DNA of 64,000 bases from Candidatus Bathyarchaeia archaeon (GTDB lineage Archaea > Thermoproteota > Bathyarchaeia > Bathyarchaeales > Bathycorpusculaceae). A model generated the notes under the pieces. The model saw nothing but the letters and a program-made list of their open reading frames with translations, searched no databases and was not told the origin of the DNA. A program made the position numbers and the translations under genes. The stretch covers positions 36,902 through 100,901 of the forward strand of contig JBEKKX010000003.1 in NCBI GenBank assembly GCA_050010515.1. The letters run 5' to 3'. Of the stretch, positions 1 through 64,000 are shown in pieces. The stretch's first letter is position 1. Each line of letters begins with the position of its first letter.

Positions 1-168
1 GTAAAGTTCCGCGTGCTTCACAGAATCCAGCGAGACACCCTTCAGGACGCCTTTAACAGCTGGATTCTTCATGCCAACTAACGCTTTTTCAAGGGAAGCG
101 ACTATTTCGTTTTCAATCACTATTTGATTTTTCAAAAATTCAATGAGATTATTCTTTGGTTTTTCCAT
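1..168 (-). CDS. Ferritin-like/rubrerythrin-type helical protein, 5' part only (runs off the window)
   Basis: Not in the ORF track. ATG at 168 follows a purine-rich RBS and reads MEKPKNNLIEFLKNQIVIENEIVASLEKALVGMKNPAVKGVLKGVSLDSVKHAELY to position 1, with a helical E...DSxKH pattern. It lies directly downstream of the flavodoxin gene. Confidence 0.6.
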   Translation of the reverse strand, partial: MEKPKNNLIEFLKNQIVIENEIVASLEKALVGMKNPAVKGVLKGVSLDSVKHAELY

Positions 169-189
169 TCTTTTCTCCCTTCATTTATG

Positions 190-633
190 TTAAGTCCTGT
201 TCATCAAGTTTTCGGAAATTCTTTTTCCTAAATCCTTACAGGCGCTAAGCATTTTTTCGTCAGGAATATACTTCACAAGTAAAGGTGGTTCAACAACTTG
301 CATCTCAAACTTATTTTTCATAATTTCCAAAATAAGTCTAGGTGCTTCACCGCTCCACCCATAAGAACCAAATGTGGCGCCGACTTTACCCTTCAAACTT
401 ACGCCCTTTACCGCAACTTCCTCAAAAAGCTTCTTGAAATCAATAGGCATCTCATGATGATAAGTAGGTGCCCCAACAACTAAAGCATCAAAGCTACTTA
501 GTTCTTCAGGTTCAATGTGAAAATTTAATTCGACCCTAATCTTATCGTTGATTTGTGCTCCCTCAGCTACTGCTCTCGCCATTTTTTCAGTATTTCCTGT
601 CCTGCTGTAATATAAAACAAGAATTTCCTTCAT
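190..633 (-). CDS. Flavodoxin-domain protein
   Basis: YYSRTGNTEKMA FMN-phosphate loop; GAPTY and FGSYGWSGEA motifs. Confidence 0.9.
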   Translation of the reverse strand: MKEILVLYYSRTGNTEKMARAVAEGAQINDKIRVELNFHIEPEELSSFDALVVGAPTYHHEMPIDFKKLFEEVAVKGVSLKGKVGATFGSYGWSGEAPRLILEIMKNKFEMQVVEPPLLVKYIPDEKMLSACKDLGKRISENLMNRT

Positions 634-680
634 AAAACCAAATATAAAATAACCTTATTTCAATATTTGCCTTTCGGTCA

Positions 681-994
681 TTGGTTCTGGAAACTTGGCG
701 TGGGATTTTTTCTCCATGTTTTGGTGGTTTTTGGGGTGGTTTTTTGGGTGGTTTTTTGGTTTAATTTTTAAGTTGCGATTTTGTGGGCGGTGTAAGTTGC
801 GACTTTTTGTTTGTGTTTGGTTGTGTGTATTGTTGGTGTGGTGTTGGCGGGTTTTGCATCCACAGTTGTGTCAACAGCTCAACAAGCAACTATGCACTAC
901 GGCATAGCGTTTCAGTTTTCGAAGGTTTGAAGGTCATGCTTCTTTATCACTTTTTTGGTTCTGGCAACTTGGCGTGGGATTTGTTCTCCATGTT
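681..994. repeat. 40-bp imperfect direct repeat (681-720 and 955-994) flanking a G/T-skewed low-complexity tract
   Basis: ttggttctgg(a/c)aacttggcgtgggattt(t/g)ttctccatgtt with 2 mismatches; 721-760 contains only G and T. Confidence 0.85.
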
Positions 995-1525
995 AATTTT
1001 CGTGGGATAGGTTGCTGCAACGGTTTCTGTTAACTCGGTGTGAGATTTCGGCTTAGACAGGGTATTTGCGTGTGTGCTCAAGCCTACCTCCTAGTCTACT
1101 AGATGCTTCTAATATGCCTCAAATATGATTCAACATAGTTCAACATAGAAATAATGCCCGCACTTTCTACATGAAATAGTGCTTTTTCTGCATGTGAAGA
1201 GTTTGGTTTTGTTGGTTGTTGGCAAGGTTTTAGAGCTTTCCCGAGCTAAGTAGTCTTTAAGGCGGAGTACATAAGCAAAACTGGTTTTGTTCCCTCCATA
1301 AAAGAGAGCGAAATCAAGGAAGGCCACATGAAACCGGTGCGTGCCAAGGGCAAGCCTATTTTGCTGGTACGGCAAGGCGGAAGTTTTTTGGAGTATCAAA
1401 CCGTTGCCCCGCATATTGACTGCTCTTCAAGAATTGAGATATTTTAATAGTAAGGGATATGGCTTAGTCTTTAAGCTTTTAAGTTAAACTACCTTTAAGA
1501 TATACTGGGTTTGGGTGTACATTTA

Positions 1526-3947
1526 ATGCCAATTAAAAAGAGCGAACTTTACAGTTCAATATGGCAGTCTTGTGACGAATTAAGAGGCGGAATGGATGCT
1601 TCCCAATACAAAGATTATGTCCTTGTTTTATTGTTCATGAAGTACGTTTCTGACAGGTATGCTGGAAAAAGCGATGCTTTGATTGAGGTTCCTAAAGGTG
1701 CAAGTTTCGCTGACATGGTTGCCTTAAAAGGCAAGCCTGACATAGGCGATAGAATTAACAAAATTATTGCCAAGCTTGCTGAGGCTAACGAACTAGTGGG
1801 GATTATCACCGTTGCAGACTTTAATGATGATGATAAGCTCGGGGAAGGTAAAGAAATGCAGGAACGCCTTTCTAACCTTATCGCTATTTTTGAAAAACCT
1901 GAGTTGGATTTTAGTAGGAATAGAGCTGATGGAGACGATCTTTTAGGTGACGCTTACGAGTATTTAATGCGCCATTTTGCTACAGAATCAGGTAAGAGCA
2001 AAGGGCAATTTTATACGCCGGCTGAGGTTTCAAGGATAATGGCTAAGGTAATTGGAATTAACAAAGCAGAACGGCAAGATCAAACCGTTTATGACCCAAC
2101 TTGCGGTTCGGGTTCTTTGCTATTGAAGGCTGCAAATGAAACAGAGCATGGTATAACTATCTACGGACAGGAAATGGACTTAGCGACTAGAGGCTTAGCT
2201 AAAATGAACATGATTTTACACAAGAATCCTACCGCTGACATCCAACAGGGAAACACGCTCTCAAAACCGTATTTCAAAAATAAAGATGGGACTCTAAAAA
2301 CCTTTGATTTCGCGGTGGCTAATCCACCTTTTTCAACTAAAGCATGGAGTAACGGTTTTGAACCAGACCATGACATGTTTGGAAGGTTTGAGGGGTTCGG
2401 TATTCCGCCTGCAAAGAATGGCGATTACGCTTTCCTTTTGCACCTGATTAAATCTTTAAAAAGTACTGGCAAGGGTGCTATAATTTTGCCACATGGTGTA
2501 CTTTTTAGGGGCAATTCCGAAGCCAATATAAGGAAAAATCTAATCAAGAGAGGCTACATAAAAGGCATTATAGGCTTGCCAGCTAACTTGTTTTATGGGA
2601 CAGGCATTCCTGCTTGCATTATTTGTAATAGATAAAGAGGATGCTGAAAGCCGAACAGGCGTTTTTATGATAGACGCAAGCAAGGGCTATATTAAAGACG
2701 GAAATAAAAACCGGCTCAGAGAGCAAGATATTCATGAAATTGTAGATGCTTTCAATAACCAAATTGAAGTCCCAAGATACTCACGCATGGTTCCTATAAC
2801 AGAAATCAGCAATCCAAAGAACGATTACAATCTTAACATATCCCGATACATTGATAGTCAAGAAGAAGAGGATCTACAAGACATAGAAGCTCACCTTCTT
2901 GGCGGCATTCCAGCAAAAGACGTTGAAGATTTAGCCGCTTACTGGAGTGTTTGTCCATCTTTAAAGGAAGCGCTCTTTACTCCAAGTGAACGACCGGAAT
3001 ACTTCAACTTAAAGGTCAAAAAAACAAATATCAAATCAACTATTTTTGAAAACTCCGAATTTACTGGCTATTCAAAGAAAGTAGAGTCAACCTTCAACGG
3101 TTGGCAGGAAGAAATAAAGTCATTACTAAACAATTTACAGATCGGTTCCAAACCTAAAGAACTAATCACTATTCTTTCAGAAAAACTCATTTCCTCCTTT
3201 GGCAAGAATGCCCTCATAGACAAATACGATGTCTACCAAAAACTCATGGACTATTGGTTTGAAACAATGCAAGACGACGCCTACTTAATATCAACAAACG
3301 GCTGGAAAGCAGAATTGAACGTTACTAAAAACAGTAAGGGCAAAGACACCGAATGGACTTGCGACCTAATACCAAAAAAAGTCCTGATTGCCAAGTTTTT
3401 CGTTAAGGCGCAGGAAACAATAAACGACCTTATGGTAGAAGCTGAAACAATAGGTCAGCAAATGGAAACCTTAAAAGAGGAAAACACTGGAGAAGACGAC
3501 CTATTTGCAGAGGTAAAAAATGATGCTGACAAGATCGCTAAACCAGATCTTATCAAGAGGATAAGAAACATAAACGCAAAAAGTGAGTTTGTTGATGAAC
3601 TCAAAGTTTTGGAGGAATACTTGGGGCTAATACAAAAGAATGCGGAAATCAACAGCAAAATAAAAAGTGTCGAATTAGACCTTGACAAAAAATTGCAAAT
3701 TAAATGCAAAAACTTAACCCTTGAGGAAACCAAGTCGCTGGTAGTTGAAGATAAATGGCTAAAATCAATGCATGACTCTGTAAAGAACGAAGTCGAAAGA
3801 ATCTCCCAAAAACTTGCAGGTAGAATAAAAGAGCTTGCAGAACGGTATGAATCACCCATGCCGAAATTGACCAAAGAAGTTGAGGAGCACTCCAAAAATG
3901 TTGATAATCACCTAAGAAACATGGGTTTTGAATGGGTTTGCCAATAA
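1526..3947 (+). pseudogene. hsdM: Type I R-M methyltransferase HsdM, split by a 1-bp insertion near 2621-2624 (pseudogene or assembly error)
   Basis: ORF1 has DPTCGSG and NPPF and ends GIPACII-CNR*. ORF2 continues VIDKEDAE. Removing one T from ATT ATT T GTA ATA GAT AAA restores a single 806-aa frame. Confidence 0.9.
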
Positions 3948-5203
3948 TAGAAAAAGGGTACAACAAGACGGAGATAGGTACAATCCCTGAAGATTGGACC
4001 CTGAAGAAACTGAAAGATATTTTGTTATCTACACAACTGGGTGGCAACTATCAAAATAGTGAAGAAGAAACGCCCTACCCATTGATGAAAATGGGGAATA
4101 TTGAAAGGGGAAATATTAACCTGGATAAAATTGAATATATAAAACAAAATGTCAAGCCGTCTGAAAGAGACAAACTAAATTTTGGAGACATTTTGTTCAA
4201 CACAAGAAATACATTGGAATTGGTGGGAAAAGTCGCAATATGGAGAGATGAGCTGCCGATAGCGTATTTCAATTCCAATTTAATGAGGTTGAAATTTAAT
4301 ATCGATGTTTCCAACTTTTTTATGAATTATGTTTTTAACTCTAAAAGCTTGCTTACTCAATTAAAGTCCATAGCGACTGGAACTACGAGCGTCGGCGCGA
4401 TCTATACACGAGATCTGTTTGGTATACAAATTCCACTTCCTGAATTAGAAGAACAATCCGCTATAGCTCAAGTCCTCTCAGACGCGGACGACCTGATCGA
4501 ATCTCTTGACAAGCTTATCACAAAGAAGAAGCTCATTAAGCAGGCTGCAATGCAGGAACTCCTCACAAGTAAGAAAAGATTGTCAGGTTTTTCTGAAAGG
4601 TGGGCAATCAAAAAGCTTGGAAAGATCGGATATTTTAAGGGAGGCAGCGGATTTCCTCTTAAATACCAGAAATCTTCAGAAGGCACTTTTCCTTTTTATA
4701 AAGTATCAGATATGAATAATAAAGGCAACATTATTTTCATGTCTACTTCTAACAATTACATTTCTGAATATGTAGTAAAGAAAATTGGAGCTACTATTTT
4801 TCCAAAAAACTCCATTATTTTTGCAAAAATTGGTGCAGCAATATTCCTTGAAAGAAAAAGGATACTTTCAACAAATAGCTGTATAGATAATAATATGATG
4901 GGTTTTATAGTCGATAAACATCAAGCAAATTACAGGTTTATTTACTATAAACTAATTCAAACTAATTTTGGCAAGCTTTCAAGTACAACAGCGTTGCCAT
5001 CTTTAAATGGAAACGAACTTGGAGAATTGGATACTTTCTTACCGACTGATTTAAGGGAGCAGGAAGAAATCGCTAGAATTATCTCTGATATGGATGGGGC
5101 GCTTGAGGCTCTTGAGCGAAAGAGGGATAAGTACAAACAATTAAAAGTAGGCTTGATGCAACAGCTATTAACAGGAAGAATTCGGTTAAAATGGAAAAGC
5201 TGA
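3932..5203 (+). CDS. hsdS: Type I R-M specificity subunit
   Basis: IPEDW start, two TRDs, EQxxIA...L helices and MQxLLTG-type repeats. Confidence 0.95.
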   Translation: MGLPIIEKGYNKTEIGTIPEDWTLKKLKDILLSTQLGGNYQNSEEETPYPLMKMGNIERGNINLDKIEYIKQNVKPSERDKLNFGDILFNTRNTLELVGKVAIWRDELPIAYFNSNLMRLKFNIDVSNFFMNYVFNSKSLLTQLKSIATGTTSVGAIYTRDLFGIQIPLPELEEQSAIAQVLSDADDLIESLDKLITKKKLIKQAAMQELLTSKKRLSGFSERWAIKKLGKIGYFKGGSGFPLKYQKSSEGTFPFYKVSDMNNKGNIIFMSTSNNYISEYVVKKIGATIFPKNSIIFAKIGAAIFLERKRILSTNSCIDNNMMGFIVDKHQANYRFIYYKLIQTNFGKLSSTTALPSLNGNELGELDTFLPTDLREQEEIARIISDMDGALEALERKRDKYKQLKVGLMQQLLTGRIRLKWKS

Positions 5204-8200
5204 TTGTCGGGCAAGCTGAAAGGAAAACTCAGGAAAGAATAATTAAACTATTTTCAGGTAAACTGTTGGGGTACTCTTATCTCGGTAATTGGGAGGATCG
5301 TGAGAATAGCAACATAGAAGAAGAGTATCTAATCAAGTTCCTCAAGAAGCAAGGTTACAATGATAATCTAATTAAAAAAGCCCTTTTTGAATTACAGCAA
5401 GTTGCTTCTAATCAAAACAAGGGACTATATGATATTAACAAAGAAGTCTACAGTCTTTTAAGATATGGCATTCAAGTAAAAGATAACATTGGGGAAACTA
5501 AACAAACCGTTTGGCTAATAGACTGGAATAACAAATTAAACAATGATTTCTACATAGCTGAGGAAGTGACTGTTAGAGGCGAACATGATAAGCGCCCCGA
5601 TATAGTCTTGTACGTTAATGGGGTAGCAGTGGCTGTTTTGGAGCTAAAAAGAAGCACGATCTCAGTATCCCAAGGCATAAGGCAAAACCTCGATAACCAA
5701 AAGCAGATTTTCATAAAACAGTTCTTTGCAACAATCCAGCTTGTTATGGCTGGAAATGATACCGAAGGCTTGAGCTATGCAACGACTGAAACCCCTGAAA
5801 AATACTATCTCAAATGGAAAGAGCATTCTAAAATAAAAAACAAGCTTGAAAAAGACTTATCCTTGCTTTGTAGCAAGGAACGCCTCTTAGAAATAATTCA
5901 TGATTTCATAGTCTTTGATTTTGGAGTCAAAAAGATCTGCCGACACAACCAATACTTCGGAGTTAAGGCGTGTCAAGCGTACCTAAAGAGAAGGAAAGGC
6001 GGCATAATTTGGCACACTCAAGGGAGCGGCAAAAGCCTAATTATGATTTGGCTTGCCAAATGGATAAGAGAAAACATAACCGACTCGCGGGTTTTAATAA
6101 TTACTGACCGGGAAGAACTCGACAGCCAGATTGAAAATTTCTTCAAAGGAGTCGACGAGCAAATTTACCGGACAGAAAGTGGAAAAGACTTAATCCAACA
6201 ACTCATGAATGCTAAGCCATGGCTTATGTGTTCCCTCATCCACAAATTCGGAACAAAAAAACAACAAAGCGAAGAACAAGACTTAGAGGAATATATTCAG
6301 GAAATAATGAATAATCTTCCAACTAATTTCAAGCCAAAAGGCGACCTGTATGTTTTTGTCGATGAATGTCACAGAACTCAATCAGGAAAATTACATGGAG
6401 CAATGAAAGGTATCATTCCTAACGCGATCTTCATCGGCTTTACCGGAACACCACTATTAAAAAAAGACAAGAAAACAAGCCGACAAGTGTTTGGCGACTA
6501 CATTCATACCTACAAGTACAACGAAGCCGTATCCGATAACGTAGTTTTAGATTTACAGTATGAGGCAAGAGAAGTAGATCAAAGGATAACTTCTCAAGAA
6601 AAAATAGACCAGTGGTTTGAAGCAAAGACAAGAGGGCTGACAGAGTATGCAAAGGCCGAATTGAAGACGAAATGGGGTACTATGCAAAAAGTCCTCAGTT
6701 CCCAACCGCGGTTGAATAGAATAGTCGCAGACATAATGTTTGACATGGAAACCAAAAACCGGTTGCTAAGCGGTAGAGGTAACGCAATGCTTGTTTCAGG
6801 TAGTATATACCAAGCCTGTCAATACTATGAACTGTTCCAAAATAACGGTCTTAAAAAATGCGCAATAATAACCTCTTATTCAGGTGACATAGACCTAATT
6901 AAGGGTGAAAGCACCGGAGAAGACGATGAGACAGATAACATATTCAAATATGAAACATACCAAAAAATGATCGCTTACTATGAAGGTATTTACCCTGAAA
7001 TCAAAACCAAGGGCTTTGAAGAAGTAATAAAAGAAAAATTCGTAAAAGAACCCGGCCAGATGAAACTTCTAATTGTAGTTGATAAGCTCCTTACTGGTTT
7101 TGATGCCCCACCTGCAACTTACTTGTACATCGATAAAAGCATGCAGGATCATGGTCTTTTCCAAGCAATCTGCCGAGTTAACAGACTCGACGGCGAAGAC
7201 AAAGACTACGGCTATATAATTGACTACAAGGACCTATTCAAAAGCCTCAGCCAAGCAGTAAAAGATTACACTACAGGAGCGTTTAGCGGATTTGACAAAG
7301 AAGATGTTGAGGGCCTGCTTAAAGATAGACTGAAAACTGGAAAAGAGAATTTAGATTCAGCCCTTGAAGGCATCAAGGTTCTCTGCGAACCCGTAAAACC
7401 ACCCAAAGATTCTTCAGCATATATCGAATATTTCTGCGGCAATACAGAAAAACCGGAGGAATTAGCCGCCACTGAACAAAAAAGAATATCTCTCTACAAA
7501 CTAACCTCAAAACTATTACGATCATACGTAAACATTGCCAATGAAATGAAAGAAGCGGGCTACAGCCAGAAAGAAACAGAAAAAATAAAGCAAAATGTAA
7601 GCAACTTTGAAAACATTAGAAGCGAAATCAAGTTAGCAAGTCATGATTACATCGATTTGAAAGCTTACGAACCTGCAATGCGCCATTTAATAGATTCTTA
7701 TATTGATGCAGATGAAAGCAAAACAGTAACTGCGTTTGATGATTTAACGCTCATAGACCTGATAGTCAATAAAGGCGTAGACGCAATCGATTCTCTTCCC
7801 AAAGGGATCAAAGAAAACAAAAATGCCGTTGCAGAAACAATTGAAAATAACGTGCGAAGACTAATCATTGAAGAGAAACCGACAAATCCAAAATATTTTG
7901 AAAAAATGTCAGTTTTACTTGATGAACTGATTAGGGAGAGAAAACAAAACGCTGTAGAATACGCCAACTACTTGAAAAGAATAGTGAATATTGTTAGAAG
8001 AGTAAAGAACAGCTCATTTGTCGATACGTACCCAAAGACAATCAATACAAAAGCCAAAAAAGCACTTTACGATAATTTAGAAAACAACGAAGAGCTTGCT
8101 CTAAAAGTTAATGAGCATATTGAGACGGAAAAGTCTGACGGCTGGCGAGGAAGCCGTATTAAAGAAAAACAGGTAAGAATTGCAATCAAAAACGCTTTAG

Positions 8201-8274
8201 CCGAATTCGGAATAAGCGATGAAGCTAAAATAGATGCAGTCCTAGAATTGGTGAAGAATCAAAATGAATACTAA
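5191..8274 (+). CDS. hsdR: Type I restriction endonuclease subunit R
   Basis: RPDIVLYVNG..ELK nuclease motif; HTQGSGKS, DECHR, FTGTP, LLTGFDAP and QAICRVNR helicase motifs. Confidence 0.97.
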   Translation: MEKLIVGQAERKTQERIIKLFSGKLLGYSYLGNWEDRENSNIEEEYLIKFLKKQGYNDNLIKKALFELQQVASNQNKGLYDINKEVYSLLRYGIQVKDNIGETKQTVWLIDWNNKLNNDFYIAEEVTVRGEHDKRPDIVLYVNGVAVAVLELKRSTISVSQGIRQNLDNQKQIFIKQFFATIQLVMAGNDTEGLSYATTETPEKYYLKWKEHSKIKNKLEKDLSLLCSKERLLEIIHDFIVFDFGVKKICRHNQYFGVKACQAYLKRRKGGIIWHTQGSGKSLIMIWLAKWIRENITDSRVLIITDREELDSQIENFFKGVDEQIYRTESGKDLIQQLMNAKPWLMCSLIHKFGTKKQQSEEQDLEEYIQEIMNNLPTNFKPKGDLYVFVDECHRTQSGKLHGAMKGIIPNAIFIGFTGTPLLKKDKKTSRQVFGDYIHTYKYNEAVSDNVVLDLQYEAREVDQRITSQEKIDQWFEAKTRGLTEYAKAELKTKWGTMQKVLSSQPRLNRIVADIMFDMETKNRLLSGRGNAMLVSGSIYQACQYYELFQNNGLKKCAIITSYSGDIDLIKGESTGEDDETDNIFKYETYQKMIAYYEGIYPEIKTKGFEEVIKEKFVKEPGQMKLLIVVDKLLTGFDAPPATYLYIDKSMQDHGLFQAICRVNRLDGEDKDYGYIIDYKDLFKSLSQAVKDYTTGAFSGFDKEDVEGLLKDRLKTGKENLDSALEGIKVLCEPVKPPKDSSAYIEYFCGNTEKPEELAATEQKRISLYKLTSKLLRSYVNIANEMKEAGYSQKETEKIKQNVSNFENIRSEIKLASHDYIDLKAYEPAMRHLIDSYIDADESKTVTAFDDLTLIDLIVNKGVDAIDSLPKGIKENKNAVAETIENNVRRLIIEEKPTNPKYFEKMSVLLDELIRERKQNAVEYANYLKRIVNIVRRVKNSSFVDTYPKTINTKAKKALYDNLENNEELALKVNEHIETEKSDGWRGSRIKEKQVRIAIKNALAEFGISDEAKIDAVLELVKNQNEY

Positions 8275-9010
8275 CACAAGCAATACAGAAATTTGCAATT
8301 TAGAGGTTCAAATAGTTAAGAAAGACATAAAAAACATACATTTGGGCGTTTATCCTCCCGATGGTAAGATAAGAGTCGCAGTTCCAATTCAAACAACCGA
8401 TGAAAAAATACGGTTATTAATTAATTCAAAAATATCTTGGATAAAAAGACAACAATCTAAATTTCTTGAACAGGAACGGCAATCCAAAAGAGAATATGTC
8501 TCTGGGGAAAGCCATTTCTTCATGGGAAATAGGTATCTATTGACCGTAATTAACTCAAACAGCCCGCCTAGAGTCGAGATAAAAAGAAAAAAACGTATAG
8601 ACATGTATGTTAAGCCACAGACAACTCTCAAAAAGAAAGAGCAATTAATGAATGCTTTCTATCGTTCTGAGCTTAAAAAAGAAACTCCCCCATTGATTGA
8701 GAAATGGGAAAAAATTATGGGTATAACCGTTAAGGAATTTAAAATCAAGAAAATGAAAACAAAGTGGGGAACCTGCAGCCCTAAAAACCAAAGAATATGG
8801 ATAAATCTGGAACTAGCAAAAAAACCAAGACATTGTTTAGAATATGTTTTAGTTCATGAAATGACTCATTTGATCGAAAAGAAACATACCGACCAGTTTA
8901 ACTCTTTAATGTACTTCTTCATACCACAAGGCGCTCAGTATAAACAAGAATTAAATAACGATATCTTGGCTTATTCAAAGTGGAACAATCTAACAGAACC
9001 CAGTCATTAA
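8264..9010 (+). CDS. YgjP/DUF45-like (M48/SprT-type) zinc metallopeptidase, usual hsdR neighbour
   Basis: KWGTCS and VHEMTH (HExxH) motifs; overlaps the hsdR stop. Confidence 0.9.
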   Translation: MNTNTSNTEICNLEVQIVKKDIKNIHLGVYPPDGKIRVAVPIQTTDEKIRLLINSKISWIKRQQSKFLEQERQSKREYVSGESHFFMGNRYLLTVINSNSPPRVEIKRKKRIDMYVKPQTTLKKKEQLMNAFYRSELKKETPPLIEKWEKIMGITVKEFKIKKMKTKWGTCSPKNQRIWINLELAKKPRHCLEYVLVHEMTHLIEKKHTDQFNSLMYFFIPQGAQYKQELNNDILAYSKWNNLTEPSH

Positions 9011-9043
9011 AACAAGAAAATAAAACTATAAGAAAAAAAAGCT

Positions 9044-9253
9044 TTATTCACGCCTCTTTCCTCTGCTTTCTCCGCCTTTCCTTCCTATTTCCCTGTAGAA
9101 TTCGGAACCGCGCTCCTCAGCTACTTTTTCGCCGCCTTTCCTACCGATCTCTCTGTAAAATTGTGGACCTCTTTCTCGAGCCACTTTTTCGCCGCCTTTT
9201 CTTCCAGCTTCTTCACGTGTCATCTTCCTTTTTTCTTCACTTTTAACTACCAA
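9044..9253 (-). CDS. KGG-repeat / GsiB / Em-like hydrophilin
   Basis: MTREEAGRKGG plus two RGxxFYREIGRKGG units; GGAGGTGA lies 6 nt before the TTG. Confidence 0.9.
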   Translation of the reverse strand: MVVKSEEKRKMTREEAGRKGGEKVARERGPQFYREIGRKGGEKVAEERGSEFYREIGRKGGESRGKRRE

Positions 9254-9314
9254 AATTATTCACCTCCCTTTATTTCCTCGAAAAAGGCTGTCTTGTTATC
9301 TACTCAAGGATAGC

Positions 9315-9349
9315 CTTTAAGCGTGTGTGGTTATCAAAAAGCAATCACA
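9315..9349 (-). promoter_or_regulatory. TATA box plus 24-bp pseudo-palindrome, copy 1
   Basis: Sense strand reads TGTGATTGC-N6-ATAACCACA-N5-TTAAAG. Confidence 0.65.
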
Positions 9350-9449
9350 AACCTACTTGGCGAGCTAGTTAACCACAGTAATCTCTATTTTTCAAAATAG
9401 GAAACTAACGCCAAGAAATTAAATTAAAGAAAACGGAATGTTTAGTTAG

Positions 9450-9734
9450 TTATTCTATTTTCCCTATTTCTTTTGTTATATCTATTGGCGATTTATAGGT
9501 TTTATCCGGCAGTTTGTTTAATAAATCCATTACATCGTCTGGGGCATCTTTATCTTGTGCTTTGTCGACCAAGTTCTTTTTTTCTGCTGGGTAATGTATG
9601 CCAGCAAGATATTTTTCCACTATAGCTGGGCTAACGTGACCAGATTTTCCGCTTCTATTTGTGTATTGTCGTCGTGCCTCTCTACCTTGACCTATGCCTA
9701 CGCGCCTACTTGTTTGAACTTCTTCTCTACTCGT
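9450..9734 (-). CDS. DUF2795-family protein with apparent ACG start (missing from the ORF track)
   Basis: Reads (M)SREEVQTSRRVGIGQGREARRQYTNRSGKSGHVSPAIVEKYLAGIHYPAEKKNLVDKAQDKDAPDDVMDLLNKLPDKTYKSPIDITKEIGKIE*, with the LxGxxYPAxKxxL signature. GGAGGTGA is at 9741-9748. Confidence 0.8.
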   Translation of the reverse strand, partial: TSREEVQTSRRVGIGQGREARRQYTNRSGKSGHVSPAIVEKYLAGIHYPAEKKNLVDKAQDKDAPDDVMDLLNKLPDKTYKSPIDITKEIGKIE

Positions 9735-9795
9735 TATCCTTCACCTCCATACTCTTAAACGAGTTAACTCGAAAAATAAAAAACATGCTTACCGT

Positions 9796-9966
9796 TTATT
9801 CTTCTCCGTGCTCTTTTCCTTCCTCAATAAGTTTTCGAACTTTTAGTCCACTTTTGCTACTAATCTCACTGTAAAATTCAGATCCATGAGTCTCAGACGT
9901 CTTTTCTCCACCCATCCGACCAGCCTCCGCAACAGTCATCTTTCCCTTCTTCCTCGATTCACTCAA
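9796..9966 (-). CDS. KGG/Em-like hydrophilin (56 aa)
   Basis: KGKMTVAEAGRMGG...HGSEFYSEI; GGAGGTGA lies 5 nt before the TTG at 9966. Confidence 0.85.
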   Translation of the reverse strand: MSESRKKGKMTVAEAGRMGGEKTSETHGSEFYSEISSKSGLKVRKLIEEGKEHGEE

Positions 9967-10057
9967 ACACATCACCTCCAAAAAAGTATGTTCCCGCTTT
10001 TTTGTCAACATTGTCAACACTTAATTGCTTTCTTAATTTTCTAGCCTGAAACAAAAC

Positions 10058-10092
10058 TTTTAAACATATGTGGCTGTCTTAGCACAGTAACA
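10058..10092 (-). promoter_or_regulatory. TATA box plus 24-bp pseudo-palindrome, copy 2
   Basis: Sense strand reads TGTTACTGT-N6-ACAGCCACA-N5-TTAAAA. Confidence 0.75.
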
Positions 10093-10214
10093 ACTGGAAG
10101 GAGCTTTTTTTAGGTCAAAAATACAATTTAGACTATAAATTAAGTCAAAACTCAAACGTTGAAAAATTTTTGGATCAGCTTTTCAAATTAAAACAAGGTT
10201 AATTGCAGTTTTTT

Positions 10215-10409
10215 CTATTCTTCTTCGTGTGCTTTTCCTGCTTCAATAAGTTTACGGACTCTTTGTCCACCTTTCGGTCCGCCTATTTTTCCACCCTTGC
10301 GGCCTATTTCGCTATAGAATTCTTCTCCGTGGGTTTCAGCTGTTTTTAGTCCGCCTTTCCTTCCGGCTTCTTCAACCGTCATTTTACCTTTTTTCTTTTC
10401 TCTTGACAA
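10215..10409 (-). CDS. KGG/Em-like hydrophilin (64 aa)
   Basis: MTVEEAGRKGG...HGEEFYSEIGRKGG; GGAGGTGA lies 6 nt before the TTG. Confidence 0.9.
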   Translation of the reverse strand: MSREKKKGKMTVEEAGRKGGLKTAETHGEEFYSEIGRKGGKIGGPKGGQRVRKLIEAGKAHEEE

Positions 10410-10488
10410 TACCCTTCACCTCCATTAAAAAAGCGTTTTGATATCTAAAGAAGCTGAAACTAACAAGTAATTACTAAAATAAGGTTTT

Positions 10489-10806
10489 TTATTCTTCTTC
10501 ATGTTCTTTGCCCACTTGAATTAGTTTTCGAACTCTTTGCCCACCACGGTGACCTGCTTCTTCAAGGCTTGTTTTTCCCATAGCTTCACTTGTACCTTCA
10601 TGCTGCTTGGCCCTCTCAGATCCACCTTTGCTGCCTATCTCACTGTAAAATTCTGGGCCGCGCTCTTGAGAAACTTTCTCGCCGCCTTTACGACCGATTT
10701 CCTCATAAAACGCTCGCCCATGAGTTTGAGCGGTTTTTTCTCCACCTTTCCTTCCAGCCTCAGCAACAGTCATCTTGCCTTTTCTGTTTTCTTCACGCAT
10801 ACTCAA
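10489..10806 (-). CDS. KGG/Em-like hydrophilin (about 105 aa)
   Basis: MTVAEAGRKGG, FYEEIGRKGG, FYSEIGSKGG and EEAGHRGG repeats; SD precedes TTG 10806 (alternative ATG 10800). Confidence 0.9.
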   Translation of the reverse strand: MSMREENRKGKMTVAEAGRKGGEKTAQTHGRAFYEEIGRKGGEKVSQERGPEFYSEIGSKGGSERAKQHEGTSEAMGKTSLEEAGHRGGQRVRKLIQVGKEHEEE

Positions 10807-10864
10807 AAAATTCACCTCCTATTAAACAACGGAAAAGTTAACGGTATTAGAGCCGAATGACCGC

Positions 10865-10899
10865 TCATAAACTTATGTGGTTGTGGCATAACAGTAACA
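10865..10899 (-). promoter_or_regulatory. TATA box plus 24-bp pseudo-palindrome, copy 3
   Basis: Sense strand reads TGTTACTGT-N6-ACAACCACA-N5-TTATGA. Confidence 0.75.
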
Positions 10900-11044
10900 T
10901 GCCAACTAAGCAAAATGGAAGATTATTTCATATGAAAAAATACACAAAAAACAGCTTACAACATGAATATTCAATGCCAAATGGATTCATAAGTTAATTT
11001 AAATATCTCGGACAGGTCAACTTTATAATCATTGGGGAACCTGA

Positions 11045-12526
11045 ATGAAAGTGCTTCTCATCAATCCGCCGCAAGTATTTTATCCAGGTTCTGATCAGCC
11101 AGCAGGCAATCTGCCTCTTGGCTTAATGTACATCGCTGCGATGCTTGACAAAGCAGGTTACAAAACTGAAATTTTAGATGCTTTTATGAGTGATAGTTCA
11201 TTCCTGAAAAACGGCGAAACCATAAACGTTGGCATGCCGTTTGAGCGGATAAAGCAGGAAATTTACAGTCGGAAGCCAGATATTGTTGGTATAGCAGGAC
11301 CATTCACTTGCCAAATAGAAAACTCAGTTAAAATAAGCAACTTAGCCAAGCAAGTTGACCAAAGCATTTTAACAGTTGTAGGCGGTCCACACGTAACCAC
11401 AGTGCCAAAAGGGTTTCTTGAAGAGGCAAAAAGCGTTGACATTGCGGTGACAGGCGAAGGCGAATACACAATGCTTGAATTAGCTCAGTATTTTGAAGGC
11501 AAAAAACAGTTAAGCGAAATTCTCGGCGTCGCCTACCGTAAAGATGAAGAAGTCATCATAAATTCACCGAGGCCTTTCATTAAAAACTTGGATGAGCTTC
11601 CCTACCCAGCTTACGACCTAGTGGATATGGAGCAGTACCTAAGCCCCAAAAGGATAGGTTACCGCAGCTTCAGAAACAGGGCAATATCAATGATTACTAG
11701 CAGGGGGTGCCCCTTTAACTGCTGTTTCTGCTCGGTCCATTTGCACATGGGCAGGGAATTTAGAGCGCACTCCCCAAATTACGTGCTCAACCACATACAA
11801 TATGTCGTGGAAAAGTTTAATGTTAAGAACATTTTTTTTGAAGATGACAACCTAACCCTTGACCTCTCAAGGTTCGAAGCTGTCTGCGACGGCTTAATTG
11901 AGAAAAAAATCAAGATCGGTTGGGAAACGCCAAACGGCGTCCGAGCAGACTGCTTAAACTTGAATCTGCTGGAAAAAATGAAAAAGTCAGGTTGTCAAAG
12001 CGTCTTTTTCGGCGTTGAGTCAGGCGACCAGCAAATCTTAAACAATGTAATCTGCAAGAGCCTAGACTTGAACCGTGTAGTTGAAGTTGCGAAAATCTGC
12101 AAAGACATCGGCCTGAAAACAGGCGCATTCTACATTATTGGCTTTCCAGGCGAAAAGAAAGAGAACATGCAGAAAACCGTTGATTTTGCTCTAGGGCTCA
12201 AACGTGATTTTGATGTTGGCATGCATCTGTTCTATGCTACTCCTTCGTATGGAACAAGACTTTATGATGAGTGTAAGGCTAAAGGGTATATTCAGGGAGA
12301 TTTAACTTGGAACTCTTTTGCTGAGGCACGTCAACCGAAAGGCATGCCGTTGATTTCAACTGAGGATTTTACATCCCAAGAAGTGAAAGAGATAGCAACT
12401 AAGGCGCTTGAGGAGTATAAGAAATTATCTTTACTGAATCACATTAAAAATCCACGGAAAACGTTGAAGACAGCATTTGATCAGCCGCAACTCATTTTGA
12501 AATATCTCAGAAACTTATTTAGCTAA
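11045..12526 (+). CDS. B12-binding radical SAM protein (class B-like)
   Basis: N-terminal PLGLMYIAA...GGPH...GEGE cobalamin domain; SRGCPFNCCFC (CxxxCxxC). Confidence 0.93.
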   Translation: MKVLLINPPQVFYPGSDQPAGNLPLGLMYIAAMLDKAGYKTEILDAFMSDSSFLKNGETINVGMPFERIKQEIYSRKPDIVGIAGPFTCQIENSVKISNLAKQVDQSILTVVGGPHVTTVPKGFLEEAKSVDIAVTGEGEYTMLELAQYFEGKKQLSEILGVAYRKDEEVIINSPRPFIKNLDELPYPAYDLVDMEQYLSPKRIGYRSFRNRAISMITSRGCPFNCCFCSVHLHMGREFRAHSPNYVLNHIQYVVEKFNVKNIFFEDDNLTLDLSRFEAVCDGLIEKKIKIGWETPNGVRADCLNLNLLEKMKKSGCQSVFFGVESGDQQILNNVICKSLDLNRVVEVAKICKDIGLKTGAFYIIGFPGEKKENMQKTVDFALGLKRDFDVGMHLFYATPSYGTRLYDECKAKGYIQGDLTWNSFAEARQPKGMPLISTEDFTSQEVKEIATKALEEYKKLSLLNHIKNPRKTLKTAFDQPQLILKYLRNLFS

Positions 12527-12712
12527 AGATGTGTTAGCCCCAGAAACGAAATATTTCTGAAAAATACATTTCAATTTTGCTAGAGAAATTCACTTGCTAA
12601 ATTGATACCCTATCCCGTCTTTCTGGTGCCAAATGTGAGTGTCTGCTTTAGCATTAAAAGAAGAAAAAGGTGAAAGGGTTAACTATAAACATAAAGAAGT
12701 CACAGAAACAAT

Positions 12713-12838
12713 TCAGTAGGCTACCTTGAAGCTGGCACCACATTTGTCACAAGTGTAAACAGCTATGTAAAACAAGTCGTTTTCTATCTTCTTATCGGGT
12801 TTGGTGAGGTTTTTTCCACATTTTTGACAGCTAACCAT
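12713..12838 (-). CDS. Small zinc-ribbon protein (41 aa)
   Basis: CQKCG...CDKCG; AGGTG RBS precedes ATG 12838. Confidence 0.7.
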   Translation of the reverse strand: MVSCQKCGKNLTKPDKKIENDLFYIAVYTCDKCGASFKVAY

Positions 12839-13037
12839 ATGGGTACACCTGCGAGGTTTTTTATTTAGCGAAAGCACTATAAGAAAACTTGTTGTCTCAC
12901 TCAAGCTACAACAACCGCATCCCCGCTATATTATTAAGCAAAGGGCAACTCGCTTGAACTCGAAACGCTTTCTTGCTTCGAAGTTCAATTAGTTTAATAT
13001 ATTCTATTCTTACATGTGATTTCTTGTATGGGTAGCA

Positions 13038-15443
13038 ATGAGGAAACACAAGTGGATGCTAATCATTCTCATTTCCCTTATTCTAATTCAAACATCATAC
13101 AGCATGTCGGTAGCCTCATGCAGCAACGCTATTTCCAGCACCGACAACTGGACGATGTTCCGTAATGACCCAGGCCACAGCGGCACCACAACTGGTAACA
13201 GTCCAACGAATTCCGCCAAACTCTTGTGGAATTTCACAACAATGCAAGGTGTTGTATCTTCCCCCGCAGTAGCTAACGGCTACGTTTTCGTAGGTTCCAA
13301 TGAAGGGGCTGTTTACTGTCTCAACTCCTCCAACGGCGAACTAGTATGGTACTACCCAACTGGAAGTGCAGTGGCGTCGTCGCCTGCCATCGATAACGGG
13401 CGTGTCTACATAGGCTCCTACGATGGCAACGTTTATGCTTTGAACGCTACAAGCGGCGCAAAACTCTGGAATTCCACTATCGGCAGCAGTGTTGAGGCGT
13501 CTCCTGGCAGTGTTTATTCGTCTCCTGCTGTTGTCGGTGGCGTAGTCTACGTAGGCTCCTACGATGGCAACGTTTATGCTTTGAACGCTACAAGCGGCGC
13601 AAAACTCTGGAATTCCACTATCGGCAGCAGTGTTGAGTCGTCTCCTGCTGTCTCAGATGGCGTAGTCTACATTGCCTCTAACTTTTTTGTTTACGCTCTT
13701 AATGCGTCTACAGGTAACGAAATATGGAACCACCACACCGGAAGCACTATCTCTTCTCCTGCCGTGTACAATGGCTATGTCTACATAGGCTCATACGATG
13801 GTTACGTTTGTGGTTTGAATGCTTCCACAGGCACCCAGATTTGGAAATATCAAACCCAAGATTCAGTGGATTCTTCCCCAGCTGTCGCCTATGGATGCGT
13901 TTACGTAGGCTCTGAGGACAACAACGTTTATTGTCTAAACGCTTCAACCGGCAGTAAAATATGGCAGAGCCCAACTGGATATTGGGTCTGGTCTTCACCT
14001 GCAGTTGCAGGCGGCAACGTGTATGTGGGCTCTGAAGACTACAGCATTTATTGTCTTAATGCTTCTACAGGAGCAAAGGAATGGAGTTACGAGACTGGAA
14101 ATTTTGTGGATTCTTCACCAGCCATTATAAACAATACCCTATACGTGGGTTCTGATGATAATCATATCTACGCTTTTGCCTTATTCAATTCGACTGTTGA
14201 AACCGTACCTTTGCAATCTACCAGCTCTTTAGCGTGGACTACGATTGCGTTTGATGTGATTGCAGGTGCCGTAATGGCCGTGATTGTTTTTGCAGTCGTA
14301 CTCTTTGTTCGCTCGACCAGGCGGGCTAAGCGAAACGCTGAAGCCGCAAATATTTCTGGTCGAAATGTGTCTTGGTTTTCAGCACACACCGACGCCCTTT
14401 GTGTTTTGGCAATTCTGGCTTTTTCAACAATATTCTTCATTAATATAGGAAATGGACATCTGTCAGCTGCCGATGAGCAAACATACTCTCAATGGGCATT
14501 CCACATGGTTAAAACTGGAGACTACCTGACCCCTTGGGCTTTTGGCGGTATTTTTTTTGCAGGTAAGCCGCCTCTTAGCATTTGGCTGATGTCTCTTGCT
14601 TACCAGGTCTTTGGCGTTAACAACTTCGCGTCAAGGTTTTTTAGTGCTGTATTCGGCACCTTGTCCCTAGTTCTTATCTTCTATTTAGGAAAGAAACTTT
14701 ATAACGGCTATGTAGGATTTCTGTCGGCGCTAGTTTTAGGCACACTTACAACCTTCTATGAGTTTGCAAGACTCGCCATGACAGACGTTCCCTTAGTCTT
14801 CTTCGTTCTGGGCAGCATATACTTTTTTGTTTTGAGCGAAAAAAGCGAAAAAACAACCCGATATGCAGCTTTAAGCGGCCTATTTTTTGGTTTGGCATTA
14901 ATGACAAAACAGATTGAAGCCTTGCTAATTCTCCTAATCATCTTCGCTTATCTCATCGCAACACGGAAAAGCATCAGGTTTCTATTCACAAAACACTTTA
15001 CCCTTTTTTGGGGAATCGGCCTTCTCGTCTTTTCTCCCTGGCTAATCTACATGAACGCTCGTTTTGGATCACAATTTTGGTATTGGTATTTTGTTTATGA
15101 CGACATTACGCGGACAGTTGGTACTGTTGAGAGCCATGTCGGAAGTTACCTCTACTATTTCAGCTACTTAGCTAATAATGAGAACTTGCTTTGGGTAATA
15201 CTGCTTCCTTTTTCGGCAGGGCTTTGCGCATTCAATGCGGTTATCAAGCGCTTAAAAGGAGACACCATGATTCTCTTGTGGATGACAATTGTGCTCTTAG
15301 TATTCACTTTAGCTCAAACAAAACTTTTCTGGTATATTCTGCCGGCTTTTCCAGCTTTCGCCATAGCCATAAGCAGCTTTCTATATCAACTATCAAAGAA
15401 AATATTTCAACTATCAAAAAAAATAAAACTTTCCGCACGCTAA
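13038..15443 (+). CDS. Secreted PQQ/BamB-like 8-blade beta-propeller fused to an ArnT/PMT-like (GT-C) membrane glycosyltransferase, copy 1
   Basis: Signal peptide; eight SSPAV..VYVGS.D..VY.LNA.TG..W repeats; TM helix; then AADEQTY..GDYLTP..KPPL..MTD..MTK..WYILP. Confidence 0.9.
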   Translation: MRKHKWMLIILISLILIQTSYSMSVASCSNAISSTDNWTMFRNDPGHSGTTTGNSPTNSAKLLWNFTTMQGVVSSPAVANGYVFVGSNEGAVYCLNSSNGELVWYYPTGSAVASSPAIDNGRVYIGSYDGNVYALNATSGAKLWNSTIGSSVEASPGSVYSSPAVVGGVVYVGSYDGNVYALNATSGAKLWNSTIGSSVESSPAVSDGVVYIASNFFVYALNASTGNEIWNHHTGSTISSPAVYNGYVYIGSYDGYVCGLNASTGTQIWKYQTQDSVDSSPAVAYGCVYVGSEDNNVYCLNASTGSKIWQSPTGYWVWSSPAVAGGNVYVGSEDYSIYCLNASTGAKEWSYETGNFVDSSPAIINNTLYVGSDDNHIYAFALFNSTVETVPLQSTSSLAWTTIAFDVIAGAVMAVIVFAVVLFVRSTRRAKRNAEAANISGRNVSWFSAHTDALCVLAILAFSTIFFINIGNGHLSAADEQTYSQWAFHMVKTGDYLTPWAFGGIFFAGKPPLSIWLMSLAYQVFGVNNFASRFFSAVFGTLSLVLIFYLGKKLYNGYVGFLSALVLGTLTTFYEFARLAMTDVPLVFFVLGSIYFFVLSEKSEKTTRYAALSGLFFGLALMTKQIEALLILLIIFAYLIATRKSIRFLFTKHFTLFWGIGLLVFSPWLIYMNARFGSQFWYWYFVYDDITRTVGTVESHVGSYLYYFSYLANNENLLWVILLPFSAGLCAFNAVIKRLKGDTMILLWMTIVLLVFTLAQTKLFWYILPAFPAFAIAISSFLYQLSKKIFQLSKKIKLSAR
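13411..13637 (+). repeat. 86-bp exact intragenic direct repeat (13411-13496 = 13552-13637)
   Basis: taggctcctacgatggc...cggcagcagtgttgag occurs twice, offset by 141 nt. Confidence 0.9.
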
Positions 15444-15570
15444 CTTCATCTAAATCCCACAAAGGCGTTTGACAAGCTGAAAGCTCTTGAAACAGCGGTA
15501 GCATAAACAGCATGGTTAGTCAAGTATTTTTCTGCACTAAAATATCCCCGCAGAAAAAACATGTTCGGTA

Positions 15571-15589
15571 GGCGGCTGGTCCGCTGGGA
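15571..15589 (-). repeat. Degenerate copy of the tRNA-Arg 3' end (att-like remnant)
   Basis: ggcggctggtccgctggga matches ggtggcgggcccgctggga (18100-18118) at 16/19 positions and sits at the equivalent position after the paralogous gene. Confidence 0.65.
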
Positions 15590-15663
15590 CCCAAACAAAT
15601 CCCGCTTGAAGTTCAATTAGTTTAATATTCTAATTTTACATGTGGTCGATTGTAAGGATGGCA

Positions 15664-18054
15664 ATGCGAAAACTCAACTGGCTACTGATCAGTCTCATTT
15701 GTCTTATTCTAGTTCAACCAATTTGCATGTCGGTAGCTTCAGGTAGCAACTCCAGTTCCAGCACCAACGACTGGACAATGTTCCGTCAAGATCCAAGTCA
15801 CATTGGCTCAGTAACTGGAAACAGCTCAATCAATTCCGCTAAACTCTTGTGGAATTACACAACAGGCAGAATGGTACAGTCTTCCCCTGCAGTAGCGGAA
15901 GGCTATGTTTTCGTAGGCTCTAGGGATAGCCAAGTTTACTGTCTCAACGCCTCCAATGGTGAACCAGTCTGGAAATACCCAACTGGAAGTGAAGTGTGGT
16001 CGTCACCTGCCATCTATAATGGGCGTGTCTACGTAGGCGCAGACGACGGCTACGTTTACTGTCTAAACATTACCACTGGAATGCCTCTTTGGAAATCATT
16101 CATCGGGGGTCCAGTGCGGTCTTCGCCTACAGTTGTGGATGGCTACGTCTATATAGGTTCAGGAGAGCAAAATGTTTACGATCTTAACGCTACAGACGGA
16201 ACCACAATATGGATTTTCCCAACTTTATACCCAGTGGATTCATCGCCAGCCGTTTCAAATGGCGTAGTATACGTTGCCAATAGCGACGATTTCATTTACG
16301 CTATTAATGCTTCTACAGGCAGCCAGATATGGAGCCACCAAATTAGAAGCTCTAGTTCTTCTCCTGCCGTGTACAATGGGTATGTCTACATAGGCTCATA
16401 CGATGGTTACGTTTATGGTTTGAATGCTTCCACTGGCGCCCAGATTTGGAAGTACCAAACGGCAGACGAAGTGTACTCTTCCCCAGCTGTCGCTTACGGA
16501 TGCGTTTACGTAGGCTCCGAGGACAATAACGTTTATTGTTTAAACGCTTCAACCGGCAGTAAAATATGGCAGAGCCCGACCGGGTATTGGGTCACATCTT
16601 CACCAGCAGTTGCAGACGGCAACGTATACGTCGACTCCGAAGACTACAACATCTACTGCCTCAATGCCACTACAGGAGCCAAGGAATGGAGTTACCAAAC
16701 CGGAAATTTTGTAGAATCCTCTCCAGCAATTGCGAACGACACCCTCTACGTTGGTTCAGACGATTGCAAGGTCTACGCTTTAGCCTTAAACAATTCAACT
16801 GCTCAAACCCAACTTTCACAATCTACCAATTCTTTACCATGGACTACCATTGCGTTTGACACCATTGCGTGCGCGATAGGAGCAGTGATTATTTTTGCAT
16901 TAGCACGAACCTTTTACTCCAGTAGACGGCAGAAGCGAAATGCTGAATCAAGCGATATTCCGAACCAAAAATACTCATGGTTCAAAGCGCACTCTGACAC
17001 GGTTTTTATTTTGGCAATTCTGGCCTTTTCGATGATATTCTTCGCTAATCTTGGAAGCGGGGTTCTTCAGGCAGCCGACGAGCAAACGTACTCTCAATGG
17101 GCATACCACATGTTTAAAACTGGAGACTACCTGACCCCTTGGGCTGACGGCGCCGTGTCTTTCGTGATAGGCAAGCCGCCGCTTTTGATGTGGCTGATGT
17201 CTCTTGCCTACCAGGTCTTCGGCGTTAACAACTTTGCATCACGGATTTGGACCGCTGGATTCGGCGCTTTATCGTTAGTTCTTGTCTTCTATTTGGGAAA
17301 GAAACTTTACAATCGGTATGTTGGGTTCATGTCGGCGCTTGTTTTAGGCACATTCATAACTTATTACGTGTTTGCAAGATACGCCATGACTGACGTCCCG
17401 CTGGTTTGCTTCATTTTGGGAATCATATACTTTTTTGTTTTAAGCGAGGAAAAAGAAAATGCTAATCGATATGCAGTTTTAAGCGGCCTGTTTTTTGGCT
17501 TGGCGTTAATGACCAAGCAGATCGCTGCCCTGTTAATTCCGCTAATCATCTTTGCATATTTAATCACGACAAAGAAAAGCCTGCGGTTTCTCTTCACAAA
17601 ACACTTTACCCTTTTCTGGGGAGCTGGGCTTCTGCTGTTTTCGCCCTGGTTGATCTACATGGCTGCCCGTTTCGGGTCACAGTTTTGGCAGTGGTACTTC
17701 GTTTATGCTGACCTTACACGCTCAGCCAGCCCCGTTGAGGGCCACTTAGCGGGTTACCTTTTCTACTTTAACTACATAGCTAATCACGAAAACTGGCTTT
17801 GGGTAGTATTGTTGCCTTTCGCGGCTGGGCTTTGCGGGTTCAACACGGTTGTTAAGCGCTTAAAGGGAGACACGTTAATTTTCTTATGGATGGCGATCGT
17901 GCTGTTAGTATTCACTTTGGCGCAAACAAAAATTTACTGGTACATCCTGCCAGCTTTCCCAGCTTTCGCCATCGCCATAAGCAGCCTTCTGTACGAAGTA
18001 TCAAAGAAAATACTACGTCACAAGCTAACTTCAGCTAAACTCACTGGCGGTTGA
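15664..18054 (+). CDS. Beta-propeller/ArnT-like glycosyltransferase fusion, copy 2
   Basis: Collinear paralog of 13038-15443; an identical 21-bp promoter block occurs at 12980-13000 and 15608-15628. Confidence 0.9.
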   Translation: MRKLNWLLISLICLILVQPICMSVASGSNSSSSTNDWTMFRQDPSHIGSVTGNSSINSAKLLWNYTTGRMVQSSPAVAEGYVFVGSRDSQVYCLNASNGEPVWKYPTGSEVWSSPAIYNGRVYVGADDGYVYCLNITTGMPLWKSFIGGPVRSSPTVVDGYVYIGSGEQNVYDLNATDGTTIWIFPTLYPVDSSPAVSNGVVYVANSDDFIYAINASTGSQIWSHQIRSSSSSPAVYNGYVYIGSYDGYVYGLNASTGAQIWKYQTADEVYSSPAVAYGCVYVGSEDNNVYCLNASTGSKIWQSPTGYWVTSSPAVADGNVYVDSEDYNIYCLNATTGAKEWSYQTGNFVESSPAIANDTLYVGSDDCKVYALALNNSTAQTQLSQSTNSLPWTTIAFDTIACAIGAVIIFALARTFYSSRRQKRNAESSDIPNQKYSWFKAHSDTVFILAILAFSMIFFANLGSGVLQAADEQTYSQWAYHMFKTGDYLTPWADGAVSFVIGKPPLLMWLMSLAYQVFGVNNFASRIWTAGFGALSLVLVFYLGKKLYNRYVGFMSALVLGTFITYYVFARYAMTDVPLVCFILGIIYFFVLSEEKENANRYAVLSGLFFGLALMTKQIAALLIPLIIFAYLITTKKSLRFLFTKHFTLFWGAGLLLFSPWLIYMAARFGSQFWQWYFVYADLTRSASPVEGHLAGYLFYFNYIANHENWLWVVLLPFAAGLCGFNTVVKRLKGDTLIFLWMAIVLLVFTLAQTKIYWYILPAFPAFAIAISSLLYEVSKKILRHKLTSAKLTGG

Positions 18055-18101
18055 AACACCATGGTTATGAGAAGCAACGATAACATAAGCGGTATGTAGG
18101 G

Positions 18102-18201
18102 TGGCGGGCCCGCTGGGATTTGAACCCAGGATTTTCGGCTAACCCCCGCTTTGAGAAGCGTCCGGAGGCCGACGCCTTAATCCGTACTAGACTACGGGCC
18201 C
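18102..18201 (-). tRNA. tRNA-Arg(CCG) with a 21-nt intron at 37/38 (18141-18161) and encoded CCA
   Basis: GGGCCCG/CGGGCCC acceptor stem, TCGGC/GCCGA anticodon stem, TTCAAAT T-loop. Bulge-helix-bulge: CTCC:GGGG helix with GGA and TTA bulges. Confidence 0.95.
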
Positions 18202-18247
18202 ACAGTTTACAAACCAAACATGCCCAATTAATTTAAAGCTAACCTTG

Positions 18248-18748
18248 TTATTCTTGGATTAACTCTTCGTCTATCCACCAAGCCTTCTTCTTCCCAGACC
18301 TTTCGCCCGCATAATACTCGATTACTGGTTTTCCAACTTGTTTTTTGGAGATTTTCTGGATTTTTCTAAGCCTGTTAAGTATGAGCCACCTGTTGGTTTT
18401 AACGTAAGCAGCCAACTCAGGCGTAGTTGCGCTCTTGTAATGAAGCAGATACTCCATTATTTTATGGTCCACCTCATCGATGCAGAAAGAGTGCGGATTA
18501 ATATTTCCATGCTGAAACGTTAGCAGTTCCAAATCGGCAAGGTACTTTCTAATTTGCCCGAACTCCTGCTCTATTTTGCCCATTCTCTCTTCTAAGGCTA
18601 AAAGTTTGTCTGCTTTAGGCGTTTTCTGAAGTTTCTCACTTATGGCTTCCCTGATAAAGTTGCTTCGGTCACCCTCAGGAATACGCAGCGCCATTTCAAG
18701 GTAGACTTCTTCAGGTATTTTGACGGAAACTATTCTAACTTCGCTCAA
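18248..18748 (-). CDS. Ribbon-helix-helix + coiled coil + winged-helix DNA-binding protein
   Basis: IVSVKIPEE...RSNFIREAI (CopG-like); C-terminal DHKIMEYL..ATTPELA..RL (wHTH-like). Confidence 0.7.
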   Translation of the reverse strand: MSEVRIVSVKIPEEVYLEMALRIPEGDRSNFIREAISEKLQKTPKADKLLALEERMGKIEQEFGQIRKYLADLELLTFQHGNINPHSFCIDEVDHKIMEYLLHYKSATTPELAAYVKTNRWLILNRLRKIQKISKKQVGKPVIEYYAGERSGKKKAWWIDEELIQE

Positions 18749-19189
18749 TAGAGGCTCTCCTCAGCCACATAATATCGCCTTTGTGTATTTCATTTTTTCC
18801 ATAACCTAACGCTCGAATTTGTGAAAAACTTAAATGCGCACAACTATTTTGTTCAGAGTTGGATGCGTGGAAGCCATTGGGGTCCACTTATGCCGGTTGG
18901 ATTAAAAGCGTCTAAATGTACTGCTTTTGATAGTCCACCTCCGATTATTGCTTTAGAGTTCCAGCTTGCGAACGGTAAAATCTCAAGTGACCATGAATGC
19001 AAACCGCTTATCGCTGACTTATTTGATGATCCTGCGTTCTCTATGCTAGACATGAAGCAATAAACAACGGTACCATGTTAAGACGGATAGGTGAGTTTTG
19101 AACCAGCACGGTTAAGCGCTGAAGACATGGAGTATACTGCAATACAGCATGTTCTGTAGAAATGACAAAACGATTTATAAAAGCTAAAT

Positions 19190-19753
19190 TTACTCAGTGT
19201 AAACTGGTTGGTCTGCCAATTTAGCTAATGCTATATATCGTTGCTTAACGATTTCATGCAATTGCCTGCGCAGGTTCTCTCCAGCCACATTTCTTTGTTT
19301 TAATAATGCAGCCTTTTTTGCTAATTCTACGTCTCCGAGTCCGTTGAACCAGGCTTCAAAGTCTCCACGTTTTGTATGGAATTCTATTGATGTAATGTCT
19401 GCTTTTTCAACTTTATTGGCAAAATCACGAAGGTTGTGAGCGTGCAAGTTTAGTGGTTTTCCAATGTCAGCGTAGAAGCTGAATGCTTTATCATGTGGCG
19501 AATAAGCCAATATGGCAGTGGCTTTTTCTTTGTTGATTTCCAGTAAACCGAGGGCTTCTTTTCCTTTCTCAGTAATAACATATTGCCCTTTTTCAGGTGA
19601 GCTTACATATCCCATGCGAACTAGCCCTAAAAGATGCATCATGACGGGTGGAAACTCTTTTTTGGTTTCCTTTGCGATTTCGATGGCTTTCATGGGTCTT
19701 TCATATAGTAGCATGGTTTCTAGTATCTCTTGTTTGACGGGTGATAAACTCAT
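19190..19753 (-). CDS. Winged-helix protein with a C-terminal DUF5752-like domain
   Basis: N-terminal EIAKE..HLLGLVRMGYV..YVITEKG; C-terminal FSFY..IGKP..A.NL.DF..SIEFH..RGDFEAWF. Confidence 0.8.
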   Translation of the reverse strand: MSLSPVKQEILETMLLYERPMKAIEIAKETKKEFPPVMMHLLGLVRMGYVSSPEKGQYVITEKGKEALGLLEINKEKATAILAYSPHDKAFSFYADIGKPLNLHAHNLRDFANKVEKADITSIEFHTKRGDFEAWFNGLGDVELAKKAALLKQRNVAGENLRRQLHEIVKQRYIALAKLADQPVYTE

Positions 19754-19839
19754 TTGCAAGCACCTTGCCTGTTAGTGATATGCAGAACTGTCTAATCAAA
19801 CTTTTCCTTAACTCTTTTGAAAATTTTTTTGGTTTCAGG

Positions 19840-19862
19840 TTTGCTTACTGCAAATAAGCAAA
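19840..19862. promoter_or_regulatory. Inverted repeat (candidate operator) between the divergent wHTH-DUF5752 and GT4 genes
   Basis: TTTGCTTA-N7-TAAGCAAA, immediately before a TATA-like TTTAGTATA. Confidence 0.5.
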
Positions 19863-19913
19863 GCTTTAGTATAGTGATTGCCAATGCTAATGGTACATTG
19901 GTGAATACTGAGG

Positions 19914-21164
19914 ATGAAAATTGCTGTTTTCGTTTACGAGTACCCGCCTAAAATAGTTGGTGGACTGGGTACCTATGCAGCGGAAATAACCAGAAAGTTT
20001 GTTTTGGACGATCACGACGTAACCGTTTTTACCATGAATGATGATGCAGGTTCTTTGCCTACTAGAGAAATTTGGCGTGGAATAGAAATTCATCGTCCAT
20101 TGCACATTGACATTTCAGACTCGCTTCCAGACGTGATAGCTGAAGACATTAAAAAATGGGGCAGAGGATTACATTTTTTCGGCAAACTAATGGTTTATAA
20201 TTATTTGTCAGCGGCTAAACTGATCAACGAGTTAATAAAGAAAGAAGGCATGAAATACGACATTGTTGTTGCGCATGATTGGCTTTCCGCTATGGGCGGG
20301 ATCACAGTTAAAAGAGAAACTGGTTTGCCTTTAGCTTTCCATGTTCACTCAACTGAGAAAGGTCGAACCTTAGGAAATGGCTCAGACGTAGTTAGTAACA
20401 TAGAATTGCGGGCGGGCAAAATGGCTGATATGGTTGTAACAGTATCGTACGCCATGAAAGATGAGCTTATACAGCTTGGTTTTCCAAGAGAAAAAATTCA
20501 AGTAAGCTACAACGGTGTTGACCCACAAAAATACAATCCTGAAAACGTTTCTTCCGAGGACATTAAGCGAATCCGAAGCAAATATGGCATAAAAGATAAT
20601 GAGCTAATGATTCTTTTCCTTGGCAGGCTTGTAGGCGTCAAAGGCGTTGATAAACTCATAATGGCGATTCCGCATATTCTAACCAAGATTCCTAATGCAA
20701 GACTTGTAGTTGTAGGTGTAGGCGACCTTCAAGAATACTTAACAAACCTTACTAGAACCATGCGGCTTGGCGAGTACGTTAAATTCTGCTTTGATTTCAT
20801 CCCAGAGGAAGAACGAATACTACATTATGCCGCATGCGACATAGCGGTTTTCCCCAGTCACTATGAACCATTTGGTATTGTAGCTCTTGAAGCGATGAGC
20901 ATGGAGAAGCCAGTTGTAGTTGGCGCCGCTGGCGTCAGCGGAATGCGTGAAATCGTAATTTGCTGCGGTGAAGAACAATGCGGTTACCACGTAGATCCAA
21001 ATAACCCGTCTGATATTGCATGGGGAGTAATCAGCGCTTTAGAAGACCCTGAAAGGCGGAAGGTGCTTGGCAAAAATGGCAGGAAGCGTGTTATAGCCGA
21101 GTTCACTTGGAGCAGAATCGCCGAAAAAACCATCGAACTTTACGAAACAATAGTGAAACGCTGA
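19914..21164 (+). CDS. GT4-family glycosyltransferase (glycogen-synthase-like)
   Basis: EYPP..VGGL, AHDW, HSTE.GR, GRL..KG and EPFGIVALEAM motifs. Confidence 0.9.
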   Translation: MKIAVFVYEYPPKIVGGLGTYAAEITRKFVLDDHDVTVFTMNDDAGSLPTREIWRGIEIHRPLHIDISDSLPDVIAEDIKKWGRGLHFFGKLMVYNYLSAAKLINELIKKEGMKYDIVVAHDWLSAMGGITVKRETGLPLAFHVHSTEKGRTLGNGSDVVSNIELRAGKMADMVVTVSYAMKDELIQLGFPREKIQVSYNGVDPQKYNPENVSSEDIKRIRSKYGIKDNELMILFLGRLVGVKGVDKLIMAIPHILTKIPNARLVVVGVGDLQEYLTNLTRTMRLGEYVKFCFDFIPEEERILHYAACDIAVFPSHYEPFGIVALEAMSMEKPVVVGAAGVSGMREIVICCGEEQCGYHVDPNNPSDIAWGVISALEDPERRKVLGKNGRKRVIAEFTWSRIAEKTIELYETIVKR

Positions 21165-21184
21165 TAAAAACGCTAGGTGAATGA

Positions 21185-21799
21185 TTGATTGTTGACTTTG
21201 ATTTAAAGTGCAGAGTCGCAAGAGAAGCCGCTACTTTACTTTATTTTGGCGCTGAAAAAGAATACAAACAAGCTAAAGAAAAAGCTGCAAAAACTTTGGG
21301 CGCTCACTTTTTGCCTTCTAACCTTGAAGTTGCTCTTGAACTGGACAAAATAGCTGAAGAAAACGAAGGCGCAAAAAGAAAAGAGCGTCTGATTCAAATG
21401 CGAACGGAAGCCCTAAAGATAATGAAGCTTCTTGATGCTTATTGTCCTGTTTTAATCGGGAGCGTTTGGCGGGGAACGATAAGGCAGGGAAGCGACATTG
21501 ACATTGCCGTTTATACGGATGAGCCAGAAGAAATCGTAAAAACCCTCAAAGCTGAGAGAGTTAAAATTTTAAAAACGGCTTGGACTACCGTAAACAAGCG
21601 TGGAATAACTTTAGCGTCATTCCATATATACGCTGAGACTTCAGCTAAACATGGATTCGAGATTGTTGCTCGAAGCTCTGAGGAAGCAGGGAAAAAGAGA
21701 AAATGCGAGGTTTTCGGTGATGAAATGAAGGGTTTAAAGGTTCAGGAACTTGAAAAAGTTTTAAAAACTAACTCAACCCAACAATTCCTACCATCATAA
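21185..21799 (+). CDS. Pol-beta-superfamily nucleotidyltransferase domain protein
   Basis: LIGSVWRG..SDIDI motif. Confidence 0.8.
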   Translation: MIVDFDLKCRVAREAATLLYFGAEKEYKQAKEKAAKTLGAHFLPSNLEVALELDKIAEENEGAKRKERLIQMRTEALKIMKLLDAYCPVLIGSVWRGTIRQGSDIDIAVYTDEPEEIVKTLKAERVKILKTAWTTVNKRGITLASFHIYAETSAKHGFEIVARSSEEAGKKRKCEVFGDEMKGLKVQELEKVLKTNSTQQFLPS

Positions 21800-21878
21800 T
21801 TCCTGCTAAATCTTGTTTTCCATCAAAAAAGCACATAAAGAACATATTTGATATTTATTTTTAATTAACTGATGAAAA

Positions 21879-22259
21879 ATGGCAACGGATAAAAAATCGC
21901 TCAAGAAAATGTTTCCACACCTCTACAAGGAACTTGAAACAGGAGACGTCAAGGTACCAATTAACGCCGTACGAAAAAACCCGCAAGAAGTTGAAGAGGC
22001 TGAGGCTGAAGAAGAGGAATTTGAGCCTACGGTTTTGCCTGATAAGTTGCGCCATTTTAATCCTTGTGCCGTGGATTTTATCCGCCGATGTGACACAGAA
22101 GCGCAAGCGGAAGAAATAATTGCTTACCTGAAGAAGAAAGGAGAAATAACCAAAGAGTATGCTGAAGAACTGCGGTGTCAGCTTAAACGTGAAGGCGTAA
22201 GAAGCTTTGGTCCCAAAAAAGAAGATAACTATTACTTTAGAGAAGGCGGAATTTACTAA
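21879..22259 (+). CDS. Conserved archaeal protein (DUF2095-like)
   Basis: FPHLYKEL..P..VDFIRRCDT..EII.YL..GEI..GVRSFG..YY pattern. Confidence 0.75.
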   Translation: MATDKKSLKKMFPHLYKELETGDVKVPINAVRKNPQEVEEAEAEEEEFEPTVLPDKLRHFNPCAVDFIRRCDTEAQAEEIIAYLKKKGEITKEYAEELRCQLKREGVRSFGPKKEDNYYFREGGIY

Positions 22260-22467
22260 ACGTTTAAGCTTGGAAACCAAAAGATCGTGGCCAATTCAAG
22301 CAATTGATGCTAAAGCTATGCAACATTAATTGCTTTAAGACAATAATGCTACAACTTTTTTCAAGCGCTAGACTTGCTGCTTGTTTATTGGTTTGCCTGT
22401 ATTTTTGTCGGAAAATTAATTAAGTTAGAGTCTGTACAAGAACCTAACAAAAAATAGGTGATAGTTA

Positions 22468-23487
22468 ATGGCTATAAAAGTAGGAATTAACGGATTCGGA
22501 AGAATCGGAAGGCTTCTTTACCGCGCAGCACTTGAACGCAACGCAAAAATTGATTTCGTAGCAATCAACGATCTTGCAGACGCGAAAACAAATGCTCATC
22601 TCCTCAAATATGACTCAATTCACGGGCGCTTCCCCGGCACAGTTGAAGTCATCGGGAATGACATGGTCGTCAACGGAAAAACTCTCAAATGTCTCAGCGT
22701 AAAAGACCCAGTAGCACTGCCATGGAAAGACCTTGGAGTTTACTTAGCAGTAGAATCCACTGGCTTGTTTACCAACCGTGAAGGTGCAAGTAAACATTTT
22801 CAAGCAGGAGCAAAGAAAGTCCTCATTTCAGCGCCAGCAGAAAACCCAGATGCAACCTTTGTGTTAGGCGTAAATGATGAGTCGTATGACCCAGAAAAAC
22901 ACAATATTTTAAGCAATGCTTCATGTACAACAAACTGCCTGGCACCAATCAGCAAGGTATTAGTCGACAACTTTGGCTTAGAAAAAGGCTTAATGACAAC
23001 ATGCCACAGCTACACAAACGACCAAAAAGTCCAAGACCTTGTCCACAAAGACCCACGCAGAGCAAGAGCAGCAGCAATCAACATCATCCCAACAAGCACT
23101 GGTGCAGCAAAAGCAATCGGCTTAGTTTTGCCAAGTTGCGCTGGAAAAATGAATGGCTATTCCCTGCGTGTGCCTACAGCAGACGTGTCCATTGTTGACT
23201 TAACCGCTATATTAGGCAAAGAAGTCACCAGAGACGAAATTAATGCAGCTATGAAGAAAGCCGCAGAAGGTCCCCTTAAAGGCATCTTACAGTACACTGA
23301 AGACCCAATCGTTTCAACCGACGTACTACACAGCACTTACTCAGCAGTCCTAGATGCACAATTAACCATGGTTTTAGGCGAAAAGAGCAACTTCGTTAAA
23401 GTCTTCGCATGGTACGATAACGAATGGGGCTTTAGCAACCGCATGGTTGAATTCATCGAAATGATCGGCAAAAAAGCAGGCTTTTAA
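22468..23487 (+). CDS. gap: Type I (bacterial-type) glyceraldehyde-3-phosphate dehydrogenase
   Basis: [22 protein letters not shown] and WYDNEWG motifs. Confidence 0.97.
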
Positions 23488-23555
23488 GCAATCAAACAAG
23501 CTTAAATCCTTCCTATCTTTTTCTTTTCTAACTAAACAGAAAGAAGCGAATTAAC

Positions 23556-24788
23556 ATGGCGAAATACAAAACCTTGGATGATTTTGATGTAAAGAACAAA
23601 GTTGTTCTTGTCAGAGTAGATTTCAACTCAGAAATAGATCCTGCAACTAAGAAAGTTACAAGCGACGTACGCATAAAAGCGCATGCTGAATCGACGCTTA
23701 AGGAGCTGGCTGAAAAAGGCGCCAAAACCGTTGTCCTAGCACATCAAGGACGCAAAGGAGACCCAGACTACACATCACTAAAACAACACGCGGAAATACT
23801 GCAAAAAATACTCAAGTGCCCAGTAAAATACGTCGATGATGTCTTTGGTGAAAAAGCAAAAAACGCCATCAAAAACCTGCAAGCCGGAGAAATCCTAGTT
23901 CTTGAAAACGTACGCTCCTGGGATGGAGAAACGAAAAGTGGCACACCAGAACAACAAAGCAAAACTGAACTTGTCCAAAACCTCGCACCACTCGCGGATT
24001 TATTCGTTAACGATGCTTTCGCCGCTGCACACCGTGGACACGTTTCAATGGTTGGCTTCACCGCAGTATTGCCAAGTGCTGCAGGGCGCATAATGGAACG
24101 TGAGCTGAAAAGTTTAAGCAAAGCATTGGAGAAACCTGAGAAGCCTTCAGTGTACGTTATGGGTGGAGCAAAAGCCGATGATAGCCTTGAAATCAGCAAG
24201 TATGTTCTGGGCAACGGCATAGCAGATTATGTGATTGTTGGCGGTGTAACTTCGCAGTTGTTCCTTGCAGCTAAGGGCGTTGATTTGGGCAAGAAGACAA
24301 TGGATTTTCTTGCAAAGAAAGAGTTAACAGGCTTAATTCCAGGCATTAAAGCGTTAATGGAGCAGTATGGCGATAAGGTTGTCGTGCCAGTTGATCTTGC
24401 CTTAGACGTTAATGGTAAACGCAAAGAAATCCCCGTGAGTAAGCTGCCGACTGAATACTCAATTTTTGACATAGGCGCAAAAACCGTCGAGAACTATTCA
24501 AAAATCATTTCAAACGCTAAATCCATCGTTGTCAGCGGACCAATGGGAGTTTACGAGAACAAAGAATTCAACTACGGCACCAAAAAAGTCTTCGAAGCCA
24601 TAGCAAACAGCAAAGCCTTCAGCTTAGCAGGCGGCGGAAACACCATCGCAGCCATACAAGAATATAACCTGAGCAAAAAAATCGGTTACATAAGCACAGC
24701 GGGCGGAGCACTAATCGAATTCTTAATGGGCAAAAAACTGCCAGGCGTTGTGGCGCTAGAAACAGCTACTAAGACTAAGAAAATCTAA
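23556..24788 (+). CDS. pgk: Phosphoglycerate kinase
   Basis: RVDFNS, AHQGR, LENVR, NDAFAAAHR, GGAK and STAGGA motifs. Confidence 0.97.
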   Translation: MAKYKTLDDFDVKNKVVLVRVDFNSEIDPATKKVTSDVRIKAHAESTLKELAEKGAKTVVLAHQGRKGDPDYTSLKQHAEILQKILKCPVKYVDDVFGEKAKNAIKNLQAGEILVLENVRSWDGETKSGTPEQQSKTELVQNLAPLADLFVNDAFAAAHRGHVSMVGFTAVLPSAAGRIMERELKSLSKALEKPEKPSVYVMGGAKADDSLEISKYVLGNGIADYVIVGGVTSQLFLAAKGVDLGKKTMDFLAKKELTGLIPGIKALMEQYGDKVVVPVDLALDVNGKRKEIPVSKLPTEYSIFDIGAKTVENYSKIISNAKSIVVSGPMGVYENKEFNYGTKKVFEAIANSKAFSLAGGGNTIAAIQEYNLSKKIGYISTAGGALIEFLMGKKLPGVVALETATKTKKI

Positions 24789-24812
24789 CTTTCTTTTTCT
24801 TTATTTTTTATT
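24789..24812. terminator. Oligo-T tract between the convergent pgk and HAD genes
   Basis: ctttctttttctttattttttatt directly follows the pgk stop. Confidence 0.5.
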
Positions 24813-24815
24813 GCT

Positions 24816-25559
24816 TTATTTGCTTATTGAAATAATTTCGGTAAGACTTTCGCTGATTGATTGGAGATCTTTTGCAATAAAGTCTGGTTTTTGCAGGCTA
24901 TCCAATAGGTCTTTTAGGGTGTTAAACTGTGACGCAACAAAGACCGTTTTTAGTCCTGCTTGTTTAGCGCCTTTAATGTCCTCGATTGGGCTGTCGCCTA
25001 TGTAAACTGCTTCTTTTGCTTGGACTAGCAGCTTATTTAGCGCGTCTTGGAATATGTGGCTGCTTGGTTTGCGCCAGCCGTTTTCCTCCGAAATCACAAC
25101 CGCATTGAAGAACGTGTTCATTCCAAGTTTTCTTAGGCTTGAGTAGATGACTGGTGCATGGGTGAAGTTTGAGATTAACGCTACTTTGCACTGTTCTTTG
25201 GCTTGTTTGATTAGTTTTTTTGCGCCTGCCCGTAGCTCAAGCATGTCTACGTAGTCTTTGAAGAAAACGTTTAGGGCAGCTTTAATTCGGTAATCATCCG
25301 CCGTCGCCTTAAAGCCTAGATTGCAAAGTGCTTCTGCCACCCAAACTGCGTTGGTTACTTCTCTTAGCTGTTCATAGCGTATTTTGCGGTATTTCTCGTG
25401 CGCTTGTATGTAGGCTTCCAAAAACTTGTCTTTGGCAACATCAAAACCTTCATTCGCCAATGCTGCGTGGAGTTTCTCTCTTGAGGCTTCCATGGTGTAG
25501 TTTCCGCAGTTGACCAGTGTGCCAACGTAATCAAATATTACTGCTTTAATGCATGCCAT
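24816..25559 (-). CDS. HAD-superfamily hydrolase
   Basis: FDYVGTL, ISN, KP and IGDS..DI.GA motifs. Confidence 0.9.
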   Translation of the reverse strand: MACIKAVIFDYVGTLVNCGNYTMEASREKLHAALANEGFDVAKDKFLEAYIQAHEKYRKIRYEQLREVTNAVWVAEALCNLGFKATADDYRIKAALNVFFKDYVDMLELRAGAKKLIKQAKEQCKVALISNFTHAPVIYSSLRKLGMNTFFNAVVISEENGWRKPSSHIFQDALNKLLVQAKEAVYIGDSPIEDIKGAKQAGLKTVFVASQFNTLKDLLDSLQKPDFIAKDLQSISESLTEIISISK

Positions 25560-25561
25560 GT

Positions 25562-26308
25562 TTAGGGTTCTCTCTTTTTCGCTAAGATATTGTTGTCGGC
25601 TACTTGTTGGATTTTTTTGCCAACAGCGGTGTTAAGCAACTTCTCTACGTCACCGATAGCGGCTTCAACCTGTAGGTCAAAGGGAATTTCTCCTAGAAAC
25701 TTTAACTCTAACTTTCCTGTTTCCTCTGCGATGTCTTTTGCCTTGTCCATTTTCATGTTTTCGATGACGCCGATAATTGGCATTTTTAAGTCGCATAGAA
25801 GAATTACTTGTTTTTTTACGGTTTCAAAAGCCAAAAGTGAAGGCGTTGTAACGATTAGGAACTCTATGCGTTTAATCAGCCTTACCAAATCAAGAACTGC
25901 GTCGCCGATGCCTGGCGGCATGTCAATTACGAGAAAATCAAGCGTACCCCACTGCGTAACTGCTAAGAGCTCGATTAAAGCGTTTGAAACATCCGCTCCG
26001 CGCAGTGGTGCTGGTTTATCGCCTACAAAGTAAACAAGCGACATGTATTCTAAGCCGCGAACTATTGGCGGAATTAAGCCTTTTTCCTCTTTCAGCTGCA
26101 CATTTTCAGCGCCGAGGATTATGTGGGTTGATGGGCTGGTGAAGTCTAAGTCGAATAAGCCTACTTTGCAGCCGTTATGTGCCAAGGTTAATGCGAGCGT
26201 GGTTGCAACCATGCTTTTTCCAACCCCGCCTTTGCCGCTTGAAACGGCGATAATTCTGCTTATTCGGCTTAAACGCTCGTTTATCACGCTTGTTCTTGGG
26301 TCAACCAC
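25562..26308 (-). CDS. hypB: Mrp/MinD-family ATPase, Thermococcales-type ATPase HypB
   Basis: SGKGGVGKS and DMPPG motifs; ENM lacks the CxxC of ApbC/Nbp35; directly downstream of hypA. Confidence 0.8.
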   Translation of the reverse strand: MVDPRTSVINERLSRISRIIAVSSGKGGVGKSMVATTLALTLAHNGCKVGLFDLDFTSPSTHIILGAENVQLKEEKGLIPPIVRGLEYMSLVYFVGDKPAPLRGADVSNALIELLAVTQWGTLDFLVIDMPPGIGDAVLDLVRLIKRIEFLIVTTPSLLAFETVKKQVILLCDLKMPIIGVIENMKMDKAKDIAEETGKLELKFLGEIPFDLQVEAAIGDVEKLLNTAVGKKIQQVADNNILAKKREP

Positions 26309-26310
26309 GA

Positions 26311-26709
26311 TTATCTGGCTCCTTTTATGTTCTCAAGCCAAACCCCACGTCCGCTGACGATTTCAAAGTCAGGACTGCCACATTTTGGACACTTAATGTA
26401 ACTGTGAGCTACCTCGGGAACGAAATGGATGGCTTCAGCAGTTTCTTTATCCATTTTTTTACTGTTAAACTGCCAAGTGGTTCCGCAAACCCTACATTTT
26501 AGCGTTGTTTTGGCTTTTAGGATGCGGAATTTAGCGTTCTTAAAAATCGGCGGCTTCATCTGCGAAATAGCAAAACGCAAAATGCCAGCCTCAACTTGCT
26601 GGAGCTCACCAACCCTAATGGTGACCTCTGTAACTTCCTTCAACTTCTCCTTCTCAGCAACCTCTTTCGCGGATGCTATGATTGCTTCAGCTAAAGCCCA
26701 CTCATGCAT
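26311..26709 (-). CDS. hypA: Hydrogenase nickel chaperone HypA
   Basis: MHE N-terminus; CRVC and CPKC; IHFVPE insertion. Confidence 0.95.
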   Translation of the reverse strand: MHEWALAEAIIASAKEVAEKEKLKEVTEVTIRVGELQQVEAGILRFAISQMKPPIFKNAKFRILKAKTTLKCRVCGTTWQFNSKKMDKETAEAIHFVPEVAHSYIKCPKCGSPDFEIVSGRGVWLENIKGAR

Positions 26710-27077
26710 AAACTCTCATTACTTAGCTGACATTTAAAAAGAATATTGCCGACAAGATGAATTTCAAATAAAAATATTGCCTTTCATGTGAATTGCCGAA
26801 CCAAAAAAAGGGGTGAATTTCAACTTTAGAAATATGATTCTGAATGCCAAGCCATGAAGAGCGCTGTTTGCGAAAGTAAAGAGTATCTTTGTTCTCGGTA
26901 GCACCGCTATTTTTTATTGAAGATAAGTCTTAAATCTGAAAAGCGTAGAATAAAAAGCCACCTTTCGCTTGTTGGAAACAAGAGGCAAAAGGCACATAAC
27001 GAAAAAAGTTAAATCTGCTTTGAATACTAATGTGAGATTGAATTTAGTGGCTAATAGGAAATAGAGGAACCCATTAA

Positions 27078-27473
27078 TTGCAGAAGAAAAAAATCTTAAC
27101 GGTTGTTTTAGCAGTGGCAGTAATTATTGCAGCCATTGTTGGCTATGAATTCCTTGTAGTTAATTCGCTTTCAGGTTATACCAAAGTCTCCCTTACGTAT
27201 GCTCAGACCTATTCTATAAAATTTGGCAGTACTGTCTATTACGTAACTTATGATGATGTTCTTAATGGAATTCCCGCAACAATGCCTATTTTTCAAGTGA
27301 CGGCTCAGACGCTTAATAATAACTCAAGCCAGAGTTTCGGAGCAAGTCAAGGAGGTAGACCCAGTTTCGCAGGGCTTCAAATGGTCGTGGGCAGCGTAAA
27401 TTCCAACCAAATGATTCTATATGTCAAGTCTGCCATCTCAAACTCTAAGCCAATAATTTCTCCTGCTACATAA
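27078..27473 (+). CDS. Hypothetical membrane-anchored exported protein
   Basis: KKK followed by a hydrophobic helix, then a S/T/N-rich region; GAGG RBS. Confidence 0.65.
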   Translation: MQKKKILTVVLAVAVIIAAIVGYEFLVVNSLSGYTKVSLTYAQTYSIKFGSTVYYVTYDDVLNGIPATMPIFQVTAQTLNNNSSQSFGASQGGRPSFAGLQMVVGSVNSNQMILYVKSAISNSKPIISPAT

Positions 27474-28109
27474 TAAAAGGCAAAAAAGCGCATAAAGCAA
27501 AAACTCAAAACTATTCAGAAAAATCTTGAAATAACCATCTTTTACTGTCTGGGTAATGATTTTTCCAATTTTCTCTTAATTGTAAGAACTTGAGCGCTGA
27601 ACGGTTAGGGCTATTATCGAGTACATTCAAGGTTTATGGTCTAATTAGTAGCCAGTCCCGTAAAAAGCTTTGTTAACTAAACGTTCAATAACACACATGT
27701 ATGTATTCTTCAACCAACGTTTCACTTGACATAAAAGGCGATAGCGATTAAAATTAATTAAGGATTTAAGGGGACTAAGCATTAGTATCAATACTGACAG
27801 TATGCTTACTTAACAGTATCACTTGGGTGCCTATTTGGATCCTCCTGATGCTCCTAATATAATAGGCTTTTTCAACAAAGTCACCAGTGTTTCTCTTGAC
27901 TAGAGCCCCAAAGCTGGCTGCGTTTTAAGCTCTAAAACAAAAAATCAACCCAAAACAACCCCTGCACAAAACCGCCTACCGATAGACCTACCCTAATATT
28001 TGTAGCAAAAAACCACCACTAAAAGCAAGCAAACGCAACCATACCTTAAAAACAGGCGCTGGATGCCAAATTTTATATTTTCAAGAGGACAGATAACCAT
28101 GAGACCCAT

Positions 28110-28892
28110 ATGCCCTCAGACAAATTCACGATTGAAACAACGCTTGACCAGCAGAAAGCGAAGGAAGCGGTCATCCAAACCCTTGATAACAGGGGCTACA
28201 GGGTTGAAGGGGATTTTGACTCAAGGATAGTTGCTAAACACTCATTCTCAACCACATATTATCCCCATGAAGTTGAAATAATTCTTGATTCGCAGCCTGG
28301 AAAAACAATTATCTCAGCGTCAATTAACCACCGCGCAAGTCAAATGTACCTCAAACGGTTATCTGAAGAGCTCGTTAAGATCCTTCCACCTTTACCAGCA
28401 AGAGTCTTTAATCCCATGGAAAGGCCAACAAGCCAGGATGAACTCAGTTATCAAGTCAAAATGTTGAATCGCAACTTCAACACTGGAGAGCAAGTTATCT
28501 GGAGCCACACGATCGACAAAGGTGTCCTCAGCAAGGAAATAGCTGAAAGATGGATAATCACAAACATGAGGGCTATCAGGCAGTTTCCAGTAACGAAAGA
28601 TAACCCGCAAGAAAAATTTGTAGCCATAGGATGGCTAGACCTCTCAGATTCCGTAGTCATGAATCAATTTCGCAAGTCAAAAGGAAACCGTGTTGGCTCC
28701 TTCGCTGGCGTATACAGCACTGGTGCATTCGTTGGGACAGCTACAGGTATTACTTCCAGCACAAGTATGAGTTATGGAGACATTGTATTCCTTTGCAACG
28801 ACAAAGAAGTATTCCGATTCCAAGGTATAAGCGACCCAAATGAAGTCAACTACCTGATAAAAACCCTTAAAAAAGAATCCACAAAACAATAG
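28110..28892 (+). CDS. Hypothetical protein with a probable C-terminal bacterial PH-like domain
   Basis: GEQVIW..WIITNMRAI..GDIVF..FQGISDPNEV pattern. Confidence 0.6.
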   Translation: MPSDKFTIETTLDQQKAKEAVIQTLDNRGYRVEGDFDSRIVAKHSFSTTYYPHEVEIILDSQPGKTIISASINHRASQMYLKRLSEELVKILPPLPARVFNPMERPTSQDELSYQVKMLNRNFNTGEQVIWSHTIDKGVLSKEIAERWIITNMRAIRQFPVTKDNPQEKFVAIGWLDLSDSVVMNQFRKSKGNRVGSFAGVYSTGAFVGTATGITSSTSMSYGDIVFLCNDKEVFRFQGISDPNEVNYLIKTLKKESTKQ

Positions 28893-29086
28893 AGAGAGTA
28901 AAGAAAACAAGAAACAGCCCAACCTTAAGACCCCTTAACATAGCTAAGCCAAAGCTAATATCTTATATTAATCGCAAAATGAAATTTGGATCATTTACGT
29001 TTCCACATTAAGAGCTTCAGCACAGGCAACGGCTAGCTTTAAATCTTGTTTATTGCTTACTTTTTTTATATTTTAAGATATAACTG

Positions 29087-29659
29087 GTGGTTTCGGTGGA
29101 GAAACAAATTAAAATTCTGGCATTCGCTGGAAGCCTAAGAAAAGGCTCATACAACAAAGCCTTAGTCCGCGCTGCAGTGGAGGTTGCACCTGAAAACGTT
29201 GCGATGGAAGTTTTCGATTTAGAAGGCATTCCACCCTTCAACCAAGACAACGAGTACAACGCGCCATCGAAGGTTAAAGAGTTCAAGGAAAAAATCAGGA
29301 ACGCAGACGCGCTTTTGATTGCCACACCCGAATACAACTTTTCAATCCCCGGCGTCTTGAAGAACGCGTTTGATTGGGCTTCAAGACCCTACGAAGATGA
29401 CGCATTGAGAAATAAACCAGTCGCCATCATGAGTGCATCAACTGGAAGATTCGGTGGAGCCAGAGCACAATACATCCTGCGCCAATCGTTTATTTTCCAA
29501 AACATGTATACAGTTAACCAGCCCGAAGTCATGCTATCCAACGCCGCTGACAGCGTTGACGTAAACGGCAGATTAACCAATGAGCAAACAAGAATGCTGA
29601 TCAAGCAACTGATTGAAGCATTGGTTGCATTGACTAACAAGCTAAACTGTAAGTCATAA
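29087..29659 (+). CDS. NAD(P)H-dependent FMN reductase (ChrR-like)
   Basis: GSLRKGSYN and TPEYNFSIPGVLKNAFDW motifs. Confidence 0.93.
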   Translation: MVSVEKQIKILAFAGSLRKGSYNKALVRAAVEVAPENVAMEVFDLEGIPPFNQDNEYNAPSKVKEFKEKIRNADALLIATPEYNFSIPGVLKNAFDWASRPYEDDALRNKPVAIMSASTGRFGGARAQYILRQSFIFQNMYTVNQPEVMLSNAADSVDVNGRLTNEQTRMLIKQLIEALVALTNKLNCKS

Positions 29660-29743
29660 TAATTTTCATTAGCCTTTTTTCATCGTTGACTTAGCGAAGC
29701 CTTAAAATGGTTAAAGACCACGTTAGGGATTAGGCGCTAAACT

Positions 29744-31036
29744 TTGAAAGTCATAGCTGACCTGCACATTCATGGACGTTACAGTAGGGCAACAAGCGAG
29801 CAAATGTGCATAACTGAAATCGCTCGCTACTCAAAAATTAAAGGCTTAAACCTTGTAGGCACAGGCGACTTCACCCATCCCCAATGGCTCAAAGAAATCA
29901 AAGAAACCTTAACGCCTGAACCAGATACGGGTCTCTTTAAGTTAACGGGCAACGCGGAGTCCCCAGTTCGTTTTATGCTCACGACTGAAGTGTGCACTAT
30001 CTTCGATTATAAGGGCGAATCCAAAAAAGTTCACCACGTGATTCTAACGCCGAGCATGGAGACAGCTACGCAAATTAATGAGGCGCTTAAACGCTTTGGC
30101 GATTTATCCTCCGACGGCAGACCCATCCTAGACATGACTGCTCCACAGCTTGTCGAGCAAGTAATGGCTATTTCAAGCGGCAACATGATTTTTCCAGCAC
30201 ACGCTTGGACTCCGTGGTTTAGTGTTTTCGGAGCCTTTAGTGGCTTTGACAGCATGGAAGACTGTTACCAAGACATGACAAAGCATATTCACGCCTTAGA
30301 AACTGGTTTAAGCAGCGACTCACCAATGAACTGGCGCCTCAGCAAGCTTGACAGATTTGCACTTCTTTCCAACAGTGACTGCCATAGTTTTTGGCCATGG
30401 CGCATCGGCAGAGAAGCCAACGTTTTCCAACTCCAAAAATTCACTTACCAAGAAGTTACAGACGCAATAAAAAGCAATGATCCAGCAAGATTCAAGTTTA
30501 CTATTCAAGTTGACCCTGCTTATGGCAAGTATCATTGGACTGGACACCGCAACTGCAAAGTATCCCTCTCACCCCAAGAAGCCATAAAATTTGGCAATGT
30601 TTGTCCAGTTTGCCGCAGAAAACTAACCAAAGGCGTAGAGCAACGAGTTGAAGAACTTGCAGACCGACCCATAAACTTCAAACGTGAAGGCACACCAGGG
30701 TTTATGCGGTTGCTTCCACTCTCCGAAATAATCGCGGCAGCGTTAGGAACTGATTCGCCTTCGACGCAGGCCGTTTGGAAAAACTATAATTTGCTTGTTG
30801 AAAAATTCGGGGACGAGTACACTGTGCTGATTGATACGCCAATGGAAGCTCTGGTTAAAGTGGTGGATGCGCCGATTGCCGAAGCCGTCGTTAAAGTAAG
30901 AAACGGCAAAGTCAAGGTCACGCCAGGATATGATGGTGTTTATGGGCAACTTGTTTTAGGTGTTGATGCTCCAGCAGTTAAACCTAAGCCCGCACATGGA
31001 ACCGTTAAGCAGTTGAATATTGCTGATTTCTGGTAA
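29744..31036 (+). CDS. Endonuclease Q family protein (PHP domain + Zn finger)
   Basis: DLHIH..YSRATS, PAHAWTP, ETGLSSD, SNSDCH, GKYH, CPVC and PGYDG.YG motifs. Confidence 0.92.
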   Translation: MKVIADLHIHGRYSRATSEQMCITEIARYSKIKGLNLVGTGDFTHPQWLKEIKETLTPEPDTGLFKLTGNAESPVRFMLTTEVCTIFDYKGESKKVHHVILTPSMETATQINEALKRFGDLSSDGRPILDMTAPQLVEQVMAISSGNMIFPAHAWTPWFSVFGAFSGFDSMEDCYQDMTKHIHALETGLSSDSPMNWRLSKLDRFALLSNSDCHSFWPWRIGREANVFQLQKFTYQEVTDAIKSNDPARFKFTIQVDPAYGKYHWTGHRNCKVSLSPQEAIKFGNVCPVCRRKLTKGVEQRVEELADRPINFKREGTPGFMRLLPLSEIIAAALGTDSPSTQAVWKNYNLLVEKFGDEYTVLIDTPMEALVKVVDAPIAEAVVKVRNGKVKVTPGYDGVYGQLVLGVDAPAVKPKPAHGTVKQLNIADFW

Positions 31037-31154
31037 CTCACTTAAACTTTACAAAACTCTTGCTTTAAGATAGGGCGATATAGAGGCGAGCTGCTAAAGT
31101 TATGATTGCTTTCAAATTTATTAGTCAGATTAACATGTTTATGTTTGTGGTTTG

Positions 31155-31373
31155 ATGGCTAAGATTACATGTTTGGATGAGGACGACCGTAAACTCCTTA
31201 TTGAAACTAAGCACAAACTTGACGAAGCGACTAAGCTAATGGGTGAGCTTATGGAAACGATTGAGATTTTGAGCGACCCAAAAATGATGAAAGATATTCA
31301 GCAGGGGCTTGCAGACATTAAGGCTGGAAGAGTCAAGATGTTACGAACGCTTCTAAAAGAAGAAGCCCGTTGA
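31155..31373 (+). CDS. Antitoxin-like protein (Phd/RelB-type C-terminus) with no intact toxin downstream
   Basis: LMETIEILSDPKMMKDIQQGLADIKAGRV pattern. Confidence 0.65.
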   Translation: MAKITCLDEDDRKLLIETKHKLDEATKLMGELMETIEILSDPKMMKDIQQGLADIKAGRVKMLRTLLKEEAR

Positions 31374-31493
31374 AGTAATTATCAAAGCTTTTTTCCCTCA
31401 AGTCAGAACTTTAAACTATCCTAAAACAAAATGATTTAATTCCCTCAAATAATTCTAGTTAAAACGTTTAGCTATACAAAGGATAGATTACTC

Positions 31494-32879
31494 TTGAAAG
31501 ACCTTCTAACTAAAATCAATAACACAGCCACCCAAAAGTATGGAGCCCAGTACGCTGAAGCCCGAGCACAAAAACTGTTTAAAACAATGCTGACGCTCAA
31601 AGAGAAGCGCGTTGAAGCAGCGAAGCAGGGCATTGAAAACGGCGTTGCTTTGCGTGTGCTTGTAAATGGCGCGTGGGGCTTCGCTTCTGTTGGCTCATTT
31701 GACGGCGAAATTTTGGAAAGTGCTGTTTCAGATGCCTGCAAAATGGCTAAAATGGCAAGTTCACGGTTGAAAACGCCGATTAAGCTTGCCGAAGCTAAAG
31801 TGGTTAATGACCGCGTCGAGGCAAAACCGAAAAAGAACCCGGCAGATATTTTGATGGAGGATAAAATTAAAACTGCTTTGGCTGTAAACAAGACGAGTTT
31901 GGGTTTTGATAAGCGAGTGAAAAGTTGCACTATAGATTACTTTGATTTAACTGGAACCAGCTATTTTGTGAACAGCGATGGCACAAGCATTGAGCAGGAT
32001 AAAATGTATGTTTGGGCAAGAATAACTGCTTCAGCTTTAAACAAGGGTGTTTTCACTTTTAGTCGTGAAGAAATAGGCTCTACAGCAGGCTACGAAGTAT
32101 TCGACGAGCAAACTCCCGAAGCTTTAGGCGAAAAAGTTGCGAAACGCGCGATTGAACAGTTAAGTGCTAAATCGCTTAAAGGCGGAACATTCCCGGTTGT
32201 TTTAGGTCCAAACGTGGTGGGCGTTTTTGTTCACGAAGCGTTTGGGCATTTAGCTGAAGCTGATTTAGCTCTTTCGGGCGGTGTTTTAGCAAGTAACATG
32301 GGGAAAAAAATCGGTTCAAACTTGGTAACGTTTTATGATGATGGCACAATCGAGGGATCTTTTGGCGCTTTCAAATATGACGATGAAGGAGTCCAAACCC
32401 AGAAAACGCTGCTTATAAAAGACGGAGTAGTCGCTGGTTTGATGCATAACCGGCAAACAGCGCAAAGATTCAATGCTGAACCAACGGGTAATGCGAGGGC
32501 TGAAGATTTCCGTGTGGAACCAATCATCCGTATGCGCTGCACTTACATGGCGCCAAGAGACCATTCTTTTGAAGAATTAATCGAAAAAGTAAAGCAAGGA
32601 TATTACTTTAAGAGTTTTAGGGGTGGGCAAGCTAACCTTGACGGCACCTTCCAAGTTGGCATCCAAGAAGGCTACGAAATAATCAACGGAGAAATAGGCG
32701 CACCAGTACGCGACGCATCAATAAGCGGCAATACCCTTGAAACCTTGCATAAGATTGATGCTGTAGGGAAAGATTTCATGTTAGACCCGGGAAGGTGCGG
32801 GAAAGGCCAAACAGCCTTCATTTGTGATGGTGGACCGCATATTAGAATTAAAGAGGTGGTTGTTGGTGGCAGTGCTTAA
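31494..32879 (+). CDS. tldD: TldD metalloprotease
   Basis: HEAFGH..EAD, YDDEG, TGNAR, RM and CGKGQ motifs. Confidence 0.93.
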
Positions 32880-34230
32880 AAAAGATACCATGGTAAGTTT
32901 AGCGGAAAACGCGGTAAATGAAGCCTTGAAAAGTGGAGCCTCTGAAGCTGAAGCGTACGTTTACGAGGGGCAAGCAACAAACATCGGCATTGAACTGGGA
33001 CAAATCAGCAAAACCAACAGGATAATTGACCGAGGCGTAGGCATCCGCGTGGTCGCTAACAAAGCAGTAGGTTTTGCTTATACAAACATCCTTGATGACC
33101 AAAAAGCAGTTGAAAGCGTGATTCTTAGGGCTTTAAATGCTGCAAAAGCAAGCAAATCTGACGCAGATTGGAAGGGACTTCCGCAAAAGAAACCTTACGC
33201 TTCATTGGAAAAAACTTTTGATGATAAAATTGTTGAGCTTGGGTCAGAGGAGCTGGTTAATCTAGCTTCAACCATGTTGGACTCTGCTGGGCAAGTTGAT
33301 AAACGCGCTTTCCCCATCGAGGGTGGAATAGGCAGCGCTTACATCTCTAACGCCATCGCTAACTCAAACGGAATCTCAGGTTTCGATAAGGGAACGGTAA
33401 TTGAATGCAGTTTAGCGACGTTGGCCAAGGAAGGCAATGCAGTCACGCCAGTTTGTTTTGAATTCAACGCTTCAAGAAACTATGATATTGATCCAGTTTG
33501 GGTTGGAAAAGAAGCAGCGAAACTGGCTGTTTCAGCACTAAAAACTAAGTCAGTTGAAACCAAATCCACCAAGCTTATAATGACGCAGTTTGCATTGCAG
33601 GACCTCTTCGCTTACACGCTAGTTAACGCGGTTAGAGCCGATAGTGTTCAGAGGAATCAATCTCCGTTTAAAGGAAAAATCGGAGAAAAAGTCGCTTCAG
33701 AAAACCTTACAATTTACGACGACGGCTTATTCCCCGGCGGGCTCCGCACGATGGCTTTTGACGGCGAAGGAGTGCCTCATCAGAAGACAGCGGTCATAGA
33801 AAAAGGGGTTTTGCAAAATTTCCTGTATGATAACTATTCGGCAAAAAAAGAAGCAAAAGAGAGCACAGGGAACGCGGCAAGAGCAGGTTACCTGTCAACA
33901 CCCAGTATCGACACCACAAACTTCCACGTTATGCCAGGAAACAAAACATCCGAACAAATGCTAAGCGAAGTAGATGACGGCTTAATAATCTATTACCTAC
34001 AAGGCGCTCACAGCAGTAATCCTGTCAGCGGCGAATTCTCAGTTGTTGCAACTCCAGCTTGGAAAATCAAAAAAGGCGAAATAGTCCATTGCAGCCGAGG
34101 CGTAATGTTGGCAGGCAACATTTTTGAGGTACTGAAAAACGTGAGTTTGGTCGGTAGCAATGAGCGGCAGATGGGGCAGTTGATTTCTCCGTGGATTCAA
34201 GTTGAAAATGTGCGAGTGATTGGAAAATAG
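32866..34230 (+). CDS. pmbA: PmbA/TldE
   Basis: FDGEG, STGNA and SGEFS motifs; no HExxxH; overlaps tldD. The start is approximate. Confidence 0.9.
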
Positions 34231-34292
34231 CGTTGAGGTCAAGTTTTTTTTTGATTGCATAGTGAGAGAGGTACATCTCGCTTATAGGGCAA

Positions 34293-35498
34293 TTAAGCCC
34301 AAAAACTCTTTGAGCACTCGCCTAAAACGCCCTCGTATATAAGCTTGGTTTGCTGAGCGATTTTTTCCCAATCGTATTTTTCTTGAACTTTTCTGTAGGC
34401 GTTTTCTCTGAGATATTTTCGGTAGTTGTCATCAAGCAAAACCTTTGTTATCCCCCACGCTAAGGAATCAGGGTTATTCGGGTAAACTTTTACTCCTGTC
34501 ACGTCATGCTCAATGATTTCCGACAAACCGCCAGTGTCAGATGCAACTACTGGGCTTTTCGCTGCCATAGCTTCCAATGCGACGATTCCGAACGGTTCAA
34601 AAAGCGACGGCACAACGGACACATCAGCGCATTTTTGAAGTTTAAGCAAAGTTTGTTCATCCAGAAAGCCTTCGAAAAGAACTTTATGCTCAAGTCTCAT
34701 GCTGCGGACAATGTTTAACAGTTGCTCTTTCATGTAGCCGCTACCGACAATTATGAATTTAGCGTTAACTTTCTCCAAAATTTTGGGAGCGGCGTTAACT
34801 AATACGTGGATGCCTTTTTCGTAAACTAAGCGTCCTACAAAGAGCACTATTTTTTCTTCAGGCAAAGCAAACTTGCTTCGGAAATCCTTTAAATCACTGT
34901 CGATATCGTTATAACAAAGCGTGTTTACGCCATTAGGAACCATAACTAACTTATTGCTTGGAAGCCCGAAAGCCCATTTAACGTGTGAAATCATGTATTC
35001 ACTGCAGCAGATTACTCTCCAGGCTTCGTATGTTAGCCAAGCTTCAGTTTCATGAATCATTTTTTCAGTGCCAGTATGCAATCCATCTCTTCTACCTATC
35101 TCGGTTGAATGCATGGTTACCAGAAGGGGCTTTCGGAAAACATGTTTAAGTCCTATTCCGGCGTTTGCCACAAGCCAGTCATGAGCGTGAAAAACATCTA
35201 TTTTGTTTTCGATTTTTCTTGTTAATGCAGCTGTTTCCTTTTGCATGTTCAAGTTCATTAGATAAACCCATGTGGCGAAATCCGGCGCTGGATTCTTGTA
35301 AGAGTCAATGCGGTAAACTTCTACGCCATCAATTACTTCATGCGAGGGTGCACCTGGAAAATCGCAGGTTACCACATAAACCTTCACACCTTGCTTTGCT
35401 AAACTTTTTGATAAAAAGTAAACGTGCGGTGAAATTCCTCCGATTACTCTTGGCGGGAACTCCCAGCTGAGCATCATAACAGCTAAATCGTCTTTCAT
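34293..35498 (-). CDS. GT4-family glycosyltransferase (glycogen-synthase-like)
   Basis: WEFPP..GG, HAHDW and EPFGIVALEAM motifs. Confidence 0.9.
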   Translation of the reverse strand: MKDDLAVMMLSWEFPPRVIGGISPHVYFLSKSLAKQGVKVYVVTCDFPGAPSHEVIDGVEVYRIDSYKNPAPDFATWVYLMNLNMQKETAALTRKIENKIDVFHAHDWLVANAGIGLKHVFRKPLLVTMHSTEIGRRDGLHTGTEKMIHETEAWLTYEAWRVICCSEYMISHVKWAFGLPSNKLVMVPNGVNTLCYNDIDSDLKDFRSKFALPEEKIVLFVGRLVYEKGIHVLVNAAPKILEKVNAKFIIVGSGYMKEQLLNIVRSMRLEHKVLFEGFLDEQTLLKLQKCADVSVVPSLFEPFGIVALEAMAAKSPVVASDTGGLSEIIEHDVTGVKVYPNNPDSLAWGITKVLLDDNYRKYLRENAYRKVQEKYDWEKIAQQTKLIYEGVLGECSKSFWA

Positions 35499-36121
35499 TT
35501 GCTCTTTAAGCCTCCAGCCACGTTATTGTATAGTTTGAGGATTTCTTTTATCCAAGAATTTGAGGTTGGTGAGATAACTGCTATTTTTTCTTTGGGCACC
35601 TTGTAAATTCTAATGACCTCGTCACGCATCCACTCTGATTTAACGTTGATTTTTTCTGCCTCATAAAAACCTAACCATTCGATACTTTTAATCGCCATGC
35701 TATACGGTGTATTTACAGTTTGAGACCGATGATCCTCTAAACTTTCAACAGAATAAACAAACGGTATGCCAAGTCCGTTTTTCAATGTGACTGCTGCTGG
35801 AATAAAATGCCAGTCGTAAACATCCATGAGGTCAATTTGTTTGTTGGCTTGATAGTAAATGTTGGCTGCGGCTCTTTCAACTTCCTGGTTTAGTGTTAAA
35901 ACCCACGTTAAAACTCCAATATGAGTTCGAACAGGATTTGATACTCGGACTGTTTGTACTCCTGTCGGTTCTCGGGTTGAACCGGTTATAGAATCGTCAT
36001 AAGTTACAACGTTGACTTCCGCATTATTGGTGGCGAGTTGGGTTGATAAGGCTTTTACGTATTCTGAGAGTTTGCCTACCACTCTTGGTGGATACTCCCA
36101 TGAAAAAATAATGAGACGCAT
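35495..36121 (-). CDS. Stand-alone GT4 N-terminal (acceptor-side) domain protein
   Basis: WEYPPRVVG and YDW; aligns with the first half of 34293-35498; no EX7E domain. Confidence 0.8.
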   Translation of the reverse strand: MRLIIFSWEYPPRVVGKLSEYVKALSTQLATNNAEVNVVTYDDSITGSTREPTGVQTVRVSNPVRTHIGVLTWVLTLNQEVERAAANIYYQANKQIDLMDVYDWHFIPAAVTLKNGLGIPFVYSVESLEDHRSQTVNTPYSMAIKSIEWLGFYEAEKINVKSEWMRDEVIRIYKVPKEKIAVISPTSNSWIKEILKLYNNVAGGLKSK

Positions 36122-36128
36122 GATTCCA

Positions 36129-36380
36129 CTACGTGAAAAGCGAGCAGACCTTAATTATTCCTCTTCCAGTAAGATAGTACCTTTTTTTTCCTTCATTATC
36201 AACGAAGCTTTCAGCGAAGCCTTCTGACTTGTACCTATCCAAAATGCTCTCAATCTCGTTTGGGTCTTTCTGCATAAGCATAGCTACGTCGTCGCCTCTT
36301 CTTGCCAAATCAGCGGCTGTAGCGCATAAGTTATGCAGTGTTTGCAAAACTTTGTCTGGATATGGAAGTTCGTCTCTCAT
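36129..36380 (-). CDS. Small winged-helix protein
   Basis: DVAML..PNEIESIL..EGF..RYYLTGRG. Confidence 0.7.
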   Translation of the reverse strand: MRDELPYPDKVLQTLHNLCATAADLARRGDDVAMLMQKDPNEIESILDRYKSEGFAESFVDNEGKKRYYLTGRGIIKVCSLFT

Positions 36381-36446
36381 TTTTAACAGCACCGTACCGT
36401 CAATAAATAAGACGGCATTTCTTATAAACGCATGCGCGATAGTTTC

Positions 36447-37994
36447 TTAGAAAAGCTGGGTTGCATCCTGCATTTGCTTAATTAGGGCAATATAGCGTTT
36501 TTCTGCAAAATTAACTATTGTTTCTCTTAGTTTTTCCCCGTTTTCTTTTGAACCCTTTATTTCTTTGAGTTTGGATGCTAATTTTTGGTCTCTAAGCGAG
36601 TTTTGTGCCCAGCTTTCAAAGTCGCCGTTGCAAACGTGGAACTCGATGGCTTTTGAGTTAACTTCTTTGAGTGCTTTAATGAAACCTTTCAAGCTCCAAA
36701 CCATGATTCCGGTGTAATGTTCCTTTCCAACACCTGTGTAGAACAGAAAAGGCTCATTCGCCGTTAAAATTGCCATCCTAAGCCTAGCTTCAAAATCGTT
36801 TAGCAATGTTTGCGCTGCCACGAAAGCATCCATGGGCGATTCGAATGGGCTAAAGTAAGAGTGGACTTCTCCCGGTCCGCCGCCTGCAGTGAACATATAG
36901 TATAAGTGGTCGCTTGTTTGGAAGTCACGCCACAGCTTGAGAAATTCGCTGTCATCTGCCTCTTTTATGAATGGCTCCAATCGTCGCAATGTGGTATAGT
37001 ATGCCCATTGCATAACGTTGCCAAGCCACCCAGTTTGGTCTCTTTGGATATCTGCCCAGGAAACGGTGCCTCCTGCTTCCGGCACATCAATTTCTCCTGC
37101 TGACCTATGTCTATCTACCACTTCGGAAGGCGTAGCCATCTGCAAATGCTCAAACCTCAAAATCTCATCAGGAAGGTGCTGTAGGAAACTGTGGATGCCT
37201 GTTTCTGGCCAATGGTGTTCGCCGAAGGTTTCGTAGTCAGGGAAAATATTGATGCATTCGCCCGGTGTGCCTGCTAACCAACCTGCGTATTTATCCGCGG
37301 TTAGGGGCCATTCAGGCCACCACCTTGCTGAAAACCGAAAGCCAATATCGTCTGTTAATTTGTAGTTGCGGAGTAAAACGCGAATTTTTTTAGCGCCTTT
37401 TGAAGTGTAAATGTAGTTTGGGGATTTTTCGCCAAGAATTTTCTCCACGCCTTCAGTGTAGATGCCCTTGTAGCCTATGGATTCAACCGTTTTAGCTATG
37501 GTGTTATTGTAGAGAAGTTCAGTGTTCTCGAAAATGTTCGGTGTGTAACCTAGTAAATCTTTTACGGTTTGCCTGTGCATTTTTGCCTGTTCAATGAACT
37601 CTTCTTTGTCAGGATAAAGACTGGCGATTGAGTGATAGTAGGTTTGGTTTAGGAATTCCACGCGTCCAGTGGCGGCAAGTTGCTTGAAAGTTTCAAGGAG
37701 GTCTTGGTCAAACATTTCGCATTGCTCAAGGAACACTCCTGAAACGCTGAATGAGACTTTAACCTGCTTGCGCTCATGCTTGTGCTTATCTATCGAGTCA
37801 AGCAGTATCTGGTTTGAAGGAAAATAGCATTTGCGTGCAGCACGCTTGAAAATTTCCCTGTCAACCTCATTATCAAAATAGTAATTGAACAGTTCTTCTT
37901 TTTTCAAGCGCCTGAAAACTTTGCCTTCCCAAAACAAGCTCCGCCTTAGCCTATGCGGCTGATGAACCTCGAAAGTGAACACAACATCCGTCAT
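36447..37994 (-). CDS. GH57 alpha-amylase-type glycoside hydrolase with a C-terminal DUF5752-like domain
   Basis: EVHQP, QTYYHS, NTEL, DYETFGEH, SWAD and QTSDH motifs; C-terminal PFLFY..SL..F..IEFH..GDFESW. Confidence 0.92.
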   Translation of the reverse strand: MTDVVFTFEVHQPHRLRRSLFWEGKVFRRLKKEELFNYYFDNEVDREIFKRAARKCYFPSNQILLDSIDKHKHERKQVKVSFSVSGVFLEQCEMFDQDLLETFKQLAATGRVEFLNQTYYHSIASLYPDKEEFIEQAKMHRQTVKDLLGYTPNIFENTELLYNNTIAKTVESIGYKGIYTEGVEKILGEKSPNYIYTSKGAKKIRVLLRNYKLTDDIGFRFSARWWPEWPLTADKYAGWLAGTPGECINIFPDYETFGEHHWPETGIHSFLQHLPDEILRFEHLQMATPSEVVDRHRSAGEIDVPEAGGTVSWADIQRDQTGWLGNVMQWAYYTTLRRLEPFIKEADDSEFLKLWRDFQTSDHLYYMFTAGGGPGEVHSYFSPFESPMDAFVAAQTLLNDFEARLRMAILTANEPFLFYTGVGKEHYTGIMVWSLKGFIKALKEVNSKAIEFHVCNGDFESWAQNSLRDQKLASKLKEIKGSKENGEKLRETIVNFAEKRYIALIKQMQDATQLF

Positions 37995-38147
37995 AACTCT
38001 TCGCCTTAAACACACAATATCATAAGATACATTTATTTTTAATTTGCCATTTCTTTAACGGCGAAACGGCTGCATGCCCCGGTACAATAATGAGACTATT
38101 TCAACCATACCTGACGAAATAGAAAAAAGAAAAAAATCAAAGAATTG

Positions 38148-38351
38148 CTATTTTTTCTTCTCTTCTTTCTCTTTTGGCTTCGAACCGATTTCAACGCATA
38201 AAATGTTTACCTGATAGTTTTTGTCGCCAACCTGCATTTTGCCCTGAGCATGATAGCCTCTGCTTCCAGTCTTAAAATTCTTCTCACCACTCAAGATGAA
38301 AGTCTGTTTTGCACCTTTAAGTTGAATTGTTGCCATATCTACATCGCTCAT
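38148..38351 (-). CDS. Small basic hypothetical protein
   Basis: FKTGSRGY.A.GK..YQVN..IGSK with a Lys-rich tail; GGTGA RBS. Confidence 0.75.
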   Translation of the reverse strand: MSDVDMATIQLKGAKQTFILSGEKNFKTGSRGYHAQGKMQVGDKNYQVNILCVEIGSKPKEKEEKKK

Positions 38352-38631
38352 TTCAAAGTCACCAATGAAAATTAGACAGTGCTTTGTGCCTTTTCACCTT
38401 TTCGCTTTCACAATACTAATTTTTAGCTATGACCGGTTATTTTGCTTTTTTTCTTGAGCGGTGAAAATCTACCAAACAAAAAGTAGACCTCTATCTACAC
38501 TTTTGATGTAATTTTCAAGCAATAGTGCGCCTACCCTACCCTCTTTTTAAGCCTAATTTTCATAGCTAAAAGTGTCTACTCCACCTCTTGTATATCTTTT
38601 AAAAAACACTAAGACATATTCAAAGCAAAAA

Positions 38632-38655
38632 TGGTGTGGTCGCCAAGATTCGAGC
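38632..38655 (-). repeat. Degenerate copy of the tRNA-Gly 3' end (att-like remnant)
   Basis: tggtgtggtcgccaagattcgagc matches tggtgcggtcgccgggatttgaac (39410-39433) at 19/24 positions. Confidence 0.75.
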
Positions 38656-38757
38656 AGGAGTTTCCACTAACTAATTTTTGCTGGTCTGCTTTATCGCAAA
38701 AAGCATCTTGAGGGTTATGGGAAATGCTTTTTAGTATGACTGCATTTAAGTTTGACT

Positions 38758-38988
38758 ATGAATAAGTCGTCTCACATTCGAGTCAAACGGAAAGGGCAGG
38801 TTACTATTCCACTGGAGTTCAGGTCAAAGCTTGGCATAGAGGAGGGAGCCCTTCTGGAAATTAAAGAAGAAGAAGGCACAATTGTACTCAAACCTACCCC
38901 TCGATTGAAGGCAGGCAAAGTTGTGGGTGAAGAAGAGTATAAAAAAATTATCCGTGAACTTGATGAAGGCCGGAGAAACTGGCGTTGA
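38758..38988 (+). CDS. vapB: AbrB/MazE-type antitoxin
   Basis: KGQVTIP.EFR.KLGI.EG motif. Confidence 0.9.
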   Translation: MNKSSHIRVKRKGQVTIPLEFRSKLGIEEGALLEIKEEEGTIVLKPTPRLKAGKVVGEEEYKKIIRELDEGRRNWR

Positions 38989-39383
38989 CAAGCGTAGCTG
39001 ATACACGTCTTCTGCTTACCCTAGAGTTTCCGCCAAACGAGGATCTTGCGGCAAAGGCAGAGGATTTTGTTGAAAAAGAAACCGCAAGGCAGCTACTTGC
39101 GCCCTCCATTGTTATAACTGAATTCATTAAATATGCCGGAGCAAGAATTGGTGAAGATGCAGCTAGGACAAGGATAAGGCTACTCAAAGAGAAGGGATTA
39201 AGAATAATACCCATAGATGAAAAAGACGCACTAACTGCAGGAAGCCTTCTTCTTGCGCACCGAAACGTGCCCATTGCCGACGCCTTAATCGCTTCCTTTG
39301 TAAAAAACGGAGCAGCAGAATACGTGATTACAGATGACTTGCACTTTAAGACATTAGGTGTTAAAACTAAATGGATATACTAG
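38985..39383 (+). CDS. vapC: PIN-domain toxin
   Basis: ADT..E..ADALI..TDD acidic tetrad; 4-nt overlap with vapB. Confidence 0.9.
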   Translation: MTSVADTRLLLTLEFPPNEDLAAKAEDFVEKETARQLLAPSIVITEFIKYAGARIGEDAARTRIRLLKEKGLRIIPIDEKDALTAGSLLLAHRNVPIADALIASFVKNGAAEYVITDDLHFKTLGVKTKWIY

Positions 39384-39409
39384 TAAGCGGCAAACTGCAC
39401 AAGAGGAGT

Positions 39410-39488
39410 TGGTGCGGTCGCCGGGATTTGAACCCGGGATCATTAGCTTGGAAGGCTAATGTCCTAAACCAGACTAGACGACGACCGC
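39410..39488 (-). tRNA. tRNA-Gly(TCC), no intron, encoded CCA
   Basis: GCGGTCG/CGACCGC acceptor stem; TTAGC-CTTCCAA-GCTAA anticodon arm; CCGGG-TTCAAAT-CCCGG T-arm. Confidence 0.97.
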
Positions 39489-39705
39489 GCAAGATAAGTC
39501 CATATTCTTAGGCTTAATTTAAGTTTATCTGGGTTTAACATTATTTAGTTAAAGCTAGTTTGCTATTAGAAGCCTGTTAAATTGAGAATTTGTTAAAAAA
39601 AAATAGCGATTTTGCCGTTGAAATCTTGGTTCTGTAATAGAATAGTATATCTTGGTCTAGGCATGACTTTTAGATATAAAATTTTAAATTGATTAGGTAT
39701 CGAAA

Positions 39706-39987
39706 ATGAGTTCAAGAAAGGAAGCGCGTAAAGTTCCTAACAGCCGCATTAAAATATTAACTAAAGACGCGAAGCAAATGGTTAATGGACCCTATTACTG
39801 CCCAAAATGCCGAAAGGAATTGTTGCAGATTTTGGCGAATGTAAACAAGAAAGAAGTTTACGCCGTTTGCAAATGTGGTCTTGAATGGCAATTGACGTAT
39901 GCTCCTGTTTTTCAACCTATAGATTACTATAATAAGTTTAGGGATTTGTGGAAAAAGCAAAGCTACGGCGTAATCAAGCAAAAATAG
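39706..39987 (+). CDS. Elf1-like zinc-ribbon protein
   Basis: Basic N-terminus, YCPKC...CKCGL, then PIDYYNKF.D. Confidence 0.65.
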   Translation: MSSRKEARKVPNSRIKILTKDAKQMVNGPYYCPKCRKELLQILANVNKKEVYAVCKCGLEWQLTYAPVFQPIDYYNKFRDLWKKQSYGVIKQK

Positions 39988-40120
39988 GCTTTTGTCACTA
40001 CTTACACCATTATTTTTGAGTTACTGTTCTGCCCAACTAGCCCTATCTGAGCAAAAACTTTACCAAAACAAATTAGCTATAAGGAGGAACCATCCGTAGA
40101 TAGAAAAAGGAGTCAAAACG

Positions 40121-40576
40121 TTGACTGAAGAAAAACTTGAATTCACTCGCTCGCTGCTTGTTTTAGGAAATCTGGGGCTTCTTGCATGGGTTTTTCTAGC
40201 GTTTTTTGGCATACTGTTTTACAATCAGATTTACGGTTGGGCATACCTGCTTTTAGAAGCCATTGCAATCTATCTTATTCTGCGCAGGCTCGGTTGCAGC
40301 AGCTGCTACAAATGCAAAACTTGCACAAGCGGCTTTGGAAGACTCGCAGGCGCATTCTTTGGAAAAGGATACGTCAAGAAAGAAAGCGTTGGAAACAGGC
40401 TGGGGCTAATAGCTTTTATTTATTTTCTTCTTTTTCCGCTTCCAGCAACAACTCTATTTTTTTCGCTTTCAGAGGCTTTCTCATACCTAAAATTGTTAGT
40501 GCTGGTTTGCCTTTTGGCAATAGCTGCCTACAGCTTAACTACTTGGTACAACCGTTCAACAGTTCACCAAAAATAA
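40121..40576 (+). CDS. Four-TM membrane protein with a CxxCxxCxxC loop
   Basis: Hydrophobic helices flank GCSSCYKCKTC. Confidence 0.75.
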   Translation: MTEEKLEFTRSLLVLGNLGLLAWVFLAFFGILFYNQIYGWAYLLLEAIAIYLILRRLGCSSCYKCKTCTSGFGRLAGAFFGKGYVKKESVGNRLGLIAFIYFLLFPLPATTLFFSLSEAFSYLKLLVLVCLLAIAAYSLTTWYNRSTVHQK

Positions 40577-40638
40577 TGATTTGGGAGAAGTTTTAAACGG
40601 TTGACTGTTACATTGTTATCGCCATTGAAGATGTATAA

Positions 40639-41769
40639 ATGAGCAGACCGATGCTTAACCGTAAACTAGTCAGACTATTAATTATCTTTACGTTAGCGTT
40701 TATTGTTTCTTCACCAATAATTCGTCCTTTTGGAGTTGTTACTGCTCAAAGCCCCGATAAAAGCCAGTATTACAACACAGAGTTTGCCTGGGATTATGGA
40801 GGATATCACTGGGATTGGAACCTGACCATTCCAGTGGCTCTTTATGATGCCTATATAGCAATTCCAGATTCAGTCCGAACACAAATTGGACTTGCAGACT
40901 TTGGCTATTTCACTACAACTCAGGATAATTACATGCAAACCCTTGCTGAAAAACTTAATAACACCGCAACGCAGCTTGGATACAGCTCATGCGATGAAGT
41001 AAACTTTGTTTTAGCTTTCGTACAGAGCATACCTTACAAGTTGGACAATGCCAGCACAAGTTATCAAGATTATCCAAGGTTCCCCGTTGAAACTTTAGTG
41101 GATGATGTTGGAGACTGCAAATCCCATTCTATACTTTTTGCGACATTAATGCTCATTATGGGTTACGGTACAGTTTTCATTAACCCTCCAGACCATTTAG
41201 CGGTTGGCGTACTGGGAAATAACCTTCAAGGCACCTGTTGGACCTACAATAACCAAACTTACTATTACTGCGAAACCACAGGAACCGGGTTTACAATTGG
41301 CGAGCTTCCCCAGCAATTCACAGGTCAAACCGCTTATATCTACCCGATAGATGAGAGCGAACAATATGTTCCAAATTTACAGGCAACTTCATCAACTGAG
41401 CCCAATCCAATTATTTCTTCTAATACGCCAACACCAACCTATCAACCTAACCCAGTAACTTCGCCTTCGCCCACTATCGCTGGACCGACAATCCAACCAG
41501 TTTTACCCATGTCACTCAACTTAATCTCTGACGAACCTATTTTATTAATACTAATTATCCTTGCAATAGTAATTTCGATAACTATTACCATTAAAACAGC
41601 AAAGAGATCCAAGCCAAAGTTACTCCTTAACCAAACACTTTCTCCAGAACCAAGCAGTCCCAATGTGGCAGACGCCAATTTAGAAAGCAACAAATTCTGC
41701 ATTCATTGTGGCTCAAGCAACAAATCGTTTGCTTTATACTGCGAGAAATGCGGTAAAAAAATAGCTTAA
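40639..41769 (+). CDS. Exported transglutaminase-like cysteine protease with TM anchor and C-terminal zinc ribbon
   Basis: FVQSIPY..P.ETL..GDC..H.AVG..ETT; P/T-rich linker; FCIHCG..YCEKCG. Confidence 0.8.
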   Translation: MSRPMLNRKLVRLLIIFTLAFIVSSPIIRPFGVVTAQSPDKSQYYNTEFAWDYGGYHWDWNLTIPVALYDAYIAIPDSVRTQIGLADFGYFTTTQDNYMQTLAEKLNNTATQLGYSSCDEVNFVLAFVQSIPYKLDNASTSYQDYPRFPVETLVDDVGDCKSHSILFATLMLIMGYGTVFINPPDHLAVGVLGNNLQGTCWTYNNQTYYYCETTGTGFTIGELPQQFTGQTAYIYPIDESEQYVPNLQATSSTEPNPIISSNTPTPTYQPNPVTSPSPTIAGPTIQPVLPMSLNLISDEPILLILIILAIVISITITIKTAKRSKPKLLLNQTLSPEPSSPNVADANLESNKFCIHCGSSNKSFALYCEKCGKKIA

Positions 41770-41779
41770 ACCGCAAATT

Positions 41780-42352
41780 CTACTTTTTAATTGCATTCCC
41801 AGCTGGTTCACGGCTCAACAATGAATTGAGGGGTTCCTCTGCAAACCTGTCTATCCCAGCCTGCGAATAAACGACAATCACAATTTCTAAAAGGATAATA
41901 ACTAAAAGGAAGATGGCGAGAGCCTTTGTTAGATTCACAAGAGCTTGCCCTACTTGGAAATCCACGCTGCCATTAACGGTTGCCAGCCAACTCCAGAAAC
42001 TGGGCTTCTGAGTAACCATAAATGCGTCTAAATCAAACGTTATCCACAGGCATAAACCAACCAACACAGCAGCTAAGGCGCAGCCGACTACTGTGAGGTT
42101 TTTCCAGTCTGAACTCAAGCGGGAAGAGCAGGTTACTTGTGTTCCAGAATCAACTGAAGCAAAATTGATGGCTATTGTTTTCTTGGCTGTTCTTGGCGAC
42201 ATCCCCCATAGTGACCCCTGCTTAACCAACATTTGCTTGGGCGGTTCTTCAGAGATTATCTTGCAGCCTTTCAATAAGAGAACAGCTTTTAAATCTGCAT
42301 ACGCTTTATCGATTCCTAAGCTGACAGTTCGTTTAAGCAACCATGGCACCAC
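41780..42352 (-). CDS. Hypothetical membrane protein
   Basis: Soluble N-terminal domain followed by two TM helices. Confidence 0.7.
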   Translation of the reverse strand: MVPWLLKRTVSLGIDKAYADLKAVLLLKGCKIISEEPPKQMLVKQGSLWGMSPRTAKKTIAINFASVDSGTQVTCSSRLSSDWKNLTVVGCALAAVLVGLCLWITFDLDAFMVTQKPSFWSWLATVNGSVDFQVGQALVNLTKALAIFLLVIILLEIVIVVYSQAGIDRFAEEPLNSLLSREPAGNAIKK

Positions 42353-42398
42353 TATGATTTGAGTATTTAGTTGCTATTTTGGACCTAAAAAGCTTCTT

Positions 42399-43019
42399 CT
42401 AATGCCGCGCCCTAGCCTTAAAACCTCTAATCTGTCTACGCGCCATGTTGCGCTGCCTTTCAAGATTCTTAATCCTAGCATAAAGCTTCGAAACCTTGGT
42501 CTTAGACGGCACCTTAGACCTTGGCAGATGAACAGGCACAGGAGTGAATGACTTAGTAATTTCAAGTTTGCGCCGTCCAGACTTCTTGAATGGAACATTA
42601 CGCACTTTCTTGAAGGTAACATAGCCTTCTTTGAGGTTTACTTCCTGAACTTCCCAGCCTGCATTCAGCCAAGCCTTAGCATGACTACTAGATGATGAGT
42701 TACTCCACCAAGCGTCATCTCTGAAAGCGCTTATTGGAAGGTTACTGCCAATTAAACCGTCTATTCTCGCAAAGGAAAGCTTTACCAACCCAGTGAAAGC
42801 AGCTCTAAACTTCAAATGGCTCTCAAGCCCATCATACTTAGATACTGACCGTGGCGAAACCACTCGCCTAGCACAATGCAAGCACAACATTGCATTTGGA
42901 TCGCCAGTGGCAACATCAGGCACCATGCAGTCACGGCAAAACAGTTTCTTGCAACGTTGACACTTACGCATGTAAGCTACTCGGAGAACTCTTCCGCAGA
43001 TTCCGCATTCATCCTTCAA
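42399..43019 (-). CDS. Zn-finger protein with a conserved KY..L..LSF..WWSN..AW..AGW domain and basic tail
   Basis: Four CxxC pairs in the N-terminal 50 aa; the central motif resembles DUF7662-type domains. Confidence 0.7.
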   Translation of the reverse strand: MKDECGICGRVLRVAYMRKCQRCKKLFCRDCMVPDVATGDPNAMLCLHCARRVVSPRSVSKYDGLESHLKFRAAFTGLVKLSFARIDGLIGSNLPISAFRDDAWWSNSSSSSHAKAWLNAGWEVQEVNLKEGYVTFKKVRNVPFKKSGRRKLEITKSFTPVPVHLPRSKVPSKTKVSKLYARIKNLERQRNMARRQIRGFKARARH

Positions 43020-43085
43020 CGATTGATCAACTTTTGCTAAGCGAACTGAAAAGTCGCTTAAAGTGCACTCCTCATTTTAGGCATA

Positions 43086-44624
43086 TTAATTTTCACTTAT
43101 TGCAAAACCGTTTTGACCCGAATTATTGCCTTTATGTGTTAACTGCCGTAGTGTACCCTTGATTTCTTCCCATATTAATCTAATCAGCTCTCTCGCTTGC
43201 GCATCAATAGTCAGCAACAAACCCACGTAAAGTGCAAAGCCCGCAACGGCTTTAGCTATTGTAAAAAGCAGTGTTGAGGGAGTGGGAAGCAGGAAAAGTA
43301 CAACTCCCATAAAGATGGAAGCGAGAACGTATTTGGCTATGCTTTTCCAAGCAACAGGTAACCTAATTGAACGACGCCAAAGCCAGTATAGTCCAATAAA
43401 GGTTGAAAGCTGGACGATAGTGAGTATTGCTATAACGTCAACTGCCGCTTGCGGTGTTCCAGCCACCCGCAGTTGCGTCAGAACGTAATACACCAAGGGT
43501 AAAGCAATTGCTGCCTGAATGTATCCAACACTGAAAACTGCGAAGATTTTGCTTCCGACAAGTTTGCGAAGTGAAATTTTTCCTTCCGCGTCGAACCCTT
43601 CTCTGCCCATAACGAGTGAAGAGTAAAACGAAGTTATCACACCCACTAATGTATTAATCGTTAATGCAATGAGAACTGGCCAAGCAACACTGTAAGATAC
43701 CTTTAACACGGCTAAGAACGAGGTAGACATAACCATCGTTATGGTGGATAATGGAATCGCCAACATTAACACTGTTCTTAACGATGTTCCCACTTGTTCG
43801 TCTGGGCAAGTTTTAGCCAGCAGTTTAGGATACATCGCGAACGCCAAAGAAGAAGAATAGCCCACTATGGTCGTAAAACTTAAAGCTGCTTGGTAGTAGG
43901 CTCTGTCTGTTGCTCCACCATAGATGAAAAGCAAGATAAGGGCGAACGAGACTAATTGCCCGCCAATAGCGTTATAGGCAATTGCTGTTGAACCCTTAAG
44001 CCATTCTTTTAGGTAGCTCCAGTTTATTTTTTGCTTAAATTCGTCGGCTAAAAGTCGCACATAATATAATATTTGAACTAAGAGGGAAATAACTAGGCTT
44101 AATATTGCACCAAGGAATATCTGCCTTAAACCAAGTATCAAAACTAAAGCAACACTCACTTTCACTACTTCCTCAATCAAAAAACCATACCCGATTGCCT
44201 GGGGTTTCATAGAGGTCAAAACGCTTTCAAAAATTGAAATCATATAAGTATTCAAAATATACAAGCCTGTAATGAAGTAAATTAGCAAGTAGACTTCTGT
44301 TCCAATTGCTCTTGAAATCAGAACAATTGCAGGAAGATAAATAACGACTGAAATGAGAGCTATTAACAATTGCGCTAAAACGCCAGTTTTAACAGTTCCC
44401 TCCTTACCTCTTGCCACAAACCGAGTTGCCCAGAAAGGTAACAGGCCACTGAAAAGCAAAAAGTACCCAGTGTAATCAAAAATGTTTGTCCAAATACCAA
44501 ATTGGCTTGTGGTCATGTTTCTGGTAAGCAAAAGCGTAAAAACAAGACCAGTAATTATGCCTATTACTTGAGACGTAAAAATAATAAATCCACTGTACTG
44601 AAGCCTTATTTGATTTTTGCTCAA
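43086..44624 (-). CDS. Polysaccharide flippase / MOP-superfamily transporter
   Basis: About 14 hydrophobic helices; LLTR..T.QFG.W and P.L..motifs. Confidence 0.8.
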   Translation of the reverse strand: MSKNQIRLQYSGFIIFTSQVIGIITGLVFTLLLTRNMTTSQFGIWTNIFDYTGYFLLFSGLLPFWATRFVARGKEGTVKTGVLAQLLIALISVVIYLPAIVLISRAIGTEVYLLIYFITGLYILNTYMISIFESVLTSMKPQAIGYGFLIEEVVKVSVALVLILGLRQIFLGAILSLVISLLVQILYYVRLLADEFKQKINWSYLKEWLKGSTAIAYNAIGGQLVSFALILLFIYGGATDRAYYQAALSFTTIVGYSSSLAFAMYPKLLAKTCPDEQVGTSLRTVLMLAIPLSTITMVMSTSFLAVLKVSYSVAWPVLIALTINTLVGVITSFYSSLVMGREGFDAEGKISLRKLVGSKIFAVFSVGYIQAAIALPLVYYVLTQLRVAGTPQAAVDVIAILTIVQLSTFIGLYWLWRRSIRLPVAWKSIAKYVLASIFMGVVLFLLPTPSTLLFTIAKAVAGFALYVGLLLTIDAQARELIRLIWEEIKGTLRQLTHKGNNSGQNGFAISEN

Positions 44625-44757
44625 GTGATGCTTTCCTGCTTTTATCGATTTAAGGTATAGTGCATTATTAAACTTCTAGATATACGATTTCCCAAATCAA
44701 CCTAAAAAAAGCAAGATTTTACAAAAAAAAGAACTGAAAAAAGACGGACGGCTAAAT

Positions 44758-46236
44758 CTACCCTTTTACTACTGCGAGTGGAACAAGCCTTGCAACTTTA
44801 GTGGCAATTCCAACCTTGTCGCTGACGTCGGCAACCACATCCACATTCTTATACGCAGCGTCGGCTTCCTCAGCCAAAACAGAAATGCTTGCGGCACGAA
44901 CAACAATGCCCCGCTTCTCCAAAGCCGCTTTTACGTCTCCACCCCAATACTGCCGTTTTGCTGCTGATCGGCTCATCATCCTGCCCGCGCCATGGGCTGT
45001 TGAACCAAAAGTTAAATCCATAGCTTTCTTTGAACCCACCAGAACCCATGAGCTTGTGCCCATGCTGCCTGGAATAAGCACCGGTTGCCCTTCACTGCGG
45101 AAATCAGCTGGAACATCAGGGTGCCCTGCTGGAAAAGCGCGTGTTGCTCCTTTGCGGTGAACCCAAACTTTCTTTTCTCCGCCATCAATCTTGTGTGTTT
45201 CTATCTTGGCAATGTTGTGTGCTACATCGTAAACGAGTTTTAAACCAAATTTTTCAGGCGGCTCATGGAAAACTTGCTGAAAACTTTGCCTGACCCAATG
45301 CATGATTGCATGTCTATTAGAAAAAGCATAGTTGACAGCGCAAGCCATGGCTTGGAAGTAATCACCTGCTTCATTGCTGCTTCCAGGTGCACATGCTAAT
45401 TCGCGGTCAGGTAACGTTATCCTATACTTTTGCACTGCATGCTCCATAACTCTCAGATAATCGGAGCAGACTTGGTGACCATAGCCTCTTGAACCGCAAT
45501 GAATCATGACTGTAACTTGTCCTTCTTGCGTAATTCCAAAAGCCTTAGCTGTCTTAGGATTATAGATTTTATCTACCTTTTGTATTTCTAAGAAGTGGTT
45601 TCCCGAACCCAAGGTGCCAATCTGGGTTAATCCTCTGCTCTTAGCGGTCGATGAGACCTTATCTGGGTCTGCATTAGCCATGCAACCGCTTTCTTCACAG
45701 TGCTCTGCGTCCTCAGACCAACCAAACCCGCGTTTAATAAGCCACGGCACCCCCTCAACTACTAAACGGTCTAAGTCAGCAGCGGAAACGGTTAAGTCTT
45801 TTCGTCGGCTTCCAAGCCCAGAGGGGACATTACGGAAAATGGTTTCAGTTAATGGTGCAAGTTTGGGTCGGATCTCTTTTTCTGTAAGCGTTGTTGCTAA
45901 GAGGCGGACACCACAATTGATATCATAGCCTACGCCGCCAGGGCTGATGACGCCTTCATCATAGTCGGTTGCGGCAACGCCGCCTATTGGAAAACCGTAA
46001 CCTTCATGCCCATCGGGCAATGTTATTGCATACTTATAAATTCCAGGCAATTGTGTTACGTTTGTGCACTGCCAAAGAGTGCGATCAGTCTTCATCTTCT
46101 CTAAGAGAGCTTCGTTTGCAAAAACCATGCCTGGAACTCTCATGGCTGACTTGTATTTTGGGATACGCCAAGCGTATTCGTTTATTTTCTCAAGGGGAAT
46201 TTCTTCTGGCGCCTTTCTGCTTTCACTTTCGCCCAA
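44758..46236 (-). CDS. rtcB: RNA-splicing ligase RtcB
   Basis: PDGHEGYGFPIGG, DINCG, GNHF, HN, HRKGAT and HGAGR motifs; no intein. Confidence 0.97.
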   Translation of the reverse strand: MGESESRKAPEEIPLEKINEYAWRIPKYKSAMRVPGMVFANEALLEKMKTDRTLWQCTNVTQLPGIYKYAITLPDGHEGYGFPIGGVAATDYDEGVISPGGVGYDINCGVRLLATTLTEKEIRPKLAPLTETIFRNVPSGLGSRRKDLTVSAADLDRLVVEGVPWLIKRGFGWSEDAEHCEESGCMANADPDKVSSTAKSRGLTQIGTLGSGNHFLEIQKVDKIYNPKTAKAFGITQEGQVTVMIHCGSRGYGHQVCSDYLRVMEHAVQKYRITLPDRELACAPGSSNEAGDYFQAMACAVNYAFSNRHAIMHWVRQSFQQVFHEPPEKFGLKLVYDVAHNIAKIETHKIDGGEKKVWVHRKGATRAFPAGHPDVPADFRSEGQPVLIPGSMGTSSWVLVGSKKAMDLTFGSTAHGAGRMMSRSAAKRQYWGGDVKAALEKRGIVVRAASISVLAEEADAAYKNVDVVADVSDKVGIATKVARLVPLAVVKG

Positions 46237-46280
46237 AACTTTTCACCTTAAAAACAAAGTGGAATGATACTATAAAACGT

Positions 46281-47201
46281 TTATGAACCCTCATTAGTCT
46301 GAATTTGTTTGGCATAGTCGATAAAGCCTTGAACGCTGTTTCCAAGAGCGGTCTTAGAGTAAATTCGATGCGATTTTAAGTAATCCGCCAGTTGATGCAT
46401 AACCTTGTCCTCAGCAACTATTCTATCACGTATCTCCTCTAAACTTTGGTTTTTCCTGACGCCTTCTTCCGCGATTTTTGCCCATAATTGAAGCTGCACC
46501 TTGTAATCTTTCAGGCATTGAACTCCATTTGAGACTTTTCCGAAATGACTATAATACAAAACTGTCGGCTTAAGGCTGATTAATTTATCTAAGGAAGCTA
46601 ATGCCGCGTCAAGATGGAAGGGAGGCGGCGTAGTGGGCATTACCACGTCGAACTCTGGGAAATACGTGCCAGCAGCATCCCCAGGGAAAACTCCGCCGTT
46701 TAACGATTCGAGAAAGCTAAGGTTGTGTGAGGCGTGGCCGAGCGTTTCAATAACCGTCAGTTTTGCGCCATCATCTAAGTCAAAGGAGCCCTCAGTGACA
46801 GGAATTATTCGTTCTTTTGGAACAGGTTCAGGCTTACCGAAAATTTCGCTTACATACCCAAGAACCGCTTGAGCAGATGACCAAAGCTGTTCAGGATTAA
46901 TCAGATGCGGCATTCCCCTCGGGTGAACGAGGACTTTTGCGTTAGGCAGAAACTTTAGCAATGTGCCGGCGCCGCCACCGTGATCTAAATGAACATGCGT
47001 AATTGCAACGTATTCAACATCTTCAAATCTGATGTTGCGTTCTTTTAAGCCAGAAACAAGATTGGGTACTGAAGAAGTTGGACCCGACTCCACAAGGATA
47101 GTTTTAGTGCATTTTATTATGTAGCTGCAAATGAGGTTTTTGAATCCTCCAGTTTCTAACTCGATTAGAAACAGGTTTTTCCCGATTTCTTTTGTGTGCA
47201 A
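46281..47201 (-). CDS. MBL-fold metallohydrolase
   Basis: THVHLDHGGG, GHA, GD and H motifs. Confidence 0.9.
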   Translation of the reverse strand: MHTKEIGKNLFLIELETGGFKNLICSYIIKCTKTILVESGPTSSVPNLVSGLKERNIRFEDVEYVAITHVHLDHGGGAGTLLKFLPNAKVLVHPRGMPHLINPEQLWSSAQAVLGYVSEIFGKPEPVPKERIIPVTEGSFDLDDGAKLTVIETLGHASHNLSFLESLNGGVFPGDAAGTYFPEFDVVMPTTPPPFHLDAALASLDKLISLKPTVLYYSHFGKVSNGVQCLKDYKVQLQLWAKIAEEGVRKNQSLEEIRDRIVAEDKVMHQLADYLKSHRIYSKTALGNSVQGFIDYAKQIQTNEGS

Positions 47202-47394
47202 AGCTTCACCTTTGGTTAGGTTTGATAAGTGCTGTTATGCCATAAACGTTTCCTTGAAATTAAAGTGCACCACATAAAATTAAATCCCCATACCCTGACA
47301 ACAAAGGAATTTTATGATAAGAACTCCGTTGATAAGCAGGAGATAACCATTCTTATCAAAAAAGTTAAAGTGGACTGATGGACAATACCAAAGC

Positions 47395-48270
47395 ATGGAA
47401 GAAGTAGACTGGTCATCTCTGCATAAGATTCTCAGCGATACCACAAGAAGAAGCATACTGGAGTTATTGGCAGAGAAAGAAGCGCTTAGCTATACCGAAA
47501 TCATGGCTCTCTTGCACGTGACAAACACAGGAAGACTTAACTACCATCTGAAGGCACTGGGCACCCTAATATCTAAGGATGACCAAGGAAAATACCACCT
47601 TACCGAAAGAGGAAAACTTTCCGTCAACTTACTCCAAACCTTCCCCGAGAGAGCAACAGTGGATAGAAAGAAGCATCTATCAGGATTAAAAATTGCAGCA
47701 GCCGTAGTTCTGTTACTCGTAGGAATTCTTTTAATCAGCTCTGCCGCGGGTCTTTTCCTCTTTTCCTTGCAGTCTCCGACAACCGCCAACACGATCAGGA
47801 GCGGCGGTGTTTTAAATCAGCTTATACCCCAAAACACGACTGTCTCTCTCTTATCGTGGGATGTTCAAACTAACGCCTCACAGTTAAACATTAGTTGGAG
47901 CGCCTCAAGCCCCGTGTTCATTTATGTCATGAATACAACGCAACACGACTCGCTGCTGCTTCAACATACTATAAACGGTCAGGCACTAGCAGCTCTGGAG
48001 AATTTCACTGGGATTCCATCATCGTGGGTAAGTCAATATGACCTCCAGACTGGAAGCGTCTCCCTGAGCCTGCCCCAAGGTCAATATTACTTCCTCGCAA
48101 GTTCGAGTACGGAGGCAATCTTGAATTCGTTCACGCTGACGCAGCAACAGGCAACTGGTGGTTCTGCTCCATCACCCTTAGAGTACCTGCTGGTACTGTT
48201 CCCCCTTGCACTTGGAACCTTTATGATCGTCCTTGCGCTTTTAATCCTCACACGGCGTGTATGGCGTTAG
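47395..48270 (+). CDS. ArsR-like wHTH membrane-anchored regulator with an extracellular domain
   Basis: LSDTTRRSILELL..GRLNYHL..Y.LTERG, a TM helix, an S/T/Q-rich domain and a second TM helix. Confidence 0.8.
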   Translation: MEEVDWSSLHKILSDTTRRSILELLAEKEALSYTEIMALLHVTNTGRLNYHLKALGTLISKDDQGKYHLTERGKLSVNLLQTFPERATVDRKKHLSGLKIAAAVVLLLVGILLISSAAGLFLFSLQSPTTANTIRSGGVLNQLIPQNTTVSLLSWDVQTNASQLNISWSASSPVFIYVMNTTQHDSLLLQHTINGQALAALENFTGIPSSWVSQYDLQTGSVSLSLPQGQYYFLASSSTEAILNSFTLTQQQATGGSAPSPLEYLLVLFPLALGTFMIVLALLILTRRVWR

Positions 48271-48372
48271 CCTGGTTGAAGGACAGCAGTAAGGCAGGAT
48301 AGTAATTTGGGGCATAAAATTTAATTATCCATTACTGTTCTATGGAAGAGGCTGACAGGTGACAAAAGTAAA

Positions 48373-49026
48373 TTGAAAGCAATTATCTTCGGAGCACCAG
48401 GCTCTGGAAAAGGCACCTACGCTTCAAGGCTTCAAGCAAAACTTGGCGTTGAAGTCATCGCAATGGGAGACATTTTCCGTGAGTTAATGAAGGAAGACTC
48501 GGAATTAGGCAGGAAAGTTAAGGTTTATGTGGAAAAGGGGCTTCTTGTCCCAGACGAAGTTGTTGTAGAAGTATTAAAGCAACGCTTAAGCAAAATTCCG
48601 AAAGGAAAAGGCTTTATTTTGGATGGTTACCCACGAACGCTTGAACAAGCCAAAATCTTAGAGTCTATTACTAAAATTGACGTCATACTGTTGCTGAATG
48701 TTCCTGACTGGATTATTATTGAACGACTATCTTCACGCCGAATATGCCGTGACTGCGGAACCGTTTACAATATTCGATTCTTAAAACCAAAAGTTGAAGG
48801 CATCTGTGACAAATGCACAGGGCCCTTATACCAACGGTCAGATGACAACCCTGAAGTTATAAAGAAACGACTGCAGGTCTACCAGGAACAGACAAGGCCG
48901 CTCTTAGAGTACTTCAAGGAGAAAAAAGTGCCATTCGCCACTTCAAGCACCACAAGCCTTGACCAACCGCCAGAACCAATAGTTGACAAGATAGTGGCAG
49001 AAATAAAGAAACTAAAGCTAGCCTAA
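48373..49026 (+). CDS. adk: Adenylate kinase, bacterial type with Zn-lid
   Basis: GAPGSGKGT, LDGYPR, CRDC..CDKC and QRSDD motifs. Confidence 0.95.
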   Translation: MKAIIFGAPGSGKGTYASRLQAKLGVEVIAMGDIFRELMKEDSELGRKVKVYVEKGLLVPDEVVVEVLKQRLSKIPKGKGFILDGYPRTLEQAKILESITKIDVILLLNVPDWIIIERLSSRRICRDCGTVYNIRFLKPKVEGICDKCTGPLYQRSDDNPEVIKKRLQVYQEQTRPLLEYFKEKKVPFATSSTTSLDQPPEPIVDKIVAEIKKLKLA

Positions 49027-49472
49027 ATATCCAAAATGAACTCTAACACCACTTGGTCTCTTTCCCTTATTATTACCATTCTATGGTAAGTTACTGCCTT
49101 AACACCGACCCTCTGCGGATGCTTATGGGGGTCAAATTTTTCGCCCCAAATTTTCGCTTTGAATTTGAAGTTTTCATCTGTTTCTTCCCAGTTTGTTATC
49201 TGGAATTTTGAGTAAAGCATATTTTCCGTTTCAAATTTTACAAGCAACGCTTCAAGCCAATTATAAAGCAGCGCGTATTGGTCTTCAGCTTCAACATCTA
49301 ATGTGTCCTCTTGCATCTGGGTGATTTTATCAGTGTCTGTCATAACTTCAAACATTGCAAGCGCGGAGTTTTCGTAGGCTTCCTCCATTGTTTTGCCATG
49401 CGCTCGAATGTAAACGTCAGCGGTATGTTCTAAAAACTCGAATTTTCCAGCAAATTTCTCCACCGTACTCAT
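49023..49472 (-). CDS. Archease
   Basis: LEHTAD, VKAVTYH and LDI C-terminus. Confidence 0.95.
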   Translation of the reverse strand: MSTVEKFAGKFEFLEHTADVYIRAHGKTMEEAYENSALAMFEVMTDTDKITQMQEDTLDVEAEDQYALLYNWLEALLVKFETENMLYSKFQITNWEETDENFKFKAKIWGEKFDPHKHPQRVGVKAVTYHRMVIIRERDQVVLEFILDI

Positions 49473-49550
49473 AAGTTAAGCCACAATAGGATAAGAAGAA
49501 TGTTTGTTTAAAAATGCTTTCGCTCATGAAGCATACCGCAAGAAGAAAGT

Positions 49551-50594
49551 TTAGAAGTATTTTGAAATTCTTTGTATTGCAGCAACAGTAAGTTTAGCCG
49601 AGTTCTCTATGTCTTTTAAGCATAGCATACCTACTGGGCTGTGAATGTACCGTGTAGGTATGGATATGTTGCCGCTTGGAATGCCCTGCCTGGTTATGGA
49701 AATTCTTGCGGCGTCAGTTGAGCCCATTAATCCTGTTTCAAGTTGGAAGGGGATTTTTTCTTCTTCCGCCGTGTCTATAAGCCAGCGTAAAATCTTGGGG
49801 TGAGTAATCAAACCAGAATCGGAAATTGTGAGCGCTGGACCTTCACCCATCTTGACGGTTGAGTCAAATTCTCTTACGCCAGGAACGTCACCGGCTATAG
49901 TTACGTCGAGTGCTATTGCTAAATCGGGGTCAACACCGAAAGCCGCTGTTGCTGCACCTCGTAAGCCTACTTCTTCCTGAACAGTGCCTACGGCACAAAC
50001 TGTGCAATCAGTTTTTTCCATTAATTTGAGGGCTTCAACCATTGTGACACAGCCAGCTCGGTTATCAAAAGCTTTGCCAATAACAACATCCCTGCCTAAC
50101 GGAACATATTTTATGTCAAAGCCTACTGAATCGCCGACTGCAACGCCTAATGCCATAGCGTCTTCTCTACTTTTGGCTCCGATGTCGATGAAAAGCTCAT
50201 CGAAAGCCGTGACTTTTTTTCGCTCCTCTTCTTTCTGGATGTGAGGTGGTTTTGAGCCGATTATGCCAGGGAAGGTACCTTTTCTTGAGAAAACTGTGAC
50301 TTTTTGAGCGGGTAAGATGCGGTCGTCTATTCCGCCCATTTTAGTGAATTGCAAAAAGCCGTCTTTAGTGATAGTTTTCACCATTAATCCGACTTCATCC
50401 ATGTGAGCAGCAAGCATGATTTTTGGGGCAGCAGATTTGCCTTTTTTGATGGCTATTACGTTTTCAAGTTTATCAACAACTATTTCGTCTGCGTAGGGCT
50501 TCATGAGTTGAATCATTAATTCTCTGACTTCTTTTTCTCTGCCTGTTACTCCGCAGGCGTTTGAGAGTTGTTCTAGAGTTTCGTTTAGCGTCAT
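49551..50594 (-). CDS. M42-family aminopeptidase (TET-like)
   Basis: AAHMDE, KAFDNR, QEEVG and RYIHS motifs. Confidence 0.93.
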   Translation of the reverse strand: MTLNETLEQLSNACGVTGREKEVRELMIQLMKPYADEIVVDKLENVIAIKKGKSAAPKIMLAAHMDEVGLMVKTITKDGFLQFTKMGGIDDRILPAQKVTVFSRKGTFPGIIGSKPPHIQKEEERKKVTAFDELFIDIGAKSREDAMALGVAVGDSVGFDIKYVPLGRDVVIGKAFDNRAGCVTMVEALKLMEKTDCTVCAVGTVQEEVGLRGAATAAFGVDPDLAIALDVTIAGDVPGVREFDSTVKMGEGPALTISDSGLITHPKILRWLIDTAEEEKIPFQLETGLMGSTDAARISITRQGIPSGNISIPTRYIHSPVGMLCLKDIENSAKLTVAAIQRISKYF

Positions 50595-50720
50595 TACCTT
50601 GCCTTCTTTAAGGTTGTTAACTATAAGACTAAGTTATTAAACAATTGTGGTCACTTAAACTGTTTTAGGCTTTGCAGTGCACAATTTAGCTCGATGGATA
50701 AAAAATTAAAAAAGATTTGT

Positions 50721-50843
50721 TTATTTTTGATTTACTGTCGGCAATGCTTCTTGTTGTTTCTTAACTTCCATGTAATCGATTAGCAACATTATGTTTTGTA
50801 TCATTAAGAAAATACCCACTGCGATGACTAGAACCTTCTTCAA
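50721..50843 (-). CDS. Putative 40-aa single-pass membrane microprotein (not in the ORF track)
   Basis: TTG start; reads MKKVLVIAVGIFLMIQNIMLLIDYMEVKKQQEALPTVNQK* and is followed by a T-rich tract. Confidence 0.5.
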   Translation of the reverse strand: MKKVLVIAVGIFLMIQNIMLLIDYMEVKKQQEALPTVNQK

Positions 50844-51052
50844 ACACTATCACTATCGCACCGAAGATAACAAATAGCTGCTAAAACTGGTTTGGAAACG
50901 GTTATGCCTATTTTTTTCAAGCTTTTTTCAACAACATCCGTCAAATATTATTTCTTATATTAGAATTCTCTTAAAAAATCATACTATTAAAATCATTTGA
51001 AACGGTAATCTTAAAAATCCAACCCGCATAATCAGTTATAGAGTGAACAAAA

Positions 51053-51931
51053 TTGGAACAACAACAATTCAAAAAAATCGGAATTTTTAAGTGCGGCAAC
51101 ATTGGGACATCACCAAATCTTGAACTTCTGCTCGACGAATTGGCTGATCGAAAAGACATCAAAGTTCGAACAGTCACTACAGGATCAAAAATGAACCTCG
51201 AAGACGTTGAAGAAGCGTTCCCCAAAATTTTAGAATTCAACCCAGATGTTTTGGTCACAATATCGCCTAATACGGCCTTGCCGGGACCCGCAAAGGCTAG
51301 AGAGCAAATTTCAAAAAGCGGTCGGCCAGGCATTGTGATCTCCGATTCTCCAGCAAAACGGGCAAAAGCAGAAATGGAAAGTCAAGGATTGGGCTACATA
51401 ATCATCACCGGTGACCCTTTAATCGGAGCTAGAAAAGAATTCTTGGATCCTATTGAGATGGCGATATTTAACTCAAACGTCAACAAAATACTTGCGATCA
51501 CCGGCGTTTACAGGATAGTTCAACAAGAAATTGACAAAGTGATTTATTCGCTTGAAACTGGCCAGAATCCAACTCTGCCCAGATTGGTAATAGACATGAA
51601 TGCCATACGAGACAATTCACCTTTCAACAATCCGTATGCAAAAGCGAAAGCAATGGCTGCTTACGGCATGGCAGAGAAAATTGCAGAGATAGACACTCAA
51701 GCATGCTTCATGGAGAAAGAGAGCGAAAAGTACATCCCCTTAGTCGCCTGCGCGCATGAGATAGCCCAAGCAGCTGCGAGATTAGCTGAAGAAGCCCGTG
51801 AAATCGAGAAATACAATGACACTTTGCTTAGGAAACCTCACTCGAAAGACGGCAGGCAGAAAGTCAAGACCAGACTGATGCTCTCGCCGACTTTTCCCGA
51901 AGAATTCTATGAAAAAAGCGGTTTACAGTAG
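51053..51931 (+). CDS. mtd: F420-dependent methylene-H4MPT dehydrogenase
   Basis: KCGNIGTS..LLDE.ADR.DI, SPN..PGP, DPLIGARKEFLDP.EM, NPYAKAKA and AHE motifs. Confidence 0.92.
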   Translation: MEQQQFKKIGIFKCGNIGTSPNLELLLDELADRKDIKVRTVTTGSKMNLEDVEEAFPKILEFNPDVLVTISPNTALPGPAKAREQISKSGRPGIVISDSPAKRAKAEMESQGLGYIIITGDPLIGARKEFLDPIEMAIFNSNVNKILAITGVYRIVQQEIDKVIYSLETGQNPTLPRLVIDMNAIRDNSPFNNPYAKAKAMAAYGMAEKIAEIDTQACFMEKESEKYIPLVACAHEIAQAAARLAEEAREIEKYNDTLLRKPHSKDGRQKVKTRLMLSPTFPEEFYEKSGLQ

Positions 51932-51938
51932 TCAAACT

Positions 51939-51987
51939 GTATATACTGTATATATTCGCATATAAGGTATTTCGACTAAGTATATAT
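51939..51987. promoter_or_regulatory. Periodic TATATA-type boxes upstream of the MtdB fusion gene
   Basis: GTATATAC, GTATATAT, CATATAA and CTAAGTATATAT; similar words occur at 54788-54826. Confidence 0.5.
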
Positions 51988-52033
51988 TTTTCACTGCTAT
52001 TCATGTAAGACCAACAATAAGGAGGCAAAAAAT

Positions 52034-53770
52034 ATGAATGTACTTGAAGTAAAGCCGCTGGAAAACAAGAACTTAACTGTAATGATACAAGAGAAAGAAT
52101 ACAATGAGCCTTTTCAGCTTTTCGAAAAATCTTCATCCGCAAAGCCAAATGTTCTCCAAGCGCTTCTCAAACCATCAATCGGCTTCTACAAATTTGTCGA
52201 GAATCTGGTTGCCAAAGTAAATATAGACTTCGTCACGGAAGAGCTAGGCAATCGATCTCAAAAAGAATTCTTCGAAGATAACATCTTAGCCAACGTGTTC
52301 CAAAAAAGCAGCATTCCTTTCTTCCCCGTTGACATTGACAGCGACGCCAAAACCTATCTTGAATCTGCTTTTGACGAAAAAACAGCATTGAGAGACAAAA
52401 TAATCAATAGCATAGAAAACCTAAACAAACAAAAAAACAGCGATTCCACAGAGAGAGACTACCTCGTTGCATACGGACAGAGTTTACAATCCGAAATAGA
52501 GGAACAAGAACGCGAAGTCAATTTCTCAATAAGAGAAAGCTGGATCGTCATGGGTATTATGGAGCACGCAAGAGAAATCAAGAACAAAGACGAGATAACA
52601 TGCCTGTACATTTGCAGCCCGGAACACGTTACGGGAATTAAGCAAATGCTAGAATCGGTCAACGCCAATGTCGAAATCGCGAAACTCTCCAAAAGGATAA
52701 TCTCAAGTCAGGTTGAAACTCCCTCTTCACAGGAAATAGAAAACTGGCTCCAATCAATGCAGATCCAGGTTAAGCCCGTTATCGGCAAAGCAGCTGAAAA
52801 CGCACCTTACCTGCTGTTCTACCTCGACACCGACGTTAAAGCGAGTCCATTTGACATATGCATGGCCTACGATGCCGGATACAACGCTGTCGTTCCTTAC
52901 GAGAACATCATTCCAGAAGACGCCAAAAGTATAGTGCTAGATGCTTTACTCTCCAGAGGACCAAAGGCCGTTAAGCACACGTGCTTTCTGATCGGAGGGA
53001 AAAACGCTGAAAGAGCCGAACAAGTCTTTGAAGTCATGAAAGATTCGATGTTTCCCCCATTCAAAGCAAGTATAATCGTGGACCCTGCTGGTGCATATAC
53101 AACTGCCGCTGCAATGGTAGCAAAAGCTGAAAATGCGCTTGAGACAAGCAAGCTTGGCGAATTGAAAACCAAAACTGTCGCTATCCTCGGCACAGGTGCT
53201 GTAGGACAAATAGCTGCGGTTCTCTTGGCTAAAATTGGATGTAATGTAATGATTGTCAGCCTTAATCCGAAACGCGTTGACGGAAAAGAACACGCTGAAG
53301 GCATAGCTAAACTTCTAGCCAAAGATCACGGCGTTCAAGTCGAAGGCATCTTCGCTCCAACCCCAGCTTCGAAAATTGAAATCATAAAGAAAGCCGATGT
53401 AGTGATATGCGCAGGAGTAAGAGGCGTTCGCATCATAGACAAAGAAATGCTGAATGAAGTCAAAACCATGAAGGTCCTAATTGACATAAACGCAGTACCA
53501 CCATTCGGAGTCGAAGGAATAGAATTAAAAGATGACATGCGAGAAATGCTGCCTGGAATCTTCACAATCGGAGCACTCACAGTTGGAGATCTAAAACACA
53601 AACTTGAAAAAGAGATTCTACGCGACGCACGATCCAACGGAAAAGAAGTATACAACTACAACATTGATCTGCCACTTGCACGAAAACTGTTGCAGAAAGA
53701 ACTATTCCCCGCCAAGTTGACGCTGACTTTGAGCTATCCACCCTCAAAAAATCCTAAGCAGATACACTAA
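52034..53770 (+). CDS. Fusion of an approximately 250-aa TraB/Tiki-like domain to an NAD(P)-dependent methylene-H4MPT dehydrogenase (MtdA/MtdB family)
   Basis: C-terminal part has SPFDICMAYDAGY, MFPPF..DPAGAYTTAAA, GTGAVG, DINAVPP.G and GAL.VG.LK. N-terminal part has DFVTEEL, PVD, RE.WI..GI and ICSPEHVTGI. Confidence 0.85.
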   Translation: MNVLEVKPLENKNLTVMIQEKEYNEPFQLFEKSSSAKPNVLQALLKPSIGFYKFVENLVAKVNIDFVTEELGNRSQKEFFEDNILANVFQKSSIPFFPVDIDSDAKTYLESAFDEKTALRDKIINSIENLNKQKNSDSTERDYLVAYGQSLQSEIEEQEREVNFSIRESWIVMGIMEHAREIKNKDEITCLYICSPEHVTGIKQMLESVNANVEIAKLSKRIISSQVETPSSQEIENWLQSMQIQVKPVIGKAAENAPYLLFYLDTDVKASPFDICMAYDAGYNAVVPYENIIPEDAKSIVLDALLSRGPKAVKHTCFLIGGKNAERAEQVFEVMKDSMFPPFKASIIVDPAGAYTTAAAMVAKAENALETSKLGELKTKTVAILGTGAVGQIAAVLLAKIGCNVMIVSLNPKRVDGKEHAEGIAKLLAKDHGVQVEGIFAPTPASKIEIIKKADVVICAGVRGVRIIDKEMLNEVKTMKVLIDINAVPPFGVEGIELKDDMREMLPGIFTIGALTVGDLKHKLEKEILRDARSNGKEVYNYNIDLPLARKLLQKELFPAKLTLTLSYPPSKNPKQIH

Positions 53771-54770
53771 ACGCGCGATTTATCGCGATCTCAGCTATGT
53801 TTGCGGCACAGTCCGCAATTCTTTTTATGTCGTCTCTGACGGAGCAGATTGCACAAACCAATTGCTCATTTTTTTGTTTTTCTGCGAATGCTTTAGCGGC
53901 TATTTCCTGATCCAACTTCGCTATTTCTTGACGTTGCCTAAGTATCTCAACTGATTTCGAGACATCCTTCGAAAAGAAAGTGTCTACCGCCTTCACGTAT
54001 AAATTCACAGCTTCATTTCCTGCAATGAACATTAGCTCCAACACGTTCTCCGGAATGCTCTGTTGAATCCCGTCTAGCATTATTACGTGCCGCGCTACGT
54101 CCGCTGAATTGTCTGCCACGTCCCGCATCATGTAAACCAGGGTCTGATAATCCATACATTCCAACGGGTCGATACGAAACTCATTTGCCAAAACGGAGTC
54201 TTGGGCAGCATTGCGGAGCACTCGGATAAGGAAATAGGCAAAATGGTACACATCATCGTCAAGAGAGAAAACAGCTTTTGCCAATGCTATGTCTTTGTTT
54301 TTCAGCGATTTAATCGCATCCTCCCCGATTGACTGAGAAATCAGATGCATCCTCTGTACAGTTTGCTTTAGATCCGCCTTAGTTTCGTCCATTAAGGTTT
54401 GAACGAAAACACCCTTAGCGTTAGACTCCATAATTCTCATGTATAACATTCCCGCGGTCTTGCGGATTGCCTTTATCTGCGGGACAGAAAAAACTTTTTC
54501 TGAGATAAGGGTGACTCCGCTGTATCCGTTTAGGTAGCAGCCCACTATCTTCATCGTAATCTGCAACTCGTCTTCATTTGGGTCAATGCGAAGCGTTGTC
54601 TCTTTTGTCTCTGTCTTTTTCTTCGCGCCAGGATAAATAACCAAAGAGCGGTCGCGTTGAATAGCAAATGAGACAACATCACCTTTATTCAATTCGTTTA
54701 GCTGCATCCAATTTTTGGGAAGAGAAATTACCAAAGAAGATCTGCCAAGTGACATAACCCTTCGTTCCAT
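53754..54770 (-). CDS. phoU: Archaeal AbrB-PhoU fusion regulator
   Basis: RRVMSLGRSSLVISLPK.W, followed by two PhoU repeats (DDDV, RIAD..NIAE). Confidence 0.88.
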   Translation of the reverse strand: MERRVMSLGRSSLVISLPKNWMQLNELNKGDVVSFAIQRDRSLVIYPGAKKKTETKETTLRIDPNEDELQITMKIVGCYLNGYSGVTLISEKVFSVPQIKAIRKTAGMLYMRIMESNAKGVFVQTLMDETKADLKQTVQRMHLISQSIGEDAIKSLKNKDIALAKAVFSLDDDVYHFAYFLIRVLRNAAQDSVLANEFRIDPLECMDYQTLVYMMRDVADNSADVARHVIMLDGIQQSIPENVLELMFIAGNEAVNLYVKAVDTFFSKDVSKSVEILRQRQEIAKLDQEIAAKAFAEKQKNEQLVCAICSVRDDIKRIADCAANIAEIAINRAFSVSA

Positions 54771-55012
54771 ACTGTCCCTCAACCTACGTATATACGCGCC
54801 TTAATTCATATAAACTAAGCATATATGAATACACATAAGTATTAACCCTAGCTAACCGAGACTGCGTGAAAACTCGGGGTTGATTTCAGAAAATTGCTTG
54901 TTTTATGTGCAAAAAGCTGGGTCTGGACATAGTCTAAACATGTAAAGCAAGATTTCTTGAAGCAAATTTGACTTTTCACACGGTCTCAACAAGCTGGCGC
55001 GCGTTTCAAGAG

Positions 55013-56176
55013 CTACTTGAAAACGCTTTCAATTCTGTTACAAGCTTCTTCTATCTTTTCTTTCTGTTGAGTCAGGGCAAATCGAACATGATTTTCTCCG
55101 CATTCACCAAAACCAACCCCTGGCGTAACAACCACACCAACATTCAGCAGTCTGGTCGTGAACTCCATCGAATCGGAGTTGCAGTTTAGCCAAAGGTAGA
55201 AGGTGGCTTTTGGTTTGTCGCATTTGAAGCCCAATGAGCACAATCGTTCAATGAGCACGTCGCGCCTCTCTCGGTAAACTTGGTTGTTTTTTTTCAAGAA
55301 ATCCGGCGGTTCATTGTTCTTGTAGCTTTGAAGGGCCTTGACCGCTACTTTTTGAATGTAAACTGGCGGTCCGGAATCGATTTGTGACTTGACCTTGGTT
55401 AATCCAGAGACGAGTTGCTTGTTTCCAACGGCGAAGGCAATGCGGTCGCCTGTCATGCTGAAAGTTTTTGATAGCGAGTGAAATTCGATGGCGACGTCTA
55501 TGGCGCCATCAACCTCCAGTATGCTGGGTGCGCAGTAGCCATCGTAGGTGACTTCTGAGTAGGCGTTGTCGTAGCAGAGGATGATGTGGTTGTCTTTAGC
55601 GAAGTCTACTGCTTTTTTAAGGAATCCCTTGTCAACGGTGGCTGCCGTTGGGTTGTTGGGGTAATTGAGAAACATCATCTTCGCATTCTTGACGTTTACC
55701 GCTTCAAAATCTGGCGTGAAGCCGTTTTCCTCAAGCAACGGCAACGGCACCGCTGTGCCATCGCAGAGGATTGTGCTACCGTTAGCGTAGACTGGGTAAG
55801 CCGGGTCAGGAACTAACACTCGGTCGCCTGGGTTTATGAAGGCTCGAGCAATGTTTGCTATGCCTTCCTTGGAGCCTAAAAGCGCAACCACTTGGTCTTG
55901 CTGCAGGTCAACGTTGAATCGTTTCTTGTACCAGCCTGCAACTGCGTCTCGGAAGTCGGGTTCGCCTTGGCTGAAAGAGTAATTGTGATTCTTCGGGTTC
56001 GCGACTTCTTCCTTGAGCGCTTCAATGACAAATCTTGGGGGCGGAAGGTCTGGATCACCTATGCTCAGTGAAATTAAATCTATGCCTTGCGATTTTTTTT
56101 CCTTAATAATTTTTTCAATTTCAGCAAACAGATAAGGTGGTAACCGTTTTATTCTATCAGCATATTCAAACGTCAT
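55013..56176 (-). CDS. dapL: LL-diaminopimelate aminotransferase
   Basis: LPPYLFAEI, GSKEG, NYPNNPT and FHSLSKT motifs; last gene of the dap operon. Confidence 0.9.
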   Translation of the reverse strand: MTFEYADRIKRLPPYLFAEIEKIIKEKKSQGIDLISLSIGDPDLPPPRFVIEALKEEVANPKNHNYSFSQGEPDFRDAVAGWYKKRFNVDLQQDQVVALLGSKEGIANIARAFINPGDRVLVPDPAYPVYANGSTILCDGTAVPLPLLEENGFTPDFEAVNVKNAKMMFLNYPNNPTAATVDKGFLKKAVDFAKDNHIILCYDNAYSEVTYDGYCAPSILEVDGAIDVAIEFHSLSKTFSMTGDRIAFAVGNKQLVSGLTKVKSQIDSGPPVYIQKVAVKALQSYKNNEPPDFLKKNNQVYRERRDVLIERLCSLGFKCDKPKATFYLWLNCNSDSMEFTTRLLNVGVVVTPGVGFGECGENHVRFALTQQKEKIEEACNRIESVFK

Positions 56177-56178
56177 GT

Positions 56179-57012
56179 TTATACCTCTTTGAATAGCGTG
56201 CCCTCAAAAACTTTTTCAGCTGCCCCGCTCAAAAACAAGCTTTTAGCCACTTCAACCTGCAAATCACCGCCCAGCACGTGAACAGTAACTTTGCTGTCTA
56301 CTTTTCCAAGCTTGTTTGCAGCAGCCACAGCAGCGCAGCTTCCTGTACCGCACGCTAAGGTTTCGCCGCAGCCCCTTTCCCAAACACGAAGCTTCAACTC
56401 GTAGGGGTTTAGGACTTGAACGAAGCCGACATTGGTTCTTTTCGGAAAAGCCTTATGGTTCCCAATTTTTCGACCGATTTGTTCAACTGGGAAATCGTCT
56501 ACTTTGTCAACGAATATTAAGCAGTGCGGATTGCCCATTGAAAGGCAAGTTACCTTGTAGACCTCACCGTCAACGTCTAAGTTCTCATTGATGCATGTGC
56601 CTTGTCCGACCATGGGAAGGGAGCTTCTTTCCCAGTTTGGCGAGCCCATGTCCACCTTGACAGCGCTAACTTCCCCCTGTTGCAGAGTTAACCAGACATT
56701 CTTTATTCCAGACAGAGTCTCAACCGAAAACTCGTTCTTCTTAACAACGCCATTTTCATAGCAGTACTTGGCAAAGCACCTTATCCCGTTGCCGCACATT
56801 TCTGCTTCGCTACCGTCAGCGTTGTAAATCCGCATCTTAACATCACCCACTTTAGAGTTAGAAACCAGCAAAAGACCATCTGCTCCAACTGAAAGGTGCC
56901 GCTCACAAAGCCTCTTAGCTAATTCTGCAGCTTGCTTACCGCTAATTTTCTCTTCTCTGTTGTCGATCACTATGTAGTCGTTGCCTAAACCATGCATCTT
57001 CCAGAAACGCAT
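56179..57012 (-). CDS. dapF: Diaminopimelate epimerase
   Basis: KMHGLGND, EMCGNG, GNPH and ERG.GETLACGTG motifs. Confidence 0.97.
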   Translation of the reverse strand: MRFWKMHGLGNDYIVIDNREEKISGKQAAELAKRLCERHLSVGADGLLLVSNSKVGDVKMRIYNADGSEAEMCGNGIRCFAKYCYENGVVKKNEFSVETLSGIKNVWLTLQQGEVSAVKVDMGSPNWERSSLPMVGQGTCINENLDVDGEVYKVTCLSMGNPHCLIFVDKVDDFPVEQIGRKIGNHKAFPKRTNVGFVQVLNPYELKLRVWERGCGETLACGTGSCAAVAAANKLGKVDSKVTVHVLGGDLQVEVAKSLFLSGAAEKVFEGTLFKEV

Positions 57013-58301
57013 CAAGGACACTCTGCCATCCGCTGACTCGACGTTAAATTATCAAGTTGCTCTCGTTCCCTAATCATCACGGGCTTGCCTTGCCTAATCA
57101 TGACTTCTGCAGCTCGCGGCCTTGCGTTGTATTGTGAACTCATGCTAAAGCCGTATGCTCCAGCGTTCAAAACCGCCAGTAAATCACCTTCATTAACCAG
57201 CGGCAACGCTCGGTCTTTGGCTAAGGCGTCCCCTGACTCGCAGATTGGACCTACCACATCATAAGTTTCCTTATCCACCGCTGAAAGCTTGTTTGCGACT
57301 AGTATTGGATGGTAGGAACCATACATCGTTGGCCGTACCAGCGTGTTGAAGCCTGCATCGACACCGACGAATTTTTTTGTAGGCGTAACTTTGACAGTGT
57401 TAACGGTTGTTAGAAGGATGCTTGCGTCGCACACTAAATATCTGCCTGGTTCAACGCACAAAAACGGTTTACCGAGACCATATTCAGCAACCTTACCCTT
57501 GAACGGCGCCACCACTTTCGAGACGAACGCTGCCAAATCGAACTCTTGGTCCTCTGGCTTGTAAGGAACACCAAAACCGCCGCCGATATCGATGAATTCA
57601 AACTCGATGCCTACCTCATCATGAACCCGCTTAGCTATACTCAACAGTTTCTCAACCGCCAAAACGTAAGGTTCTACGTCAAGAATGCCCGAGCCAATGT
57701 GCATATGAATGCCAAATCGTTCGACCCTTGCCTTCTTAGCAGTCGCATAAGCCTTTAGAGCGTCTTCTTCCGTTAAACCGAACTTTGAGTCTGGACCAGC
57801 AGTTATACAGTGACTGTGATGGCCTGCGCCGATTTCTGGGTTAACACGAACCGACAATGTCGGCGGCACAGCAATCTTTAGCAGCCTATCTAGCTCTGAT
57901 TGAGAATCCACGTTTACCGTAATGTTGGCGTCTACTAGAACTTTTAACTCGTCATTTCTTACGCTGGTTCCGGTGAACATTATGCGGTCTTGTGTGTATC
58001 CGCTGAGTAAGCCCATGAACACTTCGCCGGGGCTGACAGTGTCTAAGTATGCTCCTTGTGACTGGAGAATTTTTAGCACTGTAAGGTTGGAGTTGGCTTT
58101 TGCAGCATAATAGACCCGTACGTACTTGTAATTGCGGATTAAAGCGTCATGAAGTCGGTTATAATTATCTCTGATGCGTTTCTCGCTTACGACGTACAAG
58201 GGTGTATCGTATTTTTCAGCTAACTCTTTAACTGAAAAGCCATCGAAGAACAAGTTGCCTTTTCGGTTTTCTAAGGGTTCCCGAAGTTTTCTTTTAACCA
58301 T
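57012..58301 (-). CDS. lysA: Diaminopimelate decarboxylase
   Basis: YAAKAN, HIGS, EPGRY, GPICESGD and GAYG motifs. Confidence 0.97.
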   Translation of the reverse strand: MVKRKLREPLENRKGNLFFDGFSVKELAEKYDTPLYVVSEKRIRDNYNRLHDALIRNYKYVRVYYAAKANSNLTVLKILQSQGAYLDTVSPGEVFMGLLSGYTQDRIMFTGTSVRNDELKVLVDANITVNVDSQSELDRLLKIAVPPTLSVRVNPEIGAGHHSHCITAGPDSKFGLTEEDALKAYATAKKARVERFGIHMHIGSGILDVEPYVLAVEKLLSIAKRVHDEVGIEFEFIDIGGGFGVPYKPEDQEFDLAAFVSKVVAPFKGKVAEYGLGKPFLCVEPGRYLVCDASILLTTVNTVKVTPTKKFVGVDAGFNTLVRPTMYGSYHPILVANKLSAVDKETYDVVGPICESGDALAKDRALPLVNEGDLLAVLNAGAYGFSMSSQYNARPRAAEVMIRQGKPVMIREREQLDNLTSSQRMAECP

Positions 58302-58343
58302 CTTGTTTACACCAGACTCAAGGTGTTATTGTTTGAGCGGTAG

Positions 58344-59402
58344 TTAAGCTAAACCTTTAGCTACAAAGAGCTCAGCGCTTAGAATGCCTGCGCCTGCACC
58401 ACCCCGAACGGTATTGTGTCCAAGACACATGTACTTGAAAGTCATAATTGGGTCCTTGCGGATTCTGCCAACTACAACGCTCATGCCGCAGCCTGTATCT
58501 CGGTCGAAGCGTGGCTGAGGCCTGTTTTTCTCATGTCGAACCACGATTGGATTTTCTGGAGCAGAGGGCAATTTGAGCTTTTGCGGTTCGCCGCTAAAGT
58601 TGGCAAAGGCAGCTTCTATTTCTTCTATCGAGGGGTCCTCTGCGAGCTTGATGAAGACTGATTCTAAATGTCCATCCTTTACGTGGACTCGGTTGCAGCT
58701 TGCGCTAAGCTTGAAATCAGCGTTCTGGACAGCTTTGCCGTTGAAGGTGCCAAGTATCTTTAGGGTTTCCGCTTCCATTTTCTCTTCTTCGCCTGAGATA
58801 AAGGGAACCACATTATCGATTATGTCTAATGATGCAACACCCGGGTATCCTGCTCCGCTAAGCGCCTGCATGGTGGAGACAATAATTTGTTTTAAGCCAA
58901 ATTTCATCAAAGGCTTTAGCGTAATTGCAAGTTGGATGGTGCTACAGTTAGGATCCGTCGTTATGAAGCCTTTCCAGCCTCGTGACTTCTGTTGAATCTT
59001 AATTAAATCTGTATGATCAGGGTTAATCTCTGGAATGATTAAAGGAACATCTTTTTCCATGCGGTGCGCGCTTGCCTTGCTGAAAACCGGATAAAGCGCT
59101 GCAAATTCGGCTTCAACTGGACCTGCCAAGTCTCCTGGAAGAGACGAAAACACCAAGTCCACGTCGCCTGACTTCTCCACTGACTCAACATCAGCGTTTG
59201 CTACGGGCATTTCAGCGATCTCTTTAGGCAAGTTTGACTCCATAACCCAGTTGCAAGCATCCCCATATTTTTTGCCTGCTGACCGCTCTGAAGCAGCAAG
59301 CACCTCAATTTGGAACCATGGGTGCCCCTGTAAGAGTTGAATGTACCGTTGTCCAACGGCTCCGGTTGCGCCTAATATGGCTACTTTACGCTTAGACGAC
59401 AT
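58344..59402 (-). CDS. asd: Aspartate-semialdehyde dehydrogenase (archaeal/fungal type)
   Basis: GATGAVGQ, PNCST, QALSGAG and HNT.RG motifs. Confidence 0.97.
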   Translation of the reverse strand: MSSKRKVAILGATGAVGQRYIQLLQGHPWFQIEVLAASERSAGKKYGDACNWVMESNLPKEIAEMPVANADVESVEKSGDVDLVFSSLPGDLAGPVEAEFAALYPVFSKASAHRMEKDVPLIIPEINPDHTDLIKIQQKSRGWKGFITTDPNCSTIQLAITLKPLMKFGLKQIIVSTMQALSGAGYPGVASLDIIDNVVPFISGEEEKMEAETLKILGTFNGKAVQNADFKLSASCNRVHVKDGHLESVFIKLAEDPSIEEIEAAFANFSGEPQKLKLPSAPENPIVVRHEKNRPQPRFDRDTGCGMSVVVGRIRKDPIMTFKYMCLGHNTVRGGAGAGILSAELFVAKGLA

Positions 59403-60567
59403 TTTCTATTGCTTCCTTTGCTCTTTTGATTTGGCTTTCCTCGATAAAAACGTTAATGGTTGCCTTACTCGTTGTAACCTCAATGATATTAATTCCAGCT
59501 TGGCTTAAAGCAGTGGAGATCTTTGCTATGCCACCAGGTGAATCAATGAAGATAGGATTGCTAATTTGGACCATGGCAACGTTTTCCCTATGAGTTATCG
59601 CCTTGGAGCCTTTTATGCCATGAAGTTTGTTTAGGACTTGAGTGACGCCGCTGTCTGCGGTGAAGATTGTTACTGATTTTCTTCCAGAGCTGACACCGTA
59701 AACTGGTTTTTTGCTAAGCACTGAGAAAATGTCTCTGATATTTTCTGCGTTAACGTTGCAAACTACGCTTATGGCAATCAAACCTTCTTGTGTTAAGATT
59801 TCAGCCGAATTCTGGTTGAAAGATCCTGTGATTTCTGTGCCGCCACAAGCAAGGTTGCCTGAGGCAAAGTCTACTATTCTGAGGGCTTGATTTGGTAGTT
59901 TATATTTGAGGGCTTCAGCCTTGACGATTTTTGCCCCGCCTTGTGCCAAATCAAACATTTCGTGAATTTCCAACTTATTGAGTAGTCTTGCGTCTGAAAC
60001 TACTTTTGGGTCTGCTGAGAGTACTCCGCTTGTCTCCTTCACCAGGATGATTTCGTCTGCGGATATACAGTTGGCTAGTAATAGCGCTGTTGTATCGCTT
60101 CCGCCTCTTCCCAGAGTAGTGACTCTACCCTGCGAGTCCTTTCCAAGGAAACCACACACAACAGGGATAACAGTACCTAGTAGGGGTTTGACGAATTGCT
60201 CGGTTAAAGATGCAGTTTTTTCCAAAATGGGTTTAGCGTGGAGAAAGTTTGAGTCGGTTATGATGGGCCAGTTCTCGTATGCTGGGTCGAATAGTTTAGC
60301 GTTTAAGCCTTGAGCTCTTAGTGCTGCGCAAAAGATTCGGGCACTTGTTCGTTCACCTATAGATATTATCTCTGCCCACTCAGCGTCGGGAACGCCTATT
60401 TGAGAAACCGTTTGGATTAGGCTATCAGTCATTTTGCTCATAGCTGAAACTACAACAACAATTTCTTTGAAAGGCGCTTCTGCTATAAGCCGCGCTGCTT
60501 GTTGGATTTTCTCACCTGACGATAGGTCAGCGCCTCCGAACTTGATAACAACCCTGATAGCCAACAT
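59392..60567 (-). CDS. lysC: Aspartate kinase
   Basis: KFGG, VVSAM, GE, TLGRGGSD and ADP motifs; C-terminal ACT domains. Confidence 0.93.
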   Translation of the reverse strand: MLAIRVVIKFGGADLSSGEKIQQAARLIAEAPFKEIVVVVSAMSKMTDSLIQTVSQIGVPDAEWAEIISIGERTSARIFCAALRAQGLNAKLFDPAYENWPIITDSNFLHAKPILEKTASLTEQFVKPLLGTVIPVVCGFLGKDSQGRVTTLGRGGSDTTALLLANCISADEIILVKETSGVLSADPKVVSDARLLNKLEIHEMFDLAQGGAKIVKAEALKYKLPNQALRIVDFASGNLACGGTEITGSFNQNSAEILTQEGLIAISVVCNVNAENIRDIFSVLSKKPVYGVSSGRKSVTIFTADSGVTQVLNKLHGIKGSKAITHRENVAMVQISNPIFIDSPGGIAKISTALSQAGINIIEVTTSKATINVFIEESQIKRAKEAIENVV

Positions 60568-60576
60568 GCTTCACCG

Positions 60577-61371
60577 CTAAGATAAGCCAAGAACGTCGGC
60601 CATGCTGAAGACTTTAGGCTGATTCTGCTTGTTTAACCATTCTGCTGCGTAAACTGCGCCTTGAGCAAAAACGTTACGTGAGAAAGCAGTGTGCTCTATG
60701 CGCAGCATCTCGTATGGTCCTGCTACGATTAAGTCATGGATTCCTGGGACGCCTCCTGCTCTTAAAGCTGTGATTTCAAGTTCGCCAAGCTGCCGTGGGC
60801 TTATGCCTTCTCTTCCATAAACGACTGTTGTATAACCGCGGGTATTAGCGACAATTTCACCCAGCTTCTTAGCAGTACCGCTTGGCGCATCCTTTTTGCC
60901 AGTATGATGGATTTCGTTTATGCTAAAGTCGTATTCCTTCGGAAACGCTTGCAATGCTTCTGCCAGCTTGAACAGTATGTTAACTCCAACGGAATAATTC
61001 GGTGAAAACACTGCTGGAACTTTGCCTGACATGGCGTTTACTACTTGGCCGTTTTGCTCTGGAGTGAAACCTGTAGTGCCAAGGATTATGCGTTTTCCAA
61101 GGTTAGCAACGATGGGTATGTTAATCACTTCAGCAGCGGGCATTGTGAAACTAACGTAAACATCAGCGTCACGTAATGCTTCACTTATTCTGTCGGAACC
61201 CAGAATTTTTGTATCGGAATTGGTTATGCCAAGTTCTCGCAAGGTTTTGCTTATGCAAGGATTATTTGGAGCCTCGATTGCACCAACTATTTGATGCCCT
61301 TTTGAGGCAGCTTCATTGATGATAGCGTTGCCCATTCTGCCTGCGGCGCCTGCTACGCATATTTTAAGCAT
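60577..61371 (-). CDS. dapB: 4-hydroxy-tetrahydrodipicolinate reductase
   Basis: GAAGRMG, GTTG and EIHH..KKDAPSGTA motifs. Confidence 0.97.
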   Translation of the reverse strand: MLKICVAGAAGRMGNAIINEAASKGHQIVGAIEAPNNPCISKTLRELGITNSDTKILGSDRISEALRDADVYVSFTMPAAEVINIPIVANLGKRIILGTTGFTPEQNGQVVNAMSGKVPAVFSPNYSVGVNILFKLAEALQAFPKEYDFSINEIHHTGKKDAPSGTAKKLGEIVANTRGYTTVVYGREGISPRQLGELEITALRAGGVPGIHDLIVAGPYEMLRIEHTAFSRNVFAQGAVYAAEWLNKQNQPKVFSMADVLGLS

Positions 61372-62401
61372 AGAAGAGCCCCTCTAGGTACCTTTCATTA
61401 TATAACCTCTCTTTCAAGTCTACGTTGAAGTAGTCTGCTAGGGGCTGAAGAATTTCAGGGTTATTCTCGTACACTTTTCTGGCGTTTGTGAGGACTACTT
61501 CTAAGCCGTTGCGGGTCATTTTGCCCAGAGGTTGCCTGCATGGACCAGACGGCATGCCTAACACGTTCATTAACGTCTTGTAAGCTAAGGGATTTCGGGC
61601 TTTGCATGCTACTGTGCCGTAAGGTGTTTGCTCTTGTGTTTTCACGGTGACTATGCTGAAGAGCGGTTGCAGTGCTTGGGCGATTCTGGTGGCTTCTTCT
61701 TGGTTACCGTCAAGAATGTAGTGTGTCATGTCAGCTACTGCGCGAGGTGTAACGTTTGTTGTGACTGAGATTACGCCGCTTGCATTAATATCGGGTGAAG
61801 TCATCATTGCTAATGTTTTGTCGTCGTCTCCTGAGAGGATGTCGAAGTCTTCGCCGCAAAGTTTGCGCGTTAGCTCCATGTTTTTCAAATCTCCAGTGGC
61901 TTCCTTTACGCAGCGGACGTTTGGGTATTGTTGGTGGAGAACTGCTAGGTCCTGTGGGTAAAGCTGGGTTCCTGTCCTGCCTGGAATAATGTATGGGATT
62001 ACTTGGACTTCAGGGAACTGCTTTGCGATTGGTTCAATGTATTCCCTGCGTATTTCCAGTGAGCTTGGCCCGTTATAGTATGGGTCTACGAGCAGAACGC
62101 ATTTTATGCCTAAGTGCTGGGCGTGTTCTGTGCCCTCGATGGCTTCCTGCGTTGAGTTGCTTCCTGTTCCAGCTATAGTTAAGACTTTTGTACCTGCGCA
62201 TTCGTGGATTTTTTCGATTACCTTGTTGTGTTCATTCCAGTCTAAGGTGGGGCTTTCGCCGGTTGTGCCGACGGCGAGTATACCTTTTACACCTTCTTTT
62301 ATTTGGAAATCTACCAGTTGACGTAAGCCTTCGTAATCGACTTGGCGATCACGAGTCATGGGGGTTATTAGCGCAGTGTAACAGCCACTTAATTTTACCA
62401 T
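61364..62401 (-). CDS. dapA: 4-hydroxy-tetrahydrodipicolinate synthase
   Basis: GTTGES, PYYN, Y.IPGRT, KEA and SGDD motifs. Confidence 0.96.
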   Translation of the reverse strand: MVKLSGCYTALITPMTRDRQVDYEGLRQLVDFQIKEGVKGILAVGTTGESPTLDWNEHNKVIEKIHECAGTKVLTIAGTGSNSTQEAIEGTEHAQHLGIKCVLLVDPYYNGPSSLEIRREYIEPIAKQFPEVQVIPYIIPGRTGTQLYPQDLAVLHQQYPNVRCVKEATGDLKNMELTRKLCGEDFDILSGDDDKTLAMMTSPDINASGVISVTTNVTPRAVADMTHYILDGNQEEATRIAQALQPLFSIVTVKTQEQTPYGTVACKARNPLAYKTLMNVLGMPSGPCRQPLGKMTRNGLEVVLTNARKVYENNPEILQPLADYFNVDLKERLYNERYLEGLFYA

Positions 62402-62563
62402 TTTTAATTCCTCATTATAGGTGATGAACAAATCATTAGCAGCATATTTAAGCGTTACGTTTTCCTTATTTTTTCTACTAAAAACGGAAATATGTCGTCA
62501 TGATAATTCTAATTTAATCACTTATTTTAACATAATCGTAAACGTAAAATGGCTAAAAAATGC

Positions 62564-62881
62564 TTAACTCTCTAACGGCGCAATATAATAAGCGGTAAAA
62601 ACGCCATCATAACCATCGTAAAGCCCTCGCAGATAAGCAAGAGCATCATCAATAACCACAGCAGAAGGAATAACCAGCCTGTAATTATCTGACCGCACAA
62701 CTTCGCTAAGTCTTCCCGTTTCCCTCTTAATAATCCTCATTCGCAGAACCTTCCGCCCTGATAGATAAACAGCAACCTCGCCGCGGTGTGGATTGCCCTT
62801 TCTGATCTCAATAGCTTTTTTGCTTGAGGTTAACCATTCGAATACTTCTTTCTTTGTACGGAAAAGGGGCAAGTTGAGCAC
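62564..62881 (-). CDS. ASCH/PUA-like domain protein
   Basis: F.WL.S.KK.IEIR..P.RG pattern. Confidence 0.65.
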   Translation of the reverse strand: MLNLPLFRTKKEVFEWLTSSKKAIEIRKGNPHRGEVAVYLSGRKVLRMRIIKRETGRLSEVVRSDNYRLVIPSAVVIDDALAYLRGLYDGYDGVFTAYYIAPLES

Positions 62882-62989
62882 CTAAATTTTAGATTAAAAC
62901 GGCCGAAAGATAAGCTTTCAGTAAAAAAGCGGATAACGAAATTAATAAAATATGAAAAAATGGGTTGGAACTGAAAAGGACTTGTGGTT

Positions 62990-63187
62990 TTAACCTTTGC
63001 CTTTCTCTTCTTTACCGAAGTACTTGGTCCACTTTAGTTTACGTGCATCTCGTTTGAATTGCAGTGAGCTTTTTTTGCATTTGCCAGAATCATACCATAA
63101 AATTGATCCGTCGTTTTTAACGAACATCATGCCTGTACCAGCTGGAAAATCAGCACCGCAGAACGAACATTTTCTTGATTTTGGCAT
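62990..63187 (-). CDS. rpl24e: 50S ribosomal protein L24e
   Basis: CSFCG..GTGMMFV.NDG..KC..LKWT. Confidence 0.97.
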   Translation of the reverse strand: MPKSRKCSFCGADFPAGTGMMFVKNDGSILWYDSGKCKKSSLQFKRDARKLKWTKYFGKEEKGKG

Positions 63188-63207
63188 GACAATTTCTCCT
63201 CAATAGT

Positions 63208-63426
63208 TTATCTTGTAATTTTCTTTGCTTCTCTTTCTGTTTCCCGCAGCATCAGAATATCTTGAATGCGGACTGGTCCTTTAACGTTGCGTGTTATGAT
63301 TCTGCCTTTATCTTTTCCTTCCATGATGCGCACTCGAACCTGTGTAATTTCGCCAGTGACACCTGTACGGCCTATGACTTGGATAACTTCTGATGGAATA
63401 AGCTCTTCCGCTGCTTCTTTACTCAT
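63208..63426 (-). CDS. rps28e: 30S ribosomal protein S28e
   Basis: GRTG.TGE.TQV..RNVKGP..L.ETEREA. Confidence 0.97.
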
Positions 63427-63806
63427 TACTGAGATCCTCGTTTAACCTGGTCAATCCGAGTAACGATTTCTTTGATTAATCCTACGGCTTCTCCTTCCTT
63501 GAGAATACATGCTGCTGCGCATGGAACGTCTATGCCTATTGCGTTGCCTATTTTTTCTTTATTTGGAACGAACACGTAGGGGATTTTTCTTTCTTCGCAG
63601 AGGAGCGGTAAATGCGCCACCACTTCTGGCGGATCAACATCTTCAGCTATTACGACAAGTTTTGCTTGAGATCGCTCAACAGCTTTTGTTGCCTCGTTTG
63701 TTCCTTTCCTAACTACTCCTGATTTAGAAGCAATCGTTAGGGCTTCATAGGCTGCATCTACGATTTCTTTCGGTACTTCATATTTTACATAGAATGGTTT
63801 AGACAT
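63426..63806 (-). CDS. rpl7ae: 50S ribosomal protein L7Ae
   Basis: KGTNE.TKAVER..IAEDVDP.E..HLP.LC. Confidence 0.97.
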
Positions 63807-63849
63807 ATTAGCCTCACCCTTTTAAGGCACAGTCTTATCCACACTTCTT

Positions 63850-63866
63850 ATTTAAGAAGCTTTCGA
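63850..63866 (-). promoter_or_regulatory. BRE/TATA of the rpl7ae operon
   Basis: Sense strand reads CGAAAGCTTCTTAAAT about 45 nt upstream of the ATG; GGTGAGG RBS. Confidence 0.6.
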
Positions 63867-63880
63867 CTATAAAATGCCAG

Positions 63881-64000
63881 TGTTCTATCTAGAAATAGCC
63901 TTACACTTTCTCTTTGAGGTATATTTCCGCTGGAGTTAAATAGTCTATTCCTTCATGAGGCCTTACGTAATTGTAGTAGCGTATGAAGCTCCAATGCTCC
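63881..64000 (-). mobile_element. Right end of an IS481-like insertion sequence (transposase C-terminus plus terminal IR)
   Basis: 63999-63901 reads EHWSFIRYYNYVRPHEGIDYLTPAEIYLKEKV* (YN..RPH..TP motif of IS3/IS481 DDE transposases). The putative terminus starts with TGT at 63881. Confidence 0.8.

Follow-up and report, generated by a model that had tools for sequence, protein, structure and literature searches.

The window, by which we mean the whole stretch of 64,000 nucleotides analyzed here, contains a cluster of four KGG-repeat proteins (PF10685) and one DUF2795 protein, encoded in three transcription units (KGG-KGG, KGG-DUF2795 and KGG). Each unit is preceded by a 24-bp pseudo-palindrome. 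The features of the cluster are given below; the TATA role of the three octamers is putative.

9044..9253, minus strand: KGG-repeat protein of 69 aa, gene of promoter P1 (Pfam KGG, E 1.1e-14; TTG start 6 nt past GGAGGTGA)
9314..9321, minus strand: TATA-like octamer CTTAAAGG of P1, TTA at 9318-9320
9326-9349, minus strand: palindrome copy 1 in promoter P1, read from 9349 to 9326 as TGTGATTGC-TTTTTG-ATAACCACA
9450..9734, minus strand: DUF2795 protein, second gene of the P2 operon (Pfam DUF2795, E 8.5e-18)
9796..9966, minus strand: short KGG-like protein of 56 aa, first gene of the P2 operon (Pfam KGG, E 5.3e-4, 20.7 bits against a cut-off of 20.4)
10057..10064, minus strand: TATA-like octamer TTTAAAAG of P2, TTA at 10061-10063
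10069-10092, minus strand: palindrome copy 2 in promoter P2, read from 10092 to 10069 as TGTTACTGT-GCTAAG-ACAGCCACA
10215..10409, minus strand: KGG-repeat protein of 64 aa, second gene of the P3 operon (Pfam KGG, E 4.4e-6)
10489..10806, minus strand: KGG-repeat protein of 105 aa, first gene of the P3 operon (Pfam KGG PF10685, E 2.8e-12; TTG start 5 nt past GGAGGTGA)
10864..10871, minus strand: TATA-like octamer TTTATGAG of P3, TTA at 10868-10870, 5 nt past the palindrome
10876-10899, minus strand: palindrome copy 3 in promoter P3, read from 10899 to 10876 as TGTTACTGT-TATGCC-ACAACCACA

The 5-nt linkers between palindrome and TTA read CACGC, TATGT and TAAGT in copies 1, 2 and 3, and are followed by TTAA, TTAA and TTAT, respectively. 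All four KGG proteins score above the PF10685 cut-off (54.7, 47.1, 27.3 and 20.7 bits). The 56-aa protein, which probably starts with TTG after GGAGGTGA, is grouped by clustering with KGG proteins that lie downstream of sites in relatives. The DUF2795 gene has no canonical start codon; its probable start is an ACG approximately 6 nt past the SD sequence, which is kept in the window and in eight relatives, with ATG, GTG and TTG being absent there.

A pattern scan of the window reproduced exactly, in coordinates and in sequence, the three pseudo-palindromes that the original prediction had placed 5 nt before TTA(A/T). The degenerate 24-mer has three exact matches in the 64 kb, all of them being the three promoter sites. 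If up to three mismatches were allowed, six matches were obtained, five of which belong to the three sites (copies 2 and 3 are matched on both strands) and one of which lies inside hsdR (5510-5533). In 100 shuffles the mean was 0.92 matches, and none reached the observed six. The relaxed 32-nt consensus with up to three mismatches yielded no site in the window beyond the three. The two internal gaps of the cluster (10410-10488, 79 nt, and 9738-9795), which had been said to lack the motif, contain no copy in these scans. It had also been argued that the lack of conservation in flanks and spacers speaks for selection rather than simple duplication, and the identities bear this out: the 18 half-site positions have a mean pairwise identity of 0.81 among the three promoters, whereas the N6 spacer reaches 0.28 and both the 40 nt upstream and the segment from +14 to +70 reach 0.33. 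The promoter of rpl7ae, which reads CGAAA-gcttc-TTAAATAA, carries its CGAAA at the position of CCACA in the cluster promoters, as had likewise been noticed.

For the occurrence in other archaeal genomes we scanned a collection of species-representative genomes with the composite pattern TGTNAYTGY-N6-AYANCCACA-N5-TTA. This pattern amounts to 35 bits, and at least 131 stretches were found compared to approximately 35 chance matches, an estimate that assumes equally frequent bases in 2 x 596 Gb. By record title, at least 105 of the matches listed are Bathyarchaeota or Bathyarchaeia, at least 8 are other archaea and at least 18 are bacterial; one listed locus (L095) is titled Methanocella. The archaeal-titled loci among the matches listed number at least 112 and come from at least 70 assemblies, and 114 archaeal sites among them represent 65 distinct sequence contexts. 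Position 5 (A), positions 20-21 (CC) and the TTA at +5 were fixed in the scan, which makes statistics on sites selected in this way partly circular; the independent tests are those on the 26 to 35 sites free of this selection. Of the two forms of the motif, A5/C20 and G5/T20, the scan covered the former. A relaxed 16-base core occurred 85 times in 58 non-overlapping loci (952 kb) compared to 1.07 times in shuffles.

The palindrome has the consensus TGTKRYTGY-N6-RCARYCACA, and TGTKAYTGY-N6-ACARCCACA if it is derived from the collected sites. In the fetched DNA the half-sites are always separated by N6, and spacers of N4, N5, N7 or N8 gave no match each in the fetched loci. A TTA at +5 follows 123 of the 131 palindromes in the fetched archaeal loci and the window, among the matches listed, and all 117 of the 24-mer matches listed from the fetched loci. 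Among palindromes not selected for TTA it was still found in 18 of 26 (chance rate 0.039, P = 5e-20). The need for both halves becomes prominent if the proximal motif A.A.CCACA is taken by itself, as its occurrences in the fetched loci are bimodal: 122 possess a distal half with at least 8 of 9 matching positions, every one with TTA at +5, and the remaining 185 have at most 7 of 9, with TTA at +5 in a single case. Conversely, 122 of the 123 occurrences of A.A.CCACA with TTA at +5 carry a distal half of at least 8 of 9. Nine palindromes are flanked on both sides by a TATA-like box at +5.

In the aligned archaeal sites the information of the spacer and the upstream flank is approximately zero, while positions 4, 17, 19, 25, 26 and 29, which were unconstrained by the search pattern, carry information (A at position 26 with a frequency of 0.82). 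Position 33 is W and never C or G. The TATA boxes contain G at positions 34 and 36, and a purine-rich BRE is absent. The A/T box at its fixed place downstream of the site is followed by the SD sequence and the start codon, the latter at a median of 54 nt after TTA and mostly at 30 to 80 nt; position 54, approximately 22 nt past TTA, shows a weak enrichment of A (0.50). The two halves differ systematically at position 5, with A in one and G in the other, and either of them may face the TATA box. This regularity had escaped the original prediction.

The same footprints are found in the orthologous promoters of P3 (17 members including the window), which keep the half-sites, CCACATA and TTTATGAG, and of P2 (18 members including the window), and orthologs of P1 are present in relatives. 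The motif is thus kept before orthologs while the flanks diverge, and it also stands before unrelated genes, namely before at least 15 unrelated protein families across at least 70 assemblies among the matches listed. Since spacer and flank are uninformative, unconstrained positions are informative and orthologous footprints agree, these features support selected bases, and not a remnant of duplication. An extra fused half-site, ATTACTGTGGTTAAC, upstream of copy 1 (9367-9381) was dropped from the motif; more distant P1 orthologs have lost it, and it persists solely in the closest relatives (L045, L019, L066 and L120).

The genes after sites in relatives encode KGG-repeat proteins, a C2H2 zinc-finger mini-protein of 62 aa, MsrA, superoxide dismutase with rubrerythrin next to it, an uncharacterized protein followed by AhpC, and PRC-barrel, cupin and cytochrome-b5-like proteins. 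In content this set is similar to a regulon for general or oxidative stress, where most members are assigned a role in stress by their family names. Enrichment before stress genes and conservation upstream of orthologs had been named as checks of the original prediction; the element does stand before stress genes, and it is kept before orthologs and many unrelated genes in at least 70 related assemblies. KGG/LEA-like proteins are reported from Methanocella (PMC12904285).

Symmetry, fixed half-site spacing, two required halves and an uninformative spacer occur together in this element, as in a dyad operator, and the palindrome is very probably the operator of a transcription factor with a conserved regulon. 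In our model, which extends by inference to the binding of a protein, the direction of regulation, the inducing stress and the site where transcription begins, the inverted repeat would be bound by a dimeric, sequence-specific factor. The promoter-proximal half, ending exactly 5 bp before TTA, would cover the 5' part of the housekeeping BRE position (CGAAA). From this fixed position the bound dimer would probably contact TFB/TBP and recruit both to intrinsically weak core promoters, so that the genes are switched on by stress. The three units that the operator would drive in the window are KGG-KGG, KGG-DUF2795 and KGG, with predicted transcription starts approximately 21-25 nt downstream of TTA, near 10845, 10038 and 9295.

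The core promoters are regarded as weak because a purine-rich BRE is absent and the TATA boxes contain G, a comparison with mainly one housekeeping promoter (rpl7ae) and a few tRNA promoters. The tRNA promoters, with 17 unique upstream regions mostly of one orthologous set, were too few to yield a BRE consensus, and a YTTAWD-anchored profile of 608 upstream regions gave no clear BRE consensus, with faint A enrichment at -4/-3. A fixed position clear of the TATA box would imply a stereospecific contact, which would fit activation better than occlusion, and the bound factor is more likely to be an activator than a repressor. The original prediction had offered a dimeric activator abutting the BRE or an alternative TFB. 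For the former, the dyad, the obligatory halves and the rigid TATA spacing, abutting or overlapping the BRE position, speak in favor of the dimer and its place, while activation itself is presumed. We consider the full statement, a dimeric factor whose operator abuts the BRE and which activates a general or oxidative stress regulon across Bathyarchaeia, to have an even chance on the sequence evidence.

A dimeric repressor on the same operator, blocking TFB at the BRE position until stress, e.g. by oxidation of the repressor, frees the promoter, is a real possibility, albeit with a less than even chance. The proximal half in the place of the CGAAA of rpl7ae would suit the exclusion of TFB equally well. 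MsrA, SOD/rubrerythrin and AhpC are among the targets, and oxidative-stress genes in archaea are commonly derepressed by redox-sensing repressors (MsvR, and SurR in part). Three loci (L027, L005 and L024) contain a divergently oriented regulator gene whose start codon is 10-30 nt away from the palindrome, a position from which this gene would be repressed. However, none of the 123 palindromes with TTA at +5 overlaps the TATA box, and the distance of 5 bp is nearly invariant, neither of which a steric repressor needs. No target gene was seen with a site over the TATA box or the TSS, the usual position for a repressor, and the apparently non-optimal TATA boxes without purine-rich BRE suggest a low basal activity in need of help.

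The composite could also form a promoter class for a paralog of TFB or TBP that acts as an alternative general factor and reads an extended BRE, comparable to promoters of alternative sigma factors. The rigid TATA spacing, the bases conserved up to the box (CCACA-W-A, including the A at position 26) and a gene content like that of bacterial sigma-B or EcfG-type general stress regulons would be in agreement with this. The element is, however, a dyad whose distal half is obligatory. Practically all instances have this half, including those at one-directional promoters, and a single TFB helix-turn-helix on an extended BRE would do without it. Nine sites are shared by TATA boxes on both sides, and A-type and G-type halves occur in either orientation, which a polar BRE-like element would not permit. 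Furthermore, the annotated site neighbors, a partial set of 111 of 200 neighbor-cluster representatives and others, included no gene for TFB or TBP. An alternative factor of this kind is therefore improbable.

Still less probable is that the inverted repeat acts as a nucleic-acid structure, either a cruciform or an RNA hairpin in a transcript initiated upstream. Six to seven of the nine stem positions are able to pair, and positions 5/20 alternate between A/C and G/T, wobble-like in RNA. But stem positions 1-3, 7 and 8 are invariant and show no compensatory change, positions 6/19 vary independently (C/G 36, T/A 16, T/G 22 and C/A 26, the product of the marginals), and a Watson-Crick pair is formed at positions 5/20 in 6 and at positions 4/21 in 32 of 112 cores, so that this reading was rejected on covariation. 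The element moreover lies upstream of the TATA-like box, and no Rfam match was found in 9000-11000. That the three copies are functionless leftovers of a KGG gene that was duplicated in tandem together with its promoter has hardly any probability, since, although the downstream genes in the window are paralogs, flanks and spacer are at background identity and the same element before unrelated families already contradicts it.

Returning to the operator of a dimeric factor, candidates for its protein were collected from neighborhood clustering and Pfam scans of the site neighbors. TrmB-family genes adjoin sites in six loci (L004, L062, L027, L005, L068 and L123); the closest solved relative of one of these neighbors is TrmBL2. 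HTH_45/Sso10a-like genes adjoin sites in three loci (L072, L130 and L024), with Sso10a as the closest solved structure. A protein of 350 aa with multiple wHTH domains is syntenic with the KGG cluster in 11 loci, and the C2H2 mini-protein is a further candidate. Within the window no gene of these four candidates was found. None of the four is decisive. The TrmB-family and HTH_45 genes serve as leads, and each is weakened by the fact that both families adjoin sites, in different genomes.

Known operators were compared as well. The half-sites and spacing differ from the TrmB-type operators TGM and TACT-N3-AGTA, a comparison by eye with the known consensus sequences. A CRP/FNR-type site is TGTGA-N6-TCACA, with 6 bp between its pentamers, whereas here the TGTGA-like pentamer and YCACA are separated by 14 bp. 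The LexA SOS box, found in LexA-bearing bacteria, is CTGT-N8-ACAG; copy 2 contains CTGT-N6-ACAG, positions 6/19 vary freely, and the window is archaeal.

Among the described archaeal systems, Ptr2 of Methanocaldococcus jannaschii and TFB-RF1 of Pyrococcus furiosus have upstream activator sites beside the BRE. They share with our element the dyad directly upstream of BRE/TATA, the poor BRE and the presumed recruitment of TBP/TFB. Their sequences are unrelated, however, and they act at one or two promoters, whereas the element reported here defines a large class-wide regulon with an essentially invariant 5-bp TATA distance over more than 100 promoters. The TrmB/TrmBL1 regulon of Thermococcales has the palindromic TGM motif TATCAC-N5-GTGATA, likewise kept across a whole archaeal lineage, and TrmB-family genes stand beside sites in the six loci above; half-sites, orientation and the N6/24-bp geometry differ, the targets of that regulon are genes of sugar metabolism and ours are stress proteins, and TGM sites lie on either side of the TATA box, while ours are always upstream. 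MsvR (TTCG-N7-9-CGAA) and SurR (GTT-N3-AAC) also place antioxidant genes under palindromic sites near BRE/TATA, but the motifs do not match, and their sites overlap the core promoter or TSS at variable positions.

Bacteria possess general stress regulons under sigma-B (Bacillus) and EcfG/PhyR (Alphaproteobacteria), sigma factors are absent from archaea, and we know of no described archaeal counterpart of such regulons. The likeness lies in one promoter signature shared per regulon and in the gene content (KGG/GsiB-type, PRC-barrel, DUF1508, superoxide dismutase, peroxiredoxin and methionine sulfoxide reductase). The bacterial signature is a sigma-factor promoter with -35 and -10 elements, whereas the element here is a dyad operator at a fixed distance from an archaeal TATA box. 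In literature listings and the openings of abstracts we found no description of the motif or its regulon, and no paper was found on transcription control in Bathyarchaeia, which are widespread archaea and nearly all uncultured. The 32-nt composite marks dozens of promoters per lineage, and the predicted regulon joins LEA/KGG-type hydrophilins with antioxidant enzymes. There is also a short list of candidate regulators, and the rigid operator-TATA geometry suits the study of how an archaeal factor talks to TBP/TFB. The motif could be used to annotate stress-regulated but functionally uncharacterized genes in metagenomes, such as those of the 62-aa C2H2 protein, a Cys-rich protein of 80 aa and DUF2795.

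Tentatively, and with more doubt than confidence, we propose that the composite is an archaeal general-stress promoter signature, a counterpart of sigma-B/EcfG, in which a dedicated factor would dock on TFB/TBP in one fixed geometry on an obligatorily heterotypic operator. If this is true, one short DNA word would reveal the stress-regulated genes in any Bathyarchaeia genome or metatranscriptome. The heterotypic A/G halves, which are kept by paired substitutions between close relatives, suggest a heterodimer or an intrinsically asymmetric dimer and not an ordinary symmetric one.

The palindrome is found at the promoters of three transcription units, whose five small genes lie on the minus strand (window 9044-10815). 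Four of these genes encode proteins with KGG repeats (Pfam PF10685) that are weakly similar to LEA_5, and the fifth encodes a DUF2795 protein; in each unit a GGAGGTGA Shine-Dalgarno sequence precedes a TTG start. The window is recognizable as archaeal from its other genes, namely F420-dependent methylene-H4MPT dehydrogenase, RtcB, archease, L7Ae and DUF2095.

10806 to 10489 and 10409 to 10215, minus strand: P3 unit, palindrome at 10876-10899
9966 to 9796 and DUF2795 gene, minus strand: P2 unit, palindrome at 10069-10092
9253 to 9044, minus strand: P1 unit, palindrome at 9326-9349

All three 24-mers were recovered as written in the original prediction, each followed after 5 nt by TTA(A/T), which is part of a TATA-like box. 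In the 64 kb, a degenerate 24-mer matches exactly at these three sites only. If up to three mismatches are allowed, one extra site appears in the window, inside hsdR, and 6 matches are observed compared to a mean of 0.92 in 100 shuffles, none of which reached 6. No fourth promoter was found in the window with the relaxed 32-nt consensus and up to three mismatches. The lack of conservation noted in the flanks and the N6 spacer is borne out: identity is 81% over the 18 half-site positions and falls to 33% upstream, 28% in the spacer and 33% beyond the TATA-like box. The two intra-operon gaps are indeed without motif, and CCACA stands where the rpl7ae promoter (CGAAA-gcttc-TTAAATAA) has its BRE-like pentamer CGAAA. 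Upstream of copy 1, ATTACTGTGGTTAAC (window 9367-9381, minus strand) resembles two overlapped half-sites; since none but the closest relatives have kept it, it is probably not a functional element.

To follow the motif beyond the window, a genome collection was scanned with the composite pattern TGTNAYTGY-N6-AYANCCACA-N5-TTA (35 bits), for which we estimate approximately 35 chance matches on both strands of 596 Gb under equal base frequencies. At least 131 stretches match. Among the matches listed, 105 are titled Bathyarchaeota, Bathyarchaeia or Bathyarchaeum, 18 carry bacterial titles and 8 other archaeal titles (uncultured archaeon, 2; Thermoproteota, 2; Nitrososphaeria; MCG; Methanocella, 1; euryarchaeote, 1), and 70 assemblies stand behind 112 archaeal-titled loci. 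The window's own DNA is absent from these loci; two of them (L002 and L019) are approximately 95% identical to it and have the same three promoters. In 58 non-overlapping loci (952 kb) we counted 85 relaxed cores compared to 1.07 in shuffles (maximum 3).

Six of the 18 bacterial-titled loci have Bathyarchaeia-type promoters and genes (KGG, C2H2 mini-protein, DUF5752), namely L026 and L058 (Acidoferrum MAG), L127 (Chlamydiota MAG) and L050, L073 and L115 (Sulfotelmatobacter MAG). These are probably mis-binned archaeal contigs; the remaining 12 look like chance matches. The Methanocella-titled 124-kb contig (L095) carries a mini-KGG gene with a perfect motif-TATA composite, and the 632 nt examined would fit transfer, shared regulation or mis-binning. 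KGG/LEA-like proteins discussed for Methanocella (PMC12904285) bear on this locus. Judged by titles and abstract openings, full-text searches turned up nothing that describes the motif or a stress regulon in Bathyarchaeia. Factor sites next to BRE/TATA are known as a kind; what appears to be new is this particular site, how widely it occurs and how rigid its geometry is.

The scan gave 130 unique non-window sites; the motif architecture was derived from the 114 that were archaeal with enough flank, which represent 65 distinct sequence contexts. The context-weighted profile of these archaeal sites holds information at positions left free by the scan pattern: position 4 is G/T, 17 is C (0.94), 19 a purine, 25 T/A, 26 A (0.82), 29 a pyrimidine and 33 A/T (positions 1-24 being the palindrome), and neither the N6 spacer nor the upstream 20 nt holds any. 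In 18 P2 and 17 P3 orthologous promoters the half-sites, CCACATA and the TTTA box are kept while the upstream sequence drifts.

Both halves seem to be tied to the promoter, as counted in 1.24 Mb of partly overlapping sequence made up of the fetched archaeal loci and the window. TTA follows at +5 in 117 of 117 matches to the 24-mer alone. The proximal word A.A.CCACA, next to the box, occurs 307 times: if the distal half is matched at 8 or more of 9 positions, TTA stands at +5 in 122 of 122 cases; if it is matched at 7 or fewer, in 1 of 185. With the relaxed core TGT...TG-N8-CA...ACA there are 132 unique palindromes, and the scan pattern accounts for 106 of them; among the other 26, unselected for TTA, 18 have it at +5 (chance rate 0.039, P ~5e-20). 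Half-site spacers of 4, 5, 7 and 8 had zero matches in the 1.24 Mb. At nine palindromes (L027 1144-1167; L062 10009-10032; L042, L092, L099, L125 and others) a TATA-like box stands at +5 on either side, and a single operator appears to serve two divergent promoters there.

Two obligatory halves arranged as a dyad, with a free spacer between them and triplets of invariant sequence, are the signature of a dimeric DNA-binding protein. Since the palindrome ends 5 bp before TTA, it takes up the 5' portion of the BRE position and leaves the TATA box free. Three points, as we read them, favor that a bound dimer recruits TFB/TBP stereospecifically, i.e. activation: the distance hardly varies, some sites are bidirectional, and the core elements are non-optimal. 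A repressor that is released by stress and occludes TFB at the same site is a serious rival. The original prediction had named a dimeric activator abutting the BRE or an alternative TFB; the dimer is retained as the likely reading, on a dyad that reaches into the BRE position. That an alternative TFB reads these promoters is unlikely, since essentially every site has its distal half and the halves occur in both polarities.

This free polarity is seen in 35 sampled sites that would have been in the fetched DNA whatever their own sequence. Positions 5/20 are A/C in 13, G/T in 16, G/C in 2, A/T in 3 and A/A in 1 (Fisher's test on the first four classes, P = 7e-5), so a site pairs an A-type half (TGTKA) with a G-type half (TGTKG), and either of the two can face the TATA box. 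The A/C and G/T forms are about equally common, and the collection scan covered only one of them. The L019 orthologue of P3 (L019 position 6438) differs from the window motif at positions 5 and 20 only, both by transitions, with identical flanks. Because positions 6 and 19 change independently of each other, hairpin covariation was rejected as the source of this pattern. The inequality of the halves would be compatible with a heterodimer, with an asymmetric dimer or with stabilising selection that acts on total affinity.

The first downstream ORF, named from Pfam, was examined at 134 relaxed sites, 14 of which had no callable ORF; the median distance from TTA to the start codon is 54 nt.

First downstream ORFs at relaxed sites
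KGG-type proteins including a ~50-aa mini form: 48 sites
62-aa C2H2 zinc-finger protein: 8 sites
PRC-barrel: 3 sites
Cytochrome-b5-like: 3 sites
Cupin: 3 sites
Cys-rich 80-aa protein: 3 sites
MsrA: 3 sites
Fe/Mn superoxide dismutase: 2 sites
HTH_45 regulators: 2 sites
Lysine-rich 45-50-aa proteins without Pfam match: 2 sites
ABC ATPases: 2 sites
Radical-SAM/DUF3463: 2 sites
Membrane protein: 2 sites
Singletons include: fasciclin-DUF1508, F420-type oxidoreductase, DUF116, DUF5752

Rubrerythrin is the second ORF after the SOD gene in L027, and AhpC (L035) and DUF2795 (window) are later genes behind a first ORF. The list is similar to bacterial general stress regulons. Immediately upstream of the C2H2 mini-protein's motif promoter, L067 has a catalase gene together with a gene for a FUR-family (PerR-like) regulator (7754-9786).

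Three kinds of candidate regulator accompany the sites in other loci; none of them is encoded in the 64-kb window. TrmB-family genes, for one of which TrmBL2 is the nearest solved relative, adjoin sites in six loci (L027, L005, L004, L062, L068, L123). They are divergent in L027 and L005, where 10 and 30 nt separate the palindrome from their start codons, and lie inside palindrome islands in L004 (5-6 palindromes) and L062 (4) within approximately 11-12 kb. HTH_45 genes, homologous to Sso10a, are themselves preceded by a site in L072 and L130; the one in L024 is divergent, at a distance of 25 nt. The third candidate, a 350-aa multi-wHTH protein, shows synteny with the KGG cluster in 11 loci.

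The P1 5' leader (GGCTATCCTTGAGTAGATAACAAGACAGCC, window 9270-9313) is well conserved, distant P1 orthologues included, and has ends that complement each other (GGCT...AGCC); it may fold into a leader structure or act as a further control element. At the start of the DUF2795 gene (window 9732-9748, minus strand), ATG, GTG and TTG are all absent from the vicinity of its GGAGGTGA; the ACG approximately 6 nt downstream is shared by the window and 8 relatives and suggests that translation begins non-canonically at ACG. Window 683-9002, with a type I restriction-modification system (hsdM, hsdS, hsdR) and a YgjP-like metallopeptidase, is an insertion by comparison with close relatives: the flavodoxin gene (window 1-682) and the KGG cluster (window 9003 onward) are directly adjacent in L002, L019, L065 and L070. 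Its hsdM (1511-3947) appears split, with ORF 1511-2635 covering N6_Mtase profile positions 3-228 of 311 and the N-terminus of the overlapping ORF 2595-3947 covering positions 226-310, which could be a frameshift or a fusion. Two tandem paralogues at window 13038-15443 and 15640-18054 each have a PQQ-like beta-propeller fused to a PMT_2 glycosyltransferase membrane domain.
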